A stretch of DNA of 64,000 bases. Source: Paragordius varius. Taxonomy: Eukaryota > Animalia > Nematomorpha. The stretch lies in NCBI GenBank assembly GCA_964247055.1, contig OZ176054.1, positions 1,550,001-1,614,000 of the forward strand. Direction: 5' to 3'. The translations under genes and the position numbers were made by a program. The notes beneath the pieces are model-generated. The model saw nothing but the letters and a program-made list of their open reading frames with translations, was not told the origin of the DNA and made no database searches. Positions 1 to 64,000 of the stretch are shown one piece after another (position 1 is the stretch's first letter; every line of letters starts with the position of its first letter).

Positions 1-1060
1 AATATCTACAACAATCTAAATTGGTAAAAGGATATTTAATTTTATACATTTACGCTATTATGCCAACGCATATTGCTCAATCATTCTTATTGTAAAAATG
101 CACAATTTTATACCTTATATCATTGAAATAAAATATTACATATCTCTGAATTTTTAATTTCAATCATTAATTATACTTTATATTTACTTTTAAAAGTAGA
201 AGTCCCAAATTATAGGTATTATCTAAAATATATAAATTTTAATTTTATCATAATATTTTTTCCAAATATAATCACGCAACGATGTATATTAGTGCTTTTT
301 TTAGAACATAAGTGAAACGCTTCTTCCTTTAACACTTCGATTCAAAATGAGGTATCAAAATACCCCAGACTAAATTTAAATTAAAAATTTTAAAAAAATA
401 CTGAAGGAAACGGTCCCAATTTAAATTTATGCTTCTATCCTGATAAATATTATATAAATATGCCAAAATATCTTGATAAAATTTTGTAAAAAAAAGTTCC
501 ATCTCAAACTACTTCGACGCCTTAAAATTTTCTTGCAAAAAATCGTTTTCATTTAATTTTAAGGGTAAAACTAAAGCTAATTTTTTATATAAATTACATC
601 TAACATTGATAGAAATAGATAAAGCGGTTTATTTTGTATTATTTTTTAATTTTAAAATTTAACATGTCACGTTGACGAAATTTTTACCTTTCGGTTTTAG
701 CTCAAAATAATTTATATCAAGTATTTTTGAATATTTTTTAGATATTTCGGTTTATTAATGTTATATAAGTGCAAAATTTTGCCATGGTTTCGATTCCTTC
801 CACACTTTTTAAAGTATTTGATTTTAAACAGGCCTGGGGTATCCAACTACCCCAATTTGAATCGAAGGACTAATAGTGTGGTGTATCCAAGTGTGTTAAA
901 TACGGTTTTTTTAAAAAAAACATGTGCATCAAATATTTGAATTATGAATTTGTTTAGCCAATGATAAGTCAAAGTTATCGGAATATTAAAGTTTAAATCA
1001 AATTATATACATATCCCCCCATACATGTTTTTTTTATTAAAAAACAAGTGTTCTAAAAAA
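1..1060 (+). repeat. Diverged direct copy of the MYG1 3' flank (16726-about 17240), interrupted by a MITE at 333-895
   Basis: 1-330 aligns by eye with 16726-17060 (aatatctacaacaatctaa vs aacatctacaacaatctaa, through gtgaaacgcttcttc), and 898-1060 aligns with 17061-17240. Confidence 0.85.
333..895. mobile_element. piggyBac-like MITE with TTAA target duplication
   Basis: TTAA at 329-332 and 896-899; termini CACTTCGAT and ATCCAAGTGTG; absent from the paralogous site near 17065. Confidence 0.75.
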
Positions 1061-1655
1061 TTCTGTTAAAGGTATTATTACCATTTATTCTATACATTTT
1101 AGAGTGTTTTCTATTTTGTTTCTGTTATGGGATGTTATAAAAAACAATCCCTTTCGTTATGTTTAGTATATCATTGCTTGACATTTCTTGAAGCTTTCAA
1201 ACGTATATCATTTAAAATGACTAATCGCTTTTTATCAAAGTATATCATTATATTTTAAACAAAATAAATGGTTTATTTATAGAGAGTTCTAACCTCCAAA
1301 AATTATATATATATATATACTTCCCTATATACTTAAAATAAGCAACAATATTAATAGTTGCAGGGTTTTGATTAGGATACCGCTTTACAAAGTAATTGGG
1401 TGGTTTTTTTTGCTTTAAGGTAAAAAAATGTCAATGACTTATTAATTACATATTAATTAATCGGAGTTCGCGAAGGTTTATCGACACTGTATATTTAATG
1501 ATGCAGAATATTTCTCTTTCAGAATTTTTATTCCCCCATCCTCAAATTTTTGTTATATATAATTTTTTTACCGAAATTCAGATCCGAGACATACATACAA
1601 AAAATGCGCAAAATTACGCCTATAATTTTATTAATTATATTATTTTTCGTTTTAA

Positions 1656-2009
1656 CACTTGGATACAACACATTCATTTCAGTCCTTGATTTGAATTGGG
1701 GTAGTTGGATACCCCAAATTTACTTTATAAGTTATGGAAGGAAATGAAGATATGTCAAAATTTTGCACTTATATAGCATTAATAAATCGAAATATATAAA
1801 AAAATTGATTCATACTTTATATTACTTATTTTAATATAATACAAAATAAACCATTTTTTCTATATTACGCAAATTTTGTAAAAATTTGTTATATAATTTT
1901 TATTAGGATAAAAGCATATAAATTGGGACTATTTACTTCAGTAGTTTTTTGAAAATATAAATATAAATTTAGTCTGGGGTATTTAGATATCCCAATTTAA
2001 ATCTTAGTG
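1656..2009. mobile_element. Second copy of the TTAA MITE family, opposite orientation
   Basis: TTAA at 1652-55 and 2010-13; shares the ggggtagttggatacccc and ggggtatt..gat..cccaattt blocks with 333-895. Confidence 0.75.
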
Positions 2010-2169
2010 TTAAAATATAACTTGTTCTGAATCAAATATTCTTATTTTAATAAAGATGCGTATATAATTTTTAGTTTTTGGTTTCATCGTTATTTAATTT
2101 TTATCATATATTTTACTGATTTATTATTATTTTTTCACTGTATTTTGAATGTTTTTTCATTTTTTATGG

Positions 2170-4400
2170 GCTTTGTTTCTGTGACCGTCAGGCCTGACCT
2201 GGCCATTCGGTGCGTGGAGGTAGGGACTAATAGGGGTAAAGAATGTTGTAGAGTGTATTTTGCTAGTATAAATGTGGGTTCGTTAAGAAGGAAGCTATAC
2301 AAATTAGTTGAATCTGTGAGGGTAAAATGGTAAAATATTTGTGCAAGGAGACTGGATACCGTGAAAACGGCACTAAGACGTTAGAGGATAATTATAAATT
2401 GTTTTTTTTCAGGTTCTAAATATGGTTGCAGTGGCTATAATAGTGCCAAATTTGAAAATTTAATAAAGTTAAACCACTGCTGACAATAGAATTATAAGTA
2501 TTGAGGGTTTTAACCATCTTTAGCCTTTATCCCCAGATAGGAGATGAATTTTATGATTTGATGAACGGAGAAATGGCTCTATTGCCGAAAAACAGAAAAA
2601 TCATATTTTGTGGTCATTTCAATCGGCATGTGGGAGAAAAGAGAAGAGGGTTTAAGCCTTGGCTTGGCGAAAAAGGCTACGGGGTTAAATGAAAAAGGGG
2701 CTAGTTTATTAAGATTCGCTCAATCTTAAATCTTTGCTATAACAAATACCTTTTTTAGTAAAAGGGATAGCCATTTAATTACCTACGAAAGTGGAAATAA
2801 GAAGTCACAAATCGATTTTATCCTTTTACCGCGAGGGTCTTTTATGAAGAACTGCAAAGTTATCCCTAACCTCCAGATTAGAACACAAGATAATTAAATT
2901 TTTGTATAATTATATGACAGAAATACCAATAGCGGGAGAGGAGTGTAAAATGAAAGCTGGTAGAAATCAGGTGTATGGAGATGCATGACTGAAAGAAGAA
3001 AAAATAATTTTGAAATAGAAAGAAAAGTAAAGCTTATCAAATGTGGAAGTTGACCCACCAAAAAGACAAGGAACGATATAATAGGATTAATACGAAACTT
3101 GTAAGGCTTGTTACAATGGTAAAAAAGTGAATTAAAAGTTAAATAATAAGCAAGGTCCAGAAACACAGTCCAGAAAAAGCTGGAGTTGCCCTCTAATGCG
3201 ACCGCTATTAAACACAAAAACGCAAATTGATATTAATAAGAAATCGGGGTTGTTTGAGAATAGGTATCTATAAATAAAGCTGCAGGTCCAGACGATATTA
3301 ACATAAACTGTAAGAAAATATTGTCAGAAAAAGGTAATGAAGTTGTTACAGGTATGATACCATCCGAATTCTCATTTTTAAGGGTAAAGGAGGTATGAAT
3401 AATAGTAACAATTAGAGTGATTATCTTATACAATGAAATTGTTTGAGAAAGTACTAGAATAACGAATAAGAAAAAAGGTTATGATGGTATTCAATTCGGT
3501 TTCAATCCGATTAACGAAATAAGAGGGTTAATTGAAAAGCACATAGAAATGAAAAAGGGGTTGCACGGTAATCGATATTGAAAATGCGTTTGACTGGATA
3601 CGTACAATATGGTGGAGAAAACGAAAAAACGTTTCTGAATGTTATATAAAATTCTAAAAGCGTGTACGGCTCTCACCATACCAAAGTTAGAACACACCAG
3701 GGAGTGTCAGATCCTGTTAAAAATTAATAGTTTATCAGGGGGCAGCAATCAGTCCGTTGATATTTATATACATGGACGAACTTCCAAAAGAAGTGGATAT
3801 GGTAGCCGGTATTGCTCTATGTAGATGACATAATAGTGTTGTCAGGCGAGTTGCATGAGTTGAGAGAAATAGTTAAAAGGATTGATGTGTTACAAAAATG
3901 CGGATTAACGGTAAAAAGAAAAAGGAACATAAAAATTTTGGTGAAGAAAAACGAGAAATGGAATTAGAAGAAAGTTGGGTTTCAAAGGTTAGGAGTAATG
4001 CAAATATTTAAGAGCTTTAGCAGCAGATGGTTCCTTTTTATTAAAAATAGTTGGGGAAATTATAAATTTTAAATGGCATGCACGATAAAAATAATGATTT
4101 AAAGTCAAGGGTGAGATTTACAAGGCAGTTACAGGGTAAAGAGATGTAGAACTCACAGACTTGGGTATTAAAGAAAGAAGAGAGGTACTTTAAAGTTACT
4201 GAAGGGAAATGATTAGTGCGCTGTAACGGGCAAATGCATGGTTAGGAATTCATACATAGAACGAAGTAGAAATTAAACCGATAACACAGAAAGATGATGT
4301 TGAATCGGTTTGGATGGCTTGCGTAGAAAAAAGAGACGGTAATTACATTAGTGAAAAGATTGCTGATTGTATTTTGCAAGGTAAGAGGGGAAGGTGTCCA
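2170..4400 (+). mobile_element. Decayed RTE-type non-LTR retrotransposon (endonuclease + RT)
   Basis: Fragmented frames: IIFCGHFNRHVG, LAITNTFF, HLITYESGNKKSQIDFIL (APE endonuclease), KAAGPDDI and QFGF (RT); many stops and frameshifts. Confidence 0.8.
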
Positions 4401-5119
4401 AAACCTGATAAATAAATACGGTTAAGAGGATAGTAAAACTGAACCTAAAACACAACGCCAGAGACAGGGTTCTATGGTGGAATAGTTTACGGCTTGATTC
4501 GAAAGAGTGATATATAATGTAATTATTATTATTATTACTACACTAAACAACAAATTTTTCTCTCTGGAGTTTTTTTGATTTTTATCATCATTTAACATTA
4601 AATCTGAATTAAAAATTATGCTACCTAACAATTTTTAATTTGATTCTAAAAAATGTTTTCTATGAACATTATCAACAAATGTTTATTTAAAATCATTCAT
4701 TCGAAAGAGCAAAAACTCTATTAAATGCATACTAATATGTTTTGCATCGATAGTTATTATCGGAGATTAAACGCGACAAACCCGCGAACCGAGAGCGTTT
4801 TTGTCAATAAATATATTTTTAACCAATGGATGAAAATAATTAAAACTTTGTATAGATAGCATTGAATGTCTAAAAAATATAACACATAAATATATTTTTG
4901 ATAAAACCACTTATTTAATGCTGTTATGTCATTCAAAACAGTCATTTTTTGTTTTTTAAAAATTACCATCTCATCAATATTAATTATTTTCTTTTAGAAG
5001 GCTTACAATTTTAAAATTCAAAATAAAAATAAAGTTTAAGGTATTTTTGAACTTTTATATCCATTATGTATTAAGTTTACAGTTCTAAATGTGCATTATA
5101 GTATTTATTAGGTTAAATA

Positions 5120-5513
5120 TACCATTTACAGTTCAAATTCACCCTAAAACAATTCAAATTCACCTTTGATCAATTCAAATTCACCTTCGAACAATTCAAA
5201 TTCACCCTTGAACAATTCAAATTCACCCTAAAAATAAATTATGTGTTTTCGAACTAATATAACTCATTATTAATAAAAAATATATCTTTATGGCATAGTT
5301 TATTATTTTTTCAGTATTATTTTAATTTTAAACAAATTTTTTTATTTTTTAAAAATATATTAAAATATGGTAATTTTTAATCTAAAAACATATATTTTAT
5401 TTGAGGGTGAATTTGAATTGTTTAAGGGTGAATTTGAATTGTTCAAGGGTGAATTTGAATTGTTGAAGGGTGAATTTGAATTGTTTAAGGGTGAATTTGA
5501 ATTGTAAATGGTA
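5120..5513. mobile_element. Palindromic MITE with internal 21-bp tandem arrays
   Basis: TIR TACCATTTACA/TGTAAATGGTA flanked by TA; about 5 units of aacaattcaaattcaccctt(g) on the left and about 5 inverted units on the right, around an AT-rich spacer. Confidence 0.85.
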
Positions 5514-7241
5514 TAATTTTGATAATAATAATTTTTATTTAAAAGCCAAACTAAAAGCTTTTTTGAAAGATTTTATAATTTACTTATGTCACCCTAATAG
5601 TAAAATATAATTTATATGATTTTTAATTTAGTCTGTGAAAATTTATGATTAATAAAGAGGTTAAATTTTTGACCATATATAGCCAAATAACTTTTACATC
5701 AGATTAATTTAATTTAATAATTACCTTCGAAAGATTCAGTCGTTTGAGCTCTTTTGAATGATATAAAATACATGGCTATATATCTATATCGAGTTTAATG
5801 TTTAATCAAAGCCAAAAATTTGATAAACTCCAATTAAATATTGTTATTTTTTTCATGTAATTAATTTACTAATAAAATATATAAATTTTCAAAAATGGCA
5901 TTGAAAAAGGGTCAAAATTTGTTGTCTAGTGTTTTTATAATAAAATTGTTATCAATTGTCTATAGAAAAAGTGTTTTATAATATCTTAAAGCGTTATTAC
6001 ACCGTTTTTTCAGGGCTTAACATCATAAAAATAGGCTTCAATAAAATCTTGTTAAAAATGATTGTTGTAAAAATTATACACTTTTAAAAATATGTTTTTT
6101 GCCATATTGTTAAAAAATTAACGCGAAATCTCGACATTTTTGCGTTGACTTTCGGATCCCAAATTATTAATTTTATAAAAAATATCATTTTGCATAACAC
6201 TTCATTATATTTCTAGCTTTGATACAAACAAAATTATGGGGTGGTTTTTTCCCAATTTAATGTATCAACAAACAAATATTTTGTAAATTGTTTTTTTGGC
6301 TTATATTAAATATAACTTTAATTTTTGAGTTTATTCTTTGGTCCCTTATTCAAATACAAATTAAACAATATAAAATCTAATCAACTTGCTGATAAAATAT
6401 TATTTTAAAGCCTAGGTTTTTATTTACACTTTTAACAATATACATTTATCTGCCTGTCATATTAGGGAAGTTAAAAAGTCGAACAAAATACGGTGAAAAA
6501 TTGTGAGATTATATTTTTACCATTTGCATTTTAAAAACTTGTTTATATGCCTAAATGACTAAAAAAGGATAAATTTGTCCCAACTAAAAATATTTTAAAG
6601 TATTTTTATTTATAATGGCTCTGGGCATTGAAATTACCCGAAATAGTAATGAGAGTTAAATATAGGGAGTGAGGTAAAAAAGTCACACTTGAGTCACTAG
6701 GAATAAGTTGAGCTTTACTTAAGCCAGCAAGCCTATAATTGAAGATCGGTGATAAAAAACACTTAAGTCAAGACTTTTGCTCACGTATGTAACATTTTTT
6801 GCCACCCAATTCGAATTTTACGGAAATCATTTTAATCATGTTTGGAAAAAAAGTTCCTTATAAAACTATTTGGTTGCCATTTTATTTTAAAATATTTTTG
6901 CAAAATTCGCATTTATTCTGAGCCCAAAATTAAGTTTAGTTTTTTATAAAATCACATTTAACATTTGATGTAAACAGAAAAAGTGGTATATTTTGCATTT
7001 TTTGCTTTTGGTTATGCACACATATCATGTGGGCTAATTTTTCACTGTCTATTGCCTCTGAAAAATATTTATCAAATATTTTTATTTATTTATTATATTT
7101 CGGTTTAGCATTGTTATATAAGTGCAAACTTTTGCAATAGTTTCAATTTTTTCCATATTTTTAAAATATTAAATTTTAAACAAACCTAGGGTATCCAACT
7201 ACCCCATTTGAATCGAAGGACTGAAATAAATGCGTTGTATC

Positions 7242-7912
7242 TAGGGTTGTGCATTTGACTGCTTATTCAAAAAAGTCTGGTCAGACCAGTCAGACCATGG
7301 TCATGACCACTTTTTACTTAAGTAAATATCATGCCATATTGGAGATGAAAATAAAGCTCGAACGACACTTGCGTTTTTCACTAATAATGTCAAGTTTTCT
7401 TAAAAGTTTGTGTTATATTTTTTTTATTATTTATAAATATATTCAATCAAATTTAATCAAGAATTTTTTTCAAATAAATTTTGCCATATGTTTGTGGCCT
7501 TCTGAATCTTCAAATAAGCTTTTAATATTGGATATTTCAAATAAAATTTTACCTAATTTGTTTTACACTTTTTTTCATCATTGAAGTATCCAATTTAAAG
7601 ATGTCTTTTCATTTTATTGGTTCAAATGTATTAAATAATTGCATATTTGCACAGTGTTGGATTGTTTTGTTTTTCGAAATAACTGGCTTCTAATGTTATA
7701 AGGATGCATGTTTAACAGATTATATATTTTTAAATAGGCATATAGATTTTATATATTTAATTTAATTTATATTTTTGAAAATATATAAAAAAATAAAATC
7801 TTACTATCTCTCTTTCAAAAAAAACACAGGCAATTTTTCAAAAACAGCTGATTTTTAAATGACCATGGTCAAAAAATAAATTGTCACTGACCAAGTCATG
7901 ACCCGGTCAATT
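7242..7912. mobile_element. Non-autonomous hAT element (TAGGGTTGTG family), right end lost
   Basis: Starts TAGGGTTGTGCATTTGACTGC; internally colinear with 21419-22065; sits between TTAA-MITE fragments. Confidence 0.75.
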
Positions 7913-7916
7913 GTTT

Positions 7917-8380
7917 TAACTCTTAGATACAACACATTCATTCCAGTCTTTGAATTCAAATTCGACTAGTTAGATCCAGGCTTGTTTAAATTAAATATTT
8001 CAAAAAATAAGGAATAAAATTATATAACATTAACCGAAATTAAAAAAAAAATATTTAAAATACTGGGTATTGCTTATCAGAGTAAAACCCAAAGAGTTAA
8101 ATGTGTTTTTAAAAAAATTAAATATAATTTTAGGCTTAGAATTAAATAAACACGATATTTTGCAAAAATGTTGTAAAAAATGGCGTCCAAAATGTTCGAT
8201 GTGGAACATTTTTTTCTAAACATTTTTTTCTAAAAATTTTTTTAGATATTTGTGGCTTATATATATAATTATTAGGATAGAACCATAAATTTAAATTGGA
8301 ACCGTAACTTCAGTAGTTTTTATGAGCTAAATGTTGTCTGGTCTGAGTTATTTAGATACCTGAATTTGATCGAAGTGCTA
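7917..8380. mobile_element. Diverged third copy of the TTAA MITE family
   Basis: taactcttagatacaacacattcattccagtc ... gatacctgaatttgatcgaagtgctaa resembles 1656-2009. Confidence 0.6.
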
Positions 8381-10410
8381 ATGGTATGTAGAGTAGCCTT
8401 TAGCATTTATTAATTTATAAAACAAAGATTTTTTTTAACAATATTGATATTATATTAGATAGAATTATACCTTCATTAATTTTATTATATTCTCTTAATC
8501 AAATTTTAAAACGATAATAATGTTTGTCAAGTTAGGAAATTATTATAATTACATATACCTTTTTAGAATATTTAGCCTATCACGATCAGTTAATCGATTC
8601 TTCAAAGATTAAGGAATTATTTTAAATAAAATTTGAAAAATATTTTTTGATAATGAAATTTAATTACATATTTTATTATGTGTTGTTGCATATAAAATAA
8701 ATTATTTTTGAACGAATTAGCGAATCAAATCTGAACGGTGTGTATGTGCTAAAGATATTAATAAATCATGTTTATTGTGATAAAAATTTTGTGGATTTTT
8801 AAAAATGATTCAAAATATGTCTCTGATTTTAGCAAATCTATTTTCGGGTTGACGTGAATTAGGATACTTTATATGCACTACATAATTAAATATAGGAGAG
8901 TTTTCTAATTTTATCATCATTTGTATCCACCCAATTCTTAATTTGTCTAAATCACTTTATTTATAACTTTAACAAAACAATGTTAATAGCGAAGAAGTTA
9001 ACTCCATATTTTGTTGAATTATAAATAATATATTCAAAATATATCTGTAATGCTATAGAGTTTAAGAAATTTGATGAACTGCGTATACTTTCAGATGCAT
9101 CCTATATTGAGGAGTTTTTCATGTTTCATCTCATTTTGTATCCAACCAATTTGATTAGATTCATTAGCCTAAATTTTCAAATTAAAATTATATAATCTTA
9201 GCAAAGGATATAATCCAAAACTTTGATAGATTTCAAAATAATTTTATACATGTTATTTGTCATGTGCGCCCACCATTTTTGCACTTTAAGATTTACTTGA
9301 TCATTGATTTTTAATTAACTCAAATCAGGTTCCATTGCTTTATCCGAACTTTATTTCATATATAAAAGTGACATGATTTGAAAAACTTGTAAAAGTCAAA
9401 AAAAAATTCACCCCAATCTTTGATTTTAATGTCAGATGTTTGATATAATTTTGTTTTGGAGATGTCTCAATTCTAAACATTAAAAGTCACAAATACATAA
9501 GAACAATTTGATTTAACTCTAACCTAAATAACTTTCAAAATAGTACTTGATATACAAAATTGATCTCTGGGATATAAAACTACGCTGATATTTTTTAATA
9601 CAAAAAAAGTGAAAAGGAAATGAAATTTTTTTAACTTCATTGATTTTTACGTAGTTTTATATCTCAGAGTGATTCGAAATTTATATATCTTTAAAAGAAT
9701 TTAAGCTATTAAGCCCAATTTATAATTGCATTTAGGCGCATTATACATATTTTATATAAAAAAATGTAAAATTGTGAAAAAATCCTCATCTTAAACTTTT
9801 TTTGCCGCCATTTTTTTCAAAATTTTTTTAATTCACTATATAATATATGATTAGAAAATATGAATAATTAGCTTTTGTAAGCTTTCGATTGAATTTTATA
9901 AATATTTAATTTTTTTTTCTTAAAATCACCTATATCCAATGTTTTGGAGCTAACCCAATTTCGGGCTCTGTCATTACTGTACAAAATAACATAAAAACAA
10001 TGTTAATTAAATTTTAACTAAAAAACTTTCCGAACTGTAGGCTATTTACAAAATTGAGCTCTGAGACATAAAACCCCAAAAGGTAATCAATGACAAAAAA
10101 GTGAAAGGTAATGAAGTGTTAAAATGTGTCCAAAATATCCAGTTTTCTCATGTGAGCAGCCATAAAAGTATAACTTTTTTCATACTCGTAATAATACCAA
10201 AACCAATAGAACCATACTCCAAGCTAATCATTGTACAGATAACTCTGAGATTATATATTCGGATTTGTTTTTTAGGGGGGAGGCGGACACTGTGTTCATA
10301 GAATATATTGTGTTTTATTAATATCTTATCCTCTATTAATTAAAAAGTATATTTTAAAATAATTATCGTTGAGATTATGTCACATTGAAGCGTGACAGGG
10401 CTATCTAATG

Positions 10411-10452
<42 letters not shown>

Positions 10453-10951
10453 GAAGCTGTTAATCCGATTAATAGGTTTAGCTAGTAATCATAAATAACA
10501 TAAAAATAAAAAATACCTCTCTTTATCATCACATATCCTATATCTTAAAGGGCTTTCTTGAATTTATGCAAATGTTTGTGTTTGTTAAATCAGATTAAAC
10601 GTTTGTTTTTTCTCCCACCCTATAAAAAACAGCTCATCTTCTTCTCGGATATACAAATTGGGTATAAACCTTATGAAACTTACAAAGTTGATCAATATCA
10701 GCTATTTAATAGTTATCCTAATGTTAGACTCAAAAAGTTTCAAAAATTGTAAAAAATATTAACATTTTTATCTATAAATATTTTACACGACAAAAATGTT
10801 TGATAATTAAATATTATTAAAATAACTATATATTTTACACTCTTATAGAAACTAGCCCAATGTCTCATGGCCTAAAAAAAGTTATATAAAGTATTAAAAA
10901 AATTATATTATTGAACATGCATATGCGTTTTTTTTCTTTGTTAGCCGAGGC

Positions 10952-13900
10952 ATGTATCATCACTTAAAAAAAATTGGAACCCACGATGGTAAGTTTCATT
11001 GCGATGAAGTCTTGGCATGTTCTATGTTAACAATTTTATATGAATATCGAAATTATGCAATATTTAGGTTTTTTTAAATTAATTTTAGGACAAGAAAAGG
11101 GGGTATTTTAGATATATGTCACATCGTTGTTGATGTTGGAGCTGAGTATAATTATGCAAATAAACGATTTGACCATCACCAAAAGTAAAAAAAATTTGTA
11201 AAATATAGAACCTTTTCTCTTACAATGGCTGATATTAATGATAAATTGAAGGATTATGATAGTATACGATTAAGTAGCGCTGGTTTAATATACGGACACT
11301 ATGGTGAAAAAGTGATTTCTTCTATTTTACCAAGCCTATCCGATCCGGAATCGTTAAATTATGTATATCAGAATGTTTACGAAAATTTTGTGCAAGAAAT
11401 TGATGCCATTGATAATGGGGTGGAGGTTTGTGAAGACAATAAAAAGTTTTTATGTCAAACTCATTTATTAGTATATATAATATATATGTTGATTGGTAGC
11501 ATAATATACGTCAATTTTAGAAAATTTTCGTATGCACCAAAATGTTTTGACTTTATTCAAAGATTGAAGGATATTATTTTTTTAAAATATGTTGAAAATA
11601 TCAAGCTTACCTAAAAGACTATTTTATCAACTATGTCAGTTTATAATATACTTTAAGAATTTTTTCATCTAATTATTTATTATCTTTAATTGAGTAATGG
11701 CCAACAACGTTCTATCTCCACCTCCCCGCGCTGTTGGCTGGGCCCTAAAAATGCGCTAACGGCAAAGGCCAGTTTTTAATGATCTGTAAAATCATTAGTT
11801 GCACACAACGACATGTGTCACGTAAAATCGCTTTGAACCATGAACTATGAATATGAATTACTTCGGGGTAGGAAAACTCCGAATATGAAATCCTGATAGT
11901 ACATATCATTACTTGAATTTAATCCATTAAAATTATATAAATTTGGTTTAATTGCTTTTTAACATTAACATAATTATTTTTTCTTGAATAAGAATAAATT
12001 ATGTTAATTGAAAGAGGTAGCATTAAATAGTTTACTCTTGAAGTGTATGTTATATAAACTCCTTGCTCTTTTTAAATATGCTTTTTTTAAATACCTGATA
12101 CCTTTTTATAGATATTAATATTAGGTGAATATATCAAATTTGAACCTCGCCTGATACCGTAAAACATATTTTAATGCAAATTTTTATTATGTCTTTTGAT
12201 CATGTTCTGATATGAAAAGTAACATAATTTTTACATTATAATATAACACGGTGCGCAGCCAAAAATAAAGGTTATGGTGCTATATACCGTTGATATCAAA
12301 TTTTCTCCAGATTATGAATATGAAAATCTTTTTGTGCGTAAAAATCTTTGAGAAAAAATTATTTGGTTTTCATTAATTGAAATATCTAGAGATAATTCCA
12401 GAAAAATCTAAAATATTCCAATAAATTATTGCATACCATATTAAGTATAATTATTTTAAGATCAACCCTTTCTAAAGTTTCGAAAGCTCTTAATCTCTTA
12501 ATTTTTATGGTAAATATGTAGTCGAATTAGCCATATGATTTAATAAATATAAAAAATATACTCTATTGAAAAAACTGGCACGTACTTCATTTAGGTTTTT
12601 AAAATATATATTTTAAATACAATTTCTTTTAATAATATCTTAAATTCATAAAATTAATTTAAAATTTTTTACTTTTTACAAGTAACATGAAAAGGGTGGG
12701 TAAATCAATAATTCGTATAAACAAGTGTTGGATTTTATTAATTTACATGACCAATATCCATTGATCGATTATATGGATATATCATATTTAAATAATATTA
12801 GGTTTTGACTATTTGTTGGAGGATATCTTTGATATCCTTTTAAAGGCAGAGAAAGTCAATCCCATTATAGCGATAAGGGAATCTACCATAGGAGTATGCT
12901 TAGACAACTCAGCCTTGATTACAATGGAGATGATGATTGTACCAGCATTGCACATCAAACGGGGTTTAATTTTCCCACCTTCATAATTATTTTAAAAAGA
13001 AGGATGCGTATGAACATTATATGCAAAAGTTTTGCAAATTTACCTGCAAATCAGACAATAGCTACCTAAAGGGTTCCCAAATATTTACACATTATCTCAC
13101 GCTTTTTAAGCAAGACGCAATATTGATGTGCAGGTTTTTAGGCATCAAATAATCTGTTAATGTCGCTGAAATTTTAAAGAAAGTAGTTTGTTTTCGACAA
13201 AGAATATGAAAATAATCACATAAAATTATTTACTGGAATAATTATTTTATAATATTTATTTGCTCATAACAAATCAATTTGTTTGCATATATATATAATA
13301 TATATATAGGTATGTTTGAAAAATTTTTCTTTTAATATTGTACTAAACGTAGATATGCCCAAGGTGTAAGTTTTTTTTGCTAATTGTTTATGATTGGAAT
13401 CCATAAAATATGTATTAGATACATATTTTTCATATATTTACTTATAATGCAATAAAAATACCAATCATATCAATACAAGGAACAATAAATGTAAAGTGCT
13501 AAAAAGTTAATTCTGTATATATATGATTTTATCTTATTAAATGGATATCGATATAACAAAGTAAAATATGACGCATGTATTTCCCCTATATTAAACATGT
13601 AATAATATTTGATTGTTTTCTTGGGATATAAGTGTTTAAATAGATTTCCACCTAAAATTTGTATATGCAAAGTTTTGCCTAGATTTTATTGCATTTCTCG
13701 CTCAAAATGAGATTATTAATTTTAGTTGGTCTTTGTTAAATTTATTAAATGTTCAAATCATCATCCAAAAATAAAACTTAGCAAAAGTTTTACTTGAAAT
13801 ATTTCATTGGAATTTCTAAGTAAAATTACTCATATAATATTAACTGGCCTAATCTTGTGTTCCGAATGCTATTTCTTTTCTACTTGATAGTTTTGGATCG

Positions 13901-16727
13901 TATACATAGGTGATAATAAATTGAGCAGAACATCATGTCAATTTGTAAATTTTAAATTAAATTTTAAAAATTATATAGATTTTACTTGAAATTATATTTT
14001 AAAATATATTTTTTTTTAAATTATGTATTTATGTGAGCATACTTTTTGATATATATTAAATTATGGCTAATTCGACTTCTACCTATTTTTCATTTGAATT
14101 AGAACAATTAGAGTTTAACTTTAAAAAAGGTTTATGTTATAGAAAATAATTATACTTATGTTTGTATAAATATAAATTATATTGGTCAGATGTTCTGGAT
14201 TTTTTCTAGAGTCTCCAAATACCCTAAATAATGAAAATCAAAATAACTTTTTTTAATATTTTTACCCATAAAGATATTTTGATATTCATAATCTGGAGAA
14301 AATTTGCCATCAAATGATATATAGCACCGTATAACCTTTATTTTTAACCTCTTTTTGCCGCACAGTGTCATGATATATAATCATTAAACATGCAAAATAT
14401 GCAAAAAAAGTATAGAATATAAATGCGTTAATATTTAATTTCATATAATTTCCATCACCGAAAAATATATGAAATTTAATATTTATTAATAACATTTTTT
14501 AATGCAAACACTCTTTAAAATTTTTAATTATTATATTTAAATAATTAACTTCGAAACAATTTATGCTTATTTGAATAAACCTCTTTATTGTTTGATTAAT
14601 ATTCATAAAAAATAGAAAACTTTTGTTTTATTATCAAAGCTTACAAAATAGTTAATGGGCAAAACTATAAGTTTTTTTTAAAACAAATTGCATACACAGA
14701 TATTTCATAACCACAAATCTTAGCGCCAGAGTGGGACGCCTAAATCCGCCTTGGAATACTAATAAGCTTGATCCAAACGTAATCTTTATATATATATATA
14801 TATAAATTTCTATTTGTGAGAGTATAATTGAGTTGAATCTCTTTCCTCTCAAATTAACTTTACCGTTTATAAAATTTAAACTGTTTTAACACTTTTTTTA
14901 AATTTTGTAATTGTAATTAAAATATTAAAAATTATAAAACTCGTTTAATTGATTAATAGAGATAAAAAATGTTTACATATTATATGATAAATTCAAACAT
15001 CATCCACACCATTTTCAAATATTTTAAATTATATTTCATAATCTTTTAAAAAACATTTAAGTACTAAAATCAAAAATTGAATACACATTTATTTAGCATC
15101 ATAGTCGTTATCATTTGTTCAAATTTTCCATAGAAAAAAAATTTTTTTTTTGTTAATGCCAATCAAAACGTTGTCAAAATATCTGAATTTAACATATGAT
15201 ATTATATTTCTGCAATTCTTTGACTGAAGGGTTTTAAAAGGCAAGTGACTGCATTTATGAGTTGTCATGTTTTTTTTTCATTTTTTAAACTTTATAAATA
15301 TAACCTTATATTTGTATTTATATGTATAGGCGCAATTCTCAAAAGCCATGGATCTAGTTAAAAAAGAATTTATCGATTGTGTCAAACACTATGCCCTAGT
15401 TAAATGGCCCGCCCTAGTCATTTTAAAAAAAGCAATGTTAGCTAGATTGCAAGTATGATAAATACAAGAACACGGTTTTAAAATTATTTTTTTTGGTAAA
15501 TTTTAATAACCATTTAAGTCCGTTATGTAGCGGAGCAGAATATATTACAAAAAAGGAGATGTTTAATTGAAAAATACAAGCTCCATTACATCGATGTCCT
15601 TAAATCCGATATATTAAGAAAAATGTTTATTTTACTATTAGAGAATATTTAAAGTTCTTAATTCAATGCCCAGTAATATATGATCAAGATTTATTTTATA
15701 GAAGATATATTTTTTACCAAACAGATTATAATCTCGTTTTAATGCATTATCATATGATTTGTCAAAATAGGAATTAATGATTTCCTAATATTACAAATAT
15801 CAACAAATATCACAATAGATTGGTTTGAAATTAATTACATAGATATGAATCATTTATTGAATGTAACAATATATTTTTATTTATTGGCCAAATCACCTTT
15901 GATGAGCTAGTAGCTTATATCAGAATTGATACGTGATCAGTAAAAATATTGCTAAATCCATTAAACCCATATAGTCGAGAAATTATATCACACTTCATCA
16001 ATATTAAGGCTTTTGAAAATGCCCTTTTCATAGTATATCCAAAATTTTGGTCAATTTATATTTGAGAAAATGTGAATAATAATATGTTTAGTGGGATCCC
16101 AGTGGTCAGATTTTATTGTTGGATCAAATGATCCCTTGGGAAGATTTGATTTATGAAGTTGAGAAAAGTATGGAACTAACATCCAAACACAATACAATCA
16201 AATTTGTCATTCAAAAAAACGTTTTATCCAATGATTATAGCATTGAAAGTGTTCCGATTGGAAAGGGCTCTTTGATAAATAGGTTAGTATTTTATATGAC
16301 AAAAATATATTTTTTCCGTAAATTTTATTTAACACAACTATAAGATTTTAGCTGTTTTTATTCAATAACACTTTATCATTCAAATTCAACACTTAATTAG
16401 CTATAATTTTATTTTAAAAATAATTTTTAATATGATAACATTAATTGAAGTTTTTTTATTGATTTTAAAATTTAATTTATCAAGGATAAGTATGTTGATT
16501 TCGGTGTAAGAAAATTTAAATTATCGACTGAAAAAAGGTATACCTTATTAAATTTTAGGATACCCTTACCAAAAGCTTGGTGTGGTTTGCGCGACTCAGA
16601 GTTGTCAAGTGTAAGTGGAATTCCTGAATGCACATTCGTTCACATTAATGGTTTCATAGGGGGGAATAAATCTAAAGAAGGTGCTTTGGAAATGGCTAAA
16701 AAAGCCATTCTCCAAGCTTCAAATTAA
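10952..16727 (+). CDS. MYG1: MYG1 (UPF0160) 3'-5' exonuclease, 7 exons, 336 aa
   Basis: Exons 10952-11067, 11089-11184, 11209-11445, 14700-14778, 15330-15452, 16092-16282 and 16559-16727 total 1011 nt; all introns are GT-AG and phases are consistent. The translation has the family motifs IGTHDGKFHCDE, IVVDVG, RFDHHQ, LSSAGLIY, YENFVQEIDAIDNG, TTNLSARVGRLNPPWN, KAMDLV, WDPSGQI, PLPKAWCGLRD and FVHINGFIGG. The start ATG at 10952 is the first in-frame ATG and is less certain. Confidence 0.93.
11068..11088 (+). other. 21-nt spliceosomal micro-intron (MYG1 intron 1)
   Basis: GTTTTTTTAAATTAATTTTAG. Removal joins ..AIF-R-TRKGG.., matching the conserved ..IVRTRD..; retention gives AGG TTT TTT TAA (stop). 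Confidence 0.8.
11185..11208 (+). other. 24-nt spliceosomal micro-intron (MYG1 intron 2)
   Basis: GTAAAAAAAATTTGTAAAATATAG. Removal joins DHHQ-K-TFSLTM, matching the conserved DHHQRSFTETM; retention gives AAG TAA (stop). Confidence 0.8.
12247..14367 (+). mobile_element. Decayed Chapaev3 (CMC)-like DNA transposon in MYG1 intron 3
   Basis: About 90-bp imperfect TIRs, 5'-CACGGTG..CACAGTG-3', flanked by TAA/TCA (a TWA-type 3-bp TSD with one mismatch). Broken frames GGY..YP (about 12820) and IVPALHIKRGL (about 12935) resemble the Chapaev3 motifs GGYTKYPC and LLPPLHIKLGL. Confidence 0.6.
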
Positions 16728-17467
16728 CATCTACAACAATCTAATTAGTAAACGGATATTTAATTGTATGCATTTACGCTGTTATACTAACCCATATTGC
16801 TCAATTATTCTTGTTATAAAAACGCACAATTTTGTACCTTATATCATTGAAATAAAATTTTAGATATTTCTGAATTCTGAATTTCAATAATTGACCAAAC
16901 TTTATGTCTTTTTAAAAAAAAGGATGTACCAAATTATAGGTATCATCTAAAAAAATATAAATTTTAATTTTATCATAATATTTTTTCCAAATATAATCAC
17001 GCAACGATGAGTTAGTTATATTACTGCTTTTTTCTTAGAACATAAGTGAAACGCTTCTTCAACCTTAAAATACGGATTTTTTAAAAAAAACGTGTGCATG
17101 AAATATTTGAATTATGAATTTGTTTAGCCAAAACTAAAACTTTTTTACAAATAAATCGATAAGTCTATAAAAAGTCAAAGTTATGGGAATATTAAAATAG
17201 TTTTTTAAATCAAATTATATACACGCTTTTTATTTTAAACATGCGTGCTGAAAGTATGTATGAAAAGTAGGAGGAGATTTACTATACTACTTTTTTTATA
17301 ATGATTTCAACTTTATTTTTGTTTTAAAAGATGATTTAAAACATAACTCTTTTTGGTGACATTTAATTTTTGTATATCATTGTTTGGCATTCGATAACGC
17401 ATCTATAGCATATTTTAAAAATGATAAATTGTTTTCGAAATTAATATAAAATGTACTGTATTTTCTA

Positions 17468-19181
17468 ATATCATTACAGTCATGTAGACTTTATATTGTT
17501 AAAGTTACTTTTTTTCGTTAATTGGGTATTAATATTTGGTAAAGAAGCTATATGGTATTATCATATCTAATTCTTTAAAAAAGTAAAAAGAAGGGGAAGG
17601 GCGTCGGAAATCTTTGGTAAAAAATGAAAATACACTAACTACTAACCCTTCACTTAACTTTGATGGATATTTTGTAATGTTAAATTTTGAGAATATTATA
17701 GCAATTTATGTTAACATTTGAAATAATTTTGTTACGTATTTAGATGCGGAATTTTGTGGGTTTTTATCTTTAATAATTTAATAAATAGTAAAATGGGTAT
17801 TTTATTAATTATGATAAATTTAATAATTACTTTCAACATGATAAATACCTGTATCAATCAATATTGGTATTATTTTATATAGTTGTTATTAGTAATTAAA
17901 ATACAGGTTATATATTTGTTAAAATTTAACTAGATTTTGGATTGTTTTTGTTTTTATGTTATTCATTGTCAATTTTTATGTATTGACATTTTGATCAGGT
18001 AAAAATTGCGGTTTTTAAATTTAGTCAAATTTAATTTTTTTTGTTTTTTATTTAACATTGTTAATTGTAATTAATTACATATTGTGATTTTAATAATTGC
18101 AGGTGAATATTGTGGTTTTTAATAAATTTACTTAAATTGAATTTTTTTGTTTATTGTAATTAATTACTACATATTGGAAATTTAAAGAAAACAGGTAAAA
18201 ATGGCGGTTTTTTTTATTGTTGATTGTAATTAATTACATATTGTGGACATTTTAATAATTACAGGTAAATATTGCATTTTTTTAATAAATTTAATAAAAA
18301 TTGAGTTTTTGTTTTTTAGGATTTGCATTGTTAATTGTAATTAATTTATTTGGTAATTTTAATTACAGGTAAAAATTGCGGTTTTTAATAAATTTCAAAT
18401 TTATTTTTTTTTATTTTGTATCATTGTTAATTGTAATTACTAAATATTTGATAATTAATAACAAATAACAATGATACAAAAAAATTAAATTTGAAATTTG
18501 TTAAAAACCACCATTTTTACCTGTATTTTTTGAAATTTACAAATATGTAGTAATTAATTACAATTAACAATGTTAAATAAAAAACAAAAATTAAATTTGA
18601 CTAAATTTAAACCGCAATTTTTACCTGATCAAAATGTCAATACATAAAAATTGACAATGAATAACATAAAAACAAAAACAATCCAAAATCTACTTAAATT
18701 TTAACAAATATATAACCTGTATTTTAATAACTAATAACAACTATATAAAATAATACCAATATCGATTAATACAGGTATTTATCATGTTGAAAAATATTAA
18801 TTATTAAATTTAATTATTAATCTTAAATAATAAAATACCCATTTTACTATTTATTAAATTATTAAAGATACCCACAAAATTCCGCATCTAAATACGTAAC
18901 AACAATATTTCAAATGTTAACATAAATTGCTATAATATTCTCAAAATTTAACATTACAAAATATCCATCAAATTTAAGTGAAGGGTTGGTAGTTAGTGTA
19001 TTTTCATTTTTTTACGAATGATTTCCGACGCCCTTCCCCTTCTTTTAACTTTTTTAAAGAATATGATATGGTAATACCATATAGCTCTTGTTTTTATATT
19101 CTTTACCAAATATTTATACCCAATTAACGAAAAAAAGTAAATCTTTAACAATATAAAGTCTACATGACTGTAAGTCGATAT
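17468..19181. mobile_element. Foldback-like element: 1.7-kb inverted repeat with internal about 100-bp tandem units
   Basis: 17468-18430 is the reverse complement of 18465-19181 (e.g. ttacagtcatgtagac vs gtctacatgactgtaa; aaggggaagggcgtcggaaat vs atttccgacgcccttcccctt). The CAGGT-headed unit occurs about 5 times in the left arm and about 2 times in the right. Confidence 0.85.
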
Positions 19182-19259
19182 TTGGTATATTAAAATATAA
19201 CAAAATACCATGGTAGATAAGTCATTACCGGTTTTTGTAAAAGAAGGCTTCAGCGAAAA

Positions 19260-20355
19260 GTACCCAGACGATTAATTTCACCAGGTGCCAATTAATCTCT
19301 CATAAAATGACAAACACACATAATTGAGTTCGACAAAAACTAGCGTTTTATTCTTATCATCCAGTAATTATGTCGAATTTTATGCCTGAAGCTAGAACGT
19401 TTGCGGCATGTATTGCTATCAGAAAAAAAGCTGTAGAGAGTTCTCGTTTGCTGTTACAAACATATGGTTAACATGTTCGGTCGATTAACACATGTGGAAC
19501 ATGGTTTCCAAATATTAAAAGTTGTGATTTCATGTGAAAGACTGTGGGCGCTCTGGTAAACCACACAAATGTGCAGAAGCTAAAGGAAAGAGTTATCGAA
19601 TGATGACCCAACACTTAATCACAAGCCTTACAAATATCACATAAAACAATAATCGACGCCCGAGAACAAAGGAAATGAATGATATATAAACTCGCTAAAT
19701 GGATCGTACACAATTTGAATGAACGTCAAATCAAAAACTGCAAAGTAACTGGTTAAATCTTGCTTTAACGTCATTGAATATAATGTTGGATGAGGAGTGG
19801 CTTTAATTTGTAGATTTAAGCCAAAAAATCGTAGCTTTTACCTTGACAAACCTGTCAACGTCAAGGCCAATTCGCTTTGGCATGGCAAGAATACCATCTA
19901 TGTCTGGCTTTACCAGAGATAGTGTTTTATGAACTTTTTAGTTCGGTAAAACCGCTAATACATAACGCTATATCCAACAAACGGCTTTAACCATGGATTA
20001 ATAGAAAAATTACCGGAATGGTCAGAGGACATGGAAAAGTTACAGCGAAACCAATGAAAAACACCTTGAAATCGCTTCCATAGAAAATTATTTTGCATCC
20101 CCTGTACTATCCTGATTTGGTGCCATCTGAGTATTATCTTTTTGCATCGATGTGCTTACCCTGGCAGAACAGGACTTCAATAAATTTGAAGACGTAAAAA
20201 AATGACTTGACTAATGGTTTGCCTCAAAATACAATCAGTTTTTTTGGCACTTCATTCATATATTACAGGAGAGATGCGCGAAACGGATAAAAGCCGATGG
20301 ACAATATTTATAAAATATATGGGTTCCTTGACGTGTTTAAAAAAACACCTAGTTA
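19260..20355 (+). mobile_element. Decayed mariner (Tc1/mariner) transposase
   Basis: HPLYYPDLVPSEYYLFASM at about 20095-20155 corresponds to the mariner motif HPPYSPDLAPSDYHLF; frames are fragmented. Boundaries are approximate. Confidence 0.75.
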
Positions 20356-21418
20356 ATATATGATATTTTTGAGAAATCGTTAAATATATATTGTAATCTT
20401 ATTGCGTATTTAATTTTAAAGCATTTTATTAGCTCCAATATTTATTATTTCCGGGAGTTGGTTAGATGCCGCTTTTAAAAGGCGAATTTGGTGGTTTTTA
20501 TGTTTCAAGCATTAAAAATATGTGAATAAACTCATTAGTTTTATTTTTAATAAAAATTAATTACAGTTTATATAGGTTTTGTTAGCATAATTTTCTCTCT
20601 CTATCTATTTTTATATTTAATGATAATATGTATAACTAACTCTGTGTTCGTTGCCTAATTGGTCCTAAGAAACACGATCATAAAGCGGTTCGCTGCGGAA
20701 GTCATAAAATTATGAAATGGAATATATTAAAATACTATAAAAATATTGTCGCTTATATATTTATATATATAACATATATATATCTATAGGCGTATGTTAA
20801 ATGGCATAAAAGTCAAATTATTACTGTTTTGTTTTCAAATGAAGCATTGAATGATGATATTTTATATTCATATATATTTTGTCATTGTCAAACTTATTCA
20901 TACCGTTTTGAAATGTTTCTATACACAAAGATTACCATTTTGTTGTTAAATAAGTAATTGTTCTGTTTCACAAATTAATATGGAAAAAAATTAATATCTA
21001 TTTTATTACAAAATATTTTGTATAAGCCTTTATTTTAACGGCGTAATTTGAGTCTTAAACTGCGTTAACCGCATCAAACCCTAGCGATCAGATAAAATAG
21101 TCTGGCTTAATTAGTAGAAAAAATTTGGAGATTATAAAATTTGTTGATTTCTAAGGTATTTTATTCAAATAGCGAAAACATATTCACCGGATTCAGCTTC
21201 ACTCATCTCATTAGATTTATTTCCTGGTGGAAAATAGGTAAATTTCTGATCTCTAGAATGAACATTGAGATTTTAAAAAATCATTTATACAGGTTAAATA
21301 GAAGTACGTTAATTAAACAAACCAGTATTGGGGGTCTTTATCACCTATTCTAGCTTTTCGATTCTTGACAAATTCATGTTTAGCTTCCGTATAATAATTT
21401 AACACCCTATGTTACGAC

Positions 21419-22065
21419 TAGGGTTGTGCATTTGACTGCTTTTTAACAAAAAGTCCAGTCACACCCAGTCTGACCATGGTCATAACCGTGGTCACGACCA
21501 CTTTTTACTTAAATAACTATCATGCGATATTGGATTTTGAAAATAATGTTCTTACGAACGACACTTGCGTTTCACTAATAATGTCATGTTTTTTCTTATT
21601 ATACTATACATATTTTGATATTTATAATTTACAAATATTTTCAATCAAATTTAATCAAGAATTTTGATTTCAAATAAATTTTGACATATGTTTGTGGCCT
21701 TCTGATCTTCAAATACATAGCTTGTAATACTGGATATTTCAAATAAAATTTATCTAGTTTGTTTTATTACATTTTTTTTAATCATTGTAATATCCAATTA
21801 TAAAATGCTTTTATCATTTGGTTCACATATATGGAATAATTGCATATTTTGCAACTTGATTGTTTTGTTTTTCGAAATAACTGGATATGCTTAAATAATG
21901 TTATAACGATGCATGTTTATCAATTTTATATTGTTAAATAAGTATATTTCAATATTTAATTTATATTTTTTTAAAAAAACAATAAAATCTTACTATTTAA
22001 CTTCCAAAAAAAATTTACCAGTAATTTTTCAAAAACAGTTGTTTTTCAAATGACCATGCCCCCTA
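21419..22065. mobile_element. Non-autonomous hAT element, 647 bp, with a perfect 8-bp TSD
   Basis: GTTACGAC at 21411-18 and 22066-73; left TIR TAGGGTTGTG, right end CCCCTA. Confidence 0.85.
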
Positions 22066-25000
22066 GTTACGACAATTTGAATAATATTGTAGAAAGGAAA
22101 CAAATTTATATAATTAACACAACATATAATATATCGTAAATTATTTTGTTTTTAGTTTCGTGGTGGTTAAATACTATCTATGTTCTGAAATTAAAATATT
22201 ATTTATTAATCGGCTTTATGATTCGATCAGGCGCCATGGCGGTTGGGAATCGACAACATTAAATATAATTATCATTTTTTCTTTTAAAGTAAAAAGTTCA
22301 AACCTTTGCAACATGAAACGTTTGACAAACTTTATTTTAAAATATATTTTACAGTGTATATTAACCAATCTGCACTATTATTTTATAGTATTATTTCATT
22401 TATCGTTTTCACCTAATAATTTTACATCATTCATTTAGAGTTTTAAGTTATATTTCAAGAAAAGCAAATGACAATTCATTTAATTGTGATGGATGAATAT
22501 ACTATTTGACTAGTGACTGATATAGTTTACGTAATCGCTTTCTTTGATATGATTTCCCTAGGTTAAGACTTTACGATTTTAAACGTTTTTTTAATAAAAA
22601 TTTATTAATTTAAATTACCGTTTACCATTTCTGATATCTTCAATATGGTTTTAAGGAAAAATAGTTATTGTTCCTATTGATTCTAATATTCTAGTTGTTT
22701 GAAATCATCTATGGATAAATGCGTCTATCATATATAAACTATTTAATAAGGTTTTTATATTTTATATGTACGATTCGAAATTATTGGGTAATGTATCATT
22801 TTGCAAATTGTTTGAGCCATATATATTTATGTTATTAACATATTAAAGCTTAAAGTTCCTTTGGTTTAGCATACTTTCAGATTGTTGTTTTTAAATTATA
22901 AAAAAACTAATTAACCTTAACAAATTATTTTTGTCAATTGCTTATAGACTTTCCGTATCTTCAGCCGACAACTTCTTATTAGTTTTTTTTAAAATTACTT
23001 TACCTAAATTATGAGTGAGCGGTATCAGCGTAATAAACTACATGACTGCGACAGATTATGTCAAACACCAAACGAGAACCGTATACGAAGACACACAATG
23101 CAAAGTATAATTTCCAAAAAATATCATTATTTCGAGTGTTTCGGATAAAATTTAAATGTTAGATGTTCAGATCATAGTTAAATTTTCATATATACCATAA
23201 AGAATTAATTTAATTCTTTAGCTACAACTTTTGTGGAACTTCTTAGCTTCCATTATACAATTTGATAATTATTGAGTAGGTCTATTTTTTATAAAATATG
23301 TATATATGAACTAAAGAACGAATAAAATTTAACATTTTTCTTTTGACATTTGCTTGTTTCCGACACACTAATAAAATAAATACTACAGGCTAATGATACC
23401 CTTCTTGTGGCATATCTCATGCTGATGGGGGACATTTATGCTATTTTATACTAGCTTTTTTGAAGGATGACCAAATGTCATATTGTATGTATTCATAATT
23501 AACCTAACTGAGAGTGTCGTATAATTAATGTTCATATTTTTATACAAAAATTACAGCAAAAAGCTTTATGACATATGCCATCCATGCATTTCCTGTTCTC
23601 TTCTGACATTCGGATTTTTTTATTAAAGGATTACTCATCTATTGCAAAATCTCCTTTTCTTTTTACATAGGCAAGTTGATAAAAATTTTATTGTCAAGAT
23701 TTTGATATTTATTTTGAAAAGATAGATATCGGGACACAAAGGTTAATAAAATATGCAATTATGGTAATTTTACATCACATAATGTAGCCTTAGTTATAGG
23801 TACATATAATAACTTGGTAAGTATGATTGGCTAATTCATTGAATGATATAAAGACCTATTTTTAACGATAGAGTAAATTGCTATTGTTGTGTATCAAGGT
23901 CCTGTAATTGATGGAATACAACAAAAATTATGGGTGAACAAGTGAATGTTCAAAATATTTTTAGGCATTTTAATTTTTCTCTAATGAGCAAATAAAAATA
24001 ATACACATTATGGAATTAATATCAAACCCCCTTGAAAAAATTGTTGAATATTTAAATTTCTACTATAATTGTTAATATTGATTTGTTGTTACTTAGTCAA
24101 TAATTATGCAAAAAATGAAAATTTGTCGTTTAATGTTAGTGTTTTAGAGATAGTTGACAAAAATAAGCATATTATATAGCAAAGCATTCATGTATGGTGA
24201 TGGTCTTACTTGCGAATTAGCGTGTTATGTAATGACAAGTTTTTAATTAAAAAATGTCAGTAACATAAAAATAAGATTTGCTCAGCTTTTACACATTCAA
24301 GCATACCACCACCATTTATCGCTATATATTTATAACAAGATTTATTGGATTCACACATTTTACTATCAATATTGTGTTTGTCTTCATGAGAAAACACTTC
24401 AAAAAAACTTGTTTGCCAATTAAATTTCCAAAAAAATTATTTAATCGAAAGTTTTATATTTTTATAATATCATAAAACATACGCATGTATGAACTGGAAT
24501 AATATAGAACTTTGTTGTCAATTTGTTTTTAAAAGGATATGTAGGCATTTTAAGTGAAATGGCAAATCTGTTTACCAGACAACCCAAAATAAAATTGGAT
24601 AAAATAAATCTTTTAATGGATATTTTTATTATCTCTTAAAAGCATGTAAACAGGTTTTCGGTATTTTCCTCAAGATGAAACCCTTGCATTATATTACGAT
24701 TGCACTTTAAGATAATTAATGGTTTAAATGGAGCAAGCAACTTATCTTGGCTATTTTTTAATTCTTAAATTTGCCTGAAAACAAATAATCCCACTCCTTT
24801 TTAAACAAATAAAATTTTTAATCTTTAAATCCCAAATAAGTGAATATTTTTTGGGTTTCTGTGTAAAAATTTCCGATTTTTTATATTATTTTAATACAGA
24901 GATAATCTAAAGTTATTAAATATATGGTCATAACAAACGTATATATTATATATATATTTAATTAAACTTATTAATTTAGATTAAAATTATCTTGTTTTTG

Positions 25001-25628
25001 GTAATATTTTTCACCATTTTAATTTATTAGTTAATTTTTTTTCAAGGTGTTACACACACACACATTTAAAAATTCCCACAAGCAAAATAACTATGTAACG
25101 AAAATGGGAAACACCGTTTTTTTCCTTTGTTAAGAATAAGGAGGATGTTTTCTGTTCTTTCAGCTACTAATTATGCTAATTAATCTTATAATAAAATCGG
25201 TGTGTAAAAAGCAACATACAAACATAAAAATATTTTTTCCTATGGTGAAATTCATTTTCATTTTAGATAATTAAAAAGCATGCATGGTATATTCATTCCA
25301 AAAAAATTTGCTAAAGTGCAAAAATTTAATTTAATACATAGTAAAGAATTCTTACAGTTTTTTAAGGAGTTTTTGTCATCCCAAAGATGACATTTTGATA
25401 ATTTTACCTGTTGTTTTTTAACTTTAACCTTAAGTCTAGTTTAGTTAAATGAAAAGGAAGTTTTTAGTTTATTTTTTGGTGCATGAGAGGTGGGATGGAC
25501 CACTTATTATCATATATCTGTTAGTTGGCAGCATAAAGATTTATTATACTTATCCATTCATTCTATATAATAATTTATTTATAGCGTTTTCTAGTATTAC
25601 TGTCCTCCTTACACATACCTTACCTTAA

Positions 25629-25632
<4 letters not shown>

Positions 25633-25664
<32 letters not shown>
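25633..25664. repeat. (GT)16 microsatellite
   Basis: Read directly. Many (TA)n tracts also occur, e.g. about 10415-10450, 33433-33462 and 35090-35130. Confidence 0.95.
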
Positions 25665-25668
<4 letters not shown>

Positions 25669-26946
25669 AATTTTAATTAAATACTTTCTGTACTCTATAT
25701 ACAACTCTCTCTTTTCTAATTAAATAATTGTGGATGTGTATGTTATTTAATTTTGTTAACCAAAATAACGTTTTGTTTTTTTTCTAAAAAAGTTAATTAA
25801 ATATGGGAACTGAAATCTAACGCATATCGCTTAACACTATAACGAGATTTGAAATCAACTAACTCCTTTTTGAAATCTATCGGTATACTTTGGAAGAGTG
25901 TGTACAGCAGTTTAAATTTAATAATGATCAAATAATGATGTTCGTTTTCTAGAGATTTAGTCACTTTGTTATAAATAAGGTTATTAACTGTTTTTTTGGA
26001 ATATTATAAGAACCATCTTTCTACTTCACCTTTTTGGTCAAGATTTTTGCGTTACGCTAAATAAGGTACGAAAGTCCATTAAGATATTTCATTACGGATA
26101 CACTCACATACCATAACTAATAAATTATTTTTTTGTTTTCCCCCTGTATTGTATATATATATATATATATATATATTATTATTATATACATAACAGTAAT
26201 AGAAATAATCTTCATCTTCTATTTTTACTTTTTTAAAATCAATACAGTCTCTCACTCTAACATATATATATATATATTCTGTTTTCCATAAGAATTTTAT
26301 TTTTTGACTCAATACAATATATACATACCTTACTTAAAAGATTATAATTATCTTTATAATTGTATGAATTAGGAACACGAGATGTACCCAATTATCTCCA
26401 TATTGTGTTTCACATTCGTCGTTATAATTATAAATTTTATTTTTATAGATGAACTTTAAAGCAAAACATCTTTAAAAATATATGCATTATTTTTTATATT
26501 ACCGATTCCTAGAAATTCTTAGCTATCAGGTTTTACCATTGTCATATACAACAAAAATTTAGGCCTTTTTTACTTTATTCTTCCTAGTTTTTCAAGGTCT
26601 TTAATTATTAACCAAAAATGGACCACATTGTTTATACTTTTTCATTGTTTTAAAAAATTTAGGACCTGACTGATTGATTAAATTTGTGATGGCTTTCAAA
26701 GTTTTTTATATTAAAGCACCAAATTTTTCGAGATAAAGAAATAAATATGTCAAGCAAAAAGTTTGGATGAAATTTGCATATATTAATCTAAATCATTTTT
26801 TATGTGTATTGGCATATAAAATGCTATACACATAAGAATTTTTTTGTATCATGTTTGGTTACAATAGAATTTTTTTTTCATTTTATAATTTTTTAGATAA
26901 TGCTTGTATCAAATAATTCCTCCTAAACTTTCTCTTACTGTTAATT

Positions 26947-28321
26947 ATGACAACTACACTTGTTTGGAGTAATGTGCCATCAGCTGGTATATTACCTTTG
27001 GAAACTAAATCGATTTCCAACACACTGCTAAATACTCCCGCACCTGGTATCATTGAACCGGTGGACCTAACTAGCAATATATACGTTAAGATTGGATTTT
27101 CCCTTATTTATCTCATTATTTTTGTGGTTGCCGTGGTAGGGAACTCCCTAGTACTCTTCATAGTTTCCCGGAATTCATCGATGCAAACGCCCACAAATCT
27201 TTTTATCGCCAATCTCGCCGTTTCAGATCTCATGCTCAGTTTTCTATCCGTTCCATTTACGCCCATATCATCATTCTTGGGTTCTTGGGTTTTCGGCAAG
27301 ATTATGTGCCACATTGTCCCAATGGTACAGGGTTGTGGAGTCTACATCTCCACCCTAACACTTTCTGCCATTGCGTTGGATCGGTACGAGGTTATGTTTA
27401 AACCATTTGCTCCAAAGAAAACTAAGACACGCTGTTTCTACATCATACTTGGTATTTGGACCATGAGTTTGACCGTCGTGGCTCCTTATGCCGTATTCAT
27501 GGAGCACACAAGGGATCCTGATAACCCCAAGGCTTGGTATTGCAATGAAAATTGGCCACCTCGATTTGATAAGTTTTACTCGTACGCTTTTTTGGTCCTT
27601 CAATATTTTTTACCGCTGTGCGTTATAGCTTATTGTTATATCCGTGTATCGGCCAAAATAACTGAACGTGTCGAGTCGAAATCACGGGGACTCCTGACAA
27701 ATCTCAAACGAGAAAGGGAGGAACTAAAACGCAAGGATAGAACGAATCGTATGTTAATATCTATGGTGGCCGTTTTTGCCTTTTGCTGGTTACCCCTTAA
27801 TCTTATTCACGTTATAAAAGATGTTTATACCAAAATACTAAATTGGCCATACTTTATCGTCATCTTTTTTACGTGTCACACCATAGCTATGAGTTCAATA
27901 TGTTATAATCCGCTCATTTATGCTTGGATGAATGATAACTTCCGCAAAGAATTTAAGGCAGTCTTGCCATGTTTTAGGAACCATCGTGCGAACGGGAGTT
28001 CGGCCACCCTACCCATAACCAATGAAAAGCGAAAAGCCACAAAACTAACTAAGAGTAAAACTGTCATTGATCGCAACACAAAATTACCAGGGCAGCAGGA
28101 TAACCAGAGACAGAAATATCATATAACGTTTTACGATACTATACATAAGAAAAAATTATCGATACCCATATTGACTAAAAAGGCGGAAAGTATCAGGTCA
28201 TCCTCTACAAAATACACAGCAATTCGATCAGAAAAACTTGTCAAAGATAAATTATCAGAGCACAAGGCAGCGAATGCGTGTCAAACCGTGAGTGACCAAA
28301 CAACATTTATAAAATTCGACG
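26947..28321 (+). CDS. Class A neuropeptide GPCR, NPY/PrRP/sNPF receptor-like; main exon holding all 7 TM helices
   Basis: ORF track 26947-28473. Motifs: GN (TM1), NLAVSD (TM2), ALDRY, CNENWP (ECL2), FCWLPLN (TM6), MSSICYNPLIYAWMNDNFRKEF (TM7/H8). An in-frame TAA at 26914-26916 makes 26947 the first ATG. A phase-1 donor (G/gtataa) lies at 28322, after which the ORF becomes intron-like. Confidence 0.93.
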
Positions 28322-29505
28322 GTATAAACTTAGATGTTTCCAATCGTACGGCCATTAACCATAAACAATTAACAAGTATTTTTTTGTTTATTATTAAGTT
28401 TATAATAAAATTAGGAATTTATCAAATCTTTGTTAAGGGCATTTCAGGCCAATATAAATTTTTCTTTTTTTAAAAAATATTATTGACAAGCATATTTGAC
28501 TAGTTTTTGATACGTTAATAATTATGACATTGAAGGACTCTGAATATATTTTTTTTGAAAACTTATCTATATTCATAAAATTAACTTTCCAAATCTTTCT
28601 ACTTATTCTACATTAATTGTAACTTAACTATCTTAATGTTTATCATATCTATTATGTCTTTATTTGAATAGGTAGCACTTTCTGTGAATATCAATTTTTG
28701 ATAAAAGTAATAATAATTTAATATATATATTTTAAAGATGAAGAGTTTATGTCAGGAGTTATTGTGATGATGATAATAAAATTTGTAATAAAAATCTTTA
28801 CGACACTGAATAATAAAATTTTACTAATTTGGGATTATTAAATTAAATTCTACGAGAGTTTTTTGAGAATAATATGAAACGATGATAAATGTATATAAAA
28901 TATATTTATTAACATTTTTATTATATTATATCTAATATGATTAACTTAGTTCGACAATTTAAGTATGTATCAAGTGAAATTTGGTATTCATATTATAACC
29001 ATATGTGCTATTGACTTTATTTTTGAAATCTAACGCTTAATATGTAAATAAAAATATTTCTTCAAGTCTTTGCCTTTTAATAAGTGTCGCTGGTCTCAGT
29101 GAACTTTTTGAAAAAGGGTTTCGGTTCTTTTATTTTTTGGGTAGTTTTGTTTTATCTTCCAGTTTGCATATAAACCACAAAAAATACGCTTACTATAAGC
29201 CACACGAGTTTCTCTGCTTTTCTATGCTATGAAAATGTATAATTGATTAATAAAATAGAAAACAGTGTTAATATATAACTGTATTAAAAACAGTTACAAT
29301 TGTTTTTTGGGCATTGTTTTTAGTTATAAAACGGCATTTTTTTGTAAAACTTGTGTTTGTTCTGTCTGTAACAATTTCAGCAAAAACAATATTACCTTTC
29401 TTTAACCTCAGTCTTTTTCCTTTGACGAAAACGAAACTAAAAATTTTAAACATAGATTAATCTATAATAACTCTACTTTTATTAGTAAATAATGTTTAAA
29501 TATTA

Positions 29506-29537
<32 letters not shown>

Positions 29538-32288
29538 TTAATTTGTATAAACGGTTGTTTATCAAGTTAATTTATTTGTTAAAATGTAATAATATTATTA
29601 AAATATAAACAAAAATCACCATTTCCTACATTTTATAATTTTGTACCTTTAGTTTTCGAAATTCAAATTTAGCAAAAAGGAATCGCTAACATTTACCATT
29701 CTTAATCAAAATAATATTTTATAATCTCAGTTTAATGTCAAAACTTGCGATATAAACCAAATTTTATCTGATAATTTTGTTTCGTTTATTTGTTATTACT
29801 CCATTTATAAGGAGTCTTTTATTTTATCCCTCAAAACAACCCCTTCATATATATAAGATAAATTATCTTGTTTTGGTTTTATACATAAAATACTTTGTGA
29901 TATTTACAGGCAATAAACCTATAAATGTCAACTTAGATCAGGGGTGTCCAACATGCGGGCCGCCAAAATTTTGAAAATCCATAATTTGTGCTCAAAACAC
30001 CTTTGACATTTCTTAAACAAAATTTCAGAATAGATCTATCCGATTGACAGCGAGCTTGAGAAAGTTGTTATACCATGTTTGGATTTCATAGTTTATGTTT
30101 GGAATATAATATAAATATATATATATATTTATGCCCATATATTGGATACCCCTCTTAAGCATATTTTAATCCTATCCAAAGTTGATATTCTCTTCTTTTA
30201 TTAATAAAATAATTAATTAATTATATATAATTCCTCTCTAAACACAATGGATTACCTAATTATTATACAATAACTATGCAATTTACAAAAATTGATTTAT
30301 TTCATATTTATGATGGTGGTGATAAGCCAATAATTTTGATTTATGGATATATCATACATTATTATTGTAGAACGAGGGAGGGAGGGACGGACCAACCATA
30401 TCCACATATATGGGATGGTGATAAGGTTGTCATCTAAAAACTAATTTATATCGCTGTACAGCTAGTTCTGTTTTTATTTCATAGGTATTAGCAAATGTTA
30501 GTTAGACTGCAATTTGTTTAAGGTTTACTAAAGATTTTGGCAGTATTTTTACTTTAATTTCTCTTTCCTATGAATAATTTATGCATGAAAAGGTGTGAAA
30601 AGCATAAAGTATAATAAATAAATCTATTTATTTTGTAAATTTTTAGCATGAAAAAAAAATTAAATCCAATAATCCATATATATCACAACGTATCTAATAG
30701 AAATTTTTTCAACCTAATCTGGCAATTTTTGGATGTTACTGCTAATGACAAAAATTAACATTACTGTATCCTTTTCATAAAACATCGATTTAAAAGTTTT
30801 TTGAAATAGTTTCTATAGCAATAAAAATTTATTATAACACAAGAATGCCTAAAATTGGTGGTCCCAAAAAATTTTTAGTTTTGGTGCTTAGAAGAGTATT
30901 TTTAGATATTTAAACCATATTTAGCCATTATAAGGTTATTGTGAGCCATACAGGGGGTAAAAATTAAGAATTTTGCTCATGAAATTTGTGAGGCATCAAA
31001 TATGCAAAAACAAAGGATATTTTTAAAGACACAACGATATTTCATAATTGGTTAAAAAAGATTTTTTACATATGATGATATAAAAAATTAATTTTTTCTT
31101 AGCCCCACAGGGATTTGTTATTAATATTAAAAAATTTTAAGAACAAATTGAAAAGCATGATTCAAATTGCCGAATTGATGATGTAATGTGGCGCCAGATT
31201 TTCCAACAATACTATATAATGGGTTAAAAAAACTTTCGACTGTTTAAAGTATAAACTTCCACTTTCACTTAATTTTAATAATATATGAAATTTAATAGCC
31301 ATTTTAACAGAGATTGCATCTTTTTAGCGAATAGAAATTTATGTGTCGCATCAATTTTAATATAAAGATATATGTCTAATAAATTTGATTTAAAGTTGTC
31401 TAATAAAATTTTGACACTTATACTATTAAATAATCTAATATAAAAAACTATTCAATTGAGAGCAGGTATTCAACAATATAGTTTAAATATCATATAAGGG
31501 TTGATTAGGTGATATATTGTAATATATTTAATAATTTACTTCTTTGACCCCTATATATGTTTCGTAAAAAAATAAAATCCATAAAAATATTCCTAAAAAA
31601 TATTTTAACAAGGTTTGGTTATCATTCATCACCACAAAAATAATAGAGTCAGTGTGAATCTCTTTTTATCTAATAAATAAAAAAAATAATATACTTTTCA
31701 AAAAATGGCTTGAGTGGTATTCTTTAGTTAGATATATATGATTAAATTTTAAATTTATTTTTTAACTGTTATAACTAGAAATGTTTTTGAGCCTAATAAT
31801 ATTTTGTGAAAGGGGAATAGACTCTACTTGATCTTTGGCATCATATGAATTTTTTTTATCAACCATGTTTCATTTAAAGATTTATTATATACATATGCCT
31901 TTGAAAAATATTAAATTTATAGTTGAAAAAGGATACTAAGGATGTTGGCCTCATTTAAGAGACCAATGTATTAAGACATTACAATACAATGTTTTTTGGC
32001 AAAAATAAATTAATTTAAAAGAATATTGTGTTTGTGTGATACATGGACTAGCTATATTAAGATCAAAGAAAAATATTTCTAGTATTATTCAATTCAATTA
32101 AATTTTACAAACTTGAGTTAATCTAATTAAATGGTTGTGTTACATGAAATACTACTTGATATGTTTAGTGATAGTTTCAAAAATTTAATCAATTTTAGCG
32201 GTAAAAACTTTGTTCAATCTTCAATTACAACTTAAAACGTTTACGATAATAAAAATTTTAAGTTTGTATTTTTTATAATACAATATAG

Positions 32289-32635
32289 CAGCTGATAGCA
32301 TCAATGAGAAAAACACAAAAAATGTTTTAAGTTTTACAAGCTCTCCTCAAACTTCTGATTTTCAACGTATACCTCTATTAAATAATGATGCATTTGTACC
32401 CTCAAACGAAAATTCGTCGTTTACATTTATTCCAGAACAATATCAAAAAAGTAAACTTCAATCGCCAACAAAAGAGATAACTAATGAAGTTGAAACAAAT
32501 TTTTTTGAATCGCCAACAGAACTGGGTAACCTAACCCAAAGCCAAAGTCTTGATGAACAATATATTTTACCTGGAAACGCTAATCGGCTCCATCATAATC
32601 AAGTACATTACACGGGATATGAGATTGTTCTTTAA
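32289..32635 (+). CDS. Probable terminal coding exon of the GPCR (C-tail extension, about 115 aa)
   Basis: ATG-less open frame (AADSINEKNTK...ESPTELGNL...YEIVL*) after the acceptor caatatag at 32287-88, in phase 1, matching the 28322 donor; the spliced product would be 573 aa. The link between the exons is inferred. Confidence 0.6.
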
Positions 32636-33429
32636 TAATGTTTTCTTTATTATCCAAATGTTCCTTCACACCACATTTCCATATTTTTACATACAGTGAT
32701 AAACCAAAAATAAATCATTAAATATATTATATTATTGTAACGAAATGTTGATAATATGTTAAAAGTCAGAAAATAATTGGTTGATCTTATCGTAGATTGG
32801 TCATATTTAATTACAGCGTACTTTAAAATATAATTCTTAATTTAATAGGAAAACTAAAATTATTCAGTTTAAGGTTTCAAAAAAACAGTTCCGATTTATT
32901 AATTGCGGAATATGATAAAATAATTACGAGGTAAAAATCAAAAATATTAATATTTCCATTAACCGCGGTTCTTAAAAGGTCAAACCTTTTTCTTTAAATT
33001 GTCGCAAAACACATATTGTTAATGCTAATCTTTTAAAAAATGGCAAATTAATGGTCAAAAAGTGTTTTTGTTATTCTCATATCCGAAAAAAATGGGAATC
33101 ATGTTGCATTCAAGAAAAATCAAGTCAAAAAACTGATAATTAGGTTTTTTTAATATATCATTTTTTATTATGCAAAATGGTTAAAGATTGAAACAAAAGT
33201 TAAACTACATATTGTAAAATATAAACTAAATTCATAAAGTAAAGCGTTTAAAATCCATATTCAGATTTTTAAAAAACAAAAAAATTATTCCATGAATTTT
33301 TAACTTAGATATGGGTATTTTTAAATTAGAAAATTTAACTAGTGCATATTTTGATAACACGTACAGTAATTAAACTTTTTTTATTTTATACATAAGAAAA
33401 ATCCGTTCGGTACCTTAGATAATAAAAAA

Positions 33430-33468
<39 letters not shown>

Positions 33469-33909
33469 CTCAATAAAATCATAAAAAGGGTTATTATTAT
33501 TTATCCATCTCACGCACCGATCAGGTTAATCACGTGTTTTAATGCAAAAATTAAGATAGTGAAAAAGCATGTGCTTAAATAGTTCATAAATAATTTTATT
33601 TTGAATCTGATCCTTGCATTTTAATACTTTAAAAATGGAGAATATTGACATACCAGTTTATAAAAAGTATTATTCCAATTCAGAACTGAAAATTTATGAC
33701 AAAAACTCTTAAAACAACAGCTGACCGCTTAAAATTAGTGTTTCCCCTATAGACAGCACGAAAGAAAGCGGGTGAACATTTAAAAATATTTGAATTATAA
33801 GGGCAAACATAAAGTGATATACCCGTCGTTACTATAAATTATGTGTTAAAACCCAAAACAACCATATAGTTCTTGATATGGTAATTAGTTTCATGTTGTT
33901 GATCTTGTA

Positions 33910-34901
33910 TAGGGTTGTGATTTTGACTCCCTTTTTTGAAAAAGGGGTCAGATAGGTCATACCATATGTTATTGCCAATAATCAATAACTACATACATAA
34001 ATACTTGATTAAATTACATAAAAAAGATTTTTAAATGCATATATTTTTTTAAAGTTATACTTTCACCAATACTGATAATTTAAATTTCTACGATTGTCAT
34101 ATTATATTAAGATATTCTTTATTAATCAAATTTCCAGCAGCCTTCATGTTAACTATCGTTCACAATGGCATTAATTTTTAATCCAATATCTTTTATTATT
34201 GCCATTATGTTATAGATATTCGGCAGTCCACTATGATAAGATGTGTCGATAGACCTAATAAAAAATGATTTTTGGAATCCTTGGCCAATAATATTAATTA
34301 TTTCATTCCTACGAATATTGGTAAAGGATTTGACGGTTAATGAGATATTATTTTTACATATTCAATCAACTTCTATTATTAATCTTTATAGCATGAATCT
34401 AGTAATTCATTGGAAATCTCTCTCTATTTGGAATTAATTCGGTTTTAAACTATGAGTGAATCTCAGAAAATGTTTATTTTGAACTAAAAGTTGAGGATGT
34501 AAAAATAAATTTTGCTAAACGAATTTCTTCTTGAAAACAGAATTTTTAAGACTAAACTTAAGAAATACTTAGCTTGCTTTCTACCATCACCTTCTGTCAT
34601 ATAATTTATTTAATGAACTTCTTTTAGATGTTTCTTCATTCGATTTTTATTTTATAGTGTAATTGCATTTCTTGCGTGTAACTTGATTGATCGAAAAATT
34701 TCCACAAGATTTCATTATGATTTAAGAAGTAAAGAAAAAATGTGTATCATATGATATTTAAAGCAATATAATACATATATAAACAATATAAGGTTTTGTT
34801 TTCCTAAAAATTGTAAAATTAAAAAAATTGACCTAGGTCATTTTTTTTCGTGGTCGTGACATGGTCATGACCTAGGTCATTGACTAATGGGCACAACCCT
34901 A
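33910..34901 (-). mobile_element. Internally deleted hAT element with a DUF659-type transposase remnant
   Basis: TIRs TAGGGTTGTG/CACAACCCTA; TSD ATCTTGTA/ATCTTTTA (7/8). Minus-strand fragments FTNIRRNEIIN, FFIRSIDTS, IKDIGLKINAIV and NMKAAGNLINKEY. Confidence 0.8.
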
Positions 34902-35086
34902 ATCTTTTATTTTAGATTTTATTACCTAGTTATTATTCATTTAATTACGCCAGACTGCGCTAAAAGGGGATTGTTCGTTATCACTAAATAAAAAATTGTT
35001 TCATATAAAATTATAACTATATATTAGTTCTACGATTTAGTTGCAGCATAAATTTACGTATGTTTTTAATATAAACAAAAATTTCA

Positions 35087-35132
<46 letters not shown>

Positions 35133-35625
35133 AGGTTGCAAATAAAATATCTATACAAAAATTTAGAGTTAGTGGTTTATATGTTGCCTTACCAAAAGAA
35201 TAAATAGTGTTTGTGTCACGCTTTCGAAACATATTGATAATAGTGAACTTCAAAAAATATATATATATTTTGAGTGTTACAAGTTCCAAACACCAACTTT
35301 GATGGACACTAATTTAATTTAAACCATTGATGTATTTTAAAAATGTAGCTTATAGTTAACTAATAATAAATATATTCTATTCAGTTGATGTGCATGAGAT
35401 AATGGTTAGAAATATATGATTTTTCAACTATTTCATTATAAATTTATTTTAATGAATTGTCAAAAAAAGTATAAAAATGATTTTATAAAAAACGGATATA
35501 CAAAAATTAGCGCAAAGTGTCAATATCATTCATTACATATTTTCCATGAGATCAAAATTAAAAAAATTATTATATAAAATTTGATTATAATGATTTGAAT
35601 CATATGGCTTAGTACATTTAAATAC

Positions 35626-38600
35626 CCTGACAAGATTTATATTTTGGACCAGGTTTCATATGGCGGCAGTATTGATGATTTATTTTGCTTTGGGTTAGCG
35701 TATCGAAACAAGCCCAAACAGGCATTTGATAAAATTTGGTCTCTAAATTATATTAAAATTTGTAATTATTTATGTACCGAAACTACGATTGAGATATGAT
35801 TGTGCTTATCAGAATGTATGTAAAAATTTTAATAATTACACTGCTCAACAAGGTTTTGCACCACCCCATTATTTTTGCATTTTCTGATACCTAATGGCAT
35901 GCATAGGCCAAAACAAAAAAGAAAATTGAGGCCACCAATAGGATTTTTCCAAAATTTAATTTTTATATTTGTATTTAATTCAAAAATAACAATCATTCCT
36001 CGTTATGTTTAAATATTCAAAAAGCAAGTCGATACAAGTAATTTTTCATGCATGGATAACAAATTCTAGGCATTAAATAAGATACTAAACAAGCTAAGAG
36101 CCAAAGTATTAAAAATCTAAAAGGGCTTAGTATAGTGTGATAGATCCGGGCGGCTGCACAAGCTCTGCATATCCCCAAGCGATCCAATTATGCCAGATGT
36201 GGCAAAGATAACAATAAGTAATCGTAAAGTCCGATAAGAGAGACTTGCAAGCAAAATCCAGGCAAATTGACATGTCAAATTAACCAATTTACAGAATAAA
36301 GTTAGATAAATACAATTAAATTGAATAAAAATTAGGTAACAAATGGTCCAACCCCATAACAGTAAATTCTACTAAAAGTGGCTACACAACATCCATCTGA
36401 AATTCAAAATACAAAACAACCAATAATTTTAAAAAAATAAGGTATATCCACTAGGTATAAATAAAGGATTTTTTATAAGAACCAACTCAAGAGAAAAAGT
36501 CTAATAAGTACTCGAAAGAACGAAAACTAACAAAAAAATATAGCCTATCTGAAAGCCGAAGGTTTAAACCATAGAATGCCTTTTTTAGTATTTTTTTAAA
36601 AAATTTTTATATGTGTTAAAAATTCACTTGAAAAAAAAGACTAAATTTTGACGTTTAAGTCCGTACTATTTTTTTCTCTCTGATATTTAAATGACATATT
36701 TATATTCAAAAGATAGAGTTAAAAACGCTTTATTAAATGATATTAAGTTTATAATATAATAACATTTTATTATAAAATTATATTTAATTTTCTCTCGATT
36801 TTCACTTGTTTTTGAAAAATTGAAAAATCTATAATATTTCAAAATTCTGATTGGCGGGATCAAAATTTTTTTCAAATTCGGTTTTAAAACACTGAAATTA
36901 GTCATAATTTAAAAAGTTTGAGTGGTGGTGCTTAAAAATGTCCAAATTTGTCGACTAGTGTTATATATAATGTTTTGTGATTAAAACATTCCGTTTAGTA
37001 TTAAAATAAATGATCAAAATTCAAATAAGCTTATTGATTTCTTTCTTATTGATACTATTGTTTTATGCTATGTAGATTCAACAACTAATAAACTAAGGTT
37101 GGGCCCATATTTGAAGAATTAAAATATAACCAATGTTATTGGTGATGGCTTTGCATTCTGTCCATTCTATAATTTGCCATCTGATTCTAGGCGTTTCCAA
37201 ATTTTTAGAGTTGGTTACTTTTGGTGAATCTTTCAAAATCCTATTGGAATTTTTTTTAATTTTTTCGTGCCAGTGTATGTTAGTGTTTGATAATTTTGGA
37301 CGATAATATTCATAGAACAAGCGCACTTTCTCAAGCGGTGACCCAACAACAAGCTATATTTAAAAAATATAAAAATTTAATTTTACTTTTAAAGTTCAAA
37401 TTAACACAAAAAATTGATATTAAAATATTGATTTAGCTTCGTACCAATACTCGTATATCTTGAATTGTGATTGGGGCATCTTGTGTTATAACGTAAAAAT
37501 TGGCAGATTCCAAAAATTTTACTCTAAAATTTTGTCCATCCAAACTCAAATTCTGTTCTTGGTCGGTTCCAACCAATGCTATATTATGCCGATTTCTAAG
37601 GGCTACAACATATAATGGAATAAACATTTAAATCAGATTATATATTTTACTCTTTTACAATAAAAAATAAAAATATACGGATAAAACGTAAAATATAAAG
37701 ATAAACATTTTTTTCAAAAAAACCGCGGTACTTTTTAACTTACTTTATTCTATTCATTGTTTAAACTACAAAATAAAATTTGTAACTCAACCAATTGTAT
37801 TTTAAATAATTTCTACAGGAAAGATTAAGTAAAAATATATGGTTTTCTTTTAAAAAAGATATTTGCTTTTATGTTTTTGTCTGTATAATTTCGATTTTTA
37901 TTGTATATAAATTGATTTTCCAAAGTAAATTGATCCAATTACTAAATAAATAAATTTTACCTAAAGTGTTGGCAGATTTAGAGAAAGCTATAACTACATT
38001 AAGCGTTCCACGTGGTATCACCATTAAATTTTTGTAACCTATCAATAAAATCCACTATAATTTCAGCCAAATTGAAATCCAAGTCTATGTATTTTACTGA
38101 AACCCTACCGTATGAGTAACAATACACTGATATTTTATTTGATATTGTTACTTAAAAGCCTTATTTTGGCTGGTTGATACAAAAATATAATTGATGAAAA
38201 ATAATTAATCACACTGATATGTACAAAATACTGCGATACTGTCAATAAAAATAATTTTGATAACGATTTTTAAAAGTTTTGCAGTCACGAGCTTTTGATC
38301 AATGTTTATTCACCTATAGCAAAATTTAAGCAAAAAAATCCAACAGATTCAAAACCAATTCCAATAATAATTAAGAGTAAAGCATTCAAAATATATAGTT
38401 TATTTTTATCACATTTTTCAATAATCATGACATTTATTGTCATATATATTAAAATTTTTTCGAAATTGATACCAGTGGTTCTGGACGAGATAACAAGTCT
38501 CTTGGCAACATAATCGCAATCTGTGCGATTGCCCCCACAGTTTCCGCAGCCATCAATTTTTTTCAAATTTAATTGTCCATTGCAGCCTAATACCTTTAAA

Positions 38601-41600
38601 ATTAAGAAATGATTAATGTTATATTTTAGCAAAAGCTATTTTTCTATATAATTTACCAATCTCCAATTAATTTACCCCTTTATCTTCAAATTTACCCTTA
38701 TTTATTTTATTATAAGTTTTTCGGTGGAGAGTTTCTCACAGTTGTGTTTATAAGCGATAGGGATACTTAAAATCTTGAAAAAGATGAGGATTATTTTTAT
38801 GAGTCATGTGAAAAATAAAAAAAAGATAATTTTGAAAAGAACAAGTATGAGTTGATTGCAAAATTGGTGAATATTGTAGTAGATATTGATCAATTTAGGT
38901 TAAGATGAGGCAACCTACTTTACATTTATTATGAAGACAAATTCCGATAGGACGTTTAAACACTTTGTTTTCCGTCGTCTGTGATGGATTACAAAACATC
39001 CCGTCTGTTATTAGAGTATGGGAATTTTGATAATAAGAAGCACATTGTCTTTCAGAATTCAATGCACTGTTTTTGAGATAATTATCTCGGATTTTTAAAT
39101 TATTGTTGGCTTCTGAATATTGATACGTTTGATTAAAATATAAAGCGGATAAAGGACTGACAAACGGATAATGAGATGTAAATCGAAAGCGTGAACACTC
39201 GTGTGCAAGAAGGGATGCGTAAACTTTGCTTTTGGTTTCAACATTACCACAAATTTTATATTCCTTTTCATACTGACAATCTCTGCAAATAAGATTGTAA
39301 TTAATTTAATAACCAAAATACTTTTAATTTTATTAAAATTACAATTTTACAAAGAAAAAATACCTATTTGATAAACAGACGAGTTTAAATCGGTAGCTTA
39401 GTGGCATAATGCATGTTGGGTGTATTGAAGAGCTAACAGTGGGAAAACAACGAGACCATTCGCTAACTCGATTACTGTGAGCCATGTCTGGTGTTTTTAT
39501 CGGGACCAAGTTTTTGCTTTGTTCTTCTGTTTTATGTTTATTACTATTTGAGTTTTGATTAGGATCTCTGTAATTATTGTCCCGTTTATTCATAACCTCA
39601 TTTCCGATTATTTTGTTGGTAAGAATACTATACCGTTCTCTCTTAGATTTTTCTCTATGCGTTCGGTCGCCGCCCGAGAAATGACCAATATTTGTCTCAA
39701 AAGGTTCGAAAGGCAATATTTCGTTGGTTTCGGTGGAGAAATGGCATTCTTTTCGTTGACACCTCTATCTCATACCACAACAAAATTATAAAAATTAATA
39801 AAATATCAAATACATTCATCCATATATCCATATATTTCGACAATTACCATTTGTTCTCCACATTTACTGCCAGAGAGGGGTGGGAAGCGTTTAGTTTTGC
39901 AACTGCCCGAAGCTTGGTAATGACTGCACCAAAGCCTTTCGCACGATGGTACTTCTTTCATCTAGGATATAAAAACAATTTTATAAAAGTCATAATAGAT
40001 ATATTTGGCAATATATACCATTCTGCAATGAACATATTCTGAGCCAAACTCCAATTTGCATTGATAATCGAGATCATATCGCCGCCCCAACTCCCTCAAA
40101 CTCGTTGAAGTGATGTAAGACAAATATCCTGAATCACTGTGGTGATCAGTATCCTTCAAACATTTAAAAGATCTAATTTAACTGATATTGTAGATAAAAT
40201 AACTACTGATACACAATCAAAACAAAAATATTAATTCTATGGACGAATTCAAATTTTATAAAAATAAGTAAAATGTTTAATAAATTCAACAAAATTCTAC
40301 TTTATATGTTCCATCATTTTTTGTTGGCTACATTGAGACCATCGAAAGGAACCAAAACTTGCACTCAACATTGGCGCCATAACAGTTTGACCCGAAAAGC
40401 ATTGATTTTTGTCAGTATCATGCTCCAATCCGAATCTATAGAAACATGCGATTAACTTTATTAGCAAACAATTTCTTCGTTTTAAAATCCGGCTATTGAG
40501 TTATATTCAATTATGTTAATGGTTAAAATAAAACATTTTCCCAAAAAATATATAAAAAAATTTAAATTATACAACAAAATGTAAAAAGTAAAGAACAACT
40601 ATTTTTTAGAAAAGATAACTATACTTTTACTTCCTCCATAAACTCTAATAAAATTTTTAAATATATAATTGAGTATTTTAGCAGAAATTATCTATCTATT
40701 CCCTATTTCGCAACATAAAATGATTACTTTCATATGAAAAAAAACCAAAGTTTAAAAATTGAGTTTTTACGTTTTGTCTCAAAAAAGATCAACGTTTACT
40801 GTAAAATGATATGTAGAGTAAATATTTTTACAAGTGTCCCAATTCATGAGCTATAACAAAGGCGGAAGAAAACCCGCTATCTTTAACTACGGTGCATTTG
40901 ACTGGGGCATCACACAAGCTTAGTAAGGGCGCAAGGCCAGAAGGCCCAAAATCTTGACGTGTTAAATAAACGGCTGCATCGTAATGCGGTCTTCGGCCCT
41001 TCTCTAACGTATATTTAGCGTTAATTTTCATGCAAATATCTTGAACACTATCCTTTGGTCGCCGTATTTGAATCAAATGACCCTGTGAAAGACAAAAAAT
41101 ATAATTTGTGAAGAGATGCATGAAATATTTGTAGATTATATGGAATATAAAAAAAAGGAATATACAATTGATTCATCCATGATAAAAATTTCTCGGAGCA
41201 CGACGTTTATTCTGACGTGTAAACTGGGATCTCGGTAAATCAAATTGACCTAACAAGATTATTTATTATTTATTAAGCAAAGAAACACTATAAACAGATA
41301 TTAGAAATAAGTTTTTTGCTTCTATATTCCGTATTTATTGTCATAAAACTATTTTGCAGCAAATGGTTTCGGTAGCAAAAGAAGTGTTTTTTTATAAGAA
41401 AAGTTTCGTTTCAGTAGGTTTTTGCGAAAAAAATGAGTTTGCCTCTTTTATTCGGTCAAATATCTTAAATAGTTTTATTAATAAACAGAGATATTTTCGT
41501 ATTGAAGAAATTGAATATTAACACTCAACGCATAATAAGCGATAAAAAATTATATATGCCACTATTCATTAAAAAAACTTTAATTAAAAAAGTATAAAAT

Positions 41601-42687
41601 ATATCAATAAGGTCAACATTGTATAAAAATTGAAAAACTGATACAAAATTAGTCATTTTTTTTAAACATTTAATCGAGAACCATTTTGGGTTCGGTTTCC
41701 GTTTTATCTATTTAAATTGATTAACTTATGGATTATCAGTTATAGTCTAACAATTACCATTTTCATGAGAAACATGATGTATTGATGAATGAAATATTTC
41801 CCGTGAAATTCAAGAACAGTTAAATCAACGGCTACCATGACTTGCAAATCTTTTTTGATTCTCGCGAATCGAAAACTATGCATATTCTCCAACTCTTCTT
41901 CATAAGCCTCATCAGCCTCGGAGAACATATCAAATTGCCGCCGTGTTCTGGGCTCTAATTAAAAAAAACGATAAGATTTGCATAACATTTTTCAATCTGG
42001 CATTTAGTATTGCATACAATTAAAATTATGACTGCTGTAAACTATAATTTTTCGATGTAAAGATCAAACAGGCAGGTAAAAAATCCTAAAATTATAAGGG
42101 TACGCGGATTGTGCTAAAATTAAACTTTTATTAACAATTCGCACCGTTTGTATAAAACTAGGCGATCAAAAAAATTATATTCATTTTATTTTTTTAATAC
42201 AACTTTTTAGTTAACCATTTTTAAAATTCTTTTTATTCAAAAAAATATAACCTAAAAATAGGGAAACCTGGTCGTAATTTGATTTTACATCAAGAATCAT
42301 TTAAAAAACTGACTTGGGATGACCAGAACCGAAAAAAGGTTCCGATTTTAATTCCAGTTTTTTAGTGAAATCAGAAATATGGTATTTGAAAAAAGGTTAT
42401 GCATTACTTGCATGCCTTCTTCTTCGAATATTGTTCCCGATATTCTGGATTTGGAAGTGATAATTTACTTTTTCTTCGCATTGTCGTAATTTTTGCTCCT
42501 ACATATGAAAAATTTATACAATGTTACAACTTAAGTATAAATGGGTTAAATGTCTTTAAATTTTCGTTACGGTTAATATTACAAAGATGATATATTTATT
42601 TAACACATACGATATATAATATTTCGGATAGGTTTTTGGCTTCGATGTATGTTGTGCTGCTATAATTTAATAGGGCATCATTTTCAT
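35626..42687 (-). CDS. ADAMTS metalloprotease, ADAMTS2/3/14 (procollagen N-proteinase)-like; partial model
   Basis: Exons 42687-42611, 42498-42408, 41954-41758, 41249-41166, 41082-40832, 40435-40301, 40172-40019, 39961-39848, 39764-39364, 39282-38919, 38593-38473, 38038-37961, 37602-37445, 37353-37131 and 35742-35626 are phase-consistent (about 855 codons). Features: furin site PRTRR, LTRQDFGP, GFSSAFVIAHELGHLFGLEHD zinc motif, Met-turn VMAP, disintegrin-like YDLDYQC/RLWC, Cys-rich GCNG..DGCGNCGG, spacer GYKNLMVIPRG and a C-terminal TSR-like part. The 5' and 3' ends were not resolved. Confidence 0.9.
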
Positions 42688-45600
42688 CTATAATGATGTT
42701 TGGTTGCAACAATTTAAGACATTCTAAAGGTGGTGGCATAAAATATAAAATCTCTGTTTTCAGGAACAATGTATTTTTATATTTAAAAATGGTTATTTAT
42801 ATTTATTTAAATGTGCCAATTAATATTTCTGCCATTTTTATGTTATATACTATATTTAGCGTTTTCTTTTTCAAATTAGTATTATTTATTGTCCTGAAAT
42901 CATGGCATGGAAGCCAAACTATTAGCAATTTTTTGATACAATAATTTATTTTTTCCTAAATTGCCTCCTAATATATAGAAACACTAGGTGGAAGAACGGG
43001 GGATGATCTGATTACTAATTATGTTTGGACATAAAGTTTTTATCCACCAAAAGATATTTCATCGACCCGTTCTAATCATTGGTTCGATTATGTAATAGCG
43101 AGTGAAGAGTGTACAGCTAATTCCCATTTACATTTCAATATCACCCTTTATCACCTTAAATGCTGTCCAACACAAAAAGCTCCGCGAGACGCATTACCAA
43201 AATGATTTTAGACATAGGGCTTTAAAATGTTAAAACAAAATATACATATGTATATTATTTATTCTCCAGCAAATTAGAATAAAAATATCGATTGATCAAG
43301 ACTTTTTACGTATATTTTTGCAAATCAATATTTATATTAATTTGATAATTCATATCTTTTGCGAGCGTTCAAAATATTTTGGAGGGCCGCGTGCTGGACA
43401 TTTCTATATAAACGTTTGAATCTATGCTTGAACACTTACATTTCGTATAACTAACGTATTTGAAATATGGGTCAATTTCTCAACCTAATCATACTTTTAA
43501 GGGCTTTTTAAATTTTAATACATTTGCTTTTATAACAGTTTTTTATTATTTTTGGCTGTATTCAAAAACTTTTATACATTAAGCAAAAAGATCGAATATG
43601 AAATTTATCGAAACTTAACTTTTTTTGGTTGATGTATATTATAATATTATTTTAAAGATCGTATCATATTTTTAAGCTTAATATATATGTCAAGGAGATT
43701 GATAACATCAAAAAGTAGTACACTGCCAATACAATGCATAAAAAGTATAAAAGTAAAAGTCTTGGCATGTTAAATAAAATTAATCTGGTTTTTAAATATT
43801 TTATCAAATTTCAAGTCCAAATTTTATGTAAAAACGTTAAAGCCTACAAATGGGCATTTAACTGCTCTAATTTGTATCCATAATATTTATTTATATTGAG
43901 AAAACATATTATTGCCTTATGTTGGCGCTTAATTCTAATTTTAAAAAATTAGTTTAATAATTACCTGAAGACAATGAATCCGCGAGTATCTAAAAATTAT
44001 TTTGATAGATTATAATTTTATTAAGAAATGATTAAAGTAAAAAACTAAATACTTTGAAAGTTAGCATAAACCAGAACAGTATGAGATGACATATTGTTTT
44101 TCGGGTAAACACCATTGCCTATTTTATTAATAAAATTGAAATATTATTTAACCTTTTTTATATATTACGATACATTAATAACGGTAAGAATATGTATATT
44201 TTAAATGATTTAACATGTCAATACACATACATAATGCAAAAAATTATACGAGCCGCTAAGGGCTTTTTTATAAAATTTTTAAATCAAATAAGTGATATTT
44301 TACATTTTACAATTTTATGGGTTGTTCTTACATATGTTTAAAATATAAATAAAAATTATGTATAAAACCGTAAGGCTATGGCTATTTTTCAATTTTAGCG
44401 AACGAATTGAACATAAAATTCTTTATAAAATTAATATTTAGTAAAAAAAAATCATTTTTTACGAAGAACAATTGGCTAATAAAATAATTACTGTTTTTAA
44501 GTTTTAACTAAGAATATGTCCGGAGTTTTTTGCCATTCCTCGGAAAATTCAAAATATGGAACAGAATCGATGAATATTAAAATATTTTAAGAGGGTATCA
44601 GCTAATATGTATTATTAAAGATAACTTCTCAAAATATATAAATATATGTTTCATACATAACAAAAATAAAAGTAAAAATATGTAATCAACAAAAAATGAA
44701 ATGTGCGTTAATAGGGCAAGCAGGCATGCATGGAATATCAAATTTGGGGGCGAACATCAGTTTCTTACATTAATTATTAAAGAAATTTTTTATCTGTTTA
44801 CTATTTACTTTATACAAAGAAAGATATACATATGCATATGCTAAAAATTAATGCAAAATAATGTTAATTTATTTTATATCATATTAAAAATCAACTGTAA
44901 ACTGAGAATTGAAGAGAAGATGATGCTTTATGTGAAGTTGAAGATACATTTTTGTGAGAAAAGAGGCATTTTTTAACAAAAAAAATTAAAGAACGCACAT
45001 TTATGTTTTTCAAATGTGAACTCTTTTATGACTGACAAAAATTATATTTTTATGTGAAATCTGGCTGATAAGATTTAGCAGCCCTTTTGCATTGATTTAT
45101 GACTTGAAATTTTATTATTTTGAATAAATCGCGATACAAATGCAAGCGATTTGTGCTCATTTAATTAGTTACAATATCAACTTGTCAATCTATTCCAAAG
45201 AACTGTTCTGACAAAAATATATATAGTTGGTTATATAGACAGGTCCACCGTACATTGAATCGGGTTTTCGCTTCAATCAAAAAATTTAAATATGTTTAAG
45301 AAAAATATATGAGACAAGCGATAAAATTAATTTAAGCGTATTTTTATTGGATTCGTAAAGCCGTAAACATTTCAAATGATAGTTTATATTCGGCCTAAAA
45401 ATAAATAATGGCTAAATTCTAAAACTTTGTAACTCACATTCTATGTCTATGCATTTCAAATAATAATTAAAAGAATCAGAAAAGTCCTATCCACTAATAT
45501 GTTTTTATGTAGTGTGTTGCACTAAAAACTCCTAATGACATATTGAATTAATTATATTTAAGCCTTTTTCATAAACCATATTGAAGAAACGGGGGTGTTA

Positions 45601-48600
45601 GAACCTATATTATAAGCTTATGAATGTATCTGGGATCGGCAATCAGTCATATGCTATTCATCACTTACTTCACGAAGATGTAGTATCCCATTTACCTTTA
45701 TAATCACAAACGCATCACGCAATTTAATCAATGGGGTGCAAGATGTAGATAAGAATTGGTACATTTGAGCAATTTATATAAAATATTTTTTTAAAAAAAA
45801 AGTATAATGTAATAGGCTAAAAATATACTAGATTCGAAACTAAAAATTAAGTTCCGTTCTCACTAAAAAAATTAAAATTATTAAGCAGAATGTGTATGTG
45901 TGATGAAAATCTCTTTAAAACACGCATTTTCAATTGGGGTTTACACCCATAATCTTGATTAAAAGTTTTTGTCATTATTTAAATTTCTGATTCCCTAATA
46001 ATCTATCCTTGTCAGAAAATCCTGTATGGTGTATCATGAAATAATTTTCAATATTGTGAAAAGTTAAATTAGAATTTTGATAGAAGGAATAAAACGATTG
46101 TAAATGTTTAGTACCGTACACCTGATAGTGCAATTGTTATATAGATATATGTCAATAGATAAAAAATGATGCATGGATGTTTAACATTAGGCTGGTGGCA
46201 TCATGCGGTCCTCCAAAAAAATCTTTAGCGCCAACAAAAAATTTATAATAGATGAATAAATATTTAGGAAAAATTATAGTATAATTATATATTTATAAAT
46301 TTTAATGTAAATATTATTTTTTAATAATAAAATATTTAGAAGTATCTTTTCCGTTTATTGACACCATTAATTGTTCGGTAAGGGTTATTTTAACGCAGTT
46401 TAATATTGATATTCCAGCATATACCCTTAACATTTTGTAAAAAACTATAAGATCTTTAGGTTTTAGGTAAATTTATCATTCATTCAAAATGCTATCGACA
46501 AAACCCTAAAGATAACTAAAATGTATATTAAAGGAACTATCATCTTGTTTTTTATGTATAGACAAATTTATATCATAATTTTTGCCAACGAAAACAACAT
46601 ATTAGTAGAATTATTGTGGTCGTAAATTAACAGTCCATGCATGAATTACAAAATATATTTAATGATGTACAGTTGTTGTTTTTTCAATGCGGGCCGCCGT
46701 ATTCTTCCGACATTCTTGGACATCCCTGGATGACAGACTCCAGTGATACTCATCAAAAAATATTTAAAAGGCCACAAAAAATATTTCTTTTGTCTCAAAG
46801 TCGGAGTATAAATAAGGATAAAAATATCATATAAGTTTGACACATTCGCAGATATTTATACTCAAAATAATTATATAAAAAAATTTAATAAAAAATTTAG
46901 GGCCATAAAAAAGTGTTTTTATGGCCGCTGTTTGAGTAGCATTAGGATCCTCGTTTCAGAAATTAAAGTAGTTGGACTTTTTTTTATTACGAAACAAAAC
47001 TCAGCAAGTGGGACTGTGTTTACACACAATAGGCCTCCTCCGGATTTTTTCATATGTTTATTCAATAAGAAAGGTTTTGCTTTTTTCATGAATAATATTA
47101 TTGCTGGGAAAAATTCAATCAGTTTGGGAATACACCGCTAATTTTTTAACTATTAGAACTATTACCGGTAAAGAGCAATTATCATCAAACTTTATGCGTT
47201 TTTTAATAAAATATGATTTCTTCATTGGCCAATAATTATGTATACTGATAGGCAAACTGTGCAAGAGTGATTTACGTTTAATAAGCATTTTTATCCAAAA
47301 AATCTAAAATTAATTTTCCGTCATTGTTTGCAATTAAAATAGTCAAATCTCAACAAGAAAGATTTTAAGTTAGTAATAACCGTTTTGGGTTATTTTAATT
47401 GATGAGCTGAATATAAGGTTTAGGTTACCCATTAAATATAAATTTAAATATGAAGCGATCTCCAAAATCAAATTTAACCCCCCTTTCCTCCCTCTGGCAT
47501 ACCTCTGATGTTATCATTTAATTCAATAATTGTATCTTAAGATTTGATTTATTCTTCCCAACCAAGAATATTTGGAAATATAGTATAATCATAAATTTCA
47601 TTCACAAAGCCCACACCAATACGTAAATTAGTAAAAGGGTTCATTTTGTAATGAACAAATTCCATTCCTAATGCATTTTTAACACTATTAAATGGGAGAC
47701 ATATGTGAATAAATATATTATTCAAATTCTTTAGTATGTATACGAAAACCAAATATTTTTATAAAAGTACAAATTATGAGTATATGAAAATTGTTAAATA
47801 AATTAAATTAATGGAATCTCAATAATATAGATCCAGAGAATCCCAAATATTTTACAATTTTTTATACTAATCTTCAAATCGCAATTATAAACTATCCATA
47901 CGTGAAAAAAATATATATTATATAATACAGCTCAATTAAATTTACAAATTAATCATTTAACATATCTGTAAATTAACTGACTAATTTATCGTGAAATTTA
48001 TATGTTGGTTTTGTTTATTAAATATATGTTGATATATTATATTAATAATACTAGTCAACAAATTTTGACTTTTTTACAGAGCCATTTTTGTAATTTTAAA
48101 ATTTATTTTAAACTACATAAATAGTATATAATTTGTTTAACACTTAAATTATTAGGGTTTTATGGAAAATTTTTGGCTCAAAAAATCTTTTGAATGGTAG
48201 TAGTTAAATTAATCTGATTTATAGCTTTATATGGTGAAAATTTTCTACCCTTTAATAAATATAAATTTTGCGCAGAAGAAGTAATTTTCTTGAAAAAGCT
48301 TTTAGTTTGCTTTTTTAATAAAAATTATTTTTATCAAAATTATTTAACCTAGTGGATACTAAAATACATAATTGTAAATTTATAACATAATGTTATAAAG
48401 GTATAAAAATGCCATAACTTTGGTTGGGGTGAACAAATTTTTTTGACTTGCATTTCAATTTATCATGTCATGACTTGCTTTCATGTGATAAAAAAATTAA
48501 CATTAGACGACTTAAGTCAAGGAAGAAAGCTTGATTCGGAGGTGATAAAAAATCATATGATCAGTTAAAACTTAAAGCTTTTGCAAGTGTGGTATAGGTC

Positions 48601-48950
48601 AGGTGACCAGACGTCCCGCTTTTGGCGGGACAGTCCCGCTTTTTCACACTTTGTCCCGCGTCCCGCTACGTTTTTGAAATGTCCCGCTTTTTCAAGATTA
48701 TATAAAAAATAATTTTTTTAATACATTTAAATTTATTTTTTTTATTCGTTTAAATTTTTTATCATTAGTTATCTTTAAAATCTATATCAATTTTAAATTA
48801 CAATTTTTTATTATTTTTTTCAAATTTATATCATGTGATTATACACTTTCCTTCCTACTCTTTCTACCAACATTATCCAAAAGACTAATTAATACCACAA
48901 ATCGGTAGCTTATGTAACTTCAGAAAATTAAGATAATCTATATATTTATA

Positions 48951-49452
48951 AAAATGGAAAATGCTGGCTTTGTGATCTGGTACCGGAAAACCGGTAGACC
49001 CAATTAAATCCAAACTTCGAAAAAAATATAATCATTTATGAATGTTCCGACAATAGCTTCGTCCTTTTTTGAATTAGGCCCCCAGTTCGGGCCCACCCCG
49101 TGTGAAAAACGGGTTTTTTTGAAAACAGAAGTCCACAAAAATCGTGTCTTTGAGACAATTTTCCGTAAAACGTGTTGGACCATTCAATTTCAAACATGAT
49201 TTTTGTTTACTTATTTTTGATCGCGCTGAACATAGTCGACTCACTTTTTTGATTTAGGCCATCTTTTTACCCGCTACCCCCGTAAAATGCCATTTTTTTC
49301 AAAAAAAACAAAGTCCACAAATATAATTTTTTAAATCTATTTTTCCCCCAAGTAAACAATATATTAGTATTAATGCACCGTTTTAAAATTCTTCTATATT
49401 CATATTTAAATAAAGTTTCGAAATAATCCACATATGTGGATCATTTTATTGT
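48951..49452 (+). repeat. Interspersed repeat family (MITE-like), copy 1 of 3
   Basis: aaaatggaaa..ggc...ccggaaaaccggt.gaccca...aaatccaaa..tcgaaaaaatat recurs at 50101-50660 and 63562-64000. Confidence 0.75.
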
Positions 49453-50100
49453 CCATATGGTTTTCCAGAAACCGGAGTAAAAATTAAAATTTTAGTTCTA
49501 TGTCTCTCGTGCTGACAACACCAATACACTTGGGTGGAAAAGCAAGGAGGGGAACAAAAAATATTTTTCATAAATTAGCAGATAATCTTAATCAAAACAT
49601 TATTGGCGCTGGGTGTGCACATATATTACACAACGCTATTCAAACAGCTGCTGATTTAATATCCCTAGATATGGAAAATGTAGTTGTTAAAATACATTCT
49701 TATTTTTATATATACACGGTACGCGTTGAAACGCTTAAGGAATCCTGTGAAAATGCAGAAGTTTATTATCAAAAAATGCTTGGATATTGTAAAACCGTTG
49801 GTTAGCTGTTCTGCCAGCTATTGAAAGTAAAAATGTATGATCCTTTAAAATCCTATTTTTTATCACAGGACAAATGTCCTATTCTAAAAGTTTTTTGAAA
49901 GTGATTCTTCAAAAATATAGTTATTCCTACATAATCAAGCTTCTCTCTTTCAAAATGTTATTGATAGAAGGTGACAAAATTTGAAAAAGCGGGACAAATC
50001 TGAGAAAGGGGGGGGGGGACATGAGGGGTACAACCAAAAAATTTTAAGCAAAAAATTTATTGTAGTATTTATTTATTTTTAACACAAATCTATATATTTA

Positions 50101-50660
50101 TAAAAATGGAAAGTGGTGGCTTGATTTATTTCCGGAAAACCGGTGGACCCATTCAAATCCAAATGTCGAAAAAATATAATCATTAATGAATGCCCCAACA
50201 ATAGCTTCACCCTTTTTTGAATTTGGTCCCCGGTTCGGGCCCACCTCGTGTAAAAAACGGTTTTTTAAAAACACAAGTCCACAAAAATCGTGTCTTCGAG
50301 ACAATTTTCCGAATATGATTTTTTTACCTATTTTCGATCGCGCCAAAAATTTAACTTAGTGCTTTTTCCATATAGGCCTATGGGTAGGGGTCTACCGGTT
50401 TAAAACTGAAATGTCATAAAAAATTGGCGTGCCTTTGGAGCTAATTTTCAAATTAAGAAGCCATACGAGTTCTATAAAGGCTTTAAATATTACCAATAAA
50501 AACTAATTATAAGCTGTTTTTTCCGTTAGCCGTCAATTTGGGACCTTTACACCAGTAAACAATGTATTAGTATGAATGCACCGTTTTGAAAATCCTATAA
50601 GATCATAGCTATTAAATAATGTTTCGAAATAATCCACATATATGGATCATTTTATTGATC
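50101..50660 (+). repeat. Interspersed repeat family, copy 2 of 3
   Basis: Colinear with 48951-49452, including the end aataatccacatatg..gatcattttattg. Confidence 0.75.
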
Positions 50661-51552
50661 CCCTCTTCTCCCAAAAAACTTTTCTAAAGTTGTAGGACAT
50701 TTGTCATGTGATAAAAAATATCATACATTTTTAAAATTCTTTCGATAGATGGCAGAAGAGCTAACCAACGAAAGCATTTTTTGATATTGAACTTGAACTT
50801 TCGCATTTTCACAGAATTCCTTGAGCATTTCAACGCGTACCGTGTATAAAAAATAGGAATATATTTTAACAATTACATTTTGAACATATAGGTCAACAAA
50901 TCAGCTCTTTGAATAGCGTTGTGTATTATATGCGCTGCACACCAAGCCAATAATGCTTTAATGAAGATTATCGCTAATTTATGAAAAATATTTTTTGTTC
51001 CCCTCCTTGCTTTTTCATCGAAGTTCGTATTGGTGTCAGCGCAATATGCGATGATTTTGTCTTTTAAATTATTTTTTTTCTATGAAGTAAAAATTTGTCG
51101 GAATTTTTACCCGCTAGAGAAATAAAATCTAAAATTTTAATTTTTACTCCGGTTTCTGGATCAAAATATCTTATTAAAGTAAATAATTTTGTTTCGTTTT
51201 GATTTGATGGATCAGAATATAGAGATATGAAATTAATTTTCAGAAAATCTTTTTGTATTTCAGAACACGCATGTGGCGAAAAGACATTGCATACAATGGC
51301 TTCAGCCTTTGTACGGGCACATGTAAATTTTTTACTGAATAAGGTACGATTAACCTGTGAGGTACAATCCATAGATCTAAAGGGATGATTGTGATTAACG
51401 GCGTGAAAAGATAAAACGCCTTCGGCTAGTGCCAAATTCTTTTCTACATCTCCAAAAGCAACTTTTCGATAAAAATCGCTCATTTTGTAAAATGATGCCG
51501 CCAAATCTAAACATTCTATGTTTTTATGTTTCCATATGTTTTGTTATATCAT

Positions 51553-51730
51553 ATACAGTTTAGAGTCTCTTTTTTCCTTTTTTATTAAAGGGTAAGGACT
51601 TAAATTTGTATCCGGAGAACACTCACCTGCCCAGGGCTGACAGTGATGATGGAAAAATGCGTAGTTTCGGGGTTCGAACTCTGGCACGCAGAGTTAGAGT
51701 CCGGCGCCCTACCTACTATACCATCACGCC
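51553..51730 (-). mobile_element. tRNA-derived SINE inserted in the hAT arm
   Basis: Minus-strand head GGCGTGATGGTATAGTAGG (A box) ... GAGTTCGAACCC (B box); A-rich 3' end; flanked by an 18-bp near-perfect repeat tatgttttgt(t/a)atatcat at 51535-52 and 51732-49. Confidence 0.65.
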
Positions 51731-52349
51731 TTATGTTTTGTAATATCATGCTTGCCGTTATGTGTGAATTCCCCCTCGCTTAAAGAACATTTAACAAATG
51801 ATTCATTCTTCGTTTTTTTGATAAAAGGTAATTCTTTCATTAATTTATCGTTGAATTTACAACCTCTTTTTGTACTCATATTTTAAAACTAATATTACTA
51901 TAAAAATATTAAATTACCTTAATTTTTGGAGCCGTATAAGCTACCGATTTGTGGTATTAATTTGTCCTTTTATAATGTTGGTAGGTAATATTATTAAAAT
52001 ATTAGTATAAAAAATATTTATTAATTTAATTTTCTAGAGTAAACGTATAAGCTGCCTTGGTATTAAATTGTGTTTTTGATGTTGGCAGTAGGAGTAGGAA
52101 GCAAAGTGTATAATCATATGATATAAATTCGAAAAAAATAAATATTTTTAATCTTAAAATAAAAAATTTTAATTTAAAATTGATATAGATTTTAAGGTTA
52201 ACTAATGATAAAAAATTTAAACGGATAAAAAAATAATTTTTTTAATGTTTTAAAATTTTTTTTTATATAATCGTGAAAAAGCGGGACATTTTAAAAACTT
52301 AGCGGGACGCGGGACAAAGTGTGAAAAAGCGGGAGGTCTGGTCACCCTA

Positions 52350-52660
52350 GGCATGAGCTAATTGCGGTTACTAGAACAGTCCTTCTCCTTGTCCTGCGAA
52401 AGGTAAGAAGTGTTTCACGTGGCATGGTACAATCACTTCAGCAGTGTTGTAAGTCCGGTAGTCGCCCACGCATGCCAACGGGTCACGCTCTGATTAAGAG
52501 CAATTATTTAACGTGATAGGATATTCGATACCGGTAGGTATCAATTATTCGGGAGGGAATGGAAGTCGAGGGGTGACCCCCCTCCGCAAACCTCCAGACT
52601 TACAACTATTCAGTGTACGAACTAAGTGAGGCCATGGTAACCGTCAACATCGAAAATAGT
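52350..52660 (-). mobile_element. Possible second SINE-like insertion
   Basis: GC-rich block with a weak tRNA-like segment near 52580-52650; no TSD identified. Confidence 0.2.
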
Positions 52661-52859
52661 GTTTTGCCCTATGTGGTAACCAAATTTAATTTTTTTGGAG
52701 CGAAAATAAAAGCATTCCTGTTTGATTTCCCAAAATGTATATTTTACCGCATATATAATACAATGAAAATAATATTTTTTTTAATATTTTAATAAATTAT
52801 TTTCCGAATTGGGAAACATTACTCAAGATTAAAATATTTATGGACCCGGAGGCCCAACC

Positions 52860-54300
52860 CCAAATTTTCCCATGTGATGGAGTCCCTTGAGTTATAGATC
52901 CGCTGGTGGAAAAAGAAATCGACCGTCTGGAAAACCCAACTCAAAGTTAAATAACGTGGGCATTGTAAACATACTTATAAACGGCGAAGCTTATGTGCAG
53001 ATTTCTAAGTCACACCTTATACCCACATTCGATAAGTTAACTGCCAAGGTTTAAATTGGGTACTGTTTTCGACGTTGGACATAAAAGATGTCATTTCTTG
53101 CGTTAATACCCACAAAAGTTTTTGATAATTACCAACGACTTTCCTTCGGGCTGACCTTTGCCTCGATAATTCCTTCAAAGTCAAAAAGGGGCTTGGGGCA
53201 TTTTTATTTTAAAAACCCCCTCAGAGGAAACGCCACATCTTTTACGCTTCTTGAACGTGTTCGATAGCGCAATATTCCACAATAAAAGAAGCCATATTTC
53301 TGCTCTTAAAAATTTAAGTATTTTATATATGGAAGGCGCCTTTCGAATTTATACTGCACAACCCTTAGTGAGTAATAAATCCATTCAATTATGATGTATA
53401 TGGTAAAAAGGGTCAAAATTTGGCTAACTCTCTATCCAGATTGCCCGTAGCTATCATCGTATGGGGGAGAACGATGCGGCAATATTATTCGTGTTTTATC
53501 GTAAACTCTTTCGATCTTAATATGAAAACAATTGAAGAAGCCAAAATAAATGGTAATGTTTTTAACTGAGTTGAAATGCGGCTGACAAAAGCTTTTACGA
53601 ATGGGAGTTCTCAAACATTTTAGTATAAATAAAAAGGAGTTCCAAACCTGCTATAACCTACTTTACCTAAATAAACGATTAGTAATACCACACACAATGC
53701 AAAACACCTATTTTTGCGCTGTTACACAGGACAAAATGGTTTAATATAAAACTAAACCAGCAGTTTTATATTTTTGCCTGACATAAACCGATATCACTCT
53801 TTGCGAGGCATGTCCTATTATTGCTGGCCCAACCGATGGTTACTACTGGTTGGTAACTATCGATAGCGCCGCCCGGTGAAATAGGATATGCTTAAAGTGT
53901 TTTCAAATCAGAGTTTCCTAAATTGCCTGGAATATGGCTAGATTTGGATTTCCTCGTTAAATCAACCGTCAATGCCAGCTACTTCGAATCAAAATAATCG
54001 TGTTGGTATTACGAAAATTCAATATTAAACTCATCCGCGCCACACCCTATCACCCAAAGACCAACAGGTAGGTAGAAAGAGTAGAAATATTAAGAACAAA
54101 TTTAAGTTGACCAAACCACCTTACAGACATATAAAACAAATAAAGGTGCTTATATTCCTAAACGAGTTTTCCTGCGTCTTGAACTCCTGCTTTCCTAAAA
54201 CGTCAGGTTCACAACCCTGTGTCGTGTGTAAAGTCGACCCGGCTGAATCTATAGAACATGAAGTGGAAACGTGTCGCGAATTCTGGCGCTATTAACCTAT
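52860..54300 (+). mobile_element. Decayed Ty3/Gypsy LTR retrotransposon pol (RT + integrase)
   Basis: Fragments VEKEIDRLE, CADF, FSTLDIKD and YQRLSFGL (RT); IAGPTDGYYWLVTIDS and IKLIRATPYHPKTN (integrase); many stops. Confidence 0.75.
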
Positions 54301-57300
54301 TAAAATTAAGTTGAGTAAGGGGTGGAAGGCAGGGACATATCATAGAAGGAGGATTTCTATGCGTTGTCAAGGACGAGAAGGATCAGCCGAAAACAAGCTG
54401 ATCAGGGTGAGGGTTAGGGTTTGGTACGATTTCCTGCCTAGTTTAAGGTTCTCATAAAAAAATAAATTCGGGCCGGTGAGCCATATAAAATATCAAAAAA
54501 ATAAAAAACGTTTGATTTTCATAATATATATAAAATATAACACACTAAACATATGATTGAGTCATTATTTTTGTTACCATAAATTGAATGGTTAATTTAA
54601 AATACAGACTATTATAAATTGACATATAATATAAAGACAACCTTTAAATATGGAAAATCTATTATATTACGGATTTTTTAAAAAGCTAGTAAATGAATAG
54701 ATATGTTTTAACTCAAATATCGCTATTGAAACTAAATATTACCTTTCCATATGGTCTACCAAATAAATTAGTAATTACTTAACTTAAATCGTAAACAAAG
54801 TCTGCACATTAATGTTTAATAAACTGTGAAGACATTTCGTCAAAATTTTAACCCAAATTGCGATTATGGAACCAGCATTTTGATTTGAGCTTAATGTACA
54901 TTGTCATATAGTATATGACATGCCTTCACTTTATCATATCAAGAATTGGAATAGAAACTCAAGCAATACTAATTCAGTTTTATTTACAAACTTATCATAA
55001 ACGATCATATACAGTTTAAGTGTTGTGCTAGTTTTTTATTAAATATTGACAGATAGCTTATAGAACAGAGGGCTTTTTCATAAGTTAACTTAAACGGCAC
55101 AATACCTTTGGACCAATACCCTTGGTTTTCTGGCAATAATTAATAAAAAACTAGCAATTTATTTATACTATAGGTAAAATGTTGGAATAAGTAATTTTCC
55201 AAAAAATATAGAAATTGATAAAGATTTGTTTTTGGAATTGTATATCCAATTATTATCAATCATAAGTTTATATATTTATATTATCTTTAATTATGTATCC
55301 TTTGATTTCAGGTGGTCTTGTAAAAGAGTAATATTTAAAACAGTACCGTTGTTTTCGTAAATTTAAAAGTAAAAAATTAACAAAATAGACTATTAAACTA
55401 AAATTAATATTTTTCGAAAAACTGTTGAAATGTAAATATTTAAATATAATCATAACGCTAATTTTAACTGAGCTGAGTGGACGAAAACATGGCGAGTTTC
55501 TTTTTTGTTTCATTTATTTAATAAAATACGGCAGAAGTCGCTCCTTAAGTTTCAGCGAAATTGTTTAGCCATTAATAATCATTTGAGTATGAATGTTTTG
55601 TGATATTACAAAATTATATTGAAACGTATTATCAGGTAAAGTATGATGAAAACGGGGTAATAACCAGTTAAGATAACTTTTTCCATTTATGATGCGTTTC
55701 ACATTGTATTTTGTTTAATTTGTTAGTCTTAATTAAATTTTAATTGTTTTCAAAAATAAATTGGAAGAAATTTGAGACAAATAATCATTATCCTGGAATT
55801 TTATTGAAAGAATATTAAAAGCGGTAAAATAAACATTTTAAAATTTTTTATTAGTATGCATTTCAAACTGGCTTATAATCTAATGGCGACAATTAGCCTA
55901 TTTAAGAATGGTCTAAAAATTTAGGACTTTGTACAAATAAAAATATTATAATTTAATATACGCCAGCTGTGTAAACGCCAAGATATATATTGTTGTAAGT
56001 TTTTAAATATGAAACATCTCTTTCATTTTTTTATGTGGTGCAAGTAGCGTTTTTTTTCTTAATAAGCCCCAAAACCAAAAGCACCTATAAATTTCTTTCC
56101 ACATATTTAACGGAATATATATATTTCAACACCATTTACACTTCGATTGAAAATAGGGAATAAAAATTTTAGATCATTTAATCAAAGTTAATAGTTGGAA
56201 ATAACAAATTTATTTATTGTATATTTCGAAACCATGTTTCATTGAGAGCGCATGCTATTTGCTTCAAGCAGCAATCCATAACTTTCTAAATCCTTTTTCT
56301 TGTGATGGCAATGAGTGCCGTGTTTTTTTAGACACAAGAAATAATTAATGAATGATCGAAGATAAGAGGCTATCTTTGGCGATATCAACCTGTTTGTATT
56401 TGTCGTTTGTCATGAACAAAATGGGATTTGCATCAAATTAATCGGCGCCTTTTTCACTGACCTGCTCTTTTAGATAAATCGGCACTAACTAATGATTACA
56501 GCTGGTACTTAAAATTTTTGATGTTAGTAAAGTTTCTCTATTTCCATAAACGTTAAGCTTTTAGATTGTAAGGTTCTTTTATAACTTTATTGTAATTGTT
56601 TGGTTCTGTCATAACATGTAGTGAGTTCCCCGATTTATTGTTTCTAATATATAAAACATCAGAGAATTTAATTTTTACAAGACTAGTTTATACCATTTTT
56701 TAAAGATTATCTATAAACACTTTAAATGGACCTTAAACTTTTCAAGTCGGTCCTCACACATAATGGTATTGTTGAGTTTGCTTATGACCGTAGTTTTTAC
56801 TATTTTTATATTTTAGTACTCCTTATATAATAGTATTTTTCTTACATTATTGTTATATTTTTTTCAAAATTCAACAAATTTTTACAATTAACTTGAATCA
56901 TAAATTCAATAAACTATATATTTTTGTATACATTTTAGCATCACCCAAAATTTGAATGTACTGTTAAATTCTAAGGGAAGATTAGCTACGAGAGTTTACA
57001 GACCATATGGTATGATGGTACAAATTTAATTTTACTTCACGACTATAAAATATGAAAATGTTGTAGACATAAGTTCCATAGCCTCTATATTATGGTAAAT
57101 TTAATTTCGTTTATTATAAATAGCACTGGTGTTTTTCTTAAATGTATATCTATATTTTAGCGTAAATATCGTAATCAAAAACGGATATGGACTATTTGGA
57201 AAAATTAGTTCCATATATTTTACATTGCAATACAGCCAATTTAAGAATAATAACACAATAATTCTATGCTTACAAATTAAAGTGAAAATTATTTGCGAAG

Positions 57301-57402
57301 TTTTATCGTTATTTGCTTCTCTTTACTTGACAAATATAATTATAAATATGAGGCATATTTTTTAATATATTTTTTTGTAAAAATGACAATTCATTTTAAT
57401 TG

Positions 57403-60400
57403 TTACAGTAATCCTACTTTATATGTTGCCACAGTGTTAGCAAGCCATACTGTTGGGGCGGCTGTTTCAAGATAAGGATGCTAAAACACATTGCAAAAAT
57501 GATGAATGAGTTAAATTTCAATAGCATTGTAATAAATTTATATACCCCCAGTAGTTTAGAGGCGGACGGTCGTTTCGCAACATTCTCCAAGCAAGAAGCT
57601 ATGAATTCGTAGAAAACCTGGCTAGTTGGCGGAATCCATGGCTTGCCCTGGGCTATCATTGTTTCCTTGATCTAAGAATTATAATTATATATGTCATTAC
57701 TTTTCAAATCAAAAATGTTTTAATTAACAATGATCAAATGTTATGCTTGTAAATAGAAATCCATAATTTGTGCGTTAACGACAAAGGTGTATACAAATAA
57801 AAATAAATTTATTGAAATCTCAAATTTACGCACAAAGTTATCGCCAGGGAGGGATGTTTAAAAGCAAAACAAAATACACATGTGAACAAATCATTATTAA
57901 TAACACCTGGCTGGGATCGAGATGCTTATAAGGGGGTTCTCCGCAGACCATTTCAATACAAATGATGCCCAGGGCCCATATATCAGCTTTATGGGAGATC
58001 AGTCCTGAAAAATACATTTCTTCTGCCAGATAACAGGCAGTTCCTGCCACCCTGACAGAGGTATTGTTGTCATAGATGGATACACCAAAATCAACTATTA
58101 TGATATATATATATATATATATATAGAAACATGTTTGTGTTTAATTTTTCTATGAAAGATGTGGGAACAACTGAAAATTCAATTATTAATAATACATTTA
58201 TGGCTAAATAATAGATTATTCAATTTAAGGCTTATTAATATTTTTTCCTATAAATTGGATAACTTTGATAATATTTTGGTAGTTATGTAATTTAGATATA
58301 TTACTCAGTTTGACTGTGCCATTGGTATCAATCATGATATTGGTAGATTTGATATCCCTATGAATAACACTTCTGGAATGAATGAACGATAACGCTTTCA
58401 AGATCTATAAACAACAGGGTTGACAAAAAAATATTGAAAAAACTGTAATAATTTACATTGAAAATTTTAAATATATTATATCGCTGTTTAAAATTGAATA
58501 TAAAGTAAAACAGATAATTATAATATTCTTATAGTAATATGTATTAATATCCTCATGATTCGAATCGTATTACCCATAAAAAAATTATACCAATAGTGCT
58601 TCGTTCCATAAAAAATTAATGAAAGTTATCCCAACTTAAAAAGCTAAATAATAACTATAATATATATCAATATTTATAGTCCACTCCGAAATTCTCACAT
58701 TTTTGGATGCGGAAAAAATCATTTACTCTCAAACGTAGGGGAGATTTTGTGATAATTTTAACAACAAAATAAATAATAAAAAATTTTAAAAAGCATATTT
58801 TGCTTCCAAATATTTTAGAATTTTTGAAACATATATGGTATTTTAAAGATGGATGGAAACGGTATAATCAAACATTAAATCTTTAGAAAGATAATATATA
58901 TTTAACTTTAATTTGAAGATGAACAAATTTAATTAAAATTTCAGAGCACAGTTTTTTCTACTGCATCAATTATGTAGAAGAGGTGTTATTACATCATATA
59001 TAAAGGCTTTTCAATGAGTTATGTTTAAATAAAGCATTAAATGCGTTTACATATGATTAAAAATTTATGCAAAGGGTCAAAATGAAAAAATTACGCATTA
59101 TAAAATTGAATGGTGCTTTTTAAAATAATTTTTAATCTATAATCAAGCAATTTAAAATTCTTATAATGCATTCTTGACTAAAGTTTCTAAAATTGCTTTG
59201 GGATGTTAACGAAATTGAATCATTTGTATCAAAAATAATTTATAAGTGAAAATATTAAGTTAAATTATATGACCCAAATAAAAGGCACCATGAGATCCAT
59301 GATACATTTTTCTACCAGAAATAATATATTTAAGCAGAAAATTCTTGTTTCTACTGTGTATGAATACTTTTACATCAATGTTAAAGTACAACATGCATCA
59401 TATTTAATTCAATAGCCATGAGCTTGTAAAAGCCCTACATTGATATGAAATTTAATAAAGGTCATTTAGAATCTGATTGCTTAATGTAACAAGGATTAAA
59501 AAAAACCTGATGACAGATTTGGGCTATTAAAGACTCCCAAAGCTTCCGACGAGCCAAATCCCACAAAGTAACCCCATCGATGTTCTCCATGATGATCTGT
59601 ACAAAATGAAAAGAAGCAAATTACTAAAGATAGAAATGACACATATTACGAATTTTGATTCAGGAAATAAAATAAATGCTTACCCATAAACTGTCGCCCG
59701 AAAAACTGGAGCTAATATATTCGACAATATTGGGATGTTTTAGATTCTTAAGTATAAATATTTCATTGATCGTATCGTCATCAAGTTGTTTGTCCTTAAG
59801 TTTTATCTTTTTTAATGCTACCGTAGATTTATGATATTTGGCCAGGAACACAGATCCATATGCCCTAAATAATAAATATATAGTTTAGTAATACTATGCT
59901 TTTCTAACAGTATTTATAAAAAAATTAATACCCTTCTCCAAGTTTTTCGCAAACATTAAATTTGGACGGGATGTCTTTGGTAATCTTAATTATGACAAAA
60001 TAATATATGAAAATTGTTAAATGGTTTTTTAAAAACAAAATTCAAAAATCGAATTAATTCAAATCTATTAAATTTTATTATATAATTCATACACCTCTTT
60101 TTGTTGTGGATCGACTGCATCATGATTATTAGGAGCTAAAATATTGATATTAATAAATTGTGAGAAATATTCATGTAATAATTATATATGATACAGAGTT
60201 TTCAGGGAGAGGAGCCAAAGCTAAGTTAATAGCTTTTGTTTTTCCAATAGGGAACTATAATTTTTTCAAACGGCTTGAATTATAAAATAAATTCCAAATA
60301 TAATATTATAATATACTTCGAAAATTTTAATTTGCCTTATTTTTTATATTAAATAACTTATTTATAATAAAAAATGTACAGTTCGGAATTCAGAATGGAG

Positions 60401-62073
60401 TTAAGTTTTCAATAAAAATATAAAATTAAGTAATTCAAAAATTATGTGTACATATGCGATAATTGAGTGACATAGTTTAAAGCGTGTTCAGCAATAGATT
60501 ATCCAGATTAACTCAATGTTATTTTATAAGAATAGATTTTTTTCTTGTTATATATCCTTCTGACCTAAATAATTCCCGACCGAATTTTGTCTTTTTTATT
60601 TTTATTAAAAATAATATTTAGCTTTTTACCGGATCGAACCTGTTTTAAAAATAAATTCATTTAATGATTTTGATATTTTACTATTAAATTTGGAAATCAA
60701 TCATCGTAGTGCAAGTAATAATCGAGGGATAGGGCTTTTAAGACCCACTTGAAAAATGGTGTTTTAAATAGATTTTACTTGCAAATTAGCATAGACCCAT
60801 CAACACACTAATTATATAATTTTATATTTTTTGTTGAGAAAACATCCCTCTTTGAGTTCCAAGACACTAGTACATTTTATCCTATTATATTATGTTTTGC
60901 TTTAAAAATTATCGTAAATATATACTTGTTTTTGGAGGCTCAACGAAATCACCAGCGTCTGGCGGAGACAAGATACTGTGGACTATATAAAAAGAAAATG
61001 TGTTTGTATAATTATCTTACAATTAGGTGACAAAATAGTCCCCCATTATTTGTTTATAATCAAACTTTTTAACCATAATGGCGAAATGGAACATAACCAA
61101 AATATTTTAATTATTTTATTGATCATATATAATATGTAAAATTTAAATATGCTTTAAAAAATATAAATTATTTGTCACCTGATTCATCTTCGGACTTTTC
61201 TTGCTTCGCATCTAAAAATAACGCAAATTACCATCTTAAAAAACATCATATGTGTAAAGATATCATTTTTCAGCCAAAAGAAACATTTTTTCCAGCAAAC
61301 GTAACATTTTTCTGTCTACACGCAACATTTTTTTAGTTGTCTTTGATTGAAAAATGTTATATTTGCTTGAAAACATGTTGCGTTTGGTCGAAAAAAATTG
61401 TTTTTGACTAAAAAATGGTTTATTATCTAAAAATTGAGTGAAAGTTTTTAAATGTATGCAAATTTTAAAACATTATGGAAAGTTAACACTTAATTGAGAG
61501 GTGAAAAAACCTATGCATTAAATTGTCTTTTTTTATTAGGCGTTTTTATTTTAAATATATATTACTCAACATAAGTTATCTAAAGTAAATTAATACATCC
61601 ATGGGCAAATATTATCCTAAGTTATGGATTTAAGATTCGTTTCTTTGGTGAAAACAGAAATCGAAGCGCCCAAATAGTTATAACTAATAAAGGTGTCTTA
61701 AACTATATTTGAATAAAGTAATTTTAAAAATGATTTGGTAAAAAACGGTTAAAAATGTTTTATTCAAATTATCACCTGTACCGCGATGCCGCTTCTTAAT
61801 AAACACCTCCTTCAGGCTTTTTACCCAGCTACGCCGATGCTCGCCAGAACTTTCAGCACCATCTATAATGTATTTGCGGTTAGGTTTAGGTAAATATGTT
61901 ATAAATATTTAAAATTACCCGGCGAAACGTCCCCTTTCTTCTTTGGGAAGAAACTTAGCCTTTTCTTCCCTTTGGGACAACCGCCCTTGGTCCTTCCCAC
62001 TAACGTCCTCTCATCCCCACCGTTCTTTCCAATCACTCCTTCGGCCTCCCCTTCAACTCGACTACTCCCACAA
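57403..62073 (-). CDS. STE20-family (PAK-like) Ser/Thr kinase; 5' part missing
   Basis: Exons 62073-61919, 61862-61776, 61211-61179, 60982-60926, 60135-60095, 59984-59932, 59864-59684, 59596-59507, 58404-58305, 58094-57907, 57671-57546 and 57480-57403 are phase-consistent. Motifs: LGEGAYG, VALKK, LKHPNIV, HRDIKSTN, DFG, KADIWALG, GEPPY, KRPSASKLLGHPYL. No CRIB domain was seen in the traced part. Confidence 0.9.
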
Positions 62074-62449
62074 CTACAACATAACGTTAAAAATGTTTTA
62101 AAGTTCATAATATTAAAACACTTTTATGATTCAACAATCAAAGCAAGGTTTTATATAGGCTTTAATCGTTAGATATATTATGATGTCATTTAGATAAACA
62201 AAGTCACACATAAGAATAACCCTAATTAAAACAACTTGTTAGTATTTAGGGAAAAAAGTTGTAAAATATTATAAATATGTGTGTCATATCATGCATTTAT
62301 TATGTTGATTATTAGGCTGATTTATACTAAATGCAGTTCTAACTGTATGAAATATTATATCCAATTTACAATGGTTTATAATTTAAGAGGTGGGTATTGC
62401 ATTTTAGACGTATGAAGTAATGTCTTAAACTAAAATGTATTTGGCTACA

Positions 62450-63520
62450 AGTTGTTGTTGTTGTTGAGCTTGTAATCGGTTATCGACCATTAGCGATTTT
62501 GTAGGAAAACTTCCTCCATTCGGTTCTGTCGTGAGCTTTTTGAGATAGTTTTTGCAGTGACAATTTGGAAAGAAGATTCTTCTACCCAGCGAATACGTCT
62601 GCGTCCTCTTCCTCTCTTACCATTAACTTTTCCTAACCTAATATCCTTTTCCAAATTGCCCCGAATAATGTGTCCAAAGTAACCGAATTTTCGTTTTATT
62701 ATTTTACCCCGAAGCGTTGTTTGTGCATTAATTTTATTTACAATGTCGATGTTCTTTATTTTGTCCTTCCATGTTATACCAAGTATTTTTCTCCAGCAAA
62801 ACATTTCAAAAGCGTTTATTTTTTTTCGTCTTCAATTTTGATAGTCCAGCTTCATCCGTATAACATGATAGGAAATATTAATGCGTTTATTAGGCGGATT
62901 TTTTTAAGGGTTATGTCATGAGATTTCCATATCTTGTAGTGTGAGGCTAGAGCGCATTTGGCGATAGCTAGTCTTCTTATTTCTTGGGAACTGGAGCTTG
63001 AGTTGTTGATGATGCTTCCAAGGTATGTGTATTCGTTGACTACTTGAATTGTTTCGTTAATAATCCGAAGCGAGTCATAGGAATGAGGGGAGTTTATATG
63101 CAATATTTTAGTTTTGTTGAGGTATAATGTAAGATTGTATTTTTTGCACACATTTATGAAAGTTTGGAGACTGTTTTCGAGGTTTGTTTGTGAATTTGCT
63201 AAGATAACCGTGTCGTCTCCGTAGTGGAGAGTCGTCAGAGGACCCCCTACTTTTATTCCTGGCAGATTTAGATCCCTCATGATACATTCCAAATATATGT
63301 TGAACAACATGGGGGATAAAATGCAGCCTTTACGCAGACCTATGTTCATTGGACTCCAAGAGGTCGGGCCATGCGGGGTGTTAAGTGATAGTAGGAGTTG
63401 GAGTATATGGATTTAATTAGTTTGATTAAGTGATCGGAACTATTTGTTTATGGGCCTTCCAGAGAATGTCATGTTGAACGGTACCGATAGGCCACATATA
63501 GATACGACATCGAACAATTT
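62450..63520 (-). mobile_element. 5'-truncated RTE-type LINE (RT) with a (CAA)n 3' tail
   Basis: GLRKGCILSPMLFNIY, LHYGDD, VNEYTYLGS, FCWRKILGITWKDKIKN, GKRGRGR; a (ttg)n tract at 62452-62466 on + is the tail. It lies upstream of the traced kinase exons, probably in a kinase intron. Confidence 0.85.
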
Positions 63521-63561
63521 TCACTGGATACAATCAGCCTTTTAGAATCTGTATATTTATC

Positions 63562-64000
63562 AAAATGGAAAGTGGTGGCTTTGTTATCTTTCCGAAACCG
63601 GTAGACCCATTTAAATCCAAATGTCGAAAAAATATGACATTAATAAATGCCCCGACATATGCTTTGCGTTTTTTTGAATTAGCCCCCAGTTTGGGCCCAC
63701 CCCGTGTAAAAACGGTTTTTTGAAAACAAAAGTCTACAAAAATAGTGTCTTTGAGACAATTTTCCGGAAAACATGTTGGACCATTCGATTTCAAATATAA
63801 TTTTTTTTCATTTTTGCGATTGGGCCGAACATGGTCAGCTCGACCTTTAATTTTAGGCCCTCTTTTCACCCGCTCCACCCGTATAATGCCACTTTTTCAA
63901 GTCCACAAAAAAAATTTTTTAACCTATTTTTCGCCTAAGTTATGAGACCGTAAAAATTCAATGTTCCAGGTATTCCCTGTTAAATGTCAAAAATTTAAGT
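63562..64000 (+). repeat. Interspersed repeat family, copy 3 of 3 (runs off the window)
   Basis: aaaatggaaagtggtggctttg...aaatccaaatgtcgaaaaaatatg...gggcccaccccgtgtaaaaacgg is shared with copies 1 and 2. Confidence 0.75.

What the first reader, a model, noticed from the sequence alone, without database searches (positions are those of the whole stretch)
11068..11208. Two ultra-short (21 and 24 nt) GT-AG introns in an otherwise intact animal MYG1 gene
Seen: the conserved MYG1 N-terminus can only be read by removing GTTTTTTTAAATTAATTTTAG (21 nt) and GTAAAAAAAATTTGTAAAATATAG (24 nt). Both are 3n and both place an in-frame TAA if retained. The 1011-nt CDS is otherwise uninterrupted, and the next shortest introns traced in the window are 56, 57, 65 and 67 nt. 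Established: introns near 20-25 nt are known from ciliates, chlorarachniophyte nucleomorphs, microsporidia and dicyemids, are below the length normally spliced in most animals, and 3n introns tend to carry stops so that retention is visible to NMD. Inference: this TE-rich, non-miniaturised genome may run a distinct micro-intron class alongside ordinary and kb-long introns in the same gene, which would imply an unusually compact spliceosome footprint.
Basis: partly seen in the sequence, partly recalled or inferred. Interest (0 to 1): 0.85.

Follow-up and report, generated by a model that had tools for sequence, protein, structure and literature searches.

The report
Two tiny introns in hairworm MYG1
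An ordinary, intact RNA-trimming enzyme gene (MYG1) in what is most likely a horsehair worm can only be read if two pieces of just 21 and 24 bases are spliced out, exactly where other animals have introns of 40 to 8,000 bases; a 2026 survey found introns this short in only two animal groups, but no RNA could be examined here.

Summary
Observation confirmed. The segments 11068-11088 (21 nt) and 11185-11208 (24 nt) are GT..AG. Each gives an in-frame TAA if kept; removing them yields a 7-exon, 1011-nt, stop-free MYG1. They are almost certainly old introns shrunk in place. Spider, bee, ant and brine shrimp have phase-2 introns at both sites around the same 96-nt exon; fluke and sea urchin share the second site. 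None of 95 homologues has an insertion there, and the exon between them carries the catalytic DHH. The host groups with the horsehair worm Gordionus (100/100, one gene). The other 22 introns traced are 57-3254 nt. The NMD argument is not supported: base composition alone puts a stop in about 60% of such introns. A special compact spliceosome is untested. The scan has noted 20-32 nt introns many times on other DNA of this genome, and an unchecked note reports a neighbouring MYG1 copy with 25 and 24 nt introns. Verdict: new member (probable third animal lineage) of a known kind.

The parts
10952..11067 (+). MYG1 coding exon 1 (116 nt; first in-frame ATG; THDG.FHCDE metal-binding motif)
   Evidence: Pfam PF03690 positions 1-31, E 6e-10
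11068..11088 (+). Micro-intron 1, 21 nt, GT..AG, phase 2; in-frame TAA at 11075-11077 if retained
   Evidence: same site and phase in spider, bee, ant, brine shrimp
11079..11083 (+). TTAAT, candidate branch site; putative branch A at 11082 (-7 from the 3' end, 15-nt lariat loop)
   Evidence: motif scan; function inferred
11089..11184 (+). MYG1 exon 2 (96 nt) with DVG and the catalytic DHH motif
   Evidence: profile 34-64, E 3e-9; 12 of 67 conserved columns fall in aa 39-71; 96 nt also in four arthropods
11185..11208 (+). Micro-intron 2, 24 nt, GT..AG, phase 2; TAA at 11186-11188 is part of the GTAA donor; A-run 11200-11203 is the candidate branch region
   Evidence: same site and phase in fluke, spider, bee, ant, sea urchin, brine shrimp
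11209..11445 (+). MYG1 exon 3 (237 nt)
11446..14699 (+). Intron 3, 3254 nt, phase 2, donor GTTTTT like micro-intron 1
14700..14778 (+). MYG1 exon 4 (79 nt)
15330..15452 (+). MYG1 exon 5 (123 nt)
16092..16282 (+). MYG1 exon 6 (191 nt)
16559..16727 (+). MYG1 exon 7 (169 nt), ends in TAA
16726..17060 (+). Post-stop flank, duplicated at window 1-326 (86%): probable tail of a tandem MYG1 copy just before the window
   Evidence: lead s1-379407

Best explanation
Both segments are ancestral U2-type spliceosomal introns of MYG1 that shrank in place to 21 and 24 nt in a horsehair-worm lineage, and they are removed from most transcripts. Shown: GT..AG ends; position and phase shared with other animals; removal restores the family's motif spacing; retention or exon-2 skipping destroys the enzyme. 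Inferred: the major spliceosome uses the GT donor, an adenosine 6-9 nt from the 3' end as branch point (TTAAT in intron 1, an A-run in intron 2) and the terminal TAG, with almost no pyrimidine tract, making a lariat loop of about 15-19 nt. The intron looks too short for U1 and U2/SF3b to sit side by side (my own knowledge of footprints). So recognition is probably sequential or helped by the 96-nt exon, as proposed for ciliate and myxozoan tiny introns. The stops are a by-product of AT-richness and the GTAA donor.
For: Intact 1011-nt CDS. Pfam register runs straight across junction 1: residue 37 = profile 31, exon 2 starts at profile 34. Site 1 holds introns of 83, 182, 2010, 5301 nt in bee, ant, spider, Artemia; site 2 holds 40, 285, 1666, 6203, 6763, 8177 nt in fluke, ant, bee, spider, Artemia, sea urchin. 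Five of the six window introns match the spider gene to the column and phase, the sixth to within one column in a variable stretch. 0 of 95 homologues have an insertion at either junction; spliced HCDE-to-DVG spacing 38 is the mode (57 of 85), retained would be 45 (1 of 85). 63 of 67 conserved columns kept. GTTTTT donors are also used by the 1102- and 3254-nt introns, and 22 of 22 long introns are GT-AG with weak donors. Precedent: 22-27 nt median introns in myxobolids and Dicyema; 15-16 nt in Stentor.
Against: No nematomorph MYG1 orthologue or transcript was found. Intron 2 has no YURAY motif. Both introns hold homopolymers (T7, A8), so their lengths could be off by a base or two. A probable second copy of the gene lies next door, so this copy could be dispensable.
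Confidence: 0.8

Rival explanations
1. The introns are spliced poorly or in a regulated way, and their in-frame stops are selected so that retained transcripts go to nonsense-mediated decay.
For: Both are 3n with in-frame TAA. In ciliates short 3n introns are depleted and enriched in stops (PMC5014332). Very short microsporidian introns splice at about 25% median efficiency (cited in PMC13644364).
Against: Stops are expected with p 0.59 and 0.63 by composition; 41% of the window's long-intron donors give a phase-2 stop by themselves. Two 3n introns is a 1-in-9 event. An unchecked note gives the paralogue a 25-nt first intron. Two introns cannot show selection.
Confidence: 0.08
2. This copy is a silent or decaying duplicate whose introns eroded below spliceable length, while the neighbouring copy does the work.
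For: Window 1-326 repeats the post-stop flank at 86% and a note places another MYG1 about 4 kb before the window. Four usually conserved residues differ: W201K, V208L, H236L, F278L.
Against: All 12 splice ends and the whole frame are intact. Neutral decay at half the flank divergence would leave no nonsense change with p 0.025 and no frameshift with p 1.3e-4 (rough, from one 338-nt flank, and blind to very recent loss).
Confidence: 0.05
3. Assembly or consensus error collapsed longer introns.
For: T7 and A8 homopolymers in the segments; reads could not be checked.
Against: Errors would have to remove tens of bases twice while keeping GT, AG, phase and a clean 1011-nt frame that itself holds seven A-runs of 6-8 nt. 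Many unchecked notes report 20-32 nt introns on other pieces of this genome.
Confidence: 0.04
4. The segments are removed or bypassed without the spliceosome (IRE1/tRNA-ligase-type cutting, or stop read-through giving 7- and 8-residue insertions).
For: Lengths resemble the IRE1-cut XBP1 intron (23-26 nt, my own knowledge; short non-spliceosomal introns are discussed in PMC5435141).
Against: No stable structure around either segment (z -0.72 and -0.40; the segments alone are unfolded). Neither segment contains a C, which argues against the CNG/CNGN loop motif (sequence). The ends are GT..AG at spliceosomal intron sites of other animals. TAA ends MYG1 itself and does not occur inside the long coding frames traced.
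Confidence: 0.03

Closest known systems
Ultra-short introns of myxobolid myxozoans (Henneguya, Thelohanellus, Myxobolus; PMC13644364)
   Same: GT-AG introns under 30 nt at conserved positions in conserved genes; donor reduced to about GTa; A residues near the AG as likely branch site; parasitic animal.
   Different: There the genome-wide median is 22-27 nt in compact genomes, with long-read RNA support. Here 2 of 24 traced introns are tiny, the rest are 57-3254 nt, the DNA is repeat-rich, the host is an ecdysozoan, and RNA is lacking.
Dicyemid introns (Dicyema; PMC6543705)
   Same: Median 27 nt, about two thirds under 30 nt; bilaterian parasite; the cited survey title reports a conservative exon/intron structure.
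   Different: Spiralian with a reduced genome and most introns tiny; here tiny introns are a minority in this window and share a gene with a 3.2-kb intron.
Ciliate tiny introns (Paramecium about 25 nt, Stentor 15-16 nt; PMC5014332, PMC9505925)
   Same: AT-rich GT-AG introns with the branch A about 6 nt from the 3' end and a very tight lariat.
   Different: Unicellular, with nearly all introns tiny; the 3n/stop bias is shown statistically there and not here.
MYG1 3'-5' RNA exonuclease, DHH family (Pfam PF03690; PMC6582341)
   Same: Full-length match, DHH and the other conserved motifs kept, 45-50% identical to the best animal and unnamed homologues.
   Different: No N-terminal targeting extension in the traced model; probably tandemly duplicated.

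Membership tests
U2-type spliceosomal intron | GT at the 5' end and AG at the 3' end | tested here: met
   the only donor/acceptor pairs nearby that restore the homologous protein
U2-type spliceosomal intron | Removal restores a conserved open reading frame | tested here: met
U2-type spliceosomal intron | Position and phase shared with introns of orthologous genes | tested here: met
   site 1 in four arthropods (sea urchin 10 nt upstream, fluke none); site 2 in all six species
U2-type spliceosomal intron | Branch-point adenosine near the 3' end | tested here: inconclusive
   TTAAT at -7 in intron 1; none in intron 2; 14 of the 22 longer introns also lack the motif
U2-type spliceosomal intron | Absent from mature mRNA; excised as a lariat | not testable with these tools
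Animal ultra-short intron lineages (myxobolids, dicyemids) | Introns under 30 nt at conserved sites | tested here: met
   21 and 24 nt
Animal ultra-short intron lineages (myxobolids, dicyemids) | Genome-wide median intron length under 30 nt | tested here: inconclusive
   Window sample only: 2 of 24 under 30 nt, median about 170 nt; not genome-wide
U12-type (minor) intron | RTATCCTT donor and CCTTAAC branch site | tested here: not met
   donors are GTTTTTTT and GTAAAAAA and neither segment has a C; consensus from my own knowledge
IRE1- or tRNA-type non-spliceosomal intron | Paired stem-loops or bulge-helix-bulge at both cut sites | tested here: not met
   folding no better than shuffles
NMD-selected 3n introns (ciliate pattern) | More in-frame stops than composition predicts | tested here: inconclusive
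   both stops together expected with p about 0.37; n = 2
MYG1 exonuclease (PF03690) | Profile match over the full length with DHH motif | tested here: met
Nematomorpha (host) | Groups with a nematomorph in a protein tree | tested here: met
   GPCR 67-68% to Gordionus vs at most 53% to others; sister 100/100. One gene, long branches, no nematode or priapulid rows; species not identified

The most novel reading that the evidence does not exclude
This horsehair-worm lineage keeps a separate 20-30 nt intron class, with a length gap above it, inside a repeat-rich genome that also splices kilobase introns in the same transcript. One animal spliceosome would then handle both extremes through lineage-specific changes (for example in branching factors, SF3b or U2AF). 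That would uncouple minimal intron size from genome compaction.
Probability: 0.35. Interest if true: 0.8.

Novelty: new member of a known kind. Interest (0 to 1): 0.55.

Why it matters
A September 2026 survey of 51 animal genomes found introns under 30 nt only in myxobolids and dicyemids and predicted more cases among parasites (PMC13644364). This would be a third lineage and the first ecdysozoan one in the papers I could search. It sits in repeat-rich DNA with long introns in the same gene, which argues that genome compaction is not required. It gives a natural test of the smallest intron an animal spliceosome can handle. It also warns that aligners and gene finders with a minimum intron length above about 20-25 nt may truncate or miss genes in horsehair worms.

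Tried and rejected
The joined (spliced) MYG1 model was never sent to a search tool; searches were exon by exon, by reference. The joined model was used only inside scripts, against sequences already fetched. No nematomorph MYG1 turned up in three protein searches or in metagenome contigs; these blanks say little, given the length and ranking limits. The Gordionus locus around the orthologous GPCR (L001, 37 kb) holds no MYG1. Exact look-ups of the exon-3 ORF and the GPCR ORF found nothing. Rfam: nothing in the window. Paper searches found no report of short introns in Nematomorpha; the Gordionus genome paper and a comparative preprint do not mention introns. I could not check whether a nematomorph was among the 51 genomes of PMC13644364. 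Rejected: one 141-nt intron skipping exon 2 (in frame, but it deletes DVG and DHH); a start at Met75 (same loss); TAA as a sense codon; U12-type or IRE1-type removal; selection for stops. One search was a frame slip, corrected.

Full report
Observation. The two quoted segments lie at 11068-11088 (21 nt) and 11185-11208 (24 nt). Both start GT and end TAG. Read through, each gives an in-frame TAA; removed, the frame continues as MYG1. The whole gene has seven coding exons (10952-11067, 11089-11184, 11209-11445, 14700-14778, 15330-15452, 16092-16282, 16559-16727), 1011 nt, 336 aa, no internal stop, with introns of 21, 24, 3254, 551, 639 and 276 nt. Five exons were scanned apart against Pfam and each matches PF03690 in order; exon 1 residue 37 is profile position 31 and exon 2 begins at 34, leaving exactly the two residues at the junction. 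I traced two more genes on the minus strand, a STE20-type kinase and an ADAMTS-like protease, both stop-free when joined.

Are they introns? Short GT..AG stretches are everywhere in this DNA (about 1400 per strand), so the case rests on homology. I fetched MYG1 loci of six other animals and derived their introns by exact protein-to-genome matching. At site 1 (phase 2, in the Arg codon of 'IVR/TR'), bee has 83 nt, ant 182, spider 2010 and brine shrimp 5301. At site 2 (phase 2, right after DHHQ), fluke has 40 nt, ant 285, bee 1666, spider 6203, brine shrimp 6763 and sea urchin 8177. The exon between is 96 nt in the window and in all four arthropods. Sea urchin has its intron 10 nt upstream of site 1 and the fluke has none there. 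The spider gene shares five window introns to the column and the sixth to within one column. Among 95 full-length homologues none has an insertion at either junction. The spliced spacing between the HCDE and DVG motifs (38) is the commonest one (57 of 85); retention would give 45. The chance that insertions at two fixed sites both have GT and AG ends is about 1.6e-6. Skipping exon 2 as one 141-nt intron keeps the frame but removes the DHH motif, whose mutation inactivates human MYG1. So a working protein needs both tiny introns cut.

Is the gene alive? It keeps 63 of 67 columns that are 90% conserved in the family (others: 49-67, median 66). Window 1-326 matches the flank that starts at MYG1's stop codon at 86%, cut off by the window edge. 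An unchecked note from the adjacent window reports a MYG1 with 25- and 24-nt introns about 4 kb before the window start. I could see only the flank, not that copy. If this copy had drifted freely since the duplication at half the flank's divergence, it would have stayed free of nonsense changes with p 0.025 and free of frameshifts with p 1.3e-4. This is rough and cannot exclude very recent silencing.

Host. The window is about 26% GC. Its neuropeptide-receptor gene is 67-68% identical to a Gordionus protein over the membrane domain, against at most 53% to others, and groups with it at 100/100. The path between them is long (0.9), so this is another horsehair worm, not Gordionus montsenyensis. 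This rests on one gene. Published nematomorph genomes are 200-300 Mb and repeat-rich; Gordionus is 288 Mb, 27% GC, 64% masked. No nematomorph MYG1 could be retrieved.

Mechanism. Shown: canonical ends, ancestral position, need for removal. Donors in this window are weak in general (third base A in 17 of 22 long introns, little beyond that), and GTTTTT also opens the 1102- and 3254-nt introns, so the micro-intron donors are normal for this genome. Intron 1 has TTAAT with an A at -7; intron 2 has only an A-run at -9 to -6. This matches the weak A stretch before the AG described for myxozoan and dicyemid tiny introns and the branch A at position 10 of 15 in Stentor. Inferred: the major spliceosome makes a lariat loop of about 15-19 nt, probably binding the two ends in turn or with help from the 96-nt exon. 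Neither segment folds, and neither has U12 or IRE1 signals. Whether spliceosomal proteins are altered was not testable; the window has no snRNA.

The NMD idea. The ciliate pattern is real, but here a phase-2 intron of this composition holds a stop with p 0.59 (21 nt) or 0.63 (24 nt), and intron 2's stop is simply the TAA in its GTAA donor. These two introns give no evidence of selection for stops.

Known cases and novelty. PMC13644364 (September 2026) shows introns under 30 nt in myxobolid myxozoans and dicyemids, finds no other case among 51 animals, and expects more (dicyemids). My paper searches found no such report for Nematomorpha. This scan has noted 20-32 nt introns many times on other DNA of this genome, each time without RNA; those notes are leads and I did not test them. 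The finding is a new member of a known kind, with the twist that tiny and kilobase introns share a gene in repeat-rich DNA.

Noticed in passing
window 1-326, 898-961, 966-1011 vs 16726-17060, 17068-17131, 17172-17223: Colinear duplication (85-95%) starting at the MYG1 stop codon and cut by the window edge; fits a tandem MYG1 copy just before the window (note s1-379407).
   Followed up: partly
window 16538-16558 (+): Inside MYG1 intron 6, an inner AAG/GT sits 21 nt before the acceptor, at the end of an open frame from 16476 that runs in frame into exon 7. Could be a nested 21-nt intron or recursive site, or chance.
   Followed up: no
window 10928-10949 (+): Strong pyrimidine tract and AG (10943-10944; second AG 10948-10949) just before the MYG1 ATG. 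May be the acceptor for an untraced upstream exon (other animals have a phase-1 intron before this region) or a trans-splice site.
   Followed up: no
window 61231-61212 (-): A 20-nt GT..AG segment between two ATGs, upstream of the kinase exons; possible third micro-intron, with no homology support.
   Followed up: partly
window 60135-57414 (-): STE20-type kinase, 8 exons traced, stop-free, introns 65-1102 nt.
   Followed up: partly
window 42498-37131 (-): ADAMTS-like metalloprotease (HELGH motif), 12 exons traced, introns 57-870 nt; more exons likely on both sides.
   Followed up: partly
window 26947-28470 and 32279-32632 (+): Short-neuropeptide-F/PrRP-type receptor. A second exon about 4 kb downstream ends like the Gordionus protein, which also has one long intron near its C-terminus (15.4 kb).
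   Followed up: partly
window 17474-19173: Foldback-type element: 730-bp inverted arms at 89% with internal tandem units.
   Followed up: no
window about 2200-4500, 19360-20320, 49488-51543, 62493-63412: Decayed transposon remains, judged by eye: LINE-like, mariner-like, hAT-like and LINE-like. Not run against a library.
   Followed up: no
L004 522-874; L006 12543-14024: The fluke Calicophoron has 38-44 nt introns in MYG1; sea urchin's intron lies 10 nt upstream of the arthropod/hairworm site 1.
   Followed up: no
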